Position numbers and translations under genes: made by a program
Source of the DNA: Eledone cirrhosa
Lineage: Eukaryota
Assembly: GCA_964016885.1 (NCBI GenBank)
Contig: OZ024741.1
Coordinates: forward strand, 380,804,001-380,868,000
DNA length: 64,000 nt
Reading direction: 5' to 3'
Notes under the pieces: generated by a model
Databases searched by the model: none
What the model was told of the DNA's origin: nothing
The model's input: the letters and a program-made list of their open reading frames with translations, nothing else
Part shown: positions 1 through 64,000 of the stretch, one piece after another
Position numbering within the stretch: position 1 is the first letter of the stretch
How the letters are laid out: each line of letters starts with the position of its first letter

Positions 1-190
1 CTTCCCGAAATTCGCCAAAACTACACCTGATGTACCCCTTCCATACACATGCACAGATGTGTATATCATGTCTCATGCACTGTTCATTTTCCTGACGTTT
101 GGACATTACCCTATGTACTATACATACACTTTTTGATGAATTGTAGTGCACCTGAGCACTGTACACAATATTTTCATTATTATTATTATT
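1..190 (+). mobile_element. 3' end of a LINE (CR1-like): last codons LPEIRQNYT*, 3'UTR and (ATT)n tail
   Basis: Frame 1 reads LPEIRQNYT-TGA (1-30). It is followed by ~145 nt ending in a short hairpin (gtgcacctgagcac) and a (att)n tail. Clade assignment is from recall of similar LINE termini. Confidence 0.5.
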
Positions 191-332
191 ATATATGAAA
201 ATATATATTTCATTTTCTCAATTTATTTTCCTTACTTCTCAAATTACTGTTTCCTTTAATAGTATATTTATAAAGCTTGAATATAAGCAATATTATGACT
301 GATTTTAGATACGTGCAAGTATAGTGAATATA

Positions 333-524
333 TGAGGGTCAGTTAAAAGTTAATAGGCTGACTATGAAGGAATGACACAAGACCTGTGAAATCTTGCATG
401 CATTAATTTCAAATCTTCTTAGTAATAACTGCATTGTTTCTTTCCAGGGACTATGTTGGAAAATAAACCTCATTATTCCATGAGAGTATATTGGTCAGAC
501 TATGAAATTTTCAGCCAACCCGCA
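333..524 (+). mobile_element. mariner-derived MITE (internal deletion derivative of the family at 54747-56013)
   Basis: TA flanks at 331-332 and 525-526. Imperfect TIRs tgagggtcagttaaaagttaataggctgac / gtcagactatgaaattttcagccaacccgca. Left and right halves align with the two ends of the mariner at 54.7-56.0 kb. Confidence 0.85.
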
Positions 525-548
525 TAACTATTTTTCATTTATTAATTT

Positions 549-640
549 CATCATCATCATCATCATCATTATCGTTTAACATCTATCTTCCATGCTGGCA
601 TGGGTAGGATGGGTTGACACTTAGGGAGAGAATCAGGTCA
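549..640 (-). mobile_element. RTE-type 3' tail fragment with (GAT)n tail
   Basis: Reverse complement reads cccatgccagcatggaagatagatgttaaacgat(gat)n, the same terminus as the RTE copies at 25264 and 39655. Confidence 0.75.
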
Positions 641-767
641 GAAGTTCATATTTAGCTCACCTGGGACAGGAATTTGCAGACGTAGGTAATAGGGGAGGGG
701 AGAAGGTAGAGGAAGGTGTTGCCTGCCCCTGTTTCATACAGTGGTAAATGCATGCTTCCAGTATTAT

Positions 768-866
768 GGTTGACTTTGCCTTTCATCCTTACGGGGTCGA
801 TAAAATAAAGTACCAGTAATGCACTGGGTAATTGCTGGCCTTGTGCCTAACGTAGAAACAATTATT
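768..866 (+). mobile_element. 5'-truncated tRNA-derived SINE (young subfamily), 3' half
   Basis: ggttgactttgcctttcatccttacggggtcgataaaataaagtaccagtaatgcactgggtaattgctggccttgtgcc...gaaacaattatt matches the full copies at 12720 and 53022. Confidence 0.85.
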
Positions 867-1187
867 TGTCATCTGAGAAGTGACCCTTTAGTTTTCTTGC
901 ATTATACAAATAAAATCCTATAGAGGACATTTCATCATTAATATCTCCATGAAAGGACATGAAATTTCTTTTACTATTTTCAGTCGGTAGACTCAAGGCC
1001 ATAAAGGAGCATCATCTTGAACATTTTTAGTTGATCATAATGACCCTAGTAATTATTTGTATAGTTTTGTACTTTTTCTACCAAGCATTATATCTCAAAC
1101 CACTAAATCAAATGACAAAAACAATTAGCAACATAAATACAGATACAGGGATGTACACACATACACATTGAGAAACATTTACACATA

Positions 1188-1357
1188 CAAGGTTCAGCTG
1201 AAAAGTTCCTAGGCCGACCAAGATACTCTCAAGGAAAAACCACAAGTTTTAATTTTCAACATAGTCTCTGGAAAGGTTGAAATTATTGCCTGCAAGATAT
1301 CACAGCTTTGGCATCACTCCTTTACAGCTAGCCTATGAACTTTTCAGCTTACACTCG
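1188..1357 (-). mobile_element. mariner-derived MITE, second copy (reverse orientation)
   Basis: TA flanks at 1186-1187 and 1358-1359. TIRs caaggttcagctgaaaagttcctaggc / gcctatgaacttttcagcttacactcg. Internal junction (ttccag|agactatgttg) is at the same place as in 333-524. Confidence 0.8.
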
Positions 1358-1384
1358 TAAATATGTAAATATATATGTGTGTGT

Positions 1385-1402
1385 GAGAGAGAGAGAGGGA
1401 GG

Positions 1403-1466
<64 letters not shown>
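1385..1466. repeat. (GA)n microsatellite
   Basis: Direct reading. Confidence 0.95.
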
Positions 1467-1470
<4 letters not shown>

Positions 1471-1640
1471 GTATGCATGTTGGGTATCTGTGCAGTTTTT
1501 GACTTCGAAATTTCACTCACAAAGCATTAGTGAACTTGGGGCTAAAATGGAAAACAAATTGCCCAAGCTACTTCACCAGGGTACTGAATCTGAAGCCTCA
1601 TGTTTGTAAAGTGAAATTCCTAACCACACAGACAAATAAT

Positions 1641-1818
1641 TGTTTCTATTTTAGGCACAAGGCCAGCAATTACCAGTACATTACTGGTACTTTATTTTAT
1701 CGACACCGTAAGGATGAAAGGCAAAGTTAACCTCGGCGGGATTTGAACTCAGATCATAAAGGGACGTAACTCTATGCTTCAAAGCATGGTGTCCGACTCT
1801 CTACCGATACTGCCAATC
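1641..1818 (-). mobile_element. near full-length tRNA-derived SINE with 14-bp TSD
   Basis: A-box (tggcagtatcgg) and B-box (gagttcaaatcc) on the minus strand. TSD cacagacaaataat at 1627-1640 and 1819-1832. Confidence 0.9.
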
Positions 1819-2280
1819 CACAGACAAATAATGTTGAATTGAGAGGAATTCTTCTCCAGGAGGTATATTTTGAATTAAAATATATATTCAATTCTCAAAT
1901 TTAATCATTCCAATCCAGATGACTAAAATGATAGTTGATCATCATCATCATCATTTAATGTTCACTTTTCCTTCCAGATAATAGTCGAGAAAATCAGGTA
2001 AAGTACCCTTGGAAATGAAAAAAAGGGGACAGCAGCATCGGTTTCCAAAATTTTGCCATTAATTCTTAATTAAATAGAATGTTTACATTTCTAGCAACTG
2101 GATTAAAATCTTCTAAAAGGTGGCAATCAGTGGCCAAATATGTCTTGCCATAATGGTTAATTAACCCACTTGGCATCTGAGGGATGTGGGGCTCAGTTCC
2201 TCACATGTGCCCCTATCCAATTTGTTCCATCTAATGAGGTACTTAACTTGATTTTTCCCTACTATTATTTTTAGTAATTG

Positions 2281-2525
2281 AGGCAGTGGTTTTGCAGTAT
2301 CGGTAGAGTGTCAGAACCCATGCTAGCATGAAAAATGGACGTTAAACGAAGATGATGATGATGATGATGATACCATCCTTTGTAGCATAGAATTATGGCC
2401 CTTTACGATTTGCGTTCAAATCGCGCTGAGGTTAGCTTTGTCTTTCATCCTTGTGGGGTAAATAAAATAAAGTACCAGTAATGCACTGGGGTAATTGTTG
2501 GCCTTGTGCCAAATGTAGAAACAAT
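2281..2525 (+). mobile_element. SINE with an RTE (GAT)n tail fragment nested inside (2316-2371)
   Basis: SINE head and body are interrupted by cccatgctagcatgaaaaatggacgttaaacgaagatgatg. The direct repeat attatttttagtaattga flanks the SINE on both sides. Confidence 0.75.
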
Positions 2526-2551
2526 TATTTTTAGTAATTGACTATTATTCT

Positions 2552-3077
2552 ATTATTACCTCTGGTCATGAATCTTGGGTAATGACCGAAAGAATATGAT
2601 CACAAATACAAGCGGCCATGATGGGGTTCCTCTGAAAGGTCTTTGGAGTAATGTTATTAAATAAAGTGCATACTTTTGAGATCAGAGAGTCATTCCAGGT
2701 GGAGCCACTACTTATTCGAATTGAGAGATCACAGCTCCGATACTATAGGTATGTGGTTAGAATGTCTCAGGAAAGAATTGCTGGACAGATTTTATGGGTG
2801 AAACCAACAGGTAGGAGACTCAGGGGTAGACCTCAAGCTAGATGGTTGGATAACATCCATGTGCTTAGCTGGTCAGGCTTTGGGATACAGCCGGATCAGT
2901 TGGAGATGGTTGCTTCTGTACTTCTGACAGGACTCGCTGGAGGGAGTGTTTGAGGGCTCTTACCCCACAACCTTCTCGGGAATAAGTGGGTGAAGAAGAA
3001 GAAGAAGAAGAAGAAGAAGAAGAAGAAGAAGAAGAAGAAGAAGATGATGATGATGATGAGGAGGAGGAGGAGGATGG

Positions 3078-3123
<46 letters not shown>
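2552..3123 (+). mobile_element. 5'-truncated RTE LINE of Expander/Rex3 type; decayed ORF C-terminus with (GAA)n/(GAT)n tail
   Basis: Translation GHESWVMTERI*SQIQAAMMGFL*KV...EPLLIRIERSQLRY...PTGRRLRGRPQARWLDNI, then ...ccccacaacc...gaataagtggg and a simple-repeat tail at 2992-3123. Confidence 0.75.
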
Positions 3124-3124
<1 letters not shown>

Positions 3125-4019
3125 GGAACTATTACATTTCTAATTTTTTCAATCTGTCAACTTGATATATTAAAATGTTTTTCAGTTGATATATTTGTAA
3201 ACAATAAGAACTGAAAAAAGCATATTTTCATTTTTTCTATTTTCTATGACTGCAATATGTTAGATGTGTTTGAATTAGAATTGTCCTTTAGTAATTAATT
3301 TGGCACATATTTCTGTATACTTATTAGAGATGTGTTAATACATGAACTCACAGTGATTAATTAAGATAAGGACTTGCTGACTCTATTCGGTGTAAGTTAA
3401 TATTTATTCTAAACAATATAAGAATAGCAGTACTCACAAAATTTAAATTTACATTTCTATTGTATGAACCATTTTAACCTCTGGACATTCATTTATGTAG
3501 AGCACCATAACTCTTGATGCAGGAATTTTAGATTTGTAAATAAGACTTTCAAGAGAATGCTAAGGATAAATTGGCAACAGTATATAACTAATCCTTTTAA
3601 AATGGAAATGGTTAGGTTAGAGGATATTAATACATTTGTTAAATTCTTGAGATAAAACTAGATGAGTCATATACTAAGATAAAAAGGAAATTTCATACGG
3701 TTATAAATTTTATAAGCCCCCCCCCCCCCCCCCACACACACACAGTCATATATTTGCACTCGCATAATATTTTAATAATAAACTCAATTCCACAGTTGCA
3801 CTCTTATAATGTCATAGTTACATTGCCACATACATTCGCTCTCATAATGTTATAATTATACACTCAGTCACATAGATGTACTCACATAATCTGGACAAGT
3901 GTTTCCATAAGGCAAAGTATGCAGTATCTAGTATGCAGACCTCAGAAATGTGTATCACTGAAACTTAAAAGATCACATTTTTATACAAATTTGTATAATT
4001 AAATAAAATACATAATAAT

Positions 4020-4126
4020 TGTTTCTATATTTGGCACAAGGCCAGCAATTATCCCAGTGCGTTACTGGTACTTTATTTTATCGACCCCGTAAGGATGAAA
4101 GGCAAAGTCAACCTCGGCGAGATTTG
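4020..4126 (-). mobile_element. 5'-truncated SINE with 18-bp TSD
   Basis: TSD aataaaatacataataat at 4002-4019 and 4127-4144. Confidence 0.9.
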
Positions 4127-4232
4127 AATAAAATACATAATAATATTCTGTGATCAATAAATAAATCACAAATTTTCTTTGCCACCTTGTAAAATAACCC
4201 ATGCAGTAGTGAATGTCATATGGTGTTATGAC

Positions 4233-4323
4233 CAGGACCGGATTTAATGGGGGTGGGTGGGGTGTCAAAGAGGGCAATTGCCTGAAATGCCCCAAGGATC
4301 CCCAAGATCTAAATCTATCCCTG
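4233..4323. mobile_element. 91-bp hAT-type MITE
   Basis: TIRs caggaccggattta / taaatctatccctg. Perfect 8-bp TSD gttatgac at 4225-4232 and 4324-4331. Confidence 0.75.
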
Positions 4324-7300
4324 GTTATGACCAGTCACACAGTGTGACATTTCTGTGTGTGGATTATGTGATGAATCAAAAGATAAGTTCGTCAGCTTGC
4401 CTAATTTCAATTGAAATGATATTATTTGGAAAAATCAGACACATAACTCTGGGAAGGTGATGCACATTTTAGGGCTAGACAAATGTCTAAATAACTAGGT
4501 GTTGGCCCTGGATATAATATACTCTCATTTACTTAGATGAGCTCAAATAATATCATAACATAGATAGTCATATAGAGGCACTCAGAGAAAGTTATAATCA
4601 TACACACTATAATTAATAACCACTATGTGATAAAATCCAACATAATTTGTTTATATATGCACACAAATAAAATTGCTGCTCACATACTAATCAATAAAAA
4701 TATAATATTGCAGACAACTTAATCTGTTTGTTGAACTTATTTAGTTTTTTATTTAGAAAGATATATGACATTTTACACCAATGTTTACAATCTAAATATT
4801 CTCTCTAAATGTTTAAAAAGAATGAATAACATTTTAAATACTAATAGACGAAGCACTAAAATAATGGCTGACATCTTTTTAGAATTTTGGTACAGATTTG
4901 TTGATAGGAAATTTTTTTTTTCAATTCCCCCAAACCACCTTAATTTCTCACAGCCAAGACTTGTTTACTATGTAAGAGTTAAGACAATAAACTAAGATGC
5001 CAATTGCTTTATCAATCGAAAGGCTAGCAGGTAGTAGGGTGGGTGAGTTCTTCTTCCTGGATATTTCAAAATAAACCTGCTTTATTAAGTGAGAATCAAG
5101 ATCAATTTCTTCATTTAAAATTGATTAGCATTGAACCATTCTGCTGTGCTGTGTCTAATGACTAAAATAACAGTGAGTCAGTAAGATAGTTTCTACATGA
5201 AACTATAATACAACAGGCAAATATATTTCAAAATACATGCACACTGCTTGAATAGACAATGTAGTTGTTATGTATAATGTTTAATTTTATTAGACAAATT
5301 TGTATAAAATTGTGATCTTTTATGGTTCAGTGATGCACATTTCTGAGGTCTGCATAGTTTGTCTAATGGAAACCCTCATTATGTGACTGAGTGTATGATT
5401 CTAACATAATGCTTCTATGTGGCAATTTATGCTATGACATTATATTAGAGCATCTGTGAAATTAAATGTATCATAAAAATATTATGGGATAATCAGTGCT
5501 CACGTGGGGATAAATAGCAAAATCAACAATGAAAATTGCAGAGATTGAGAGAGAAACTTCTATTTGTTTTGGGTTTTGGCATCTCTCTCTCTCTCTCTCC
5601 TTCCCTCTCTCTCTCTTTCTCTATCTCTCTCTTTCCCGTCCTTATTGTGCTGCATTTCAAGATACAATATCTCTCATATTTTATTTTTCCTCTATATTAA
5701 ACTTATAATGCCAGCCCATCCAAACTTTTATGAAGCAAAATTATCAATTTTGCAGAGTTTCTTTGTTAAGTGAACTCTTCCAGCATAATTTGATATAAGA
5801 ACCTTTTATTAAATTATGTTACAAATCTTATCTTGATAATGTAATACTTAATAAGTTTAGTAATTCCCTTTAAATTCTTCATTAATCCTTTCAAATACAG
5901 TGTATTTGATTAGAAATATGATAATGCAAATTTAAGGATATCTTCACTATTTGCTCTAAAATTGCATTCTTCTGCTGATGATGCATCCCTTCCTCTTCTT
6001 ATCTTCCCAGAAACAAAGTTTATCTACTCGTAACCTAAAAATCTCATAGGAGGCTTAAACTACTTTGGTAAAATGTGAACTAGAAAACATCCTTCAATAA
6101 GAACATAAACCAATCCTCCTCCTCCCTTTCTTCTTCACCCATTTATTTATTGGAGAGCTGTGGTGGCAGAGACCCCACATACATCACCCAGTGGATCCTT
6201 TCAGAAGCAACTGCCCCCAATTGATCTGAATGGATCCCCAAGCAAGAACAATGGATGTTATCCAACCATGCTGTTCATGATCTACCCCTGTGTTTCCTGC
6301 CAGTTGATTACTCCAAAAACATCTAAGGGCCACATGGCAGTGTTAAACTGTACAAGGGATTAATTCTACTACCTAAGTTTGTGACAGAATAAATACCAAT
6401 GCTCTAATTATTCTAGTTGAGACATTATTTTAGAAATTTGGTAATCTTACTAGTGTCTTTCCTAGTGGGTTGTTTGATATGACAATTTACAGTAAACTAA
6501 AGTAAGATATTTAATTTTGAATATGATGCAGTTAAAGTGCTGTTTTATGCATTCCAATAATGTCTTACTAATAGTTTCATGTGGTACAGCATGTTATGAG
6601 CTTAAAACATTGGTGCATCAAATATGACATATTCAGACAAACAGTGAAATGTAAAGTGTCTTGGCCAAGAATTCATGGCAAAATTTAGATCTTGATCTAA
6701 ATGTTGCCATGAATTCTTGTTATATGAATCTATAACACATATACTATAAATAGAGCATTTTAATCACACATCCACTTAATTGTTTATTTTCTAAATTTAT
6801 TTGTATTATGTTTATATTCAATTACTTGTATTTGCAGCATATAATCATCATCATCGTTTTGGAAGATAGACTTTAAACGATGATGATGATTATATGCTGC
6901 AAATACAGATAATAGAAAAACTATTAGGTGTGGTTATTGGTAACTCTCTATCCAGAAAAAGATTTTCATTAAATTAATAAATAAAATCAGACTAAAGTGC
7001 AATGTTTAAACGAGGTCAACTTTCCAATGTTAAATATTCCTTCATGTATATAAAGACTAAAAAATTCACTTTCAAGTTTTCCATTTTTTCCTATACAGCA
7101 TTCTGACAACAAAACTAAAGGCTTGATATTTGTTTTATATTTAATTTTAAAACATTCTTTTTTACCTTGTTTCAACCTTTCATTTATCAGATTTTCTTTT
7201 AACATTTAAATAAAAGGCACTAAGGATTTGTCTCCAAATGTCTTTATTCTTGAAATATATTGAACAAAATTTCTTAAATAGATATTTTTAAAAAAATCGT

Positions 7301-7799
7301 TTCCTAAACAGAAATTTATAATTTCAAATTGAAAATTGCTAAAAAAATGTATTGATGTAAGCACTTACATAATTAAGGAGCATCTTGACATGTATTAAAA
7401 GAAAACTGATGAATCACACGCTGCTATTTCATATAAATGGCCTCTTTAACATAGTTCTAGATTAAAATATTCTATATCTATATCTCTTATTTATCCAGGA
7501 ACTTACAATAATACTATTTTGCAAGAAGGCATCCATTAATATCTTCATCTCAATTCCATTGAATCTGTCAAGGTTGGTTGTATTTTCTCAGTATTAATCA
7601 ATAAGCATTAAGTGTCTAGCTAAGTACGTGTATTTATCACAAATTGTATAAGTAGTTGAGAGCAGCAGTATACCGTATATCAATATGGAAATATAGCATG
7701 TATCGCATCCTAAAATATTAATATTAAAGAAGATTTAATTAAGATTAATAACTTTATATGATTCTTTTATGAAACTCAGTTTATGTAGAGCTGGTGGTA

Positions 7800-7939
7800 T
7801 AGCTGTGGGCTCAGGAAGTTTGCTCCACAGCCAAGTGTTATGAGGTCATTTCCACTGTGTGGCACCTTGAGCAAGTGTCTTGGGTTAACTTATGCCTTGT
7901 TCATGAACTTTGGTTGAGAGAAACTCTGTACAAGCATGT

Positions 7940-7940
<1 letters not shown>
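7800..7940 (+). mobile_element. decayed tRNA-derived CORE-type SINE ending in (TA)n
   Basis: tRNA-like head gctgtgggctcaggaagtttgct, CORE-like gcaccttgagcaagtgtctt, then (TA)n at 7941-7990. Confidence 0.55.
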
Positions 7941-7992
<52 letters not shown>

Positions 7993-8046
7993 CGTTTCTG
8001 AATTTGTTTAGCAAGATTCTTTATCTGAAAACGTGTGTTGAAACCG

Positions 8047-8202
8047 ATATTGTTATACTTTGGGAGGGTTATGTTGCCAATAAGAAACACACGCACCAGT
8101 TGCTTTCACTTCAATTTATTATAATAAATTTATTATAATAAATTGAAGTGAAAGCAACTGGGGCGTGTGTTTCTTATTGGCAACATGACCTTCCCAAAGT
8201 AT

Positions 8203-8210
<8 letters not shown>
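8047..8210. repeat. spacer-less palindrome (82-bp arms) of a Penelope-like terminal sequence between (TA)n tracts
   Basis: Arms differ at about 3 positions, centre 8128/8129. The same sequence occurs singly at ~32920-33002 next to (TA)n. Confidence 0.85.
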
Positions 8211-8295
<85 letters not shown>

Positions 8296-8634
8296 ATTGG
8301 TTTTGCAATCGAAAGGTTGTGAATTCAATTCTTGAGCAAGGCACTTTATTTCACATTGCTCCATTTTACTCAGCTGTAGAAATGAGATGATAGTTACTGG
8401 GGTCCCTATAATTCCACTGCAAAGTGATCGTGGAGGTGCCACGGCAAAAAAGCACCCAGCCCACACTATAAAGTGGACGTGTAGGCGCCACGGAAAAAAG
8501 CACCCACCACTCACTGTAAATGAAGTTGGTGTTAGGAAGGGCATCCAGCTGTAGAAATGAGCCAGAAGCAGTTCCCGTCCCATGCTTGCAAGCAGGGAAA
8601 AGCGGACGTAAAATGAAATGATGATGATGATGAT
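8296..8634 (+). mobile_element. CORE-type SINE head joined to RTE 3'UTR repeats and (GAT)n tail
   Basis: ttgagcaaggcactttatttcacattgctcc...ctcagctgta (CORE-like), followed by aaaagcacccagcccacact units, ggtgttaggaagggcatccagctgtag and a (gat)n tail. Confidence 0.65.
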
Positions 8635-8647
8635 ATATATATATATA

Positions 8648-10901
8648 GTAATAATAATAAATTTCAAGACTAAAATCCAAAGAAGGCTCGATAAGGATAA
8701 ATATATATCAAATATATGAGAACCGTAGAGCAAATATTTATTAAAATAACAGATTAACGGGATCTTCTGAAACTAAAAAAATCAATCTTTGAACGCAGAA
8801 GTAAATGTTTCGAAAAACGTTGCAACCGAAGGAAGACAAGAAGACGATACTTTGGTTCGTGGGGACGTTCCCTATCAAAGAACGGGAAAAAACGAAGCTA
8901 ATACGTCATTGTTTGGAGCGGTGAGAACAATTACACACAAAGACAAAACCACCTCGATTGTTAATTACCTCGACGTTACCCTCAATTTGTCGAATGGCTT
9001 GCACTACCCGTATAGACAGCCGAATGATACGCTTAGTTACATAAGTAAGCATTCTAACCATCCTGCCAGCATAACCAAGAACCTGCTAAGAAACGTATCT
9101 TTGAGGCTTTCTCGTCTATCTGCAAACGAGCATATTTTCACCGATCATTCCACATATTACAATGAAGCTCTTGCTCGGAGTGGATTTGTCGATAAGGTAG
9201 CATATACCGAGTATGAGCATAGACCTAGGAAAAATAGATCCCGACGCATTATATGGTATAACCCACCATATAATATGGAGGTGACCACACCTAAGATCTT
9301 TCTCTCCCTTATTATGAAGCATTTCCCCCAGCACATAAATATAGTAAATTTTTTAATAGAAATACCATTAAAATTTCTTACTCTACGACTCCTAACCTTG
9401 CACATAACATCACTGCTTCAAATTTGGCTAAATTACTTAGCCGTAGGAACACGTGAAACCCTGAGCTAGTACTAACTGTAATTGTAGGAACCGGGAAATG
9501 CCTCTCTAGTAACATTGTCTACAAATGTAAGGTTAAAACACCCACGTCCCGTAGGGCCTACATAGGGTTAACCGCCAATAGATTCAAGCATCGTCTTTAC
9601 ATGCATACCCATACTTTTCTTAACCCTTTAAAAAGGAATATGACGTCACTTTCAGCTTATATCTGGAGTCTAAAAAACAACCAAACCCAGTATAGGTTAC
9701 ACTGGGAGATCCTAGCTAGGGCTAGATCGTATAACAGAAATAAAAGACCATGTGACTTATGCGCCGCTGAAGCCCTGGAAATACACTACGCCAATGACCA
9801 CATCTTAAACAAAAAATCTGAAGCAATTTCGGCTTGTAAACATAAATTGAACAAAACTTTCCTGTATTACAGCCCCACATTATAGCCTAACGGATAGTAC
9901 GAACTATACGTGGATAATTTACGTCTTGGTGTGGTAGCTAAGTATATTTAATGTTTATACCATTACTTATTTGTATAGGTAAGTATATTTTACCTGTATA
10001 TTTTGCGAAGGTACGTATACTTTCTCGTACGTATATTTGCTTGTATTTGTTATAGGCGTATAAATTATATTATATGAGTTTTGCGTTTGCGCGTGTATGC
10101 GGGTTTTCACGTCTGTAGGGTGTGTGTATATGTGTACTTTGTGTTTTGGTTGGCGTACGTTTAGCGAACATATGTGTATTTACATGTAGGTATGTGTGTG
10201 CGCGCGTTACATACGTATATATGTGTGTATATTTATATACGTTTATATAATTATATGTATACGCACACACACATACATATGTATTTTCTATATATGTTTT
10301 ATGTGTATGGGGTGTATACGTTCGTATGTGTGCGGGTACAGGCGTTGCGTGGGTTTTTGTATGTGTACGTGCCTGTATTTGCATACCCATGGCGGGTGTT
10401 TTCGCGTATGCATGTGTATGTACGTATATGGATGCGTGCATGTATATATATAGTCATTGTTGATTTCAATAACCTCTGTAATTTATTTACATTATTCTTA
10501 ACTCTGAAGCCTAGAATCATTCAGTTTCCAAAATAGAATTTTAGTCTTCGACTTCAGTTATACCATACACATGGTTTTGTCTTTGCGTGTAATTGTTATC
10601 ACCGCTCCACATAATGACGTATTATTTTCGTTTTTCCGTTCATTGCCAGGCAATGTCTCCACGAACCACCTAATAGAATATTAGTCTACGACTTCATTTA
10701 TACCATAAACGTGGTTTTGTCTTTGCGTGTAATTGTTTTCAACGTTCCAAATAATGACGTATTATGCTCGTTTTTTTCCGTTCTTTGCCAGGGAACGTCT
10801 CCACGAACCAAAGATCGTCTTCCTGTCTTCCTTCGGTTGCAACGTTTTTCGAAATATTTACTTCTGCGTTCACAGATTGATTTTTTTTAGTTTCAGAAGA
10901 T
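8648..10901 (+). mobile_element. 5'-truncated Penelope-like element (Naiad-type) with an inverted terminal copy at its 5' end
   Basis: RT thumb + GIY-YIG coding at 8953-9885. Low-complexity 3' region. Tandem ~140-bp units at 10533-10810. 8762-8952 is an inverted copy of 10711-10901. Confidence 0.85.
8953..9885 (+). pseudogene. Penelope-like RT C-terminus/thumb + GIY-YIG endonuclease (frameshifted)
   Basis: Motifs VNYLDVTL...PYRQPN...YISKHSNHP...RLSRLS...YNEALARSGF...IIWYNPPY; NRNTIKISYS; CNCR; NIVYKC...AYIG...FKHR; CDLC; LNKKSE...CKH. Confidence 0.9.
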
Positions 10902-11494
10902 GGTTCAGGAAGCGTTCCTTAAATAGGTCAAATCCTATGTGGGTATGGCGGAGGGCCGATTTAAGGAATGCTTCCTGAACCATCAGTCGACCTTTAGGTA
11001 CCCGGCAAACGATCATCTACGAAACTCGCGAGCCACGCATGGTCCCTCAAGGACTCAGGTATAGACTACTCCATTCAATTGAAAGCCATCACTAAGTCGA
11101 AGCCATACGCAATCCGTCTTGTGGACTGTGTATTGAAGAAAGGATAAATATTCTAAGGAGATTACGCAATAGCGATTGCCTAAATTCAAGAAACGAAATT
11201 TTCTCACGTTGTACACGCGTCTGGAAACACCTCTTGCATAACTACAAAGTTCCGGATTGAATAACAGCATTCTAATTTTCTAATCAACTCGAATATCTTT
11301 TCCGTACTTTCGCAGTTATCTCCCTTACACCTTTCACCCGTGGCCTTGTATCGCTTGGGTGAAGCGACCGTTTCTGCGCATGCGCGTCCATACGGTTGTT
11401 ATTCTTGTTCCGTATAACTATGACCAGTCTGAGCTGAAGATCCGCTAAGGTGAAACAATTGTTCCCAGTATGGTGAACTAACTGTTGTGTTACT

Positions 11495-11500
<6 letters not shown>
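10899..11500 (+). mobile_element. second Penelope-like family: GIY-YIG C-terminal fragment + 3' terminus abutting (TA)n
   Basis: 10930-11240 translates (with frameshifts) KSYVGMAEGRFKECFLNHQSTFRY...LASHAWSLKD...CGLCIEE...CLNSRNEIFSRC. A hammerhead motif lies at 11429-11468 and (TA)n starts at 11498. Confidence 0.8.
11429..11468 (+). ncRNA. minimal type-I hammerhead ribozyme motif in the Penelope 3' terminus
   Basis: ctgag-CTGAAGA-tccgctaaggt-GAAAC-aatt-GTT-cccag. The core is intact, stem III is palindromic (ACAATTGT), and stem I has one mismatch. Confidence 0.7.

Positions 11501-11586
<86 letters not shown>
11498..11586. repeat. (TA)n microsatellite; similar tracts at 7941-7990, 8207-8255, 11795-11861, 23978-24027, 27758-27795, 28853-28894
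   Basis: Direct reading. Confidence 0.95.
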
Positions 11587-11587
<1 letters not shown>

Positions 11588-11791
11588 CTTTCCCCTGTGT
11601 TGTTTACTTGTCTCACTCGCTTTACGCGTTTTAATTGTCCTAATAACTTATTTTAGTTATTATTGCACCAACGTGAGGTATATGATTTTTAATGCAATGA
11701 ATACCAATGACCGTTGGCAAATCACTGATGAGGGACTCATTTTATAACATGTTATCCATGTGCAACCATGCAGTATTCTTCTCCCCATATT

Positions 11792-11863
<72 letters not shown>

Positions 11864-12719
11864 CTTAGTGTGTATATAAGTATAGTACTTATTCTGTCTC
11901 TCCGATTTTAGCATAATTAAATTGTTCTCTGTAAAATATTAGATATGTTGCTTCCTGTGATATTGGCAGTGTTCAATGCTCTGAGGTCTTGGATTTTTAG
12001 CTCCTATTCTCTCTACAGCCACATGATCATTATATATTATTTCCCTCTTTCTCTCTCTCTCTCTCTATATATATAGATAAATCCACTCATGTTTTAACAC
12101 GGCGCCTTGAAGTTGGATTTATCAATTAGGTCGAATCATGCAAAATCCAGGTTGTGGTCTGTAGATATTGGTAGTTGAAGACTGAAAATTACAGAGCATA
12201 ATATTTAATTCAGAAGACATAACCAATAAGCGGTTTTAAATCAGTTAAAGCCACTTATTTCCACGACTGTTTCGATTGACTTAATTAATTTGTCACATAA
12301 TAATTTCTATGATACAAACATCACTCGGCACCTCTTCAGGAAAACATAGATTAGATGAGTAACTTGTCTCATTAACTTTGCCTTTCATCCTTACGGGGTC
12401 GTTAAATAAAGTACAGTAATGCACTGGGTAATTGCTGGCCTTGTACCAAAGGTAGAAACAATTATGTTATTACACAAGCAAGCGTTCCTGAAGAGTAGGA
12501 AAACATTAAGAGCAGGAAAATGAAATATGAAAATAAAGAAAGCTAAAATGAGTCATGTGGTGAAAAGGTACATAAATTAGAGCATTGTTTAGGAAGAAAA
12601 GTATTGTTAGAGTGAGTTAGGCAGAAATATTTCATTTATGTGCATTGATATTCATTATGGTGTTAGGTATATTTAGTGATATTCTCCATGACTCCATATA
12701 CATGTATAACATATTATTC

Positions 12720-12907
12720 GGTGGATTGGCAGTATTGGTAGAGGGTCGGACGCCATGCTTTCCAGCATAGTTACGTCCCTTTACGATCTGAGTTCAAATC
12801 CCGCCGAGGTTGACTTTGCCTTTCATCCTTACGGGGTAGATAAAATAAAGTACCAGTAATGCACTGGGTAATTGCTGGCCTTGTGCCTAAAGTAGAAACA
12901 ATTATTA
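12720..12907 (+). mobile_element. full-length young tRNA-derived SINE (Meta-type core)
   Basis: A-box tggcagtattgg, B-box gagttcaaatcc, core gcctttcatccttacggggt(c)gataaaataaagtaccag, (att) tail. Near-identical to 53022-53211. Confidence 0.9.
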
Positions 12908-13221
12908 TATACTAACACTAATTTATGTGAGAAAAGTGAAAAGTATTTTCTGTTGAAATTCCAACTGCGTGTTGATATGTAAAAACGTAATAAATATAAT
13001 CAGAGGACAATCAATATTAAATCACCGCATTTACCCAGTCTATTTCAACATGATATTTCTAGGTTAGCATCCCATAATCTTGAAATATCATGTTGAAATA
13101 TACTGGGTAAAAAACATTACTTTGTTTTGTTTTATTTGTCATGCCTTATACAAGGTTTCTGAAATTCTCACCAAATGTTTACATATCTCACAATACTTCA
13201 TATTAATTACACTACTACTCT

Positions 13222-13265
<44 letters not shown>

Positions 13266-13355
13266 TTTTTTTTACTATATTGCAAAAAATGGGATGAATG
13301 GACAAAACCTATTTTCCACACTGTAGGCAATGCAATATCACGCATAAAGCTGGTA

Positions 13356-13530
13356 ATCATCATCATCATCGACTAACGTCTATCTTCCATATTAGCATGG
13401 GTTAGACGGGTTTGTCTCAATTAGAGGCAAGTTGTGTCGGGTGAACATGTCTTGCTCATATAGGAAATTTTGTGGCTGGTTTCTACGACTGGATGCCCTT
13501 CCTAACGCTAACCATATTGACAGTGTGAGA
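13356..13530 (-). mobile_element. RTE 3'UTR/tail fragment
   Basis: Reverse complement contains ggttagcgttaggaagggcatccagtcgtagaaa and ends in (gat)n. Confidence 0.75.
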
Positions 13531-13556
13531 TTGCATAATATATGTCTACAGATATG

Positions 13557-13750
13557 GGTGGTGGATTGGCAGTATCGGTAGAGGGTCGCACGCCATGCTT
13601 TGACGCATAGAGTTACGGCCCTTGCCATTCTGAGTTCAAATCCCGCCGAGGTTAACTTTGCCATTCATCCTTACGGGGTCGATAAAATAAAGTACCAGTA
13701 ATGCACTGGGAACTTGCTGGCCTTGTGCCTAAAAATAGAAACAATTATTA
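13557..13750 (+). mobile_element. full-length young SINE
   Basis: Same A/B boxes, core and tail as 12720-12907. Confidence 0.9.
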
Positions 13751-13977
13751 TTTTTATTATTATTGGCGACCTACGTAGGAAATCGTATTATCGTGAGCTC
13801 CGCAAAGGTTTGTTGTTTTCAGTTGTTTAATATTGCTATTTATAGAAAATTTTTATTGTTAACTGTATATAAGTGCACATACATTGTTTTCTGAAAAGAA
13901 CACTCAAAAAGATTGGGGCCTTGAGCCCAAAATTTAAACTTTTATAATTATCAAACAAAAATTTCTTTGAAAAAATC

Positions 13978-15879
13978 ATGGACGACTCACAGTCACACCT
14001 TCCTCACAAACTAACACCTCACACTAACACCACCATTGTAAATATTACTACGTTTGCCAACACTAAAAATATAAGCAGTAGCAATATTTTAAATTTGTCT
14101 CATGCAGACATTCATTTCCCGCCATTACCAATGACTGCAGGTGTTGAAGCCGCTACCCCCACCACAGCGACAACAGAAACAAAAGAAAAAATAAATTATC
14201 TCGTGACATCGAAATGGATTCACCCAGAATAGACTCTTCCACACCGAACACCACTGACGCCACCAACACCACAACTGAAACTAAAAATAACAATAACAAA
14301 AATAACAATAACAACAACAGCAATGAGAATAACATCCTGTCATTTGCGAAGGCAGCCAAGAAATGCGAAACAATCCAGGTGACTCAGGAGGAATTAGATG
14401 AAGCCAAGAGAATGGTAAAGAAAGATGGGTACAGGGTCAGCAAGCCCCCCCCCCCCACTCACACACGCCACCACCAAATAAAATAGAGCATCGGCGCATG
14501 TGCACTGTGTCTTATCCGACGATTAACATAAAATCGCGCCGAGTGGAACGGGCATCCGAGTCCCAAATCCAAAAAGCTTTGGGACATGTGTGGGCAAAAA
14601 AAACCCACATCAGACGTGGGCAGAAATATGGAACCGTGGACGTGTTCTTTGGAACACCACAGGAGGCCAGAGAGCACTCCATGGCCCCATTAAGAAGCGA
14701 CAACTTCACATTCATCCCAAGCTATTGTAGCCAGACACTCGTAAAGATAAGGGTGACCCGGTTCCACCGGCCATCGAAATTCCCTGGCTAATGGCTGCCG
14801 TCCTCGCCGGCATCGAGGCCAACACCAAAATAATAGAAGCAAAAAAAAAAGCAGGAGAACTGGTCCGGATCTGGGATGGAGCTCCTGATCCAAGCGGACC
14901 AGAAAAGCATTGAGGAGATCCCAGAGGTAATAGACCTCACTGACGGCAGCCACCTCACCGTAATCGTCGAGGGCAGAAGGCCTAGGTGTGTCGTTTGTGG
15001 TGAAGAAACCCACCTAAGGGCTTTCTGCTCTCAGGGTAAAAGGTTGAGGCCACCTCTCTTACCCACCCCAGTGACTCAACTATCAACACCACCAGCAGCA
15101 GAAATGGCAGCAACAACTGTAGCAGCAACAACAGAAGCAACTGTAACAGCAACAACTCCAGCAACAGTAACAATACCAACACCACCACCACCCAACGCAC
15201 CAGAACTAGCACCTGCGCCTACACCATCCACCACGCCACAACCAACACCAACGCCTGTGGAGGATTTTCCACTCCCCGACCTATCGCAACTGGAGACAGA
15301 TTGTGACGACGAGGAGTGGGAAACGGTATCAGGTAAAAAAAAAAAGAAAGAGTCCAAAAAAGAAAAAATTCTCTTCCTTCCCCCTCCAAAAACAAAATAC
15401 AGAGGGAAACAAATAAACTATCAAACAAAAAAGTTAGGACAGCTATACCACCATGCACACCAGCATCACCAACCCCATTACCACAAACACCAACACCATC
15501 ACCATCATTAACCCCAACACCACCATCACCAACACCACAAAAGTCACCAAAAAGCGAAACAGAAACAAACCCTCAATAAACTCAAACAAAACAAAACACA
15601 GCAATAAATTTGAACAACAACCAATTATTACACTACATCCAACACAACACCAGCATCACAGAACAAGACTACACAACAACCCAAAAGTTCACACCACCTC
15701 CACACATACAAATCACTCGCAACACACAGAAAACGTACACGACACTTAACAAAAATTCCCCAAAGACATTGGAGACTTCCGACAAGCACTCTCCATGTGG
15801 ATTTATAAGGACATGCTTCCGGAGGAGGCCAGAAGCAGTGAAAAGGATGGACAAACCATCCTTCCTCTACGAGAAGTAA
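13978..15879 (+). pseudogene. Tx1 ORF1 (gag-like; CX2CX4HX4C zinc knuckle; low-complexity T/P/N regions), frameshifted
   Basis: PRCVVCGEETHLRAFC in ORF 14876-15511. Upstream RRM-like segment ...IRRGQKYGTVDVFFGTPQEA... The exact start is uncertain. Confidence 0.7.
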
Positions 15880-15918
15880 GGGAAGTGGTCTTTCCCATCT
15901 TTTCCACTCCATTTCAAC

Positions 15919-18809
15919 ATGACCTCACTCAGAATAGGCAGCATAAATGCGCGTGGCTTGGGGTCGTCATGGAAGCAGGGCCACCTTCTCAACGACCTCA
16001 GGTCACTAAACATAGATTGTTTATGCCCCGACAGAAGCAGGGCGGCCTGATTTCTTCCGGCGTCTGGAGACCTTTCTTGGAACGTCCCGCTCTTTAGTGT
16101 TAGGGGGCGACTGGAACGGGATCTTAGATGCACGCTGGGACTGTGTGGGATTAGCGGATAGGGGAAGAGGGTGCAAGAGCCTCACCAACCTGCTCAGGCG
16201 TTTTGAACTGTCTGACAGGTACCGAGTGGATTTTCCCAATGTGCCAATGTGGACTTGGACAAATTGTATAGGGTCATCCAGATCATATCTAGATAGAGTA
16301 TTTTGTAGGGAAATAGATAGGTCTAGCATAGGCTGTCCACAATTCAAGATAGTCAGCTACACGGACCACACATTCGTGATCTGTGTGCTTGACTTAGATA
16401 GGCTTCATAGACGAGGACTTGGCTACTGGAAGCTAAACGCGTCCTTACCAGCGCGCAAGGCCTACAGAGACCGGATTAGCGAACTAGTTAAGCGGGCGTT
16501 GACGGGGGCCATCGTGAACAACAAGTGGTGGTTTGCTCTGAAAAGAGCAATTAGAATAGAGTCCATTAGGTTTAGTAAGACTTTAGCAATAGAGAAAAAT
16601 ACAGCAGAGGGAGAACTAGTTAGAAAATTAGACGAGGCGCTTAGCAAAGGCATCGCGACCGACGTACTTGCGGCTAAATTGGCCCTTGACCAATTCTTCA
16701 ATGCAAAGCACAAAGGCTGCGTTCTCAGAGCTAGGGTGCGTGCTCTCAGACACGAGGGGGACGAAAGCCGTTAAATGGACCCGAGTGGCGGAGGCGCGTC
16801 GTGGCAACAAAGCCACGATCCGGTCTTTGGAGGACCACGACGGGCGCATGCTACTCGATCACGGGCAAATGTGTGAAGCTTTTCAGTGACATTTCGCACA
16901 GCTGTTCGGGGGCAGCGGCGGGCCGGATCGAGGGATGGACTTTAGTGTCTACCTCGACGGACTGCCGCGGCTCTCGACGACTGAGGCGGAGTGTTGCGAA
17001 AAGCCGATAACAGCCGCTGAAGTACGGGAGGCAATGACTGGCTGCACAATGGGTAAATCGCCTGGTTTGGATGGTCTGCCCTATGAACTTTACGTACAGA
17101 TGCCAGACTTGTTCGGCGGACGTCTACCGCAACTGATAACAGAACGGGAGAATTCCCAACTCCATGAGCCGACGAGCTCTGGCGCTGCTGAGAAAGGATC
17201 CGAACAAGCTGGATAACATAGATATAACAGAGGCTGGATCTCTGCCATGCACAGCGACATCTGCTCTGTGGTGAGAGTGGACGGTCACCTTTCGGAACCG
17301 TTCAACATCATGCGCTCGGTCCGCCAAGGATGTCCCCTCTCGTCCCTCTTGTACGTATTGACTCTCGAGCTATTACTGCACAAACAGGAAACGTTGAGGG
17401 GGGTCCCGCGCGAACTAGGATGCGGAATATCTGTGTCAGCATATGCGGACGATGACACCGTAGTGGTGTCGAACGCCAAACACATCGAGGCGATCGGTAC
17501 TACACTAAGAGAATACGAAGCGGTGACAGGAGCAATGATCAACCAGGAAAAGTCAGTGGGCCTGCAGCTCGGCACCTGGAGAGGCAGGTACATGCCGTCC
17601 AACAGCGTCGTCGGGCGCTGGACGGACGGACCGGTTAAATTGCTAGGGGTCTGGTTCGGTCCGGACCTCCAGACGGACAAGAACTGGGACGCAGTGACGA
17701 GCAGGGTGGCTTCTCTCACCCAGAAATGGGCGGAGGGGAAGCAATCCCTGAAAGGTCGAGCGGAGGTGGCTAACGCCTACATCGCGTCCGTCATCCACTA
17801 CCGCCTGACCGTCGTACCTTGTCCTAAGCCCCGCCTGACTGCGCTGGAGCGTTTGCTCTTTCGCTTTTTGTGGAAGGGACGCGCTCCGATGGTTAGGCGG
17901 TCCATCTGCTGTCAACACCCGCTACGTGGAGGGCTGGGCATGCCGTGGCTGATGATGCGCAGACACGCGCTCAGGTTATGACATCTCCACCTCTTCCTCG
18001 ACGGTGATCAGGTGTGGTCGCCGTTTGCTAGACACGTCTTTCCCCAGCTCGTCTCCTTGACGGAGCTGCAGTCTTGGGTCAAGCGAAGACCGAGAGGGAG
18101 CGCTTGGAGACTGGAATGTCTTCAGGCGCTCACAGCCCTCGACCAATTGGGCAATGTGATCGGTGGAAACTCCACCTTGGCTTTCTCTAGAGGATTAGTG
18201 GAGGGGAAGAGCGACGACGTATTTGGAGAAACTCTAGGCGTCGACGAAAATCAACTAACCAATCTCTTCGGAAGGACTTTCGGGCCGGGGCCTATGGACA
18301 ACTTCCAGAAATCCCTGGCCTGGCAGTGCTACCGGGGGGCTTTGCCAGTTCGGGATAAACTCTACAGGCATGGAGGTGCCGTCAGCTGGGCATGTCCGAG
18401 ATGCGCGCAGGGCGACGAAACCGTCCTGCACGCACTCGTCCAGTGTCCGAGCATTGCTGACTTGTGGGTTCATGTCGAAGACATGCTGTCACGTGTAGGA
18501 CGGATCCAGCTATCAGCTGAGTCCATCGTGAGGATTGAGCCGCCCTCTTCCTTTAGCCAGGAAGGGCAGGCAGTTTTTATCTGTCTGGTGGCCATGGCGA
18601 AAGAGATAGTATGGTGGACACGTTTGAAAGGGCTGAAGACGAGCACTTACCTCTTCGGTGATGCCCTGATTAACTTTTTCAAATTTCATTTGAAAAGGAA
18701 AAACAGGGTAGAGATGGAAGTGCTCTCTTCCCAGCATTTTGTTGAAAGATGGGTGAGAGAAGCAAGTATGGCCCGAGTGAATGGGCCTACTCTGAGTATG
18801 TGTCTGTAA
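15919..18809 (+). pseudogene. Tx1 ORF2: AP endonuclease, reverse transcriptase, C-terminal Zn finger; stops and two internal deletions
   Basis: Motifs MTSLRIGSINARGL; VYAP; GGDWN; SYLDR; YTDH; YWKLN; KSPGLDGLPYE; SVRQGCPLS; AYADD; LLGVWF; CPRC...HALVQC. Deletions near 16017 (EN) and 17222 (RT segment that is present in the copy at 63820-64000). Confidence 0.92.
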
Positions 18810-19041
18810 ATTAAAGGTGGAAAACTGGGAGAGGGCACTTGCCCTGGGTGTCAGGGTCACTGTGATCTTTTAATGGGCTTTCTCCACAAATGTCCCTCCG
18901 AAGTCTCCCCCCTATTGGGGAATTTTTCTTTGTTATTTTATTACATCCTCTGTTTTTTTACACGCAGAAATGCCCATTTGTACTGTCCTGTACTGTCCTT
19001 AATGTCTACTTTATGTAAACCCTTGTGGTTAATAAAGAAAA

Positions 19042-19077
<36 letters not shown>

Positions 19078-20821
19078 TATTTTCTTCAATTTTCTATGCT
19101 GGCATGTATTGCATGGGATATTTTGAAATAATGCTTCGCGGCTGAATGCTCTCCCTGATGCAAACCATGAAATGCCTCGTATGAAATGCAGGGATACAGT
19201 ATACATATTATAGAAGCTGGGATACACAACACATGACTCAAGACTTCAAAAATGGAAAGGCACACTCAATATGTAATCATGGATTTACAAGGAAGGATGA
19301 AATGGTGATGGTCAAGGAGGGAACAACATTTGTTTTTACTTGGTAGGTCTGGTGGAAGTGGCAGTGTTCTTTACCAGCTCTCTAAGACTGGAGTGATTAA
19401 TGCTATTCATCATCATCATCATCCTCGTTATCATCACCACCACTGTTTGACTTCTATTTTACATGCTTGCATGGATTAAGTGATTTATCTCGTCTAGGTG
19501 TCAGGCTGGTAAGGTGACTTCATTTTGTTCATACATTCCTGCTCTATTTTCTCCAGCTAGATACCAACCAATTCACAATGTGTTCTGTGTGCATTTTATT
19601 TTGATACTACCAGTACCAATTGACTTCTGTTTAAATAGTTGCAAGTTCACTCTTTTGTAAAAAGCAAGATTTACACAATTTAGATTGACAATGGTGTAAA
19701 CAAGAAATCACCCCAATTATCAGTTAACTTCATTTCAGTCTAGAGACGTAAAATTTATCTTAATGAGGTGTTCTGTCTGACATGTTATACTTCATTTCTT
19801 CATGACTGCATGTTTCCTTTATTACACTGTTACAACATAATATATTTTAAAGTTGATATAAGAAGAATTGAACCAGAAGACATGACATTAGTGTTTCAGC
19901 TGACATTTCATTGCCTATATACTGTTGCAATTGATTTCAAAGCAGGCTGTGAAAAATACATATCAATATCAATTAATGAAAATAGAAAATAACAAGATCA
20001 ATTCTTTGTGATAATCTCATGCGCTTGATGATGTTCTTCTGTTTTGTAATTAAATTTCAATAGCTTCTCAGAGTTCTTTCGATATTCTTTGTATTGTTCT
20101 TATAAAGTAATTACATATTTCCATTATATATTGCATATTTCCATAGCCAATAATCCTAAAAGCAAGAAATATTTTATAAGGCTGAAGTTCACACTATATA
20201 ACCTACAAACTAGTGCTATTATTTTTATTTATTTATTTATTGCAACAAAAGATTTCCTGTTCAGAGCAATACTAAAAGCACATTAATAATCAGTGCTGAT
20301 AAAATGTCACCTACTTCTTAGTACGCTATTAATAAGAAAATGATATACTTCTTGTGTTGTTATGTTTGTGATCTGCATATGTACCATTCATATATCTATA
20401 TGTGTATGTACTGCAGTGCATTAGGAATTTACCAACACACTTATGCACAAAATATATGCCTATACATATATGTCTATATATATATATATATATATATTAT
20501 AGTAATAATAATAAATGTGAATAATATATATATACAGATATATGTAAAGAAAGTTGTAGTAAAATGATGATGGTGAAGAAGCATGTATATGTGTGAGTGT
20601 TAGTGCGAATAAGAAGGATTTCCTTCTTTGTTACAACATACACACATATACAGATGCCGTTGGTGCAAAAACAAATATATCAAATGATGTATATTTTCCC
20701 CTTACAGATAAATTTTTTTATTATTTACTCATTTATTTCAGATGTTAATTGATATGGAAATATATCTATATCACACGTATCTCTCATATATGTGTATCAT
20801 ACACACACACACATACATGTA

Positions 20822-20949
20822 TATATATATAATTGTTTCTAATTTTGGCACAAGGCCAGCAATTATCCCAGTGTATTACTGGTACTTTATTAGTAATAAC
20901 TGGGATAATTGCTGGCCTTGTGCCAAAAGTAGAAACAATTATATATATA
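20822..20949. repeat. hairpin formed by a SINE tail and its inverted copy (~59-bp arms, 11-nt loop)
   Basis: aattgtttctaattttggcacaaggccagcaattatcccagtgtattact / agtaataactgggataattgctggccttgtgccaaaagtagaaacaatt. Confidence 0.9.
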
Positions 20950-21129
20950 ATAGAAAAAAACAAGGAAGTTTCGTTTACATACGAATAATATTCATTACGT
21001 ATCGAACTATTACGCGTGATTCACAGAGGATTGGCTCAAGGTGCCACATACGAGTTATGGACCCGACTGAAGCATACATATATATAATATAAACCATCCC
21101 AACCTCACCTTCCCATACATCTCTCATGA

Positions 21130-21652
21130 GGACAGGCTGTAGCATACATCCAGTGAAGCCTCCAGCCCACACTGTAAGGAGGTCGTGATGACGACATGGC
21201 AAAAAGCACCCAGCCCACCCTGAAAAGTGATTTTGTTGGTGTCACAACAAAAAGCACCCAGCAGAGATTCTAAATGTGGTTGGCATTAGGAAGGGCATCC
21301 AGCTGTAGGAACCAGGCCCAAAACAGTTTTGTGTGAACAAGTCACAGTCACCTGACCCATTACCCAAACAGGACGATCTGTCTAACTCATGCTAGCTTGA
21401 AAAAATATGTCAAATTGTGTTGATGGAGATGATGATGGTATACACGTGTATATATATACCCCACCCCCTACCACCACAGTCCACACTGTAAATATGGTTG
21501 GTGTTAGGAAGGGCATCCAGCAGTAAAAGACCTGCCAGAGACACTTCCGTGCGAGCAAGACACTGTCTCCTGACCATTCCCACATCAAAACTGTCTAACC
21601 CTGCTAGCGTGGAAGATCAAGGTTAAATGATGATGATGATGATGATGATGAT
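21130..21652 (+). mobile_element. two tandem RTE 3'UTR/tail fragments
   Basis: ggttggcattaggaagggcatccagc at ~21278 and ~21495, each followed by a (gat)n tail. Confidence 0.7.
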
Positions 21653-21689
21653 ATATATATATATTTATATTTATGTATATATACACACG

Positions 21690-23900
21690 CACACATATAT
21701 ATATATGTGTTTAATTATAAAAATCTGGATGGAATCAATTTGAAACTGTTGGACCATGATGCAACAGATTACGTGATACTTGGGACAGTAGAGTATGGTT
21801 ATATTATAAAGCTGAGCTCTTGTCATTTCAACAGTTAGTTCCAGACTGTTTGCTGAAGGGCTTGGATGATTTACTGGCTGTATCATCAACAGCGTGGTTT
21901 GTTCAAATAAGGATATACAATATTTATCCAATTGTAAATTCTCTTCATATAAGTGTTAAATTTGTTTCTATATATATGGTTTGGGAGAGGTTTTGTGTGT
22001 AGATATTTAGCTTTGTGAGTGTGTTTATGCATGTATGCATCCGAGTGTATCTGCCCGGTCAACTTGAGATAGAATAATCATGGAATGGGGATGGAGTTAT
22101 ATTTATTGAAAATATATTAGGGCATGTGTGTATGTTTGCCTCCAGGCATGGTTATCACAGCAGGTCTATAGAATTTGTGTCAGACCTAGCAGTAGATCAC
22201 TCTAATCAAAGAAATGTCCTAATTCACTGATTGGTAAATTAAATGCATCTCTCAAAGAAGTGATGTAATGAATGTAATATCTAGTGGAATTTTCTGGTTT
22301 AAGTTTATTTACTAATAACTAAAGTAGCAGGAGTATACATAGATTTGATTTACATAAAATATCCATATTTCGTTGTACTACGGAGTTAGTGGTGGGGATT
22401 ATATCTCGTGTATTTATAGAGGAATAGCTGAAGTGGGTGATTACTATTTATTATGCCATGTAATATGCATATGTTTGTTTTAAGTATGTATATGTGTTCC
22501 AAGGGGGGTCGTGGGGGTTCTCTGCTTGCAATTAGGTATTTTTTGTTCTGTAATAGAATGCTAGAATGGGTGTTGTTTTTTTAATCTCACTATCATAAAA
22601 AATGTTGTGGTACGCACCTATTTAGGAATAAATGTATTTGGCTGAAGGGTTGGATGTGCAGGTTCGATTGGTGCAAGATGAGCTGTTTATGTACTGGATG
22701 TATGTGCCATTAATTTGTTTTGTCAAATAATGGCATGTGTGCTTTGTTGTGACATGGTTGGCTCAAAAGATTCAATAAGAGCTAGTCCTGTGTGCATTTC
22801 TGGGTGCTAGTGGGATCTGTTGGTAAAGTTTATGTGGAGTTGTGCACATTTTTGTGTGAGCACTAGTTCTGTATTTATTTCTGGGTTCTGTTGGGGTCTG
22901 CTATTGGAATGTATATGGAGTTGTGTTCGTTTGTGCATATGTGCTATGTAGACCTAGGTATGTATTTGCCAGTGTGGATGTGGGTATGTACAATGGATGT
23001 TGGGGAAAATGTCTTACCCTTCAGGTTCATGACGTTGAGGTATGTTTGTAAATCCAGCGTTTGCTCGCAGTCACGAGTTCATCCTTTTTTATTTGCAAAC
23101 AACATTTGGATTGTCTCCTCTGAGCATAAATTGTACGGGTGGCATCTTTCTGTATAAGGTTTGACCTTGGACAAGAGATTTCAATTCAGATCATAGGTGA
23201 TGTTATTGTTGCAGCGATGCCAAGTATTGCTAGATTTCTCGTAGCATTTATTGTAGCAAATATTGTAGCATTTCTCCGGGGCAGGTTTCTAAAAGTATTC
23301 TGGTGTTGATAAAACCTTGCTATGAATTCGCAGGCGGTTACTCCGATTTAGGCTTTGTTAATATGTTCTGTCTTGACATTGCACTTGTACATGAGGTTCC
23401 ATTGCTGACCTTTTTTGTTTAAAGGAGAATGTGTTTTGTCCATGCAATTACATGGCCTAAATTCCTCCCAACTGAGGTCAGAATGAGGTTAATTAGAACT
23501 GAGTTTGTCAGTTTTTCAGGACATGATGATTTGTGCGAAGTTGGGTGTGGTGCTGTAAGAAAGTTTGATTGTGTTTTTGTTGAAGATATTGTAGTAAAAA
23601 TGATGTGGTGAGAAATGTTTACTGAAAAGTTTGAAGAAAAACTTCCCAATTGGTATGGTGACTTCAGCATTGTGAGGAGGAATACACCATGTTATGTTAC
23701 ATGAACAGCAACTCCGCCTGCTAATTCTATTAAGGGGGCTTGGGTGGTAGGTAAGTTCTACCTTAAATCTCCTTTTTCATGGGCATGGTTGTAGTGCGAT
23801 GAATGTTCCTGGAAGATCAGATCGTTAGCAGATAGGTTTAATATACAGAGGGAGATATTCTTTAACAAATCTTTAGTTATATTCCTTGGGTGTTTAATTA
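21690..23900 (-). mobile_element. third, strongly decayed Penelope-like (Naiad-type) element
   Basis: Minus strand ~23900-23045 translates KHPRNITKDLLKNISL...; PCNCMDK; NLMYKC...KA*IGVTACEFIARFYQHQNTF; KPY...NLCSEE. The left boundary is approximate. Confidence 0.75.
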
Positions 23901-23966
23901 TATATATATATATGTTTTTTTTATTTTGTAATGAAATAGTTCACTCTTTTCTGCTTTACCTTTTCT

Positions 23967-24027
<61 letters not shown>

Positions 24028-24030
<3 letters not shown>

Positions 24031-24883
24031 GGCTAAGACTAAAGTTCTAGTTTGTAAGAAAGAAAATAAGGCGGCGGTCCCCTCCGGGAAGTGGCCATGC
24101 GCAGAGTGTAGGAAAGGCGTAGGTAGAAATTCCATTTTGTGTCCCAAATGCAAAGTTTGGGTGCATAAAAGATGTAGTGGGATCACAGGTAAGCTAACTA
24201 AGAACATAGATTTTACATGTGGCCGGTGTTCTGGGGCAATAAGTAGCAGCAAGTGCCCACAAAATACTAGCTCTTTCAACTGCGCAGAGGGTTCTATAGA
24301 AATAGTGGACAGCTTCCGTTACCTGGGTGACAAAATCAGCAGTGGGGGAGGGTGCTCTGAAAGTACAGTAGCTAGAGTCAGAACTGGGTGGAAAAAGTTC
24401 AGAGAGCTTATACCACTATTAGCCGCTAAAGGGTTCTCCCTAAAAATGAAAGGCAGGCTGTACGATGCCTGCATACGAACAGCAATGTTGCATGGCAGTG
24501 AGACCTGGGTATTGTGTGCAGAGGATATACGCAGACTAGAGAGAAACGAAGCTTGCATGCTCCGCTGGATGTGTAATAGTAATATACGTGAACGACAAAG
24601 CATAAACGAACTAAGGAAAAAATTAGAAATAAGAGGGATCAGATGTTGTTTACTAGAGAGAAGGCTACGTTGGTATGGTCACGTGATGCGCATGAAGGAC
24701 GATAGCTGTATAACAAAGTACAGGGCAATAAAGATAGACGGTAGCCACGGAATAGGCAGACCCAGAAAAACCTGGGACGAGCTGATAAACTCCGACCTCA
24801 CACACTTACACCTCACCAAGACAATGTCACTGGACCGAGACCTTTGGCGGTACTCAGTAATAGAGAAGACCCGCCTTACCTAA
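24028..24883 (+). pseudogene. RTE ORF C-terminal part: PHD finger within RT, FRYLG, thumb
   Basis: KTKVL...WPCAEC...CPKC...HKRC...CGRC...FRYLGD...MLHGSETW...RRLRWYGHVMR...GRPRKTW. The N-terminal 39 aa of the ORF-track call are flank/(TA)n artefact. Confidence 0.9.
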
Positions 24884-25264
24884 ATACAAAGTAAAACCTA
24901 CTACAGTCAGTAGGCATCTCTAACAAAATACACCCCCCCCCCCAGCCCATCCACACCGCCCCCTTCTATGTAAAGTTATGTTGGTGCCACAACATCCAGT
25001 CTGAAACAAATGAGATCGTGTAGGTGTCACGACAAAAAAACACACAGTCCACGCTGTAATGTGGCCGTGTAGGCAACACGGTAAAAACCTCCCAGACCCA
25101 CACTGTAAATGTGGTTGGTGTTAGGAAGGGCATCCAACTGTAGAAAACCTGCCAGACAGGCCTATGCGAGCAAGACAATCACTCTTGCCTCAAGTGGGAA
25201 AACCCCCGTCCAAACCCATGCAAGCGTGGAACACGGACGTTAAACGTTGATGATGATGATGATG
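24028..25264 (+). mobile_element. young 5'-truncated RTE LINE with an open ORF remnant and (GAT)n tail
   Basis: Uninterrupted frame 24028-24883, 3'UTR repeats and tail at ~25247-25264. Closely similar to 38446-39655. Confidence 0.92.
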
Positions 25265-25639
25265 ATCATCATCATCATGGATTAATGCCCATCTTCCATG
25301 GGTTAGATTGGTTTTTCCCATTTGGAGGCAAGTTGGGTCTGGTGACCATGTCTTGCTCATATGGGAGAGTCTACTAACCACCAACATACATCCTCACACT
25401 CACACTAACACCTACCTATACCCATGGCTCCTGTCCAACAAAATCATATTCATCCTTCAAATCTGGAAAATCAAATGCAGACAACCCACCCTCCCAAAGG
25501 TAGAGGTAGGTGTTAGTGTGAGTATGAGGATGTATGTTGGTGGTTAGTAGACTGATTGGAGCAATAATGGTTTTATTTAACTCCATATGTATGTATATAA
25601 AAAAATGTGGACAGGGTACTAGGGGAGGTAACCATACCT

Positions 25640-26170
25640 CCCTACTGCCTTGTCCACATTTCCCCCCCAAACCCCTTCATCCTCCCTAGTCCCAAGGCAA
25701 AAGAAACCAGGCCCTGCTGTAAAGTGGTTAGGTTGGTGACACAACAAAGGTGCCCAGTCTACACCTTAAAGAACATCCAGCCCTCACTGTAAAGTGATTG
25801 TGTAGGTGTCATGACAAAAGACACCCAGCCCTCACTGTAAAGCGGACGTGTAAAAGACACGGCAAAAAACATCCAGCACACCGTAAATGTGGTTGGCGTT
25901 AGGAAGGGCGTCCAGATGTAGGAAATCAGCCCAAAAGCATCCAACCCACACTGTAAAGTGAATGGGTAAAAGACACGGCACAAAGCACCCAGCTCACACT
26001 GTCAATGTGGTTGGCATTAGAAAGGGCATCCAGCCGTGGAAAACCAGCCAGAAACTCTTCCATATGAGCAAGACATGGTCACCAGACCCAACTTGCCTCT
26101 AAATGGGACAAACCCATCTAACTCATGCAAGCGTGGAAGATGGACGTTAAACGATGATGATGATGATGAT
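25640..26170 (+). mobile_element. RTE 3'UTR with about six tandem ~47-bp units and (GAT)n tail
   Basis: Repeated aaaag(a/c)acccagccc(t/a)cactgtaaagtg units, terminal ggacgttaaacgatgatg. Confidence 0.75.
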
Positions 26171-27757
26171 GGTAATGATGTGTGTGTGTGTATAATAGGT
26201 AAAGCAGAAAAGAGTGCACTATGCATTGCACAGAAGTATTTCATTACAAAATAAAATAAAACATATATATATATAATTAAACACCCAAGGAATATAACTA
26301 AAGATTTGGTAAAGAATATCTCCCTCTGTATATTACACCTATCTGCTAACGATCTGATCTTCCAGGAACATTCACCGCACTATAACCATGCCCATGAAAA
26401 AGGAGATTTAAGGTAGAACTTACCTACCACCCAAGCCCCCTTAATAGAATTAGCAGGCGGAGTTGCTGTTCATGTAACATAACATGGTGTATTCCTCCTC
26501 ACAATGCTGAAGTCACCATACCAATTGGGAAGTTTTTCTCCCCTTCATATATATATATTGTTACTATATACATATAATCTCTCCTATATATAGTCTTACT
26601 ATATACATATAATCTCTCTCTATATATGTATGTGTGTGTGTGTGTGTGTATGTATGTATCAAAAAGTTCATCCAGCAGCCGAAGTGTGTGATAAGATATC
26701 TATTTATACGCAATGCGTGAGGGAAACTCTGCAAATGGGTACATAATTATACACATGTTTGATATATAGACACATAAACACGCTAGAAATAAGTATTTAC
26801 TTTAATCTATTTTTGAAACATCGTTAATCAATTTTCGAAACTTGTGGGGTCTTCTTCAGAAGGTGTGTACATATTTGAAACATCTCAATGAAAATACATA
26901 TTTGATGAGCTTATATACACATTTGTTCATAGTGGTATTCTGAAATGGAAGTACTTAGTTGCATATAAATAGCACTCTAATAATAAGGCATATGAACGCT
27001 CATAGTGATAAAAATTGGGCATTAACATGCATGTTCATTGAACTCACACTTCCCAACCTCACTATAAGTATGCTAGACTAATTGCACCAACATGCTTACC
27101 ATATTATTTTCCGTTAAATAAAGAAACTATAATTTAATAGCACTTATAATAAGATAGATGTTGAAAATAGAATTAGAAGCTTTCACAGAAAATTGACTAC
27201 AGAAAATAGTCTAGTATTACAGTTATGAACCCCCATAATGGAAGAAATTGAACATTAGCACATGTAGGAATCGATTCTCATGAGTGCTAATGCCCAATGT
27301 TATGCGTTATGGGGGTTTTTGTATACCCTTATATTAGACTATTTTTTTTGCAGTGAATATACAGTGAAAGCTTCTAATTATATATGTTTGTGTGTGTAGG
27401 TGTGTGTGTGTATATATATATATATATTTATATATATATAAATGAGAAGATAAACAGATTTCACTTTATGTTGATCAATTCGTATTCATGTGGATTGAAT
27501 ATGCAAACAAAGAGAGAAATAAACAGCCTACCAGATAGTTATTCTCAGCATGGTTGATGGGTTATGTAATATAGTTGTCCAGATGTTAAAGTCTCGAGTA
27601 TGGTACAGGTTCCAAGAATTGACAGAGTAATTTAGTATAAATAGGGTTTTAGGAAAAACTAGGTTAGCAGAGAAGAGAGATTTGAAGAAAGACTTAATTA
27701 AATGTTTTTTCAAATCTCTCCTCTCTTTTTGCCTAGTTTTACCTGTTACTTTATTTA

Positions 27758-27804
<47 letters not shown>

Positions 27805-28039
27805 ATATGAATATATGTGTGAGTGTGTGTGTGTGTGAGTGCGTCTGTATATGTATGGTATATATACATACGCACACAGATGCACTCACACACACACATA
27901 TATATATATATACGTTTAAAATTTATATGGTGTACACTTTGTAATTCTAGGGTAGACAAGAGATGCACTGTGATAATGGCTAGACTAACAGGAAGGGCAC
28001 AGTTTTTATGTAGAGGATACACAGAAGAAATCAAAGGAA

Positions 28040-28666
28040 ACATCGTCACTGATATAACCCCTTCATATAAGAGGAAAGGTCCATAGAAGTGGTTGGTAGC
28101 TTCTGATATCTGGGTGAATTAATATGCAGTGGAGGAGGGTACTTTGAAAGTAGATTAGCTAGAATAAGGATAGGATGGAAGAAATTTATAGAGCTACTCC
28201 CACTGTTGACAACAAACGTTTTCTCCCTAAGTACAAAAGGACGACTGTGTGATGATGACATGCATAGTGTGATGTTGCATGGTAGTGAAACATGGGCAGT
28301 GACTACAGAGGATTTGTAGACTTGAGAGAAATGAAACAGCCATGATTTTTTGGATGTGTAATGTAAGTGTGAGAGAAAGGCAGAGCTTGGATGAACTGTG
28401 GGTGAAGCTGGGTTTAAGAGGAATCAGAGGTGGTTGGCAAGAGAGAGGACTGCTTTTAATGCATACATTTGACGTGCATTGATGATGATCAATTGGTGAA
28501 GAGGTGCCAGGAAATGCCAGTGGATTTAAGTTGCAGTAGTGGTAGACCAAGAAAACCTTGGCAGAAATGGTGAGATGCTGTGCTGAAAGAGAGCCATCCA
28601 ACCTATGCAAGCAAGCCTGAAAGATTAGATGGAAAATGATGATGATGATGATGGTGATGATAATGA
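28040..28666 (+). mobile_element. decayed RTE 3' fragment
   Basis: SIEVVGSF*YLG...RIRIGWKKFIELLPLLT...MLHGSETWAV...LERNE and a (gat)n tail. Confidence 0.75.
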
Positions 28667-28849
28667 TATAATGTTTTCTTTGAAAAGGCACAATTTTTTC
28701 GTCCATATTTTGTTATGCTGTCTCACATACATCTTACTGTGCTGCTCTCTGGCATTACAAGTGTAATTCCAGCTTGAGGTACAAATTGCATGCATAATAT
28801 GGCCGATGAGTTCTAAAGATGCACTTGTTTGTTCATTGTATATAATACT

Positions 28850-28931
<82 letters not shown>

Positions 28932-29266
28932 AACACACACACACATACATATATATATATAAACCCAAGAAGCTAGATTTACCATCTTTCTAGCGGGTCC
29001 GGGTAAGCTTTTTACATTCATTTGATTTATTGATTTATTGATATTTTATCTGAGTGACCCGAATCTTCCAGATCGTAATTTTTCGGTCGTATGGTTGATT
29101 TTAGACATGATCTATGTGTGTTGGTATTTTAACGATAGTTATAGCTCTGATTTATCTGAATTATTGAGCCCTCTGCCATTCATTTCGAATTTTATTTATC
29201 GTGAACTCGTGCGCCGATTTTTCGATACTCGATTATTCTACTATATATATATATATATATATGTAT

Positions 29267-30080
29267 ATACAAAAAGTTATGAAACGAAAGGAGCTGTGTG
29301 GTTACTAAAAATAAGGTTTAGGATGGTGGTTAGGATGGAGCAGGAGGAGAAAGGAAGAAAGGAGTTTCCATCGTCAGCTGTAAATGTTTCCCGAACCGAT
29401 CTTTTGGCGCTGAATTAGAGGACATCGGTGTTTTTCGGGTTCGCCCGAGGCCTTTTATTAATCAAAAGGCCAGGTGGAAAAGGAGAGAGAAAGAGAGAAA
29501 AAAAAAGGGGAGAAAAAAGGAGAGAGAGGGAAATGAGGAAGAAGTGGTGGGGGGGGGGGGGGAGAAAGGGGGAAGGGAAAAGGAATAGGAGAAAAAAGTG
29601 TTCAGGTCCCATCGTGGAAAGACACAGGTGAAAGAAACATGAAAAAACGTAACCGTGGAAAAATAGGGAAAGTAAGTTGTGGCCAGCCTGGTAGACTTTA
29701 GCCTGGTGGTCAGCTACGACTCAGAGCTGGTATAATCGTGCTGCCTCTCACATAGATAGGAGAAAGTGAGAGAGAGACACGGGCAACTAAAAGTGAGGAG
29801 AAGGGAAAGGGAGATAATCCAGAAGGGTTTTTTTTTACGACGGTGGTAAAAACGTGCCGCAAAGATTGCGGACAGAGAGACCACCACGGAAGTGAAAACA
29901 TGTCAATAATCAAAACCGAACAGGTGGATAGAGAGAGAGAAAAAACGAGACTGAGAAGGAGAAGGGAAGAGAGAAGGGAGGGGCGATGCGAAAGTGTGGA
30001 GGGAACACAGATCGACCAAAGCAGGTAGGGTCACAGCGGGAAATACAAAAAGTTATGAAACGAAAGGAGCTGTGTGGTTA
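29267..30080. mobile_element. non-coding ~776-bp unit bounded by a perfect 38-bp direct repeat, next to (TA)n; putative non-autonomous Penelope-type element
   Basis: atacaaaaagttatgaaacgaaaggagctgtgtggtta at 29267-29304 and 30043-30080. Confidence 0.5.
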
Positions 30081-31249
30081 AACACTACAATCTTCCTGTT
30101 GATAAATTACTTTGATTTACATACATGGCCTTAAGCCTTTCTCTATTCTGTTTGTTCCTTTTCCCCCTCTCCATGTGTTTCCCTCTAGTTCCCTCACCTT
30201 CCTTTTTCCTCACTCTTCCACTTACAGGAGAATGTTCATTCTCACTCCTTATTTTTCCGTCCCAACCACTCCCAACATCAACCCTTAAACTGGGTTACTA
30301 GCAGGCCTGTTTTGTTTGGTTCTGACTACTATAAATCTTTGGTAAATGTCAAACAATTGGCCACATATGAGAGAGTTAAAAGAGTAATTAGATGTAGTGT
30401 GATGAGAGAAGACTAAGATGATACAGATGTTTAGTACTTATAGAGGATGATAGTTCCGTAAAGATGTGCCAAACAACTGAAGTGTCAAGGAAACAGAAAA
30501 AAAGCAAGATGAAGGAAAACATGGGAATAGTGTTAAACGCCAGGAGAAAACGCATCCAATACATGCAAGCATGGAAAAACAGGGTGATGATGATGATAGC
30601 ATGTGCAAGGATAACAAAATAAATGGAAAAAACGTGTTGATGATCAGAGTGTATATATATATATATATCTACACACACACCAATATATATGTATGTGTGT
30701 GTGTGTTTGTTTGTGTGTGTGTTTGAGTGTGTGTGTGTGTGTTTGTATGGCATTGAGTGCTAAGACTGGTGAACCAATAGTAACTGAATGTAAACACATC
30801 TACATCATTCTAATGCTATTCACAAACTCAATTAAATGCAATCCATAGACCTGTATTCAAACCCATTTACCAGATCCATACCATACAAGAAAATGTAAAA
30901 ATTCAAATATGTCTTTCAACATGATAGCCCACCATCCCAGCAAAACAACAACCAGTCTGTACCTATGACTGCTTTTTTGTGTGATAGATGTGATCAGGCT
31001 GTTACCATTCTGTTACATAGTTTCTATAATTTTCTGCAGTGACTACCATCCCAGTGTGTGGTGTGTTTTATATTTATCAGTGGTTAAAATGTATTGTTAT
31101 TTGTGACTACTCAAATATGAATTTGAATTATACATTTTATCCTTGGCAGGATAAATGGTACACCTCACCAAGTTGGCATGACCCTTATGTCAGAATTGAT
31201 AATTTCAGGAACTTAATAGATATATTCTTTCTTTTATTAGTTTCAGGCA

Positions 31250-31500
31250 TTGGATTGCATGAACTAGTGGTAAAGGTGTTGAACTTACAATCATAATATT
31301 GAGAGTTCACTTCCTGGACTGGATTGTGTATTTTGTTCTTGAGCAAAACACTCTATTTCACGTTTCTCCATTATACTCAGCTATAGCCAGGAGAATAACC
31401 ATGCATTGGACCGGTGTACTGTCCAAGAGGGGATCTTGTACTCTCAATTGCTTAATGTCACAGTAGCTGGGATAAGCACAACACTGTATAGGGTTCTACA
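31250..31500 (+). mobile_element. decayed CORE-type SINE
   Basis: tRNA-like head (tagtggtaaaggtg...gagttcacttcc) and ttcttgagcaaaacactctatttcac. Confidence 0.6.
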
Positions 31501-32405
31501 CTCATTTCCATTTGCTGCAATTTGGGCCTCATTTAATTTGCTTTGGAACTAGTTATGTTTATCTATCATGCAAGGCATTTCAATCTCGCTGATGCTATCA
31601 TTATACATTTTGGTGTAAGTCTCAAGTTGGTCTTATGGTTTTTGTTTGTCTCACATTTATTTGATTCCTTTCTAGCCATCAATCAAATTCCAAGTTGTAA
31701 CTTTGATCCATTGTTCTTTGTGTGATCCTCTTTTTTGTCAAATGTTGGGTTAGCAGCCCCACTGATTGTTCTGTTGAACATTTCTCATTTTTCATCAGGT
31801 TCCACATGCTCTTTTAAAGATGCAAATCCATTTTTAAGTTTAGTGAAGTATTTTTCAGTTATCTCTTGGATTTTTAGCTTTCCAGTATCAAAAGAGCTTG
31901 TAGATTTTGACTTTTTTTAATTTTCTGAATTTTACATTAATAGAGAATGGTCAGAACCACAATATGCACCTCAAAATTTATGTTCATTCTTGACAAGGGA
32001 TTTCTATTTTCTATTGATGCAGATGTAATTAATTTTCACTGTGGCTTTTGTCCAGAGAGTGACAGTTTTTTTTTTCTGGATCTCTTTATGTTTGAAATAT
32101 ATATTACAAATTGAAAGCCCATTCAATCTGCAAAAGAAGTTATCCTCACTCTATTACTGTCAAAGACTTCAGCAGAACCAATTGGGTCAATAACAATAAC
32201 ATTTATTTTATCCTTATGACTATTATTTATCTTGGCATTGAAGTCGACAATCAGGAATTTGAAATCGTAGTGTGGAGTTCTTTCTAGTGTTTGTTGAACC
32301 TGGCTCTAGAGTTTATCTTTATCCTTTTCACTTGTCAACTTATGGTTTTTGTTAGAGCATAGACGTGGATGATAAAAACTTTTGCATGTCTGGTCTGTAA
32401 ATAGA
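31500..32405 (-). mobile_element. decayed LINE AP-endonuclease fragment (RTE-like)
   Basis: Minus-strand motifs ...LIVDFNAKI (32230-32255), INYICIN and CGSDHSL (31942-31962). Confidence 0.6.
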
Positions 32406-32879
32406 TTGTTATGATGCATCGAAATGGTTTACCTCATGGGCCATTTGAAGATGTCATGTCATTGATTGCATTATGGAATCATGACGTAACCATTTCACCA
32501 AATATGTACAAGGGCGACAGCATAATTAAAGAAATTAAAGAAGTTATGCAAGCTAGCTTTTATGTTGTAATATTGATGTATTTAACTCTGTCCTGTGCTA
32601 TATATATATATGTTACCATGTCAAAATTGCTAGAATATTGATGATGCCCAGTGCTCTCTCCTTATTAAAACATGAGTTTCCTGGTTGGAATGACATGACC
32701 AGAGTCCCAGCTACCAATCAGGAAATACCCTATAATACAAATATATATAGAAAAATGGCGTAGGACAGAACAAAGGAGAGGCACAAAAACAAAGAAAAGA
32801 ATCCCAGTCACTGAAGAGGTCACAGAATGTGTGACGAAAGAACTTTGACAATATATAAACAACCATCTGGTTGTGGAAC

Positions 32880-33002
32880 CAACCAACCAACCGGAAATTT
32901 ATAAATTCCTAAATTTATAGATTTATTATAATAAATTAAAGTGAAAGTTACTGGTGCGTGTGTTTCTTATTGGCAACATGACCCTCCCAAAGTATAACAA
33001 TA
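32880..33002. mobile_element. Penelope-like terminal fragment abutting (TA)n (same family as 8047-8210)
   Basis: ctggtgcgtgtgtttcttattggcaacatgaccctcccaaagtataacaata followed by (TA)n. Confidence 0.6.
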
Positions 33003-33003
33003 C

Positions 33004-33038
<35 letters not shown>

Positions 33039-33390
33039 CACATGTGTGTGTGTGTCCCGGGTTCAATCGGCGGTAACCATAGTAAGTAACGTACTCAATA
33101 CATAGCAGAGTATAAATGTGTAATATAGAAATGGCTTCTACAGGACAATAACTGTTTCATTCAAAAGAAATTATCAGGAAAGCCCTGATGATTTCCTTTG
33201 AATGAAACAGTTCTAGTCCTGTAGAAGCCATTTCTATATTTAAAAAAAAAAATTATATATATATATATACACACAAGCAAACACACACATACACCAATGC
33301 ACACACGCACCTACAATCAAACTAAAATCACAACACACAGATAAAACCATCACCACCTCCACTACTACTACCAAAACAACAACAACGACA

Positions 33391-33396
<6 letters not shown>

Positions 33397-33447
<51 letters not shown>

Positions 33448-33472
33448 GCTACTACTACCACCACTACTACTG
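33397..33472. repeat. (CTA)n microsatellite; another at 13223-13263
   Basis: Direct reading. Confidence 0.9.
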
Positions 33473-36400
33473 CTATAACCACATACCACCATTATATCTC
33501 CACCTCCATAATGTGAACAGGATGAAACAAACATATAGAGGACACTAGTCTGCACTAACGTTATCCCTACCCCTATCCGATTCACCTCCCCAGTTTTAAT
33601 ATCACTCTCACCAGTTAAATACCCTGCTCACCTCATCCATGTCCAACTTGCTTACTCGTCCAGCCCAACCCATGCATACAAGCATGGAAGGCTGGACATA
33701 CACCACAGCTAACTCCCATAATAGTGCTACCACAACAAAAATTAATTATGTCCACCCTGTAATTTAGTCATGCTAGTTACTCATGAGGCATCCATTCAAC
33801 ACTGTAATGTGGTTGGCATTAGGAAGGGTATCCAGCTGTAGAAACTTAGTCAAAATACAGATCTATATTAGCAAAACATAGTCAACTGATCTGACTTGTC
33901 TCATAACAGGATAACTCATCTAACCCATGCAAGTGTAGAAAAATAGACATTAAACGTTGATGATATTGATGATGATGAATATATATATACACTCATGCAT
34001 AGAAACACACACATAGACCTGCTTTTTCTTTAAGAATATTTTTTTCCATTTCTACCCTGCTCATTCTCCTTCATCTTTCTATTTCTTCTTTAATTTCTCA
34101 TTCTATTTTCTGATAAAGGATTAGCTTTTAATACATTAAGACTTTTCCTATGATATTAAGAGTGACACTAATATATATTTTCATAGTACTTCATCGTCTG
34201 TTGTGTTTTTTTCATTTACATTTAGTATATATATAGTTCAAGAAAACAACAAAACAGAGATAGAAAACTTATTAGTATCACGCTTTATGTGGAAAAGGGG
34301 ACAGAAAGTTTGACGTGTTGGGCTTAAGCCTTTTTACAGCACAAAAAATAGAGACAGGATCACAAAGAATATATACAGAAAATAAAAGGTAGTATGTAGT
34401 AAAAAAAAAAAAAAACGAGTAGACAGGACAAACCATTAGATAGTCTCGGTGACGATTTTGGAATGCAAAGGGAAAAGTGTGTGTATTAGTGTTGATATTA
34501 TATGTGCGTGTATGTATTTGTTTAAACGTATGTTTCTTTTTAAGTTTATTGTGTAATGTATCAATGTTTGTGTGTATTATGTGTATATCCATGCAATGTG
34601 TGGTTGTCAGTTTTTTATGTGTGAGTGAATGTAAGTTTGAATGAGTGCGTTGAAGTTTATTTTGTGTATGTGAAAAGTATCTGGCAGTGTTTGGGTATAT
34701 CTATGAGATGTTGATTTGTATGTGTGATTGTATTTAATGAATTTGTGACATAGGATAGAGTAAGTTTAGTGTGTGTTAGAGAGTATATGGCAGAGCAGAA
34801 TATAGGAAGATGGGTGGGAGTTTCAGGCTAATGGGATGAAATGTTTGCATGAGTCAGCGGGTCCGGTACAATGTGCGACACTAAAGTGACCAGCGGATCG
34901 AAAATGTTGGGAAATCAGAGTCGTGTTACCGACCCAGTGTGTGTGTGTGTAACATTACTTTACTGTGAGAAATAGGTGATATATAATAACTAATTATTGA
35001 CCATTGTATTAGCAAAAGAATAAATATACTCATGTATATTAATTACTTTTATATAATCTCTAACTGAAAGGAAAGACAATGAAACAACATTCCTATAATA
35101 TCTTGATTTGCTAAAAATTACAGCCACAACTTCCTAAAATCACATTTTAACACTTTATAAAATAGAAGACAATTTGGTAATCATAAATTTATTATAACTC
35201 GAAACGAAAGAAAATAAGAACAGGGTGTGCATATCTTGAAGAACTTTGATCGTAGTCTTGTCTGATCAAGACTGACCTTGTGCTAAACAATGACCTCAGT
35301 GAATTGATTAAATCCATTGGTATTTCTTGTAAATAATTGTTGGTAACTTTCTTGTCTTAGTAAGTTTGTACTACTAATTTATTCTATGTAATTCATTCAT
35401 GTTGTACTTATTGTTATTGTTTCCTTTTTTCTTTGAATATACTTTTATTGAAAAGATCAATGATGTGGCGTTTGTTTGACTATGAATCATGGTCTAGCAA
35501 TAACTGTTTTCTCAATAGAGTTTATGATATCACTATATCAAACTCAGACTACAATTGCCTTATCTAATTTTCATATACTGTGTCTGTTATAAGTGTTCTT
35601 CATACTTTGTGATTAAGTATTGATTTATTCTTATGAATAGCTAGTAATCCAACATGTGCATGCTTGTTCTGTAATGAATCCTTTAAATCTTTAACTAAGA
35701 GCTAGGAAATGATGAAAGGAAAATATTATATAAAAGATTATTTCCCCTCAATCTATCTCTATTGTTAACTGAATAAAGGTCAATTGTGTGTCAAGAGTAA
35801 TTTATTGATGGAAACATAGATGTATATAATACTCATCTGTAGTGGGAGATAGTTTCACTGAGGTGGTGGCAGTGGTGTTTGTTGTAGTGGTGGTGGTGAT
35901 GGTGGTGATAGTTTGGAGTCAGTTGAAGTATTTTACTAATCTTTGGGCTAGTGGTCAGATGAACTTTATTAGTTGTGGCAATAATAGAACACTTGGTGGG
36001 AGAAAGAGATGAGATAGAAAGAGGTGACATTATGAGAGATAGTGGAAATATATCTTGGACAGGAAGATACATGTGTATTAAAAGATAACTAGCATCTCAT
36101 TCATGAATGAAAATTTTATGAAAAGGTAGTCCATTTGGTAGAATAATTTGAAGGCCTGATATGTTGTTGCTCTCTGGGCTCTGGTTTCAAATTCTGCAGG
36201 AAGCCACTTTTTAAATTAATTTAATTTATAAATCAATTTATTGAATGCGTTAACTTACCTTTCATTAACACCCACTTTCTGAATCTATTAACTATTAACG
36301 TCCTGTACCAGCTGAAGCCGCATTAGCAAAATATTTTTGAAAAATACAAAACAGCAATATGCCTCTATTTAAAAGTTAATTGGCAAATTTTCACAATGAT

Positions 36401-37965
36401 CTGTTCATTATTAAAGAAACAATAAATGTAAGAATTAGCAAACTTAATTTTATATATTTTCTACTAAATCATTACAGGTTTTTTAAGAGTCAACTGCGGT
36501 GCTTTTCTATGCAAGATTATATTTGACATAATAAGATTTCAAAAAAACAGCTATTACCCTGGCGGGATTCATCCCAACATTGATATCTGTCTAAAATTCC
36601 TACATGTGTTCCTTATTCATGGAACATCTAGATGACACTTCTATTGATTTTACCTGTTGTACACAGCACCTATCCACATATTTCCATTTTATCAACTTTA
36701 CCATCTTTATGCAAGCATGAAAAATGGACACTCAATGGATGAACCCTACTTTTAATTGTAGAAATGTTGATAATTGTAACCCAAAAGATTTGTATCTGAC
36801 ATGAAAGATGAGTGGTGCCAGTGGTGAGTAGGCTGTTGTTTTTTGTATATATCTGCAAATTTTAAATTCTGCATATATATATTTATTTTTCATGTTCTCA
36901 AGTGAAGATATAATTTGTTTAAAATTTATTTTTCTATTTTGAATTTTAAAAACTATTGCTCAGAGAAATTTTAGCCAAATAACATTTTAATACAGAATTC
37001 ATTACATTATATGTTTGGAAAGTTAAAATAAATAAATTAAACTATACTTTGAAATAAATTTGTATTTGCCATACTTCAAAGTCATCAAGAACTGCTGAGC
37101 TTTTAGCCAAAGGATGCAATTAAGAAATATATATATATTGTTTTTTTTCATTTGCTTTATTTATTTTTTTACTAAGAAGTTGATATCGTTTTATAGCAAG
37201 AATACAGTCTTGGAGTAGTTGATTCTATGATTACTATCTTTCTGAGCTACAAAGAAATTTAAATGATTTTAATGGAATTTATTCCACAGTAAAGGAGCTA
37301 CTTGTCTCTAATGTAAATAGCTAACAAACCATGATGTCTCTTCCATGACAAACTCTGTTTTTTTTTATATGTAATGGAGTTTAGAGGTGACTTCTTTAAT
37401 GTTAATTTTTTCCACCTTAATTTTTGAAATCAAATGAAAGCAATGTTGAAAATTTAAGTTATCATCATCCTCGTGATCATCATGATCATGATCCACATCA
37501 TCTTGAACATCATCTCCACAATCATGATCATTAATATCATTATTTCTTCTCTACCATTATTTTCCTTCCTCCACAAATTTGAATATTGTTTCTGTCATGA
37601 AATTCTTGTGCTGATCTCTCTTCATCTCTCTTCCACACACACAGAGGATTTTATCTCATTTGAATGTAATAACATTGAGAGAATACTGATAAAATAGCAT
37701 CAAGTAATCTTGAGAGCAATATTAAAATTAGAATACAGTTCCAAACATTATCTATTTCAACACACACTTTGTAATTTACAACTAGATTAGAGAACAGTTT
37801 TATGTGTACTTTTAGCAACTCAGTAGGAAGAAGTATAGTGTATAATAGTGTGGCAATGTTGCATTAATAATGGTTTCTGATTTAGTCACAAGGCCACAAA
37901 TTTGTGAGGAAGAGAAATTGTATTTTATCAACCCCAGTGTCACTGGTACTTTATTTTATTTGATC

Positions 37966-39655
37966 TAGATGTTCGGGTTTGTGTCAGGTAAAAGTACCAC
38001 AGACACTCTTTTCATTGTACGACAACTACAAGAGAAGTACCTAGCTAAAAGTAAACCCTTATACTTAGCTTTTGTTGACTTGGAAAAAGCCTTTGACAGA
38101 GTCCCTCGCTCCATTATCTGGTGGGCGCTTAGAAAACTAGGTGTTGATGAATGGCTTGTGAGAGCTATACAAGCCATGTATAAAGAAACAGTCAGCAAAG
38201 TTAGAATTAACAACGAATATAGTGAAGAGTTTAGCGTAAAAGTTGGTGTTCATCAGGGCTCCGTTCTTAGCCCCCTACTATTTATTATTGACCTTCAGGC
38301 TATAACAGAGGAGTTCAAGACCGGCTGCCCATGGGAACTCCTATATGCAGATGATCTAACGCTCATAGCTGAATCAATGACTGAACTAGAGAAGAAATTC
38401 CAAACATGGAAGCATGGCCTAGATTCAAAAGGCCTTAAAGTTAACTTGTCTAAGACTAAAGTTCTAGTTTGTAGGAAGGAAAATAGGGCACCGGTCCCAT
38501 CTGGGAAATGGCCATGCTCAGTGTGTAGGAAAGGAGTAGGCAGAAACTCCATTTTATGTCCCAAATGCAAAGTATGGGTGCATAAAAGATGTAGTGGGAT
38601 CACAGGTAAGCTAACTAAGAATATAGATTTTATATGTGGTCGGTGCTCTGGTGCAATAAGTAGCAGCAAGTGCCCACAGAATACTAGCTCATTCCATTGC
38701 ACTGATGGTTCTATAGAAATAGTGGACACCTTCCGTTACCTGGGTGACAAAATCAGCAGTGGGGGAGGGTGCTCTGAAAGTACAGTAGCTAGAGTCAGAA
38801 CGGGATGGAAAAAGTTCAGAGAGCTTATACCACTATTGGCCGCTACGATGATGCCTACATACGAACAGCAATGGTACATGGCAGTGAGACCTGGGCATTG
38901 TGTGCAGAGGATATACGCAGACTGGAGAGAAACGAAGCTTGCATGCTCTGCTGGATGTGTAATAGTAATATACGTGAACGGCAAAGCATAAACGAACTAA
39001 GGGAGAAATTAGGAATAAGAGGGATCAGATGTTGTTTACTCAAGAGAAGACTACGTTGGTATGGTCACGTGATGCGCATGAAAGACGACAGCTGTATAAA
39101 AAAGTGCAGGGTGATAAAAATAGACGGTAGCCACGGAGTAGGCAGACCCAGAAAAACCTGGGACGACTTGACAAATTCCGACCTCACACACTTACACGTC
39201 TCCAAGACAATGTCACTGGACCGAGATCTTTTGCGCTACACAGTCATACAGAAGACCCGCCTTGCCTAAATACAAAGCGAAAGCTACAGTCAGTAGGCAC
39301 CTCTTAACAAAATACCCCCCCCCCGTCCCACTACCCCCCCCCCCCCCTTAAATATCAAGTTATGTTGGTACCACAACATCCAGTCTAAAACAAATGAGGT
39401 CATGTAGGTGTCACGACAATAAAACACACAGTCCACGCTGTAATGTGGCCGTGTAGGTAACACGGTAAAAACCTCCCAGTCCACACTGTAAACGTTGGTG
39501 GTGTTAGGAAGGGCATCCAGTTGTAGAAAACCCGTCAGACAGTCCTATACGAGCAGGACAACAAATCTTGCCTTAAGTGGGAAACCTCCTGTCCAAACCC
39601 ATGCAAGCGTAGAAGATGGACGTTAAACGATGATGATGATGATGAGGATGATGAT
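37966..39655 (+). mobile_element. 5'-truncated young RTE LINE (1.7 kb) with (GAT)n tail
   Basis: RT from the FGF motif onward, 3'UTR repeats and tail at 39629-39655. Confidence 0.93.
37969..39269 (+). pseudogene. RTE reverse transcriptase (with PHD insertion); frameshifting ~30-bp deletion near 38845
   Basis: FVDLEKAFDRVP; GVHQGSVLSPLLF; LLYADDL; C4HC3; FRYLG. KGFSLKMKGRL, present in the 24-kb copy, is missing here. Confidence 0.93.
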
Positions 39656-39852
39656 GCCAGAAAGATGAGTGGGAAAGTTGATCTTGGTAGGATTTGAACT
39701 CAAAAAGTTGAAAGCAGTAACCATTAGATAGTTTGTCTAACACTCTAATAATTCTACCACTCCACCAACATCAATGGTGTATTAATAATAATAATTATTA
39801 TTATAATGTGAAACTAGCATTGAAGAACGGACGTGAAACGGTGATGATGATG

Positions 39853-40166
39853 AAGGGTCATGACTTAGTAGTTAGAGTGTTGGGCTTGCAATTGTGAGGT
39901 TGTGAGATGATTCCCGGAACATGTGATGTGTTGTTTCTTTGAGCAAGACACTTTATTTCACATAGCTACCGTTTACTCAGCTGAAGAAATGAGTTGCGAC
40001 GTCAATGATGACTTTCCCTTGGACAACACCAGTGGCATGGAGAGAGGAGATTGGTATGCATAGGTGTCTGCTGGTTTCCACAAACAACCTTGCTCAGACT
40101 TGTGCCTTGGAAGAGAAATTTCTAGGTGCAAATCCATGGTCATTTGTGACCAAAATGAGATCTCTA
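39853..40166 (+). mobile_element. CORE-type tRNA-derived SINE
   Basis: Head tgacttagtagttagagtgttgg, then ttgagcaagacactttatttcac...ctcagctgaagaaatgag. Confidence 0.65.
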
Positions 40167-40714
40167 AGTGATAATAGTCTTAATGGCCACTTTGTCATGA
40201 TGGCATATGTTGGACTGTAGTGTTTTACTGTCAGGTGTTCTTTCTGATGCCAAATCTTTTAGATATCTCTTAAAACACACAGTGATACAATGTATTTATT
40301 CTAAGATATGTGCAGTATATTTGTTACTTTTTGGAGTATGGGGTGGGGGTTTATTTAAATTAGGGAAGGAAGCATCCGTGACTCTTTTCATGTGCTTCAA
40401 AACTAGTGAGGAGAATTTATCCTCAAACTAGCTAGCTGCCTTGTGTAAATACTTACAACACGGTAGACTGTGACTAAGGTGTTGAACTAGGCAATGGATT
40501 AAGATTAGAAACATTACTTCCAGTGGTTTTTGACATTGTCTCTGTCAATCATTTTTCACCAATATGGTTCTTGGAAACCCAAGGTTATAGTAGATGAGCA
40601 ACTAAAATTGTGGGCTTTATACACGTCATAGAGATCTTGAAGCAATATCTTAAAGTCAGACACCCTGAGGCAACACATTTTGTTTCCTCTTACAAAGCAA
40701 AAGTATATGGTGTA

Positions 40715-42608
40715 TCTATATATATAAAACAGAGGATGTGTGTTTGTCTGTGTGTGTGGATTCTACATTATTCGAGGTTGGTGTCTACACCGCTCGCCCA
40801 ATCTCGCTCAAATTTGCATACATCACTCTTCATGACCCTTTACATTGCTTAGGCTACTTTGTTTTTTGATAGGTTCCCCCAGGGTCCCGCATTCCACCTT
40901 TGTGTCTATTTTGGGTGAAATCGGGAGATGAGGTTGCATTTTTATGCACGCGTGAAAAATTTTTCCTTTTGAGTTTTTTGACCCGGTTTTTTGCTAATAT
41001 GGGTAGAAAAGAGTCTAAATTTTGTTGATGTGCTCGAATCATTTCAAAATTCGGTCGAGAGTGAAGCTCGAGGTCGAATCTCCACTTCGTATATAGAGAG
41101 ATAGGAATAACAGGTCTTATAGTAACATTACCTTCCCCTTCCCCCTTCTTTAGAGAGAGAAGTTTTGGGTGTCACAGAAATATTACATTCCCCTCTCCAC
41201 TTTGGTCCGTGAGCGAACCACTGTTGCTATAGTAACATTACCTTCCCCCTCCCCCTTCTTTATTGAGCGAGGAATATAGAGAGAGACGTTGTTGGTGCTA
41301 CAGTAACATTACCTTCTCCTCTCCACTTACTTTGGTCTTTGAGACCGAGGGAACCACTGTTGCTATAGTTACAGCTTCACATGACACAAACCAGTTCCTG
41401 CCAGTTCTGACCACCTGGCACCAGTTGAGTCAGTTTTTGCTTTCTTTCGGTCGAGAAGTGGACAAATTTTCGCCTTGAATCAAAAAAAAATTTCCTGGAC
41501 GGCCGGAGGTGGCAGCTTTTATTCTGTTTTGGCAAGACTGCTATCAAAAAATTCTGCAGACTCTTATCGTTGATTTGAGTGGCCTGCAAAGCTTTGGTTT
41601 TCAAACGCTACACTTGCTACTTGGTTAGGCTACTGTGTAGATGTGTGCTTCACTCTCACTGCATTACATTTTGTGACCTCGCTTTCGGACTTTGCCATTC
41701 CCAGTACGTTTTTTGTTTACTTTTTTCTTGCTTAAAATTGTAACAATTTGTCACTTTTTTTTACCTCCCCCAAAATACTGCTTATCACCTTCGCTTTTTT
41801 GCCTTTGCTCTAAACCTGCTTCCCCTTTACTGTTTACTGTACTATTGCAACCATGCCACTGAAAAGAAAGTGTACCCTTAGCTGTAGGAAAACATCGTCT
41901 GTTGTTTCAAAAAAGAGGCGATTGAATGAGCAGTCTACGGATGCCGGACTGCCACAAACCCCTGTTACTTCACTTTCAAACTTAAGTACCCCTAGCACAG
42001 CCCAACCCAGCGCCTCTCTATCTACAGTTACCGCTTAGAATCGTGCCATTCGTAATTGTCGGAATGCAGTTGCAACAGCCGCCTCTAGGGCAGCAGAGAG
42101 TGACAGCCAAAGAGCTCTTCGTAGGGCTAGGAATGCTGCAACTACTGCTGCTGCAAGGGCCTCCAAAACTAAACAGCAAACAGCCACCAGACGGTCAAAG
42201 AACGCTGCTTCAACCGCTGCCTTCCGTGCCGCAGAAACAGACCACGAGACAGCCATCCGAAGGTCCAAGGACTCCGCCTCCAAGGCAGCTGCCAGAGCAT
42301 CCCAGACCGAGATACAGACAGCCATCCGAAGGTCCAAGGACTCCGCCTCCACCGCAGCTGCCAGAGCATCCCAGACCGAGATACAGACAGCCATCCGAAG
42401 GTCTCAGAACGCTGTATCCACTGCCACCTCCTGTGCCGCAGAACATCAAACAGCCCGCCATGCTCGGTTGGTCACAATTCTATTATCATTACAACTTTGA
42501 CATATTTTATGTAAAGTGAATATGAGAAAAAAAAATTCTTCATATTTATTGTTTCCTAATCTGAATAAAAACAGCAGTAACCCGGGCAACGCCGGGTCAT
42601 TCAGCTAG
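40715..42608 (+). mobile_element. non-autonomous Helitron (1894 bp)
   Basis: A|TCTATATATATAAA at the 5' end. 3' hairpin acccgg-gcaacg-ccgggt (42580-42597), then CTAG|T at 42605-42608. No TSD. Internal minisatellite at ~41100-41375. Confidence 0.9.
41853..42500 (+). pseudogene. N-terminal remnant of the Helitron protein with ~6.5 tandem 23-aa (STPR-like) repeats; one in-frame TAG at 42036-42038
   Basis: MPLKRK...KKRR...*NRAIRNCRNAVATAASR AAESDSQRALRRARNAATTAAAR ASKTKQQTATRRSKNAASTAAFR AAETDHETAIRRSKDSASKAAAR ASQTEIQTAIRRSKDSASTAAAR ASQTEIQTAIRRSQNAVSTATSC AAEHQTARHARL; 216 codons in one frame. Confidence 0.75.
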
Positions 42609-43542
42609 TCTCTTATAAACTGGGTACACACAGATAAATCTTGACTATCCCAAAATATAACTTTCCCTCATCCAACAGTGAGTTGTTGTCATACATTTCA
42701 TCTTCCTAGACATAGGTTAATGGGAAAGAATCAGTTGATTCTATGACAATATGTTGACCTATTAGAAACAGCAGTGAAATTATACTTCAAGATCTTAAAA
42801 CAAGAGGATATATTAAATTGTGTTATAAAATTGTGTATAAAAGAAAACATGTGATGTCCATAACTTTAATGGTTAAATTATAGGTTTTCCTGCTGAATTG
42901 AGGCTGAGCTTGGGCTAATCATCAACAACTAGAATTATTTTCTTAACAACTAAGTGTAATGGATGGGCAGAATCATTAGAGTTTCAGACAAAATGCTTTG
43001 TATCATCGCTTTTGTATCCTTATGTCTCATGTCTTTAAACTTTTAACATCTGCCTTCCCTGCCAACAAGTGTTGGATGCAGAAATACTGAATGTTCAGAT
43101 TGGCTTGGGGACTGCAACACACCTTCATATTATCCTGTGCTCTACTGAGTGCATTTTATCATGGCAACAGTACTAGGGAGATTGTCATCTCTTTGACACA
43201 ACTGAACAGTTTTGGCATGGCATCTACAGTGGGTGCCCTTCTTGTCACAGACCACTTTAAAGAGTGTCCTGTGTGCATTTATCATGTAGATCACTGACGG
43301 TAATGAGGTTGCCATAACTTTAGCTCAAATAAAGAGTCCTCCAGACTGTTTGGAAAGTTTTCTGGAACTGAATGCCTTTCCTATGACCAACCACTTTACA
43401 GAATACACTAGCTCCATTTATCATGTAGAACACTGAGATCAATAAATAAAGTATCATTCAAGTACTGGAATTCATTTAATCAACTTACTCTGTATTTTTA
43501 GTCTCTTGTCAAAAGTTGAAATCATTATTTTATTAATATCTA

Positions 43543-43762
43543 AGGGTGGTGAATTGGTATAATTGTTATTGCATTGAACAAATTATTTGTGGCATTTCTT
43601 CTGTACCTTTACTTCCTGAGTTCAAATCCTACTGAACTCAACTTTGCTTTCGTCCTTTTGAAATTGATAAAATGAAATACCAGTCAAGTACTGAAATTTA
43701 TATAATTGACTTTCCTGCTCCTCCAAATTACTGTTCCTGTGCCTAAAATAGAAATCATTATT
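43543..43762 (+). mobile_element. older, longer subfamily SINE
   Basis: Degenerate A/B boxes and core. It retains a ~30-40 bp segment before the tail that the young copies lack. Confidence 0.7.
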
Positions 43763-44504
43763 TTGTTAACATCAGAAAGTTCATTGTTATGATTTGTATG
43801 GATTTTAACATATATGCTATCTTGTTCTGAACAAGATAGCATAAATTATGTAATCTGACCGCCTCGTGACTCGGTCTGCTCTGCTGTTCTTTCAACACAA
43901 CAAACAGCTTTATATAGTTATAGCAAAAACAGACAGTTGCTTGCATGAATTATCTTCCATACATTGAATTTTAATTATAACAGCCTGCTTAAAATGTTGA
44001 CTTCAATTAATTGCTATGATTCTGATATAATTAACAAATTAATAGTTATCTAACAATTATTCTCAATTAAATTAAAATAGCTAAACTATTTATTCATTGA
44101 GATAATAGAAAGTATTTATTTAATTAATTAATTTTTTTATTCATTAGTTATACTTGTGAGATAATATTTTATTTTCTAATCCAGATATATCTCTGCATTG
44201 CCACATGCAAGATCATTTCCTGTATATAAACACATTTTTTAATTTAAACAGAAGAGTCATCAAGATATTTTTATACATTCTGGTAATATAGAAACTATAA
44301 TCTTGAAGTAGAAAAAAAATATTCATCTTACATAAAAAAATAATAAAATATGTTCGAATATTTTCAATTCCTATGTTTTGTATGTTAGTTCAGCATATTT
44401 AAATATATTTCAATATTCTGAAGGATTATCTCGTAGAACAATTCTCAGCTAAAACTATTCAGTTCGCTGGTATGGAAAAACACCCTTATCTCTCTTCTTA
44501 TCCA

Positions 44505-45360
44505 TCAACATCTCTCCCTTTTTTTGCCATTTTATTCTTTGTTGCTCTCACTCTCTTTATTTGTCTTTTACTTTATTTTTCTTGTTCATACTCTATACAT
44601 TATATCTTTCTTTAACTTGCTATATTCTTCTCCTTTTCATTTTCTTTTTCTCTTCCATTTTTGTTTTTGCTCCCTATTCTTTTCTCTCTTTCTCACTTTC
44701 TAAAATTTATCCTCTCTCTCCCCCTCCCCTCTCTCTCTCTCTGTCTCTCTTTCTCTTTCTGTGCTATGTATATTATTCTCTCACTCTCTACAAGTTTACT
44801 CTTCCCCTGCTCCCTTTACCCTGCTTAATCCTCTTTCTCCCTCTCTCACTAATAAGCTCATACACACACATACTCTCTCTCTCGCGCTCTCTACTAATCT
44901 TATTCGTTTCTCTCTCCTATTCTACACAAAGCATAGTCTTCTTTCTGTCTTCCTACAAAATTCAATTTCTCCCTATCTATTTCTGTCAAGCTTACATCTC
45001 TCTTTCTCAAGCAAACTTCCTCTCGTCTTGCTCTCCCTTTGTCTCTCACTATATCAAACTCACTTCCCTCTATTACACCCATATTCTCTCTCCCCCTCTA
45101 TCACTCTCCCTTGCCTCTCTACCAAGATTACATTCTCTTCACTTTCACTATATACACTCAGCTTACATATATTTATATCCTCCTTCTCTAATTCTCTCTT
45201 TCTCTATCTCCCTTTCTTCTTCTTCTTCTCTCACTCTGATGTCTTTCAGAATCTGTTACAAAGTTCAATTATGTTTACTGTTCATGTTCTTCAAATTTTC
45301 GGTTTTTTTCCTGTCTCCTCCCATTCTTCACTCACCACACCCACACATATTCAAATAGTC
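44505..45360. repeat. ~850-bp CT-rich low-complexity tract
   Basis: Strong pyrimidine strand bias; explains spurious ORFs 44561-45358 and 44761-45417. Confidence 0.85.
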
Positions 45361-45876
45361 TCTTTTACAAGTAACAATTTTTCATATCTATATACAGCAA
45401 CATTTTCAAGAGATTAATCAATACACTACTTTATTAGATCTTCTTAAACTGATCTAATTTTTTTTTCCAATTAACTAATTTATTAATTTACTTTATGACG
45501 TCAATTAAAACCATGGCACCATTATGTCTTTCATTAATTAAACCTCTACTTCAGTATGAAGGTAGGGGATGGTTGGATGGGTGTTAAGATTAAAAAAATG
45601 ATTTCTTAATTAGATACTACAAGTAGGTTATAATTAACTCATTAATAGACTATTATAGCATATATACTTATTTTTATCTTCGTAAGATAGAAAAATTGAT
45701 GGTGGTAGAGTTTTGAATGTGGTATATAGAGAATTAAGGTCTAAAAGATATACATTGGACTATGATTTGCTGAGGAGTTCTAATAAAACTGAAACATGTA
45801 ATCACTACAACTACCAAACATTCGACCTACATCCTATTGCATATGACCAATGAATTTTAATCAATTTATATTTCAG

Positions 45877-45979
45877 ATTTATCTCCCTTGCCATTCTTGG
45901 CTTGTATTGTGTTTAAAACTAATGATTTTCTTATTATTAAAGGTGCAATTTTAATTTTTGTTTTGGCTTACATCATTAA
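45877..45979 (+). CDS. candidate host coding exon (hydrophobic segment), unidentified
   Basis: atatttcag|...103 nt...|gtatgt. Open frame (D)LSPLPFLACIVFKTNDFLIIKGAILIFVLAYII(K), phase-compatible with 46395. Confidence 0.3.
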
Positions 45980-46394
45980 GTATGTTAACCTGTGCTTGAT
46001 TATATATAGAGTAATACGTATATGTTGTTGCTGTATTATCACTGTCACCTGCATCTCCCTTAGATAAAGAAAATAAACATTTCTTTTTATTTCTTCATCA
46101 TTCTAAATATCATCGCTATGAACAAAGAAATATTTTGTCACTCAATGTATAATTTAATTGTTTTTCTATTGTGAATTGAAATAAATTTATTCCCAACACT
46201 GCAGGCTTTTCTAAATGTCTTAACTTTCTCGAAGATTGCAAGAATATTCTTCTTATTTCTTTTTCTCTTTTTCATAGACATGAGAAGTCTGTATAATTTG
46301 TTTATATCATATTTATTGAACTAATATATTATAGCTATTTAGAATATTATGTTATTATTCTGATATTGTTCCATATATCTGATGTTCTCCTCAG

Positions 46395-46455
46395 ATACAA
46401 AAATGGTATGATCGAAAACTGCTTAGAACGAATGAAAAATAAACAAAAAGAATGA
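46395..46455 (+). CDS. candidate terminal host exon, unidentified
   Basis: gttctcctcag|A-YKNGMIENCLERMKNKQKE*; AATAAA downstream at ~46508 and ~46765. Confidence 0.3.
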
Positions 46456-49400
46456 TAAACTGGTCAATTTGATACTGTTGCTCTCCTAAGAAGGATAGAG
46501 TTACTGCAATAAAATAACAATGTATTCTGGGATATGGTATGTGGGAGCTTTATTATCTACATTATTTAACACAACAGTTTTTAAGACCTGTCTTTCTTAT
46601 TTACTGTCAATGTTGGATAGAGGTTGTTTGTTCAGGGATCTGCTGAGCTAGTAGTTATATTGGCAGTTATTTGATAACCAAATGTTCTTCAATGTGACAG
46701 CAACTGTCACTTAATTATCTTCACTGGGATTATGAAGATGTTTGCTTGCCTGAAGAATGGATCAATAAATAAATGGACTCAAAATCATTTGCATCTTTAC
46801 TTGCAATATATAATAATTTCTTGTACGAAGTAATGTTAGCTATCTTAAAATGACATGAACACACATTTGTAACCTTTAATAGCTGCATAAATACACAATA
46901 TTGAAGCATGCAAACCAAATAATATGCCATTAAAAACTATGCATGAGTTATTTACATATTTATAAAAATGTATAGTTATTGAATATCCAGAATGATATGT
47001 TTATGTGTGTAATTGTATATTTATGCCTCATCAACATTATCATCATCATTTTTGTGGCTTCTTTGCCTTGCTGTCATAAGTTGGTGAGATTGTTTCATGC
47101 AGTATTTTAGTATTTTACAGACAGATGCCTTTCTTGATGCCAATCCTTTTAGTCACCTTTTACAACAGGCAGGGATATAGTACCCCTATTCGAAAAAACT
47201 GAAACACTAAAGATGTATATAATATAGAGAGAGATAGGGTGGAGAGTGATCTGAGTTACTTCTTTTGGGGAGTTTCTACCTTCCTACATAGGCTGGAGGA
47301 TCATGTCACCGTTTTCATTTTGGCATGGGGTCTACTGCTATATGCTACTCCTAATACTAACTACTTTACAAAACGTATTGGGTACATTTTAACATGACAT
47401 CAGTACTCCAGAGTTTGTTGTCACCAGCAGAAACAGAAGGACCTCTTGTCTACGTTTTCCCCCCCTCCCCCCCCCCCCCACTTTACAGAGGGTATTGTGT
47501 ACATTTTATTGTGATACCAGCATTTGTGAGGTTGCCTTCAATCTTGCAAAATTAAAGAAAACCCACTTCCCAACATTGTCTCCATTATATTTTTAGATAT
47601 ACTATCTCTTTTTACACTCAATTGGTATCCCTTCAGGTTGGAATCCCTTCAGGTTTGATAAAATAATGTAATCTGTCCTGGGTTATGGATTGGTAGAATT
47701 GCTACAAACTTAAATGAGACATCTTGTGATATTTGTTCCAGCTCTTTGTGCAGTAGACGTAATTTGTTGATAGATTTAGCACCACTACATTGCACTGTTG
47801 CAAGCATTTAAAGCAGAGCCCTGGTTTGGGGATAACTTCTTTCCTTCTTCCCACTAATGTAAGTGTCCTGGACAAAATAAAGCATCATGGTTGCAACCAT
47901 TGTCTGTATGCCTCGATGCTAAAAAAAAATCCATCATGTGTGTTTATCTTTGAGACATTACTTCATTTATGGAATATGACAGGACAGTCAGATTAGGCGA
48001 AAACAACATTTAAGAATATTAAAAATATACAAAATCATAATCGTTCTAAACATGAATGCATGAGTACCAATGGATTTTAATAATAATGATGGAATTTGAA
48101 ATTATACACATGAAATAAACACACATATAACTAGTCTGGTATCATTATATGGGGTCCCAAAATATATTATGCTCTGTTATGGAAGTCAGCAGGTTAGGGA
48201 AACAATAAAATTGTTTTATAAAATATAAGCATGTAATTGCTTGCATGCATACTGCATAGCAAGAGCAACTGTTTGGTATGCAAGAGGTGAAGAAGAATTA
48301 GTTTGAAATAAAAAAGAAATGACAGTTTCCTAAGTGGTTTCTCTTAAGAATTTCAGTGTAAACATAGCATTTGTATGTATTTGAGGGGAGAAAGAGAGGG
48401 AGCAAAGTCTGTTTGTGTTTATGCACGAAAGTCTGGAAACATCTCTCTGTGTTTATGTATAGTGTATGTTTCACTGAAATATTAAGTCAAATTACCATTG
48501 CTATTGTGAGATTCTCAACAGTTTAAATAAAAAAATTTTAACATGTAAAACTTCTCTCATCTTTTCAACCTGAAATTGTATGAAATTTTTACCACTTTTC
48601 TTCAAAAGAAGAAAAAACAGAAAAATAAAACTGTCACTCAGTAGTTGTTTGTGTGATGGAGTTAATTCACAACACCCATATACTTTTAAGTTTGAAAGAT
48701 ATTTCTGAGCAATATACATTTTTAGGAAATAGAAACAATCAATTTAATCTGTCTACACCATGCGAAAATGGAGAAACTGACAGAAGATTGTTGATGATGG
48801 TCATTATATTGAAGGATAAAAAATGATGATTATGATGATGATAATGATGAGTTTAATATATTTGACAGCCATATTCTTCGTACATTTTGATAAAGTAGAA
48901 AGTATTTTGCAAGTCTTTTTAGATAATCATCATTTCTATCTTGTATTAAACTCTAAAGATATCTTCGTTTTGCTCTCTCCATTAAATTCCTATCTTCAAA
49001 GGAAAAGTTTTGGTAATGCTATTCCTAATATTAACTGCCGCCTGTCTCACTGTGACTATCAGAGATGCTTTCCTCACCCAATCATCACTATGTGTAGCAT
49101 TGATTACTGATATTCGCATATTCAAATCACCACTTACATTCACATAATCTCAACACACATGTATTTGCTCCAACTGATGACTTTTACCATTTTTAGACAA
49201 CCGTATCTTTATTTAATGTGAGGAAAAAAATATAATATCTATGTATTGATGATAACACATATTGTTTAAACCGTAGGAAATTCTGTCCTTTAACAATGAA
49301 GATTATTTTTTTGCTTGATCTCACCCTAAATGGAAACTAAACATCTCTCAATTTATTATAGAGTGTTTGGCGTTTGCTACAGGTTTTAGATATGGAAAAC

Positions 49401-50062
49401 TTTTCTTCGAGATTACATATAAATGTTCAAATTTGCATATCCTTTACATGCAAAACAGCTCAACATTTTTTGTTTTAACTCAATATAAAAAAAAAAAGAT
49501 TCTCATAAAATTGCTCATATAACATTGCAATTATGCAATAAAGTAAGGCAGTGAATTGGCAAAATGTTTAGACCATCAGGTTAAAATGCTTCATGGTGTT
49601 TGTTTGTCTTCTGTGCTCTAATTCCAAATCCCACCGAGGTCAATCTTAGCTTTCATCCATGTAAAATCGATAAATAAAGCACCTCTCCAGATTGATGGAT
49701 TAACAGATGTGTTAAATCATTGGATGTGTTGTGGCATGGTATCTCTTCCAGCTCTTTGCATTCTGTGTTTGCCTGTGATGTCACTGATGCCAAGCTGTAT
49801 CAGCCTTTGCTTTTTCCATGGACAGCATCTGTGGTCTGCATAGAGTAGATTAACATGGAAAGATAACTATTGGCTTTCTACAAAGAATCTTCCCCAGGGG
49901 AGCTTTCAGAAATAAGAATATTGTGATACAAATGCACTGTAAATTATGTCTCCTTTTGAGAACATGAGTCCAGTTCATAGCAATTTTTGCATCCTTGAGC
50001 AAGATGCATTATATCACTCACTTCAATCTGCTTTGCAGGTAACATATTCTATACCTACTTAA

Positions 50063-50284
50063 CCCTTTTGATATCAAATCCCCTTAAAATGACTGATTTT
50101 ATAATATAAAGCTGTTTGTTTTAAAGTGTTCAAGACATTCCATTATAATTTCATTTAAGAACCTGTGCTAAGTTATGTTTCAAACACTATATTAATAAGG
50201 GAAGATAGTTATATTACTAAATTACTCCAAATTCTTTATCATTTTCAAAATGATTTGAAAATTAGAACTAAGTTAATGAAAGGG
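50063..50284. mobile_element. piggyBac-type MITE
   Basis: TTAA|CCCTTTTGAT ... AATGAAAGGG|TTAA. Confidence 0.6.
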
Positions 50285-50735
50285 TTAAGTAGATAGTATT
50301 GAGAATACCATCCTAATGAAATAATTGTTTCTACTTTAGGCACAAGGACAGCAATTACCCAGTGCATTACTGGTACTTTTATTTTATTGACCCCGTAAGG
50401 ATGAAAGGCAAAGTCAACCTCGGCGGGATTGACTTTGCCGCCGAGGTTGACTTTGCCTTTCATCCTTACGGGGTCAATAAAATAAAAGTACCAGTAATGC
50501 ACTGGGTAATTGCTGTCCTTGTGCCTAAAGTAGAAACAATTATTTCATTAGGATGGTATTCTCAATACTATCTACTTAACCCTTTCATTAACTTAGTTCT
50601 AATTTTCAAATCATTTTGAAAATGATAAAGAATTTGGAGTAATTTAGTAATATAACTATCTTCCCTTATTAATATAGTGTTTGAAACATAACTTAGCACA
50701 GGTTCTTAAATGAAATTATAATGGAATGTCTTGAA
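50129..50735. repeat. apparently perfect palindrome, 298-bp arms, 11-nt spacer, built on a 5'-truncated SINE insertion
   Basis: Arms 50129-50426 and 50438-50735. The mirrored ORFs 50245-50502(-) and 50362-50619(+) are identical except at the centre. TSD aatgaaataat at 50315-50325 and 50734-50744. Confidence 0.95.
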
Positions 50736-50969
50736 TGAAATAATGGTTTCTAACATACACATAAAGCCTGACATGTTTTGTAGGATGAGAGTATAGTTTA
50801 TTATATTGACCCAGTACTTGACTGGTTCTTATTTTACCAACCTCAGAAAGAAACAAATGCAGAGTTTACTCAAACAGGATTTGAATACATCAAGGTATGC
50901 AACTAAATAACACAAAATATATTTGGTCAATGCTCTAACAATTCTGTAACCCCACCACTTTGATCCAAA

Positions 50970-51178
50970 TAATTGTTTCTACTTTAGGCACAGGGTCAGC
51001 AATTTGAAGGGGAGGGGAAACTCGATTAAATCGACCGCAGTGCTTTATTTATCGACCTTGTAAGGATGAAAGGCAAAACTAACTTCAGCGGGATTCAAAC
51101 TCAGAATGTAAAGGAAAGTAACTATATGCTGCAAAGCATGGTGTTTGTTGCTCTACTGATACTGTAAATCCACCACCC
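50970..51178 (-). mobile_element. full-length SINE, intermediate-age subfamily
   Basis: A/B boxes and core on the minus strand; retains the gtcgatttaatcgagtttcccc segment. Confidence 0.8.
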
Positions 51179-51682
51179 TACCTTTATCTAAATAATAATA
51201 ACTGCTCCAACAGGCTAATATTAAATTTTGTGAGATCCATCACATTTATGTTAACATGAGAGACATAATTATATAGGTAAAATAGTTGTTTAGCCCCAAG
51301 TGACCCATGATCAAGCAGAAATCTGATCAATAACCTTCAACTCATGGACATCTTTCTCATTTTTACATTGTGCAATACGTTATCCCATGTATCCATCTTT
51401 ATTTAAGATAATACAGTGTGATTCAAAGAAGATATTGTGAGCTATTTCTATGTTATCTACTCAATATAAAATAATAAGAAATTCAAAAGGGCAATAAAAT
51501 TTGATAAAGCACTCATAAATTTATATATCTTTTATTTGTATAAAATTCAATCTTTAATTTATGACATAATTAAATGCTCGTTTAAAGAGCTTAAAATTGA
51601 AGTTAATGGATTTCTTAATTAATTGAATCCTGTAGATTTTTAACTTTGTTTTATTTGATAAATTACTGATATCATCAATATC

Positions 51683-54380
51683 CTCATCATCATCATCATC
51701 ATTTTGCATCTGCTTTTCCAAGCTTGCATGGGTTTGAGAGGTTATTTTCAGCAGAGCATCTTGAAATGGCAAAGGATCTTGTTGAGATCCTTTGTCATTT
51801 CTACCATGACCTTCAGCCATTTCAGATCAGCTCCTATGATTTCTGCTGAGGACTTCCTCAGTTTTCCTCAACTGTAGCCAACTGGGATTTCTTGGCACTT
51901 CTTCACTCAGTGATCATCGTCCATACCTGCACAATTTTCCCTCCTGCACACAACATCTGATTCTTCTTATACAGAGTTTTTCTCTCAATTCATCCATGCT
52001 TTGTTCTTCACACATATTAACATTTCACATCTATTGAAGCATACTCTCTTCAGCTTTCTCATATGATCAGCAATTACTGCCCAGGTTTCACTACCATGCA
52101 GCATTTCAGATTGCACACAGACATCATAGTGCTGACCTTATGTTCGTAAGGAGTAACATTTTGTTGTCAACAGAATTAGTAGCTATATAATCTTTCTTCT
52201 TCTGCTAATTTGAGCATCTAGGTAGCAGAAGCTATCAACAAATTATATGGATGCTGCCTGGGTTTGGAAAAAGTGTATATCACTTAATATCAATTTTCCC
52301 TGAACATCTATTACATACAAATAATTCCTTCCTGTTAGTCTGCCTGTTTTTCCACTACACTTCTTTTGTACCCAAAATCTGCATTGTGTACATAGTACAG
52401 AGTTTCTACCTACTCCTTTTCTCCATGTCATGCAAGGCCATTTCCCCTATTAGGGCCTTGTCTTCTTTCCTACTTATTAAAACTGGTTTTTGAGGTTTTC
52501 GCACAGCCCTTTTGATTCTAAGTTCTGTTTCTACAGTCTGAATTTGTTCCCTAGTTCTTCTGTTGATTCAGCTATAAGAACCAAATCATCAGCTTCAGAA
52601 ATTCCCATAGACAAACTGTTGTGAACTGTTATGGCCTGAAGGAGTATAATAAACAGAAATGGATGAGAACCAAGCCCTCAGGCACTCCCTCCTGAACTTT
52701 GAATTCCTTGCTAAACTCCCTTCCTACCCTTTACTGACAGCTCTCACAAACTATTCTTCTACACCTAGTTTCCTAAGAGACCACTAATTGACAGATTGAG
52801 GAATTATTTCAAAGATCTCCACTAGATCAACAAAATCTAGATATAGGGGCTTGCTCATAGCTAAGAGCAACTCTTATAGTTTTCTCTCTAAAAAAGTGGC
52901 ATCTGTACTCTTAGGCACAAAACCGAAGTGCATTTCTATCTAGTTTGACTCTTTCCCTAACTAGTTGCACTAACACTTTTCTGTCACTTTCATAATTTCT
53001 TCTATTATTTTATGCTCCTAAGGTGGTGGATTGGCAGTAGCGGTAGAGGGCCGGACGCCATGCTTTCAAGCATAGTTACGTCCCTTTACGATCTGAGTTC
53101 AAATCCCGCCGAGGTTGACTTTGCCTTTCATCCTTACAGGGTCGATAAAATAAAGTACCAGTAATGCATTGGGTAATTGCTGGCCTTGTGCCTAAAGTAG
53201 AAACAATTATTTCTATGCCCCTATAGTTGCTTTTTTCTGGCACATCGCCTTTTCCCTTGCAGCAATTATATAGTGATGTGCCATTCATTAAGTAAGACCC
53301 TGTTCTATATTATTTGATTGAGTATGTGGTTGGCTTGTTCAGTTCCTATTTACCCAGATGATTTCAGCATCTCAGTGATTATCTCAGATGGTTCAACAAT
53401 GTTACCATTCTTCATCTCCTTTATCTCTGTCTCAATAGCTGCTCCCTCTGCTGGGTCACTTGGAGGTAGTCTCCCTCCTCACACTCATTCCTGACATTCA
53501 TTAACTTTTCATTGTAGCATTTTCAGTCCTGTTTCTTTTGAGCACCAGTGTTAAATGCACTGGCATTATTTCAAACACACACCATCCTGATTCACACATA
53601 CACTGCCTTGCAATGTAAGTACCTCAAATCTTCTATCTTTATTGGCTAACTGTTTTCTTTCAGCCTCCTTGCATGCTAAATACTGTATAATTGTTGGCTA
53701 GCTTCCCTTTTAGCTACTTGGTACTGGCCTTTGCTAACCACATTTTGTCAGTCTTTCCACCATATCTGTCTCTTGACCTTAATGACTTTATCCACACTAC
53801 TGCTCCACTACTAGGTTCCCCTTTTGTCTGGCTGGTGATTTGCTCTAGCCACAATTCTCATCAGTAGTTTGTAGTAGGTTGTCACATAAGAACTTCCAGT
53901 TGTTCTCTGTTATATGTATCTAACTCATTTCCATTCTCATCATATGCATCCTGTGGAGCCTGTGTGATCCTATACTTAACTGAAAGCTTCTTTAGCTTCC
54001 ATACATACCTCCTTCATTTTTTCCACATTTCTTGTTTTATCTTATTTGATGTCACTAGTAACTAACCTATGTTGAGCAGTGCATTCTTCCCCAAGGAAAG
54101 ACTTAACTTTCATAAACATCTATCTATCCTTTTCTAACAAGTAAGAAGTGAATCTGGCTCATATGTTCACCAGATTGGTAGGTGTTTTAATGGCTGGTTA
54201 TTTTCCTGAAATTAGTGATGTAAACGGTTCGTTCGTATGCATCACGGAATTCCAGAATCATCATTTCCTTTTCATTTCTTGAGCCATAACCATAAACACC
54301 ACATACTCTGGAACAGACATCCTGCTGCTGTACAACATGCATATTGAAGTTGCCATTAAGTATAGTGAGATCACATTAAC
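51683..54380 (-). mobile_element. old 2.7-kb RTE LINE (APE-RT-PHD-thumb, heavily decayed)
   Basis: (gat)n tail at 51683-51701; MLHGSETW (~52080-52105); RKGVGRNSVLCTQCRFWVQKKCSG; ADDL (~52590); GNFN (~54350). Confidence 0.8.
53022..53211 (+). mobile_element. full-length young SINE nested in the old RTE
   Basis: Near-identical to 12720-12907; degenerate TSD attattt(c)tatgc(t/c)ccta on both sides. Confidence 0.9.
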
Positions 54381-54746
54381 TAATGATGATTCCTTGTAGC
54401 TAGTTTGATTAATAAATTATTGATGTATATATGATGATGGGCTATTGAGTTATCCTGCTATACACCATAGATTTATTCCATTTATTGAACATAAGCAACA
54501 TATGTATAGCATCTGATAATGAATCAGTGAAAGGCAATTGACATAATGTATCTTGCTCAAGGACACAACACAATGTCATGAACTGGACAATTGATTGGGA
54601 AAGTAAACATAATCCACTCTGCTTTTGTTTTCAATATTCATTGTTTCATATTCTTGTTTGTAATATATAATTATGATGTCATATTAACAATTGTGTGAGA
54701 CTAAATGCTTTTTTTATATTAATTTAAAAATATTTTAAGCCACTTA

Positions 54747-56013
54747 CAAGGGTAGGCTGAAAATGCATAGGCTGACTATGAATGAGTGATGATAAAGCTG
54801 TGAATTCTCGCATGCATTAATTTCAACTCTTCCTATTAATAACAGCATTTGTTTTTAGGTAAACTTATATCAGTCTGTTCAAAGAATACTTCAAATATAA
54901 CTAGCAGTGATTTCTCTTGAAAATGGACAAACTTTGGCAGCATAGTGTTATCAAATACCTGCAGAAAAAGTGCTTAGCTCTTATAGAAATTCATACTGAC
55001 ATCGTTGCTACATTAGGAGATAACACTCCAGGTTAATCAACAGTAGAAAAGTGGGCAACTGAATTTAGGAGGGGAAAGATGAGTCTTGAAGAAGACCCAA
55101 GGTCTGGAAGTCATACATATGCTAACACTGAGGAAAACATTGATCGTGTTCAATACATGGGGATGGATGACAGGTGATTGACTATAAATCAAAGAGACAA
55201 TGCTATTAGTATATCCCATGAGCAATTTGAGAATATTCAGCAGGACAAATTTGGCAGGACAAATTTGGCAGGACAAACGTTCTGCTAGGTGGTTAATACA
55301 GCTTCTGACACCAGATGAAAGGCACACCAGGCTGACTACATCATGGGGAAAATCTGACATTGTTTGTGGCAGATCCAGTTGGTTTCCCTGAACGTTTTCT
55401 AACCCAGAATGAGTGTTGGCTTTATCATTTTGAGCTAGAGATAAAGAAACAATTCATATAGTGGAAACACACCACATCACCTGCTCCAAAGAAGGTCAAA
55501 GTCGTTTCATCTGCTGGGAAGGTGATGTCTTCAGTTTGATGGGATGCAAAAAGCATTGTGTTTATTGACTATCTTCAAAAGGGATACACCATCAATGGAG
55601 ATTACTTAAGGTTATGAAAGACTATCAAATCTCAACATCCAGAAAAAGTGGCAAAAGTGACTTGTTTTATCAAAACAATGCTGCTCCAGCACACAAGTCC
55701 TTGTTTTAATTACTGCTGTGCATGACTGATTGATCACCAAACCTATTCTCCTAATTTGTTGCCATCTGATTATCATCTGTTCTCCAAAATGAAAAATTAC
55801 TTGGCTGGGAACTAGTATCACAATGATGATGACATCATATCTGCTGTTGATGACTTATTTGACCAACAATATGAAAACCTTTTCCAAGCACTGCAACACC
55901 AATGCAAGACGTTCATGGACCTGCAAAGCAGACTATGTTGAAACATTAAGCTCATTTGTTCACATTCTATGAGAGAATCTTGGACAGCCTATGAATGTTT
56001 CAGCTGACCCTTA
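54747..56013 (+). mobile_element. full-length decayed mariner (DD34D) transposon
   Basis: TA at 54745-54746 and 56014-56015; TIRs caagggtaggctgaaaatgcataggctg / cagcctatgaatgtttcagctgaccctta. Confidence 0.9.
54923..55949 (+). pseudogene. mariner transposase pseudogene
   Basis: MDKLWQHSVIKYL...; SARWLIQLLT (WVPR-like); FLTQNECWLYH; FYQNNA; PYSPNLLPSDYHLF; DYVE. Many stops and frameshifts. Confidence 0.88.
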
Positions 56014-59000
56014 TAGTTGTTTTTGTGTGAGAAATATTTGTGAATTTTGGATATTCATAAGTAATTAAGGAGTTATGACCTCAACGAACATTTACAAAAA
56101 TTATTTTACCTCAGACTAATAATCATTTTTTACTAAATAAGTAAAGTTTATGGATGATACTATTTCCCTCTAAGACATATTTTGATATTCCATAGCCACA
56201 GATACTTCATGCAAACTTATGGCATGTAAATTGCCATCCATACAGCTAGGTATAATCCACTGTTTTATATATACTGACACCCGTACACTATCTAGTTGAG
56301 AACCATATTCTATATTGTGACATGCAGTAGTTAATCATTTGAGGTTCAGTATTAATGTATTTGCTGTTTGTAATTCAATTTGCCTCCTTTGAATTTAAGA
56401 ATTTATCCATGTGTGTATATGTGCTTTTGCAACAAAAAACCTCATCCAATACTCCAAGTGGCTGACTTTAGAGAGAGCATCCAGCCATAGAAACTATACC
56501 ACAAACATGTTGAGAGAATTCTTTATTTGTGCCAATACATGAAAACCTCCTTAGTTTTGGTGCTACATTAAAATGTACCTAGTCCACACTGTAAAATTGT
56601 TTGTGTTATGAAGGGCATCAGGCTGTAGAAATCATGCCAGAATAGAGTTGAGGGGACATGACTACCTCCTTAATACTGGTGCTATGACAAAATGCACATT
56701 ACCATCTGTGAATTGCATGGAATAGAATGGCATCCAGCCATAGAAACCATGCTCAAATTGTAATGTTTATAAGAAAGACATCCTTCTTTTCCTAAATGGG
56801 ACCCCATTAGATCTGTCTGAGTACTGACTTGGTCTTTATTGATTCAACAAACCAAAACCAGTATGGAAAAACAAGCATAAAATGATTATATATAAGAAAA
56901 TGGCACTTCTTATCATTTTTTATGTTCCCTTCTCCATATTAGGCATCGGTTAGACAAGCTTGAACATGTAAAGAAACCTGCTCTACCAAATTCCATCAAC
57001 CAAATTGACTTAAATGAATTTGACAGCTTGAAAGTATAGCAAAAGGCACTTGCTCAAGGTAGTACATAGTGGGATAGAACCTGAAACCACATTGCTATAA
57101 AGTGAACTTTTTAACCATACAGCTATGAGAACTAGATAAATTTATCTAACAAATTAATGTAATATCAGACAATTCTAATTTCATGTAATACCCACTTAAC
57201 ATATAATTTTTGAGATATTTGCCCCTTCTACCATAGAAATTCGAAGATATTACACAGTAGCATTTATCCAGCTGCTGAATTTTCTGAGTAGGCTTGAGAC
57301 CTTGTAGGTCATAAATGTCATTAAGCTACTAATAGATTCAAAAAGAAAGAAAGAAAGAAAGTCTTCAATAGTTCTATTATTATTATCCTTTTTAATCATA
57401 TTGTCAACAAGCCTTTTCAATAAAGACACTGCAATTTATACAATTCTTCCTAAACTGCCACAAATAAAGATTCTTGGATATTAAACACTTCTTGAATTAA
57501 ACTTCAACAGTGATCTTCCATCAATTTTCAGTAGAGTTGATGTCTAGAGATTCTTCAGGTCAAAATGGCATCTTAATTTCAGAGTGTTAGAGAAATGTTT
57601 TGACTAATCTGGCAATAGAAGTAAGAGTATTATCTTATTGGTGTATCGCTACACTGGGTTACCGAAACTGAGAAGCAATGTTTCTAAAATATTTACCTTA
57701 TAATATTATTAACTATTATAGGCTAGTGGATTTGTAGAATTGGTAGAGCATTTGATTCTTTACATTTTGAGTTCAAATACTGCTAAGGTCAACTTGCCTT
57801 TCATCATCCTAACTCTGCCCAGCCATTGTTGCCATTGTGCCTAAATTGGAAATCAATATTGTTTACTATTATCTTAGCTTCTATTTTATTTTTTATCTTT
57901 TCACTTTCAATTTACTTTTCCTTTAGTATCCATTGTTCTCTGACATTGAATATTTTCCTGGTTGAATTGAATCCTCTGGGAACCATTTCAGCAACATGAC
58001 CCTAAGAACTGCAATAAAGGCAAACCATCTAGATGATTCGGAACTGGAAAGTCCAGAGCACTTAAATAAAATAGAATAGTTATGGCTTGAATATCTCAAT
58101 CGAATCTATATGATCCAATGTGATCTTCTTTACAAGGAAGGATCTGGAGGAGATTCAGTTGATGATTATAGCAGACTCATTCATTGGCTCAAAATGTTCT
58201 AGCTATGGTTGTTCTATTTTTGTTGTTGTTGCTCTGCCCCAATTGAGCTCTGATTAAAGTGACCTATAATGACATGATGCAATTAATGACCATTTAAGCA
58301 AACACTCAAACACATATGTATACACCCACACAAACAATACATAATACTCCAACACACACATGTATACACATGCACATTTAAAGAATCACACACACAAACA
58401 CATACAAACTACTTTAAAAGTTCACAGATAAGCACCGACATATGCACACACTCTTTCGTCAACAATACAAAAAACATACAAACACACAGAATCAATGAAG
58501 CACACCAACGAACTTCTCTCCATCCTGTGGCACAACTTAACAAGCTCTCATACATTTGATATCTATTAATTTCTCTGCCTAATTTCTAATGTTTCTAGTT
58601 TAGGATAAGTAGATAAGAACTGACTACAAGGGTTGATTCCAGGAAGAACATCAAGCCATAAAATGCCATCTCAAAAAGGATCCAATGCTGAGTCTGAAAC
58701 CTGTCATGGGGCCAACTGGGTAAATGTCCTTAAAATACTTGTTGCACTGTTCTACTATCTCTCCGTAAATATATTATCAAAAGCATTCTGCTGCATAGTA
58801 AAACCTGAATAAAACACAAGTTAAAATTGTTCCTAAAAGAGACGCTAACAAGTAAATGCTTCTTTTCCAAGAATTGCCTTGTTCTATATTCACTGATTTA
58901 AACAGAAATCAAAAATAAAATCATAGACATGTGACAGAAAAATATAGTAAATGTGGCAGTTTCTTTTCCTCTCTGTTGATCAAAATAAGTTTGATTTATC

Positions 59001-60801
59001 ATGTCATTTCAACATATTTTAATGCAGCTTTTCTCCAAGTAGAAATTTAGTTTAATTCAGAAAAATGGAACACATTTAGTTTGAAGGGAAAAAACCCCAA
59101 AATCCCAAAATAAATTCTTTCTGAGGTAAATAACAATTGACAGACTTATAAAAATGTAAAATCACAAAGGAATGTTCTATATTTCAGTAGAATATATTTG
59201 TTTGAAGATACAAATTTTGCATTTGAAGAAATTTCCAGAAATAATTTGATATCCAGTTATGTGGACATATGTGTTTATGATAATTATGAATGAGGCATAT
59301 AAAATTCAACAATACACACGACATCAGATTTACACACACATTAATGCTATGTTAATGTATTTCTTATATTCTTTTATACTTTGTAGTGGTTTCGTGTCAT
59401 TATACTGCAGACATGCTGGGTTACCACCTAAAACGAATTTAGTCAATCATATCAAGGAGAATACTTATTCTACCAACCTTATTTTGTTTAACTGTTAATT
59501 TAGCGGACAACAAATGGCAAACATAGATACAGTCGCCATCTCACACATATATTTGACTAGGTGAGAAGTGATTGCCAGCTAATGTATACAATTTGTCAAA
59601 TATATACCAGTAGGTGTTTTACAACACTTAAATTATGATATATATATGCTGACCAAATTTTGGACAATCACCATCTCATGCCTCACAGACTGCACATCAC
59701 TCCCCACTTGATGATGATGTGTTAGACTTATGTAACTTTGTTTAATGCCTCTAAAATATACATAATGTTTGGTCATTACTTAAAATATGGAAATGTAGAA
59801 CCACATCTTCATATTTACTAACACACACATATATATGATGGCTGTTAATCTGCTATCAAGTATGACCATCCTTTTCCCCTTCTCCCTTCCCTTTAAAGAT
59901 GCAGGGTCTCACAAACATGATAAAACTAAGAGCCCATCTCTCATCAGCAGCCAAAGTCTTGTGACTGTTCCTGCCTGTATAACACTTTCTGAAAGACAAA
60001 ACTACAGAAGTGATAGTATTTTGTTGTCATATATGTATGTGATATAATGGCTGCTGCAACAAATGTCTGTTGTCTGTATGTAGTTCCAAGAAGTCCATAT
60101 CTTCACTTGCATTCGAAATGCTGGAAGGAAGAAGAAATATAAGAAGGTTGACTACATCTCAGATTTTATGGAAACAAACACTTGTGCAACACTAGATCTA
60201 CTCTCTCAATGTTTGAATCTGTTAAGTTAGAAACAAGCAGACAACCATAAAACAAATGGCTACATATATAGATATTTGCACATGTATGACTGTGTGTTTA
60301 ATACATGTGTATGTGAATGTGAGTCTGTATTTATGCTTTCAATGGTTTATACATGCTAATGTTGTTTGTGTTGTATGACTTTATGATTCATAGCAATTCC
60401 ACAGATAGAGTTCACTAAAATAAGTATCAGATTATAATAAATACTTGATTCTATATAATCGACAAAAATTTGGAAGTCAGTGACCCAGCATGATTATAGT
60501 CCAATTACCGAAACAAGTAAAAGAATGCATTTAATATTCTGTTATAAAATGGTGTTTTACATATGATCAACGTTTTTATTTAAGTTAACAAGGAGTAATT
60601 TGAAATAAATATGGCTGCTATTACTAGCAAGTTGAACAACAATCTAGATTTCTTTGATTGTCTGGAGTTTAGGTAAGTAAATAATTTAATCACTATCCAA
60701 TATATTGAAGCCTTTAATTATCATATTTCCAGTGAAATCAATGCCTATGGCTTTCAAATAATCAAGAATTTAGATTGATTAGATATTTATTTCTAATTTA
60801 A

Positions 60802-61009
60802 CCCTTTAGCATTTAAACTGGCCATATCCGGCCAGAATTCTCTCACCACTTTCTGATCAAACTGATCATAACTGGCTGCTCATACTTATGTTAAGGTATT
60901 GATCTCAAAATAAATAATATCAAAATCTCATAGATTCGATATTATGTGAGGCAAAGCCTTTACCACAAAAATACAATGGTATATATAGAGTAATGTAAAT
61001 GCTAAAGGG
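60802..61009. mobile_element. piggyBac-type MITE
   Basis: TTAA|CCCTTTAGCATTTA ... TAAATGCTAAAGGG|CTAA (14-bp perfect TIR). Confidence 0.7.
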
Positions 61010-61943
61010 CTAAATACAAGGTCAGCAAATCTGGGTGAAGAGCATATTTAATTAAATCAACTCTTGTACTTGGATGGCACTTTGCTTTATTGACCACAGG
61101 CAAGTTTGATCTCAGCAGGTTTGAATGTAATGAACCAAAACAAATACCAAAATAACATTACATCTGATGCTCCACCAATTCTAAAAATCCATCACTCTAG
61201 ATTAATTTAGTAATATAACTAAATTTCTCATTATTAAGCCATTGTTTGCAACATAACTTAACAAACGTTCTCATATAAAATTATTTTGGCAGGTTTTTAG
61301 ATAAATATATAAAGATAATCATTTTCTTTAATTGTAGAACTAAGGGAGATTTCAAGCATTTGAGGATTAAGGTATCTATTAACTTAAGTATTGATCTAAC
61401 AGGTTAAGGTATCTATCAACTTAAGTAGTTCATGGAATAGTTACTTGGGCTAGTTGGGAACATCAATTTTGTATGAGTAACTGGATAAGTTTTCATATTC
61501 AGATCTGTACCCTAATATGCTGAATTTAAATAATATGGGAATCAACTTTGAATTTTGTACTTTCAGGATTAAACAAATAAATTCGATTCAGATACTAAGA
61601 TCAAATTACTCAAAACTAATAGTGACAACTAACCCCCCTCCAAAAAAAAAAATCTTAACAAAATACTATATTATGACTTGTTTAGGAACTTGTCTACAAT
61701 TGTTTTCGTTACAACACTGGGCTGTGACCATATTAGTGGACATTGCTATTATATTGAATCGGAATTTTAACTTTCAGTTTTCTGTAGATGATACAATAAG
61801 CATGAGTAATCTGCTTATTAAGTTTTCATTGCTTTACCTTAGACTTTAATGTAAAGATACTGTTATGACATACAGTGTGAATTGAACATTGATTGATAGA
61901 TAGATGACATGTTGAGATAGATAGATAGATAGATAGATAGATA

Positions 61944-64000
61944 ACTTTCTTTTTATTTTCCACCAGGGCATCAAAAGTTGGACAAGTACAAAGGGGGGAG
62001 TTTACATGCAAAGGCATCCTCAATATGGAGGAGGCAATAACAAGATATAAAAGTATAAAAATAAAATAAAATATAACAAAATAAATTTTATAACAATATC
62101 CTCAATAGGGAGGAGGCGCCTGGGGGGTCGCACACACCCCCGAAAAAAAGTGTGCAACCCTTCTCCTCAGGAGCACAGAGAGAGGGTGCTCCCTTGATCT
62201 CTCATCTTTCTCACCTACAGTCTGATGTAGAGTGAAGGCCCATTCACACGGGCCATTCTCGCCACTTTCACACATCTTTCATAGAAACGGCTGGGGTGCA
62301 GCACCTCTCTCTCCATCCTGATCCTTCTTCCGAAATGATATCGGAAGAAACGGACCAGTTGTTGGCCAGAGAGAAAGGTGTCTGACTTCAGTCCTTTCAG
62401 ACGCGTCCCCCATACAACCTCTTTCACCATGGCTATTACACACAGAAACACCGCCTCTCCTTCGTTTTTGAAGAGGGGAGGCGGCTTGATCGTTACAATA
62501 GACTTGGTGGTCAACCGGATCGGTCTTGCCCTTGACAGCAGTTGTTCGACATAGACCCACAGATCGGCAATGCCCAAGCAGTGTACCAATGCGTGTGCGA
62601 CGGTTTTACTCGTCGCACACGCATCTGGGACAGATCTTTTTCGAGGGGTCCCTACCCGGGCGCCCGTGTCTGTAGAGCCTTTCTCGAATGGGCAGAGCCC
62701 CTTGGTAGCACTGCCAGGCCAGGGACCTCTGGAATTTATCCATGGGTCCCGGGCTGAATGTCCTACCGAACAGGTTGTCCAGTTCGTCTTCCTCCATGCC
62801 TAGGGCTTCTCCAAGGGCGTCGTCGCACCTGCTAACCACCAGCCCTCTATAGAATGATGAGGTGGATTTTCCACTGACAGCCGGGTCCGCCTGCCAGAGC
62901 CATGAGTGCCTGGGCACACTCGGTGTGCCAGGTGCCCAGTTTTCTCGGTCTTTGCTTGACCCAGGATTGCAGCTCGGTGAGTGAGACAAGTCTGGGAAAG
63001 GCTCGCCTCACAAACGGGGCCCACACCGCTTGACCAGTGAGGAATACCTGGAGGTGCCGTAGCCTTAATGCCTGTTTACGCATCATTAGTCACGGCATCA
63101 CCAGCCCTCCTTTAAAGGGTGTTGACAGCAGATGGATCTGATCACCATAGGAGCCCGCTTCTAACAGAGGAATTGGAAGAGTGCGCATTCCATTTTGGCG
63201 AGCGTTTCCCTTGGGCAAGGCACGACGGTCAGGCGGTAGTAGATGACGGATGCTATATAAGTGTTCGCCACCTCCGCCCGACCTTTCAGGGACAGTTTGC
63301 ACTCGGCCCACTTCTGGGTCAGTGCAAACACCCTGTTCGTTACCTCACCCCAGTTCTTCTCCACCTGGAGGTCTGGTCCGAACCAAACCCCGAGCAACTT
63401 CACCGGTCCTCCGTCCAGCGCCCGACGACGCCATCGGAGGGCATCGATCTGCCCCTCCACGTGCCGAGTTGCAGACTGATCGACTTGTCCCGGTTCAGCT
63501 TAGCCCCTGTAAAGCTTTCGTACTCCTCCAGTAAGGTGCCGATCGCCCCGATTTCCGAGGCCGTTGACACCATTACTGTTACGTCATCGGCGTAGGCCGA
63601 CACCGCTTTTCGCAATCCCGGTTCCAACGGAATGCCCTGCAACAACTCCAACTTCTGTAGCAGTGGCTCTAGAGTCATTACATACAGAAGGGAGGAGAGA
63701 GGGCACACTTGTCGGATGGACCGCGCGATTTCGAACGGCTCCGAGAGGTAGCCGTTCACCTTGACCCTAGAGCAGATGCGGCTGCTGTGCATGGCATTGA
63801 TCCAGCCCCTGAAAACGGGTCCGAAGCCTGCCGCCGCTAGCACCGCATGCAGGTAACCATAGTCGACCCTCTCGAACGCCTTAGATTGATCCAAGTTGAT
63901 CAGGGCCCCACCAAAGCCGGGTTCGTTCCCAACCCTCTCTATGATGTATCGCATGAGGTGGAGGTTGTCGTGGATGGACTTGGACGGGATAGCACATGTC
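61944..64000 (-). mobile_element. second Tx1/L1-clade LINE (3' 2 kb; continues beyond the window), ending in an (ATCT)n tract
   Basis: RT and C-terminal Zn finger; AATAAA at 61951-61956 (minus); (GATA)n at ~61895-61943. Confidence 0.9.
62215..64000 (-). pseudogene. Tx1 ORF2 RT + C-terminal domain, frameshifted
   Basis: LDQSKAFERV; SIRQVCPLS; AYADDV; GPVKLLGVWFGPDLQ; CPRC. Clearly homologous to 17247-18809. Confidence 0.9.

Follow-up and report, generated by a model that had tools for sequence, protein, structure and literature searches.

A perfect 298-nt-armed palindrome in the genome of Eledone cirrhosa as a likely record of SINE cDNA snap-back during insertion

A perfect palindrome of about 600 bp, located in a 64,000-nt stretch of the 3.0-Gb genome of Eledone cirrhosa (the window, whose positions are used throughout), is very probably a real chromosomal structure that likely arose in one insertion event: an unfinished SINE cDNA primed its own extension, copied its tail together with 197 nt of target DNA, and joined the far side of the staggered cut. 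As such, it likely preserves a poorly observed stage of retrotransposon insertion. SINE fold-backs number in the hundreds in this genome, and the locus is not a one-off. We also lean, with more modest confidence, toward a broader view of this genome as a fossil record of several hundred inherited snap-backs, in which the SINE cDNA end is often left free, self-primes at fixed 2-nt registers (sometimes twice) and copies from 15 to over 1,000 nt of its own flank, with the staggered far end intact. So far, snap-back is known chiefly as a minority outcome of transgene insertion in cell culture, and flank inversions from a handful of somatic L1 insertions. The natural cases here run to hundreds, are datable and derive from one 187-nt template; they bear on 5'-end joining and second-strand synthesis of non-LTR inserts, and their countable priming registers, arm lengths and duplication survival constrain the timing of the second nick, resection and joining. 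If the broader view is true, retrotransposition would continually add perfect palindromes to the genome, and arm lengths would show how much DNA lay open where the element inserted in a germ line; the arms, if transcribed, are predicted to form perfect double-stranded RNA.

The window has a GC content of 37% and is rich in SINEs and LINE fragments. No open reading frame of at least 110 aa lies within 45.4-55.0 kb, and the locus by itself shows no sign of function. An initial annotation, made from the sequence alone, had described the palindrome, its composition and an unusual central stretch, all of which are borne out by alignment of the arms (50129-50426 and 50438-50735), which are 298 nt each, 100% complementary and separated by an 11-nt spacer. 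Left flank, duplication, 3' part of a minus-strand SINE (50326-50430), 7 extra nt, inverted SINE part, inverted duplication, 186 nt of inverted flank and duplication follow one another in this order, the flank and duplication copied by arm 2 amounting to 197 nt. At the centre, 50429-50439 (ttgactttgcc, the stretch across the spacer singled out earlier) is the reverse complement of 50407-50417, and 50438-50450 is that of 50414-50426. The features are as follows.

50129..50314, + strand: left genomic flank (arm 1), of which arm 2 holds a copy; an old interspersed repeat (about 50059-50264), with ~75% identity to many loci, makes up most of it
50315..50325, + strand: target-site duplication, primer-side copy, whose last 6 nt match the SINE tail; of 31 family copies, 17 have duplications of 9-20 nt that start at the tail
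50326..50430, - strand: young SINE, 5'-truncated, 3' part (about positions 78-181 of a 187-nt copy), recognised by sequence matches to window copies; the + strand would be the first-strand cDNA
50429..50439, + strand: presumed first fold-back product, TT primed on AA with 9 nt added; reverse complement of 50407-50417, with a junction exact at 62 sites
50438..50538, + strand: SINE part of arm 2, presumed second fold-back with CC on GG 50425-50426, copying arm 1 including three variants; based on complementarity and the variants
50539..50549, - strand: third copy of the duplication, inverted, within arm 2; 11-mer search
50550..50735, - strand: left flank (186 nt) as inverted copy in arm 2; arm complementarity
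50734..50744, + strand: target-site duplication, second copy, with AA 50734-50735 common to the arm 2 end; 11-mer search, junction found in runs X2-X4
50740..50958, - strand: old, diverged member of the same SINE superfamily; its 3' tail served as the insertion target; alignment to young copy

Read support for the locus comes from three runs of one sample (X2-X4). Contigs from each of these runs span the right junction (50706-50992) without mismatch at depths of 7.7, 6.06 and 6.6, next to 7.7, 5.8 and 6.9 for the left flank and 15.6, 12 and 13.3 for the arm piece, which is collapsed; the resulting ratios are 1.93-2.07 (arm/flank) and 0.96-1.04 (junction/flank). These depths fit a homozygous palindrome, whereas a ratio of about 1.5 would be expected if one of two alleles were empty, and no empty-allele branch was found in the assembled contigs of these runs. 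A fold-back library chimera or an assembly error is nevertheless an explanation to be weighed, given that the arms are 100% identical, that the library type is unrecorded and the reads possibly are the assembly's own data, and that the junction contig extends just 30 letters into the arm, the central spacer not being among the pieces listed. We regard this explanation as highly improbable: a read chimera is unlikely at a locus where the right junction is present at flank depth in three runs and the arm at about twice that depth, a chimera would not recreate the duplication, and sister loci have diverged arms. Run X1, under another organism label (share 0.08), yielded only SINE body among the pieces listed. 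Position 51232 of the window reads A in X2 and X4 and G in X3 and the window, likely a heterozygous site in that sample.

The insert is bounded, as had been annotated, by an 11-bp target-site duplication (aatgaaataat, 50315-50325 and 50734-50744): on the + strand of the window this 11-mer occurs at 50315 and 50734 only, and it is found once reversed, at 50539 inside arm 2. The chance of meeting it within 5 positions is ~1e-5; only three of the 11 duplicated letters are free of both tail-likeness and microhomology, with a chance of 0.017 for these alone. The length of 11 nt compares with 9-20 nt for the duplications that start at the tail in 17 of 31 ordinary family copies (one of 32 was dropped, since it sits at a sequence edge). 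What the annotation missed is the target itself, which, as judged by alignment, is the tail of an older SINE lying to the right of the duplication (50740 to about 50958, minus strand) with 130 identities and 47 mismatches to a young copy and a score of 107.6 vs. 72.6 for the best of 300 shuffles. This old SINE lies on the same strand as the young one, and its tail supplies the end of the duplication, which would account for 6 of the 11 duplicated bases being tail-like. Insertion of a young copy in the tail of an older one recurs at four other loci (L042, L051, L071 and L077). A third SINE (50967-51180) directly follows the old one, and the whole of 50740-51180 is on the minus strand, with SINEs stacked head to tail. 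Two further approaches to the target were rejected. Paralogs do not reveal the pre-insertion site, since the old repeat of the left flank ends before the duplication; and a G following the duplication, considered as a strict consensus for the nick, is frequent in one fold-back set, but it is seen in 8 of 22 cases in another and in 6 of 17 ordinary copies.

The inserted element (50320-50430, its last 6 nt overlapping the duplication) is 92-96% identical to other copies in the window, retains an intact 3' tail and is truncated at the 5' end, covering about positions 78-187 of a 187-nt copy. Its family is large: one 25-mer has 41,678 exact copies in the genome, and roughly 230,000 young copies are estimated by extrapolation from 20 copies per 260 kb of unselected DNA. 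The SINE appears to contain A- and B-box-like words, judged by their consensus, and presumably it resembles an octopod family; scans with ARAGORN and Rfam for a tRNA-derived head were empty.

A search of the genome with exact probes revealed that folding of this SINE is a recurrent event. The first probe, from the same fold region, matched 61 fold-back sites vs. 0 of opposite polarity; a more 3' probe, 213 vs. 100; and a more 5' probe, 22 vs. 0. The first-fold junction of the focal locus is present exactly at 62 sites, mostly missed by the first probe, and with at most one mismatch at 220 sites, a count from probe matches alone. Combined, the exact-match probes yield about 357 sites vs. roughly 230,000 young copies, a share of at least about 0.15%; this value is approximate, as older subfamilies are also caught by one of the probes. 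Individual loci were read for 49 of the 61 first-probe sites (50 among the matches listed, with L041 left out as a segmental copy of L040 and the focal locus included), for 20 of the 22 5'-probe sites, and for 46 of the 61 first-fold sites other than the focal one; two of the 20 and six of the 46 were excluded for having no located tail. The arms of the 46 first-fold sites that were read measure 13-240 nt, and all 40 sites with a located tail have distinct flanks. A MITE or foldback DNA transposon was rejected as the identity of the focal structure, whose flank is matched at 100% at the two arms only (73-84% elsewhere), while the flanks of sister loci are unrelated. As a side observation, L040 and L041 (G000:C2, 204.43 and 204.49 Mb) are one fold-back insertion present twice, 64 kb apart and in opposite orientation, i.e., an inverted segmental duplication. 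The window itself holds a second SINE fold-back (20829-20954), in which ~63 nt of a minus-strand 3' end are followed by an inverted copy to the tail, amid AT repeats.

Second arms mostly stop within the SINE. Read-through into the own flank with the duplication kept is seen at L059 (6 nt), L064, L072, L077, L199, L201, L218 and L231, and read-through with no duplication at the arm end at L040, L075, L176, L177 and L178. At L176 (G000:C10:26242600-26250600), the inverted repeat is centred on the SINE, and its arms extend over about 1.6-1.7 kb at 92% identity; the focal arm is the longest among the examined loci that keep a duplication. Arm 2 of L064 carries an extra insert of ~24 nt, not in arm 1, that starts at the duplication boundary. 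Elsewhere the arms are no longer identical: over 28 loci, 1,729 columns hold 62 arm-specific differences (3.6% pairwise), and the class is thus old genomic DNA. The focal arms show 0 differences in 298 nt, a divergence below 1%, which suggests that this palindrome is either young or homogenised. Homogenisation as a rule for the class was discarded, given 62 arm-specific vs. 14 shared differences.

The connection between folding and insertion was assessed by looking for at least 10 nt of the sequence preceding the SINE tail in an interval from -12 to +45 nt around the arm 2 end, with flanks swapped between loci as a control. Such duplications follow arm 2 in 27 of 49 loci of the first-probe set (control 3.3%), in 9 of 18 of the 5'-probe set (1.8%) and in 22 of 40 of the first-fold set (1.2%), frequencies so far above control that the fold-back is tied to insertion; around half of the fold-back loci are without a duplication of at least 10 nt, and some of those counted are AT-rich, low-complexity repeats. 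The polarity in which the tail is kept, as predicted for a folding cDNA, prevails at 61 vs. 0 and 22 vs. 0 in the first-probe and 5'-probe searches. Polarity is not absolute, since the 100 opposite-polarity sites, which lie on a small internal hairpin of the SINE itself, imply that a DNA-level, sense-strand template switch also acts. Reading 23 of them by eye (L113-L135) gave 17 short inversions inside tail-keeping copies, 3 short tailless cases, 2 joining two different copies and 1 long one (L123); the short sense-strand inversions at this hairpin look like quasi-palindrome template switching.

The same process offers a different account of the focal locus, namely, that a normal SINE insertion aged and that a replication template switch later made the inverted duplication, returning by chance at the start of the old duplication. 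Besides the 100 sites at the internal hairpin, this account gains from the private variants shared by the arms. Such variants had been annotated; there are three of them, common to both arms and absent as a set from other window copies. Genome-wide, the 49-nt haplotype with all three is exact in the two arms only, i.e., an exact search gave no third copy that could be a source; two of the three variants occur together at 10 further places. These near copies were rejected as evidence of a source subfamily since they mix two subfamilies, so that two variants likely recur independently. Three shared variants in 78 columns is, moreover, high for the fold-back class (P about 0.016). At L059, however, the two shared variants occur in three other copies, as inheritance from a source predicts. 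A later switch would have to land on the duplication start not only here, but in about half of the loci of three sets, and it predicts both polarities where 61:0 and 22:0 were observed. Altogether, we consider a later template switch an unlikely origin of the palindrome.

Folding of the cDNA during insertion, the preferred reading, can be laid out in five steps. (1) A LINE endonuclease would nick the + strand after 50325, in the tail of the old SINE, the other strand being cut 11 nt away. (2) Reverse transcription from that 3' end would yield 50326-50430 (105 nt) and then stop. (3) The terminal TT would pair with AA at 50416-50417, and 9 nt, visible in the sequence, would be added. (4) The new CC end would pair again, with GG at 50425-50426, and synthesis would continue along the cDNA into the 11-nt overhang and then across 186 nt of flank, all of which are present in arm 2; this would require the other strand of the flank to be resected or displaced and, at the cost of this step, a stem of 11.4 kcal/mol to melt. 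(5) The nascent AA end would anneal to the overhang of 11 nt at the right end, after which fill-in would make the structure permanent. The AA at 50734-50735 is compatible with the end of arm 2 and the start of the duplication alike, arm 2 running up to where the duplication begins and having 2 nt in common with it, so the 2-nt microhomology proposed earlier for the rejoining is in place. From the snap-back scenario of the annotation, the two cDNA fold-backs, the read-through and the microhomology rejoining all fit the sequence, and each step recurs elsewhere: re-priming after the same GCC at L063, a second TT-on-AA priming at L067. Its picture of a single locus gives way to one of hundreds, and the target is the tail of an older SINE. 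Across 49 loci, the fold-point microhomology is 2 nt in 26 and 1 nt in 11 (37 of 49), and two registers account for 23 of the 26 fold points with 2 nt. The priming hairpins at the focal locus are not stable on their own, and a test of hairpin stability found that the cDNA end folds no better than shuffles (z about +1.1).

Two explanations share elements of this scheme. Arm 2 could derive from the other end, if the right end's 3' overhang entered the left flank by strand invasion, then copied up to and across the new insert and joined at the centre. The 2-nt microhomology is equally readable from the other strand, and L1 reciprocal-end inverted duplications have been reported (PMC10191854; bioRxiv 10.1101/2024.12.14.628481). 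Still, such an origin needs a finished second strand as template and leaves unexplained both the cDNA self-pairing registers at 62 exact central junctions and the predominance of arms ending within the SINE, so we hold it to be very unlikely. Another source of identical central junctions at many sites could be a hairpin already present in the template RNA, transcribed from an amplified palindromic source copy. The 197 nt in arm 2 that are unique to the focal target site exclude it here, and target-specific read-through with common junctions is also seen at L059, L037, L199 and L204; its probability at the focal locus is next to negligible, a hairpin-in-RNA origin being possible solely for short arms ending inside the SINE.

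With respect to the timing of cDNA self-priming, the placement of duplications in the three sets suggests that extension precedes formation of the 5' junction. Polymerase theta uses short microhomology and releases repeatedly; short microhomology and repeated release at these loci may point to a host end-joining polymerase. Our guess is that a host end-joining or repair polymerase acted on a free single-stranded cDNA end, although the LINE reverse transcriptase itself may have done so.

Several known systems resemble this structure in part. In L1 twin priming, the inverted 5' segment of the insert is upstream RNA sequence that would otherwise be missing; an inverted segment at the 5' end of the insert is a common trait, but twin priming was rejected here since arm 2 duplicates arm 1 and genomic flank and does not represent missing upstream sequence. 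The closest term is the 'snap-back' 5' junction defined for transgene insertion by the R2 protein (PRINT; PMC11371274, PMC11331408), where the cDNA 3' end primes the complement of the cDNA before 5' junction formation and the target becomes joined to antisense element sequence. At the focal locus, likewise, the cDNA 3' end is extended by its own complement and the far target end is joined to the reverse complement (junction 50735/50736, in X2-X4). PRINT, however, is engineered and takes place in cultured human cells at rDNA, whereas we describe a natural SINE in an assembly, with a duplication, two primings and synthesis that passes the 3' tail and enters the flank on the primer side; the accessible text of the PRINT papers, figures apart, mentions priming on nearby rDNA and not flank read-through. 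Among somatic L1 insertions, foldback inverted duplications upstream of the target were described by Nam et al. (PMC10191854; 3 cases, 0.3%, plus 1, of 52-220 bp), and two reciprocal-end inverted duplications with 2-bp priming are available in a preprint (bioRxiv 10.1101/2024.12.14.628481). These share with the focal locus an inverted duplication of target DNA at insertion, 2-bp hairpin priming, a kept duplication and a similar length. Yet they are somatic and concern the reciprocal (5' upstream) end, while at the focal locus it is the end bearing the cDNA that folds, and the duplication takes in the element as well; the single primary-end case in the accessible text of the preprint is an inversion and not a duplication. 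Accordingly, an L1-type reciprocal-end event was rejected, the copied flank being on the primer (3' tail) side and the copy including the element.

In zebrafish LINE inserts, extra 5' nucleotides templated from flanking or LINE DNA via annealing with 1-2 bp of microhomology (PMC4245944, PMC4760211) are ascribed to annealing of LINE and genomic ends, and long self-primed palindromes are not described in the accessible text of those reports. The inverted pLTRs of Penelope elements, attributed to self-priming (PMC3846280), are similar as natural head-to-head inverted repeats within a target duplication; they differ in being a regular structural trait of a separate element class, one that has a GIY-YIG nuclease, and in copying no target flank, whereas the SINE type is an occasional outcome. 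The type of junction is therefore already named in the literature, and its form and scale here were not found in print: our literature search returned no report of natural SINE snap-back palindromes copying their own target flank at this scale in the germline, though figures, supplements and most subscription papers may hold cases.

A lead, and only that, to the element that may drive the SINE is a LINE at about 14100-19080 (+), a candidate partner by sequence. It belongs to a young family with copies 94-97% alike, has a 28-nt 3' end that matches the SINE tail at 21 positions and is followed by ATT repeats, and encodes a detectable RT domain along with an endonuclease match below the Pfam cut-off. 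The two RT elements of the window with GAT-repeat ends were rejected as partners, the SINE tail not being shared. At 23795-25272 and 37969-39655 lie two copies (88%) of an RT-encoding element that carries a PHD finger next to its RT domain and has a tail of GAT repeats. A 69-nt tandem repeat at 41986-42519 has open frames on both strands, a low-complexity product and no Pfam hit. The ORFs at 8777-9885, judged by a motif, presumably resemble a Penelope-type element, with no Pfam match for ORF 9457-9882; close to them are an inverted repeat pair (8762-8952 and 10711-10901) and a 139-nt tandem duplication (10532-10810).
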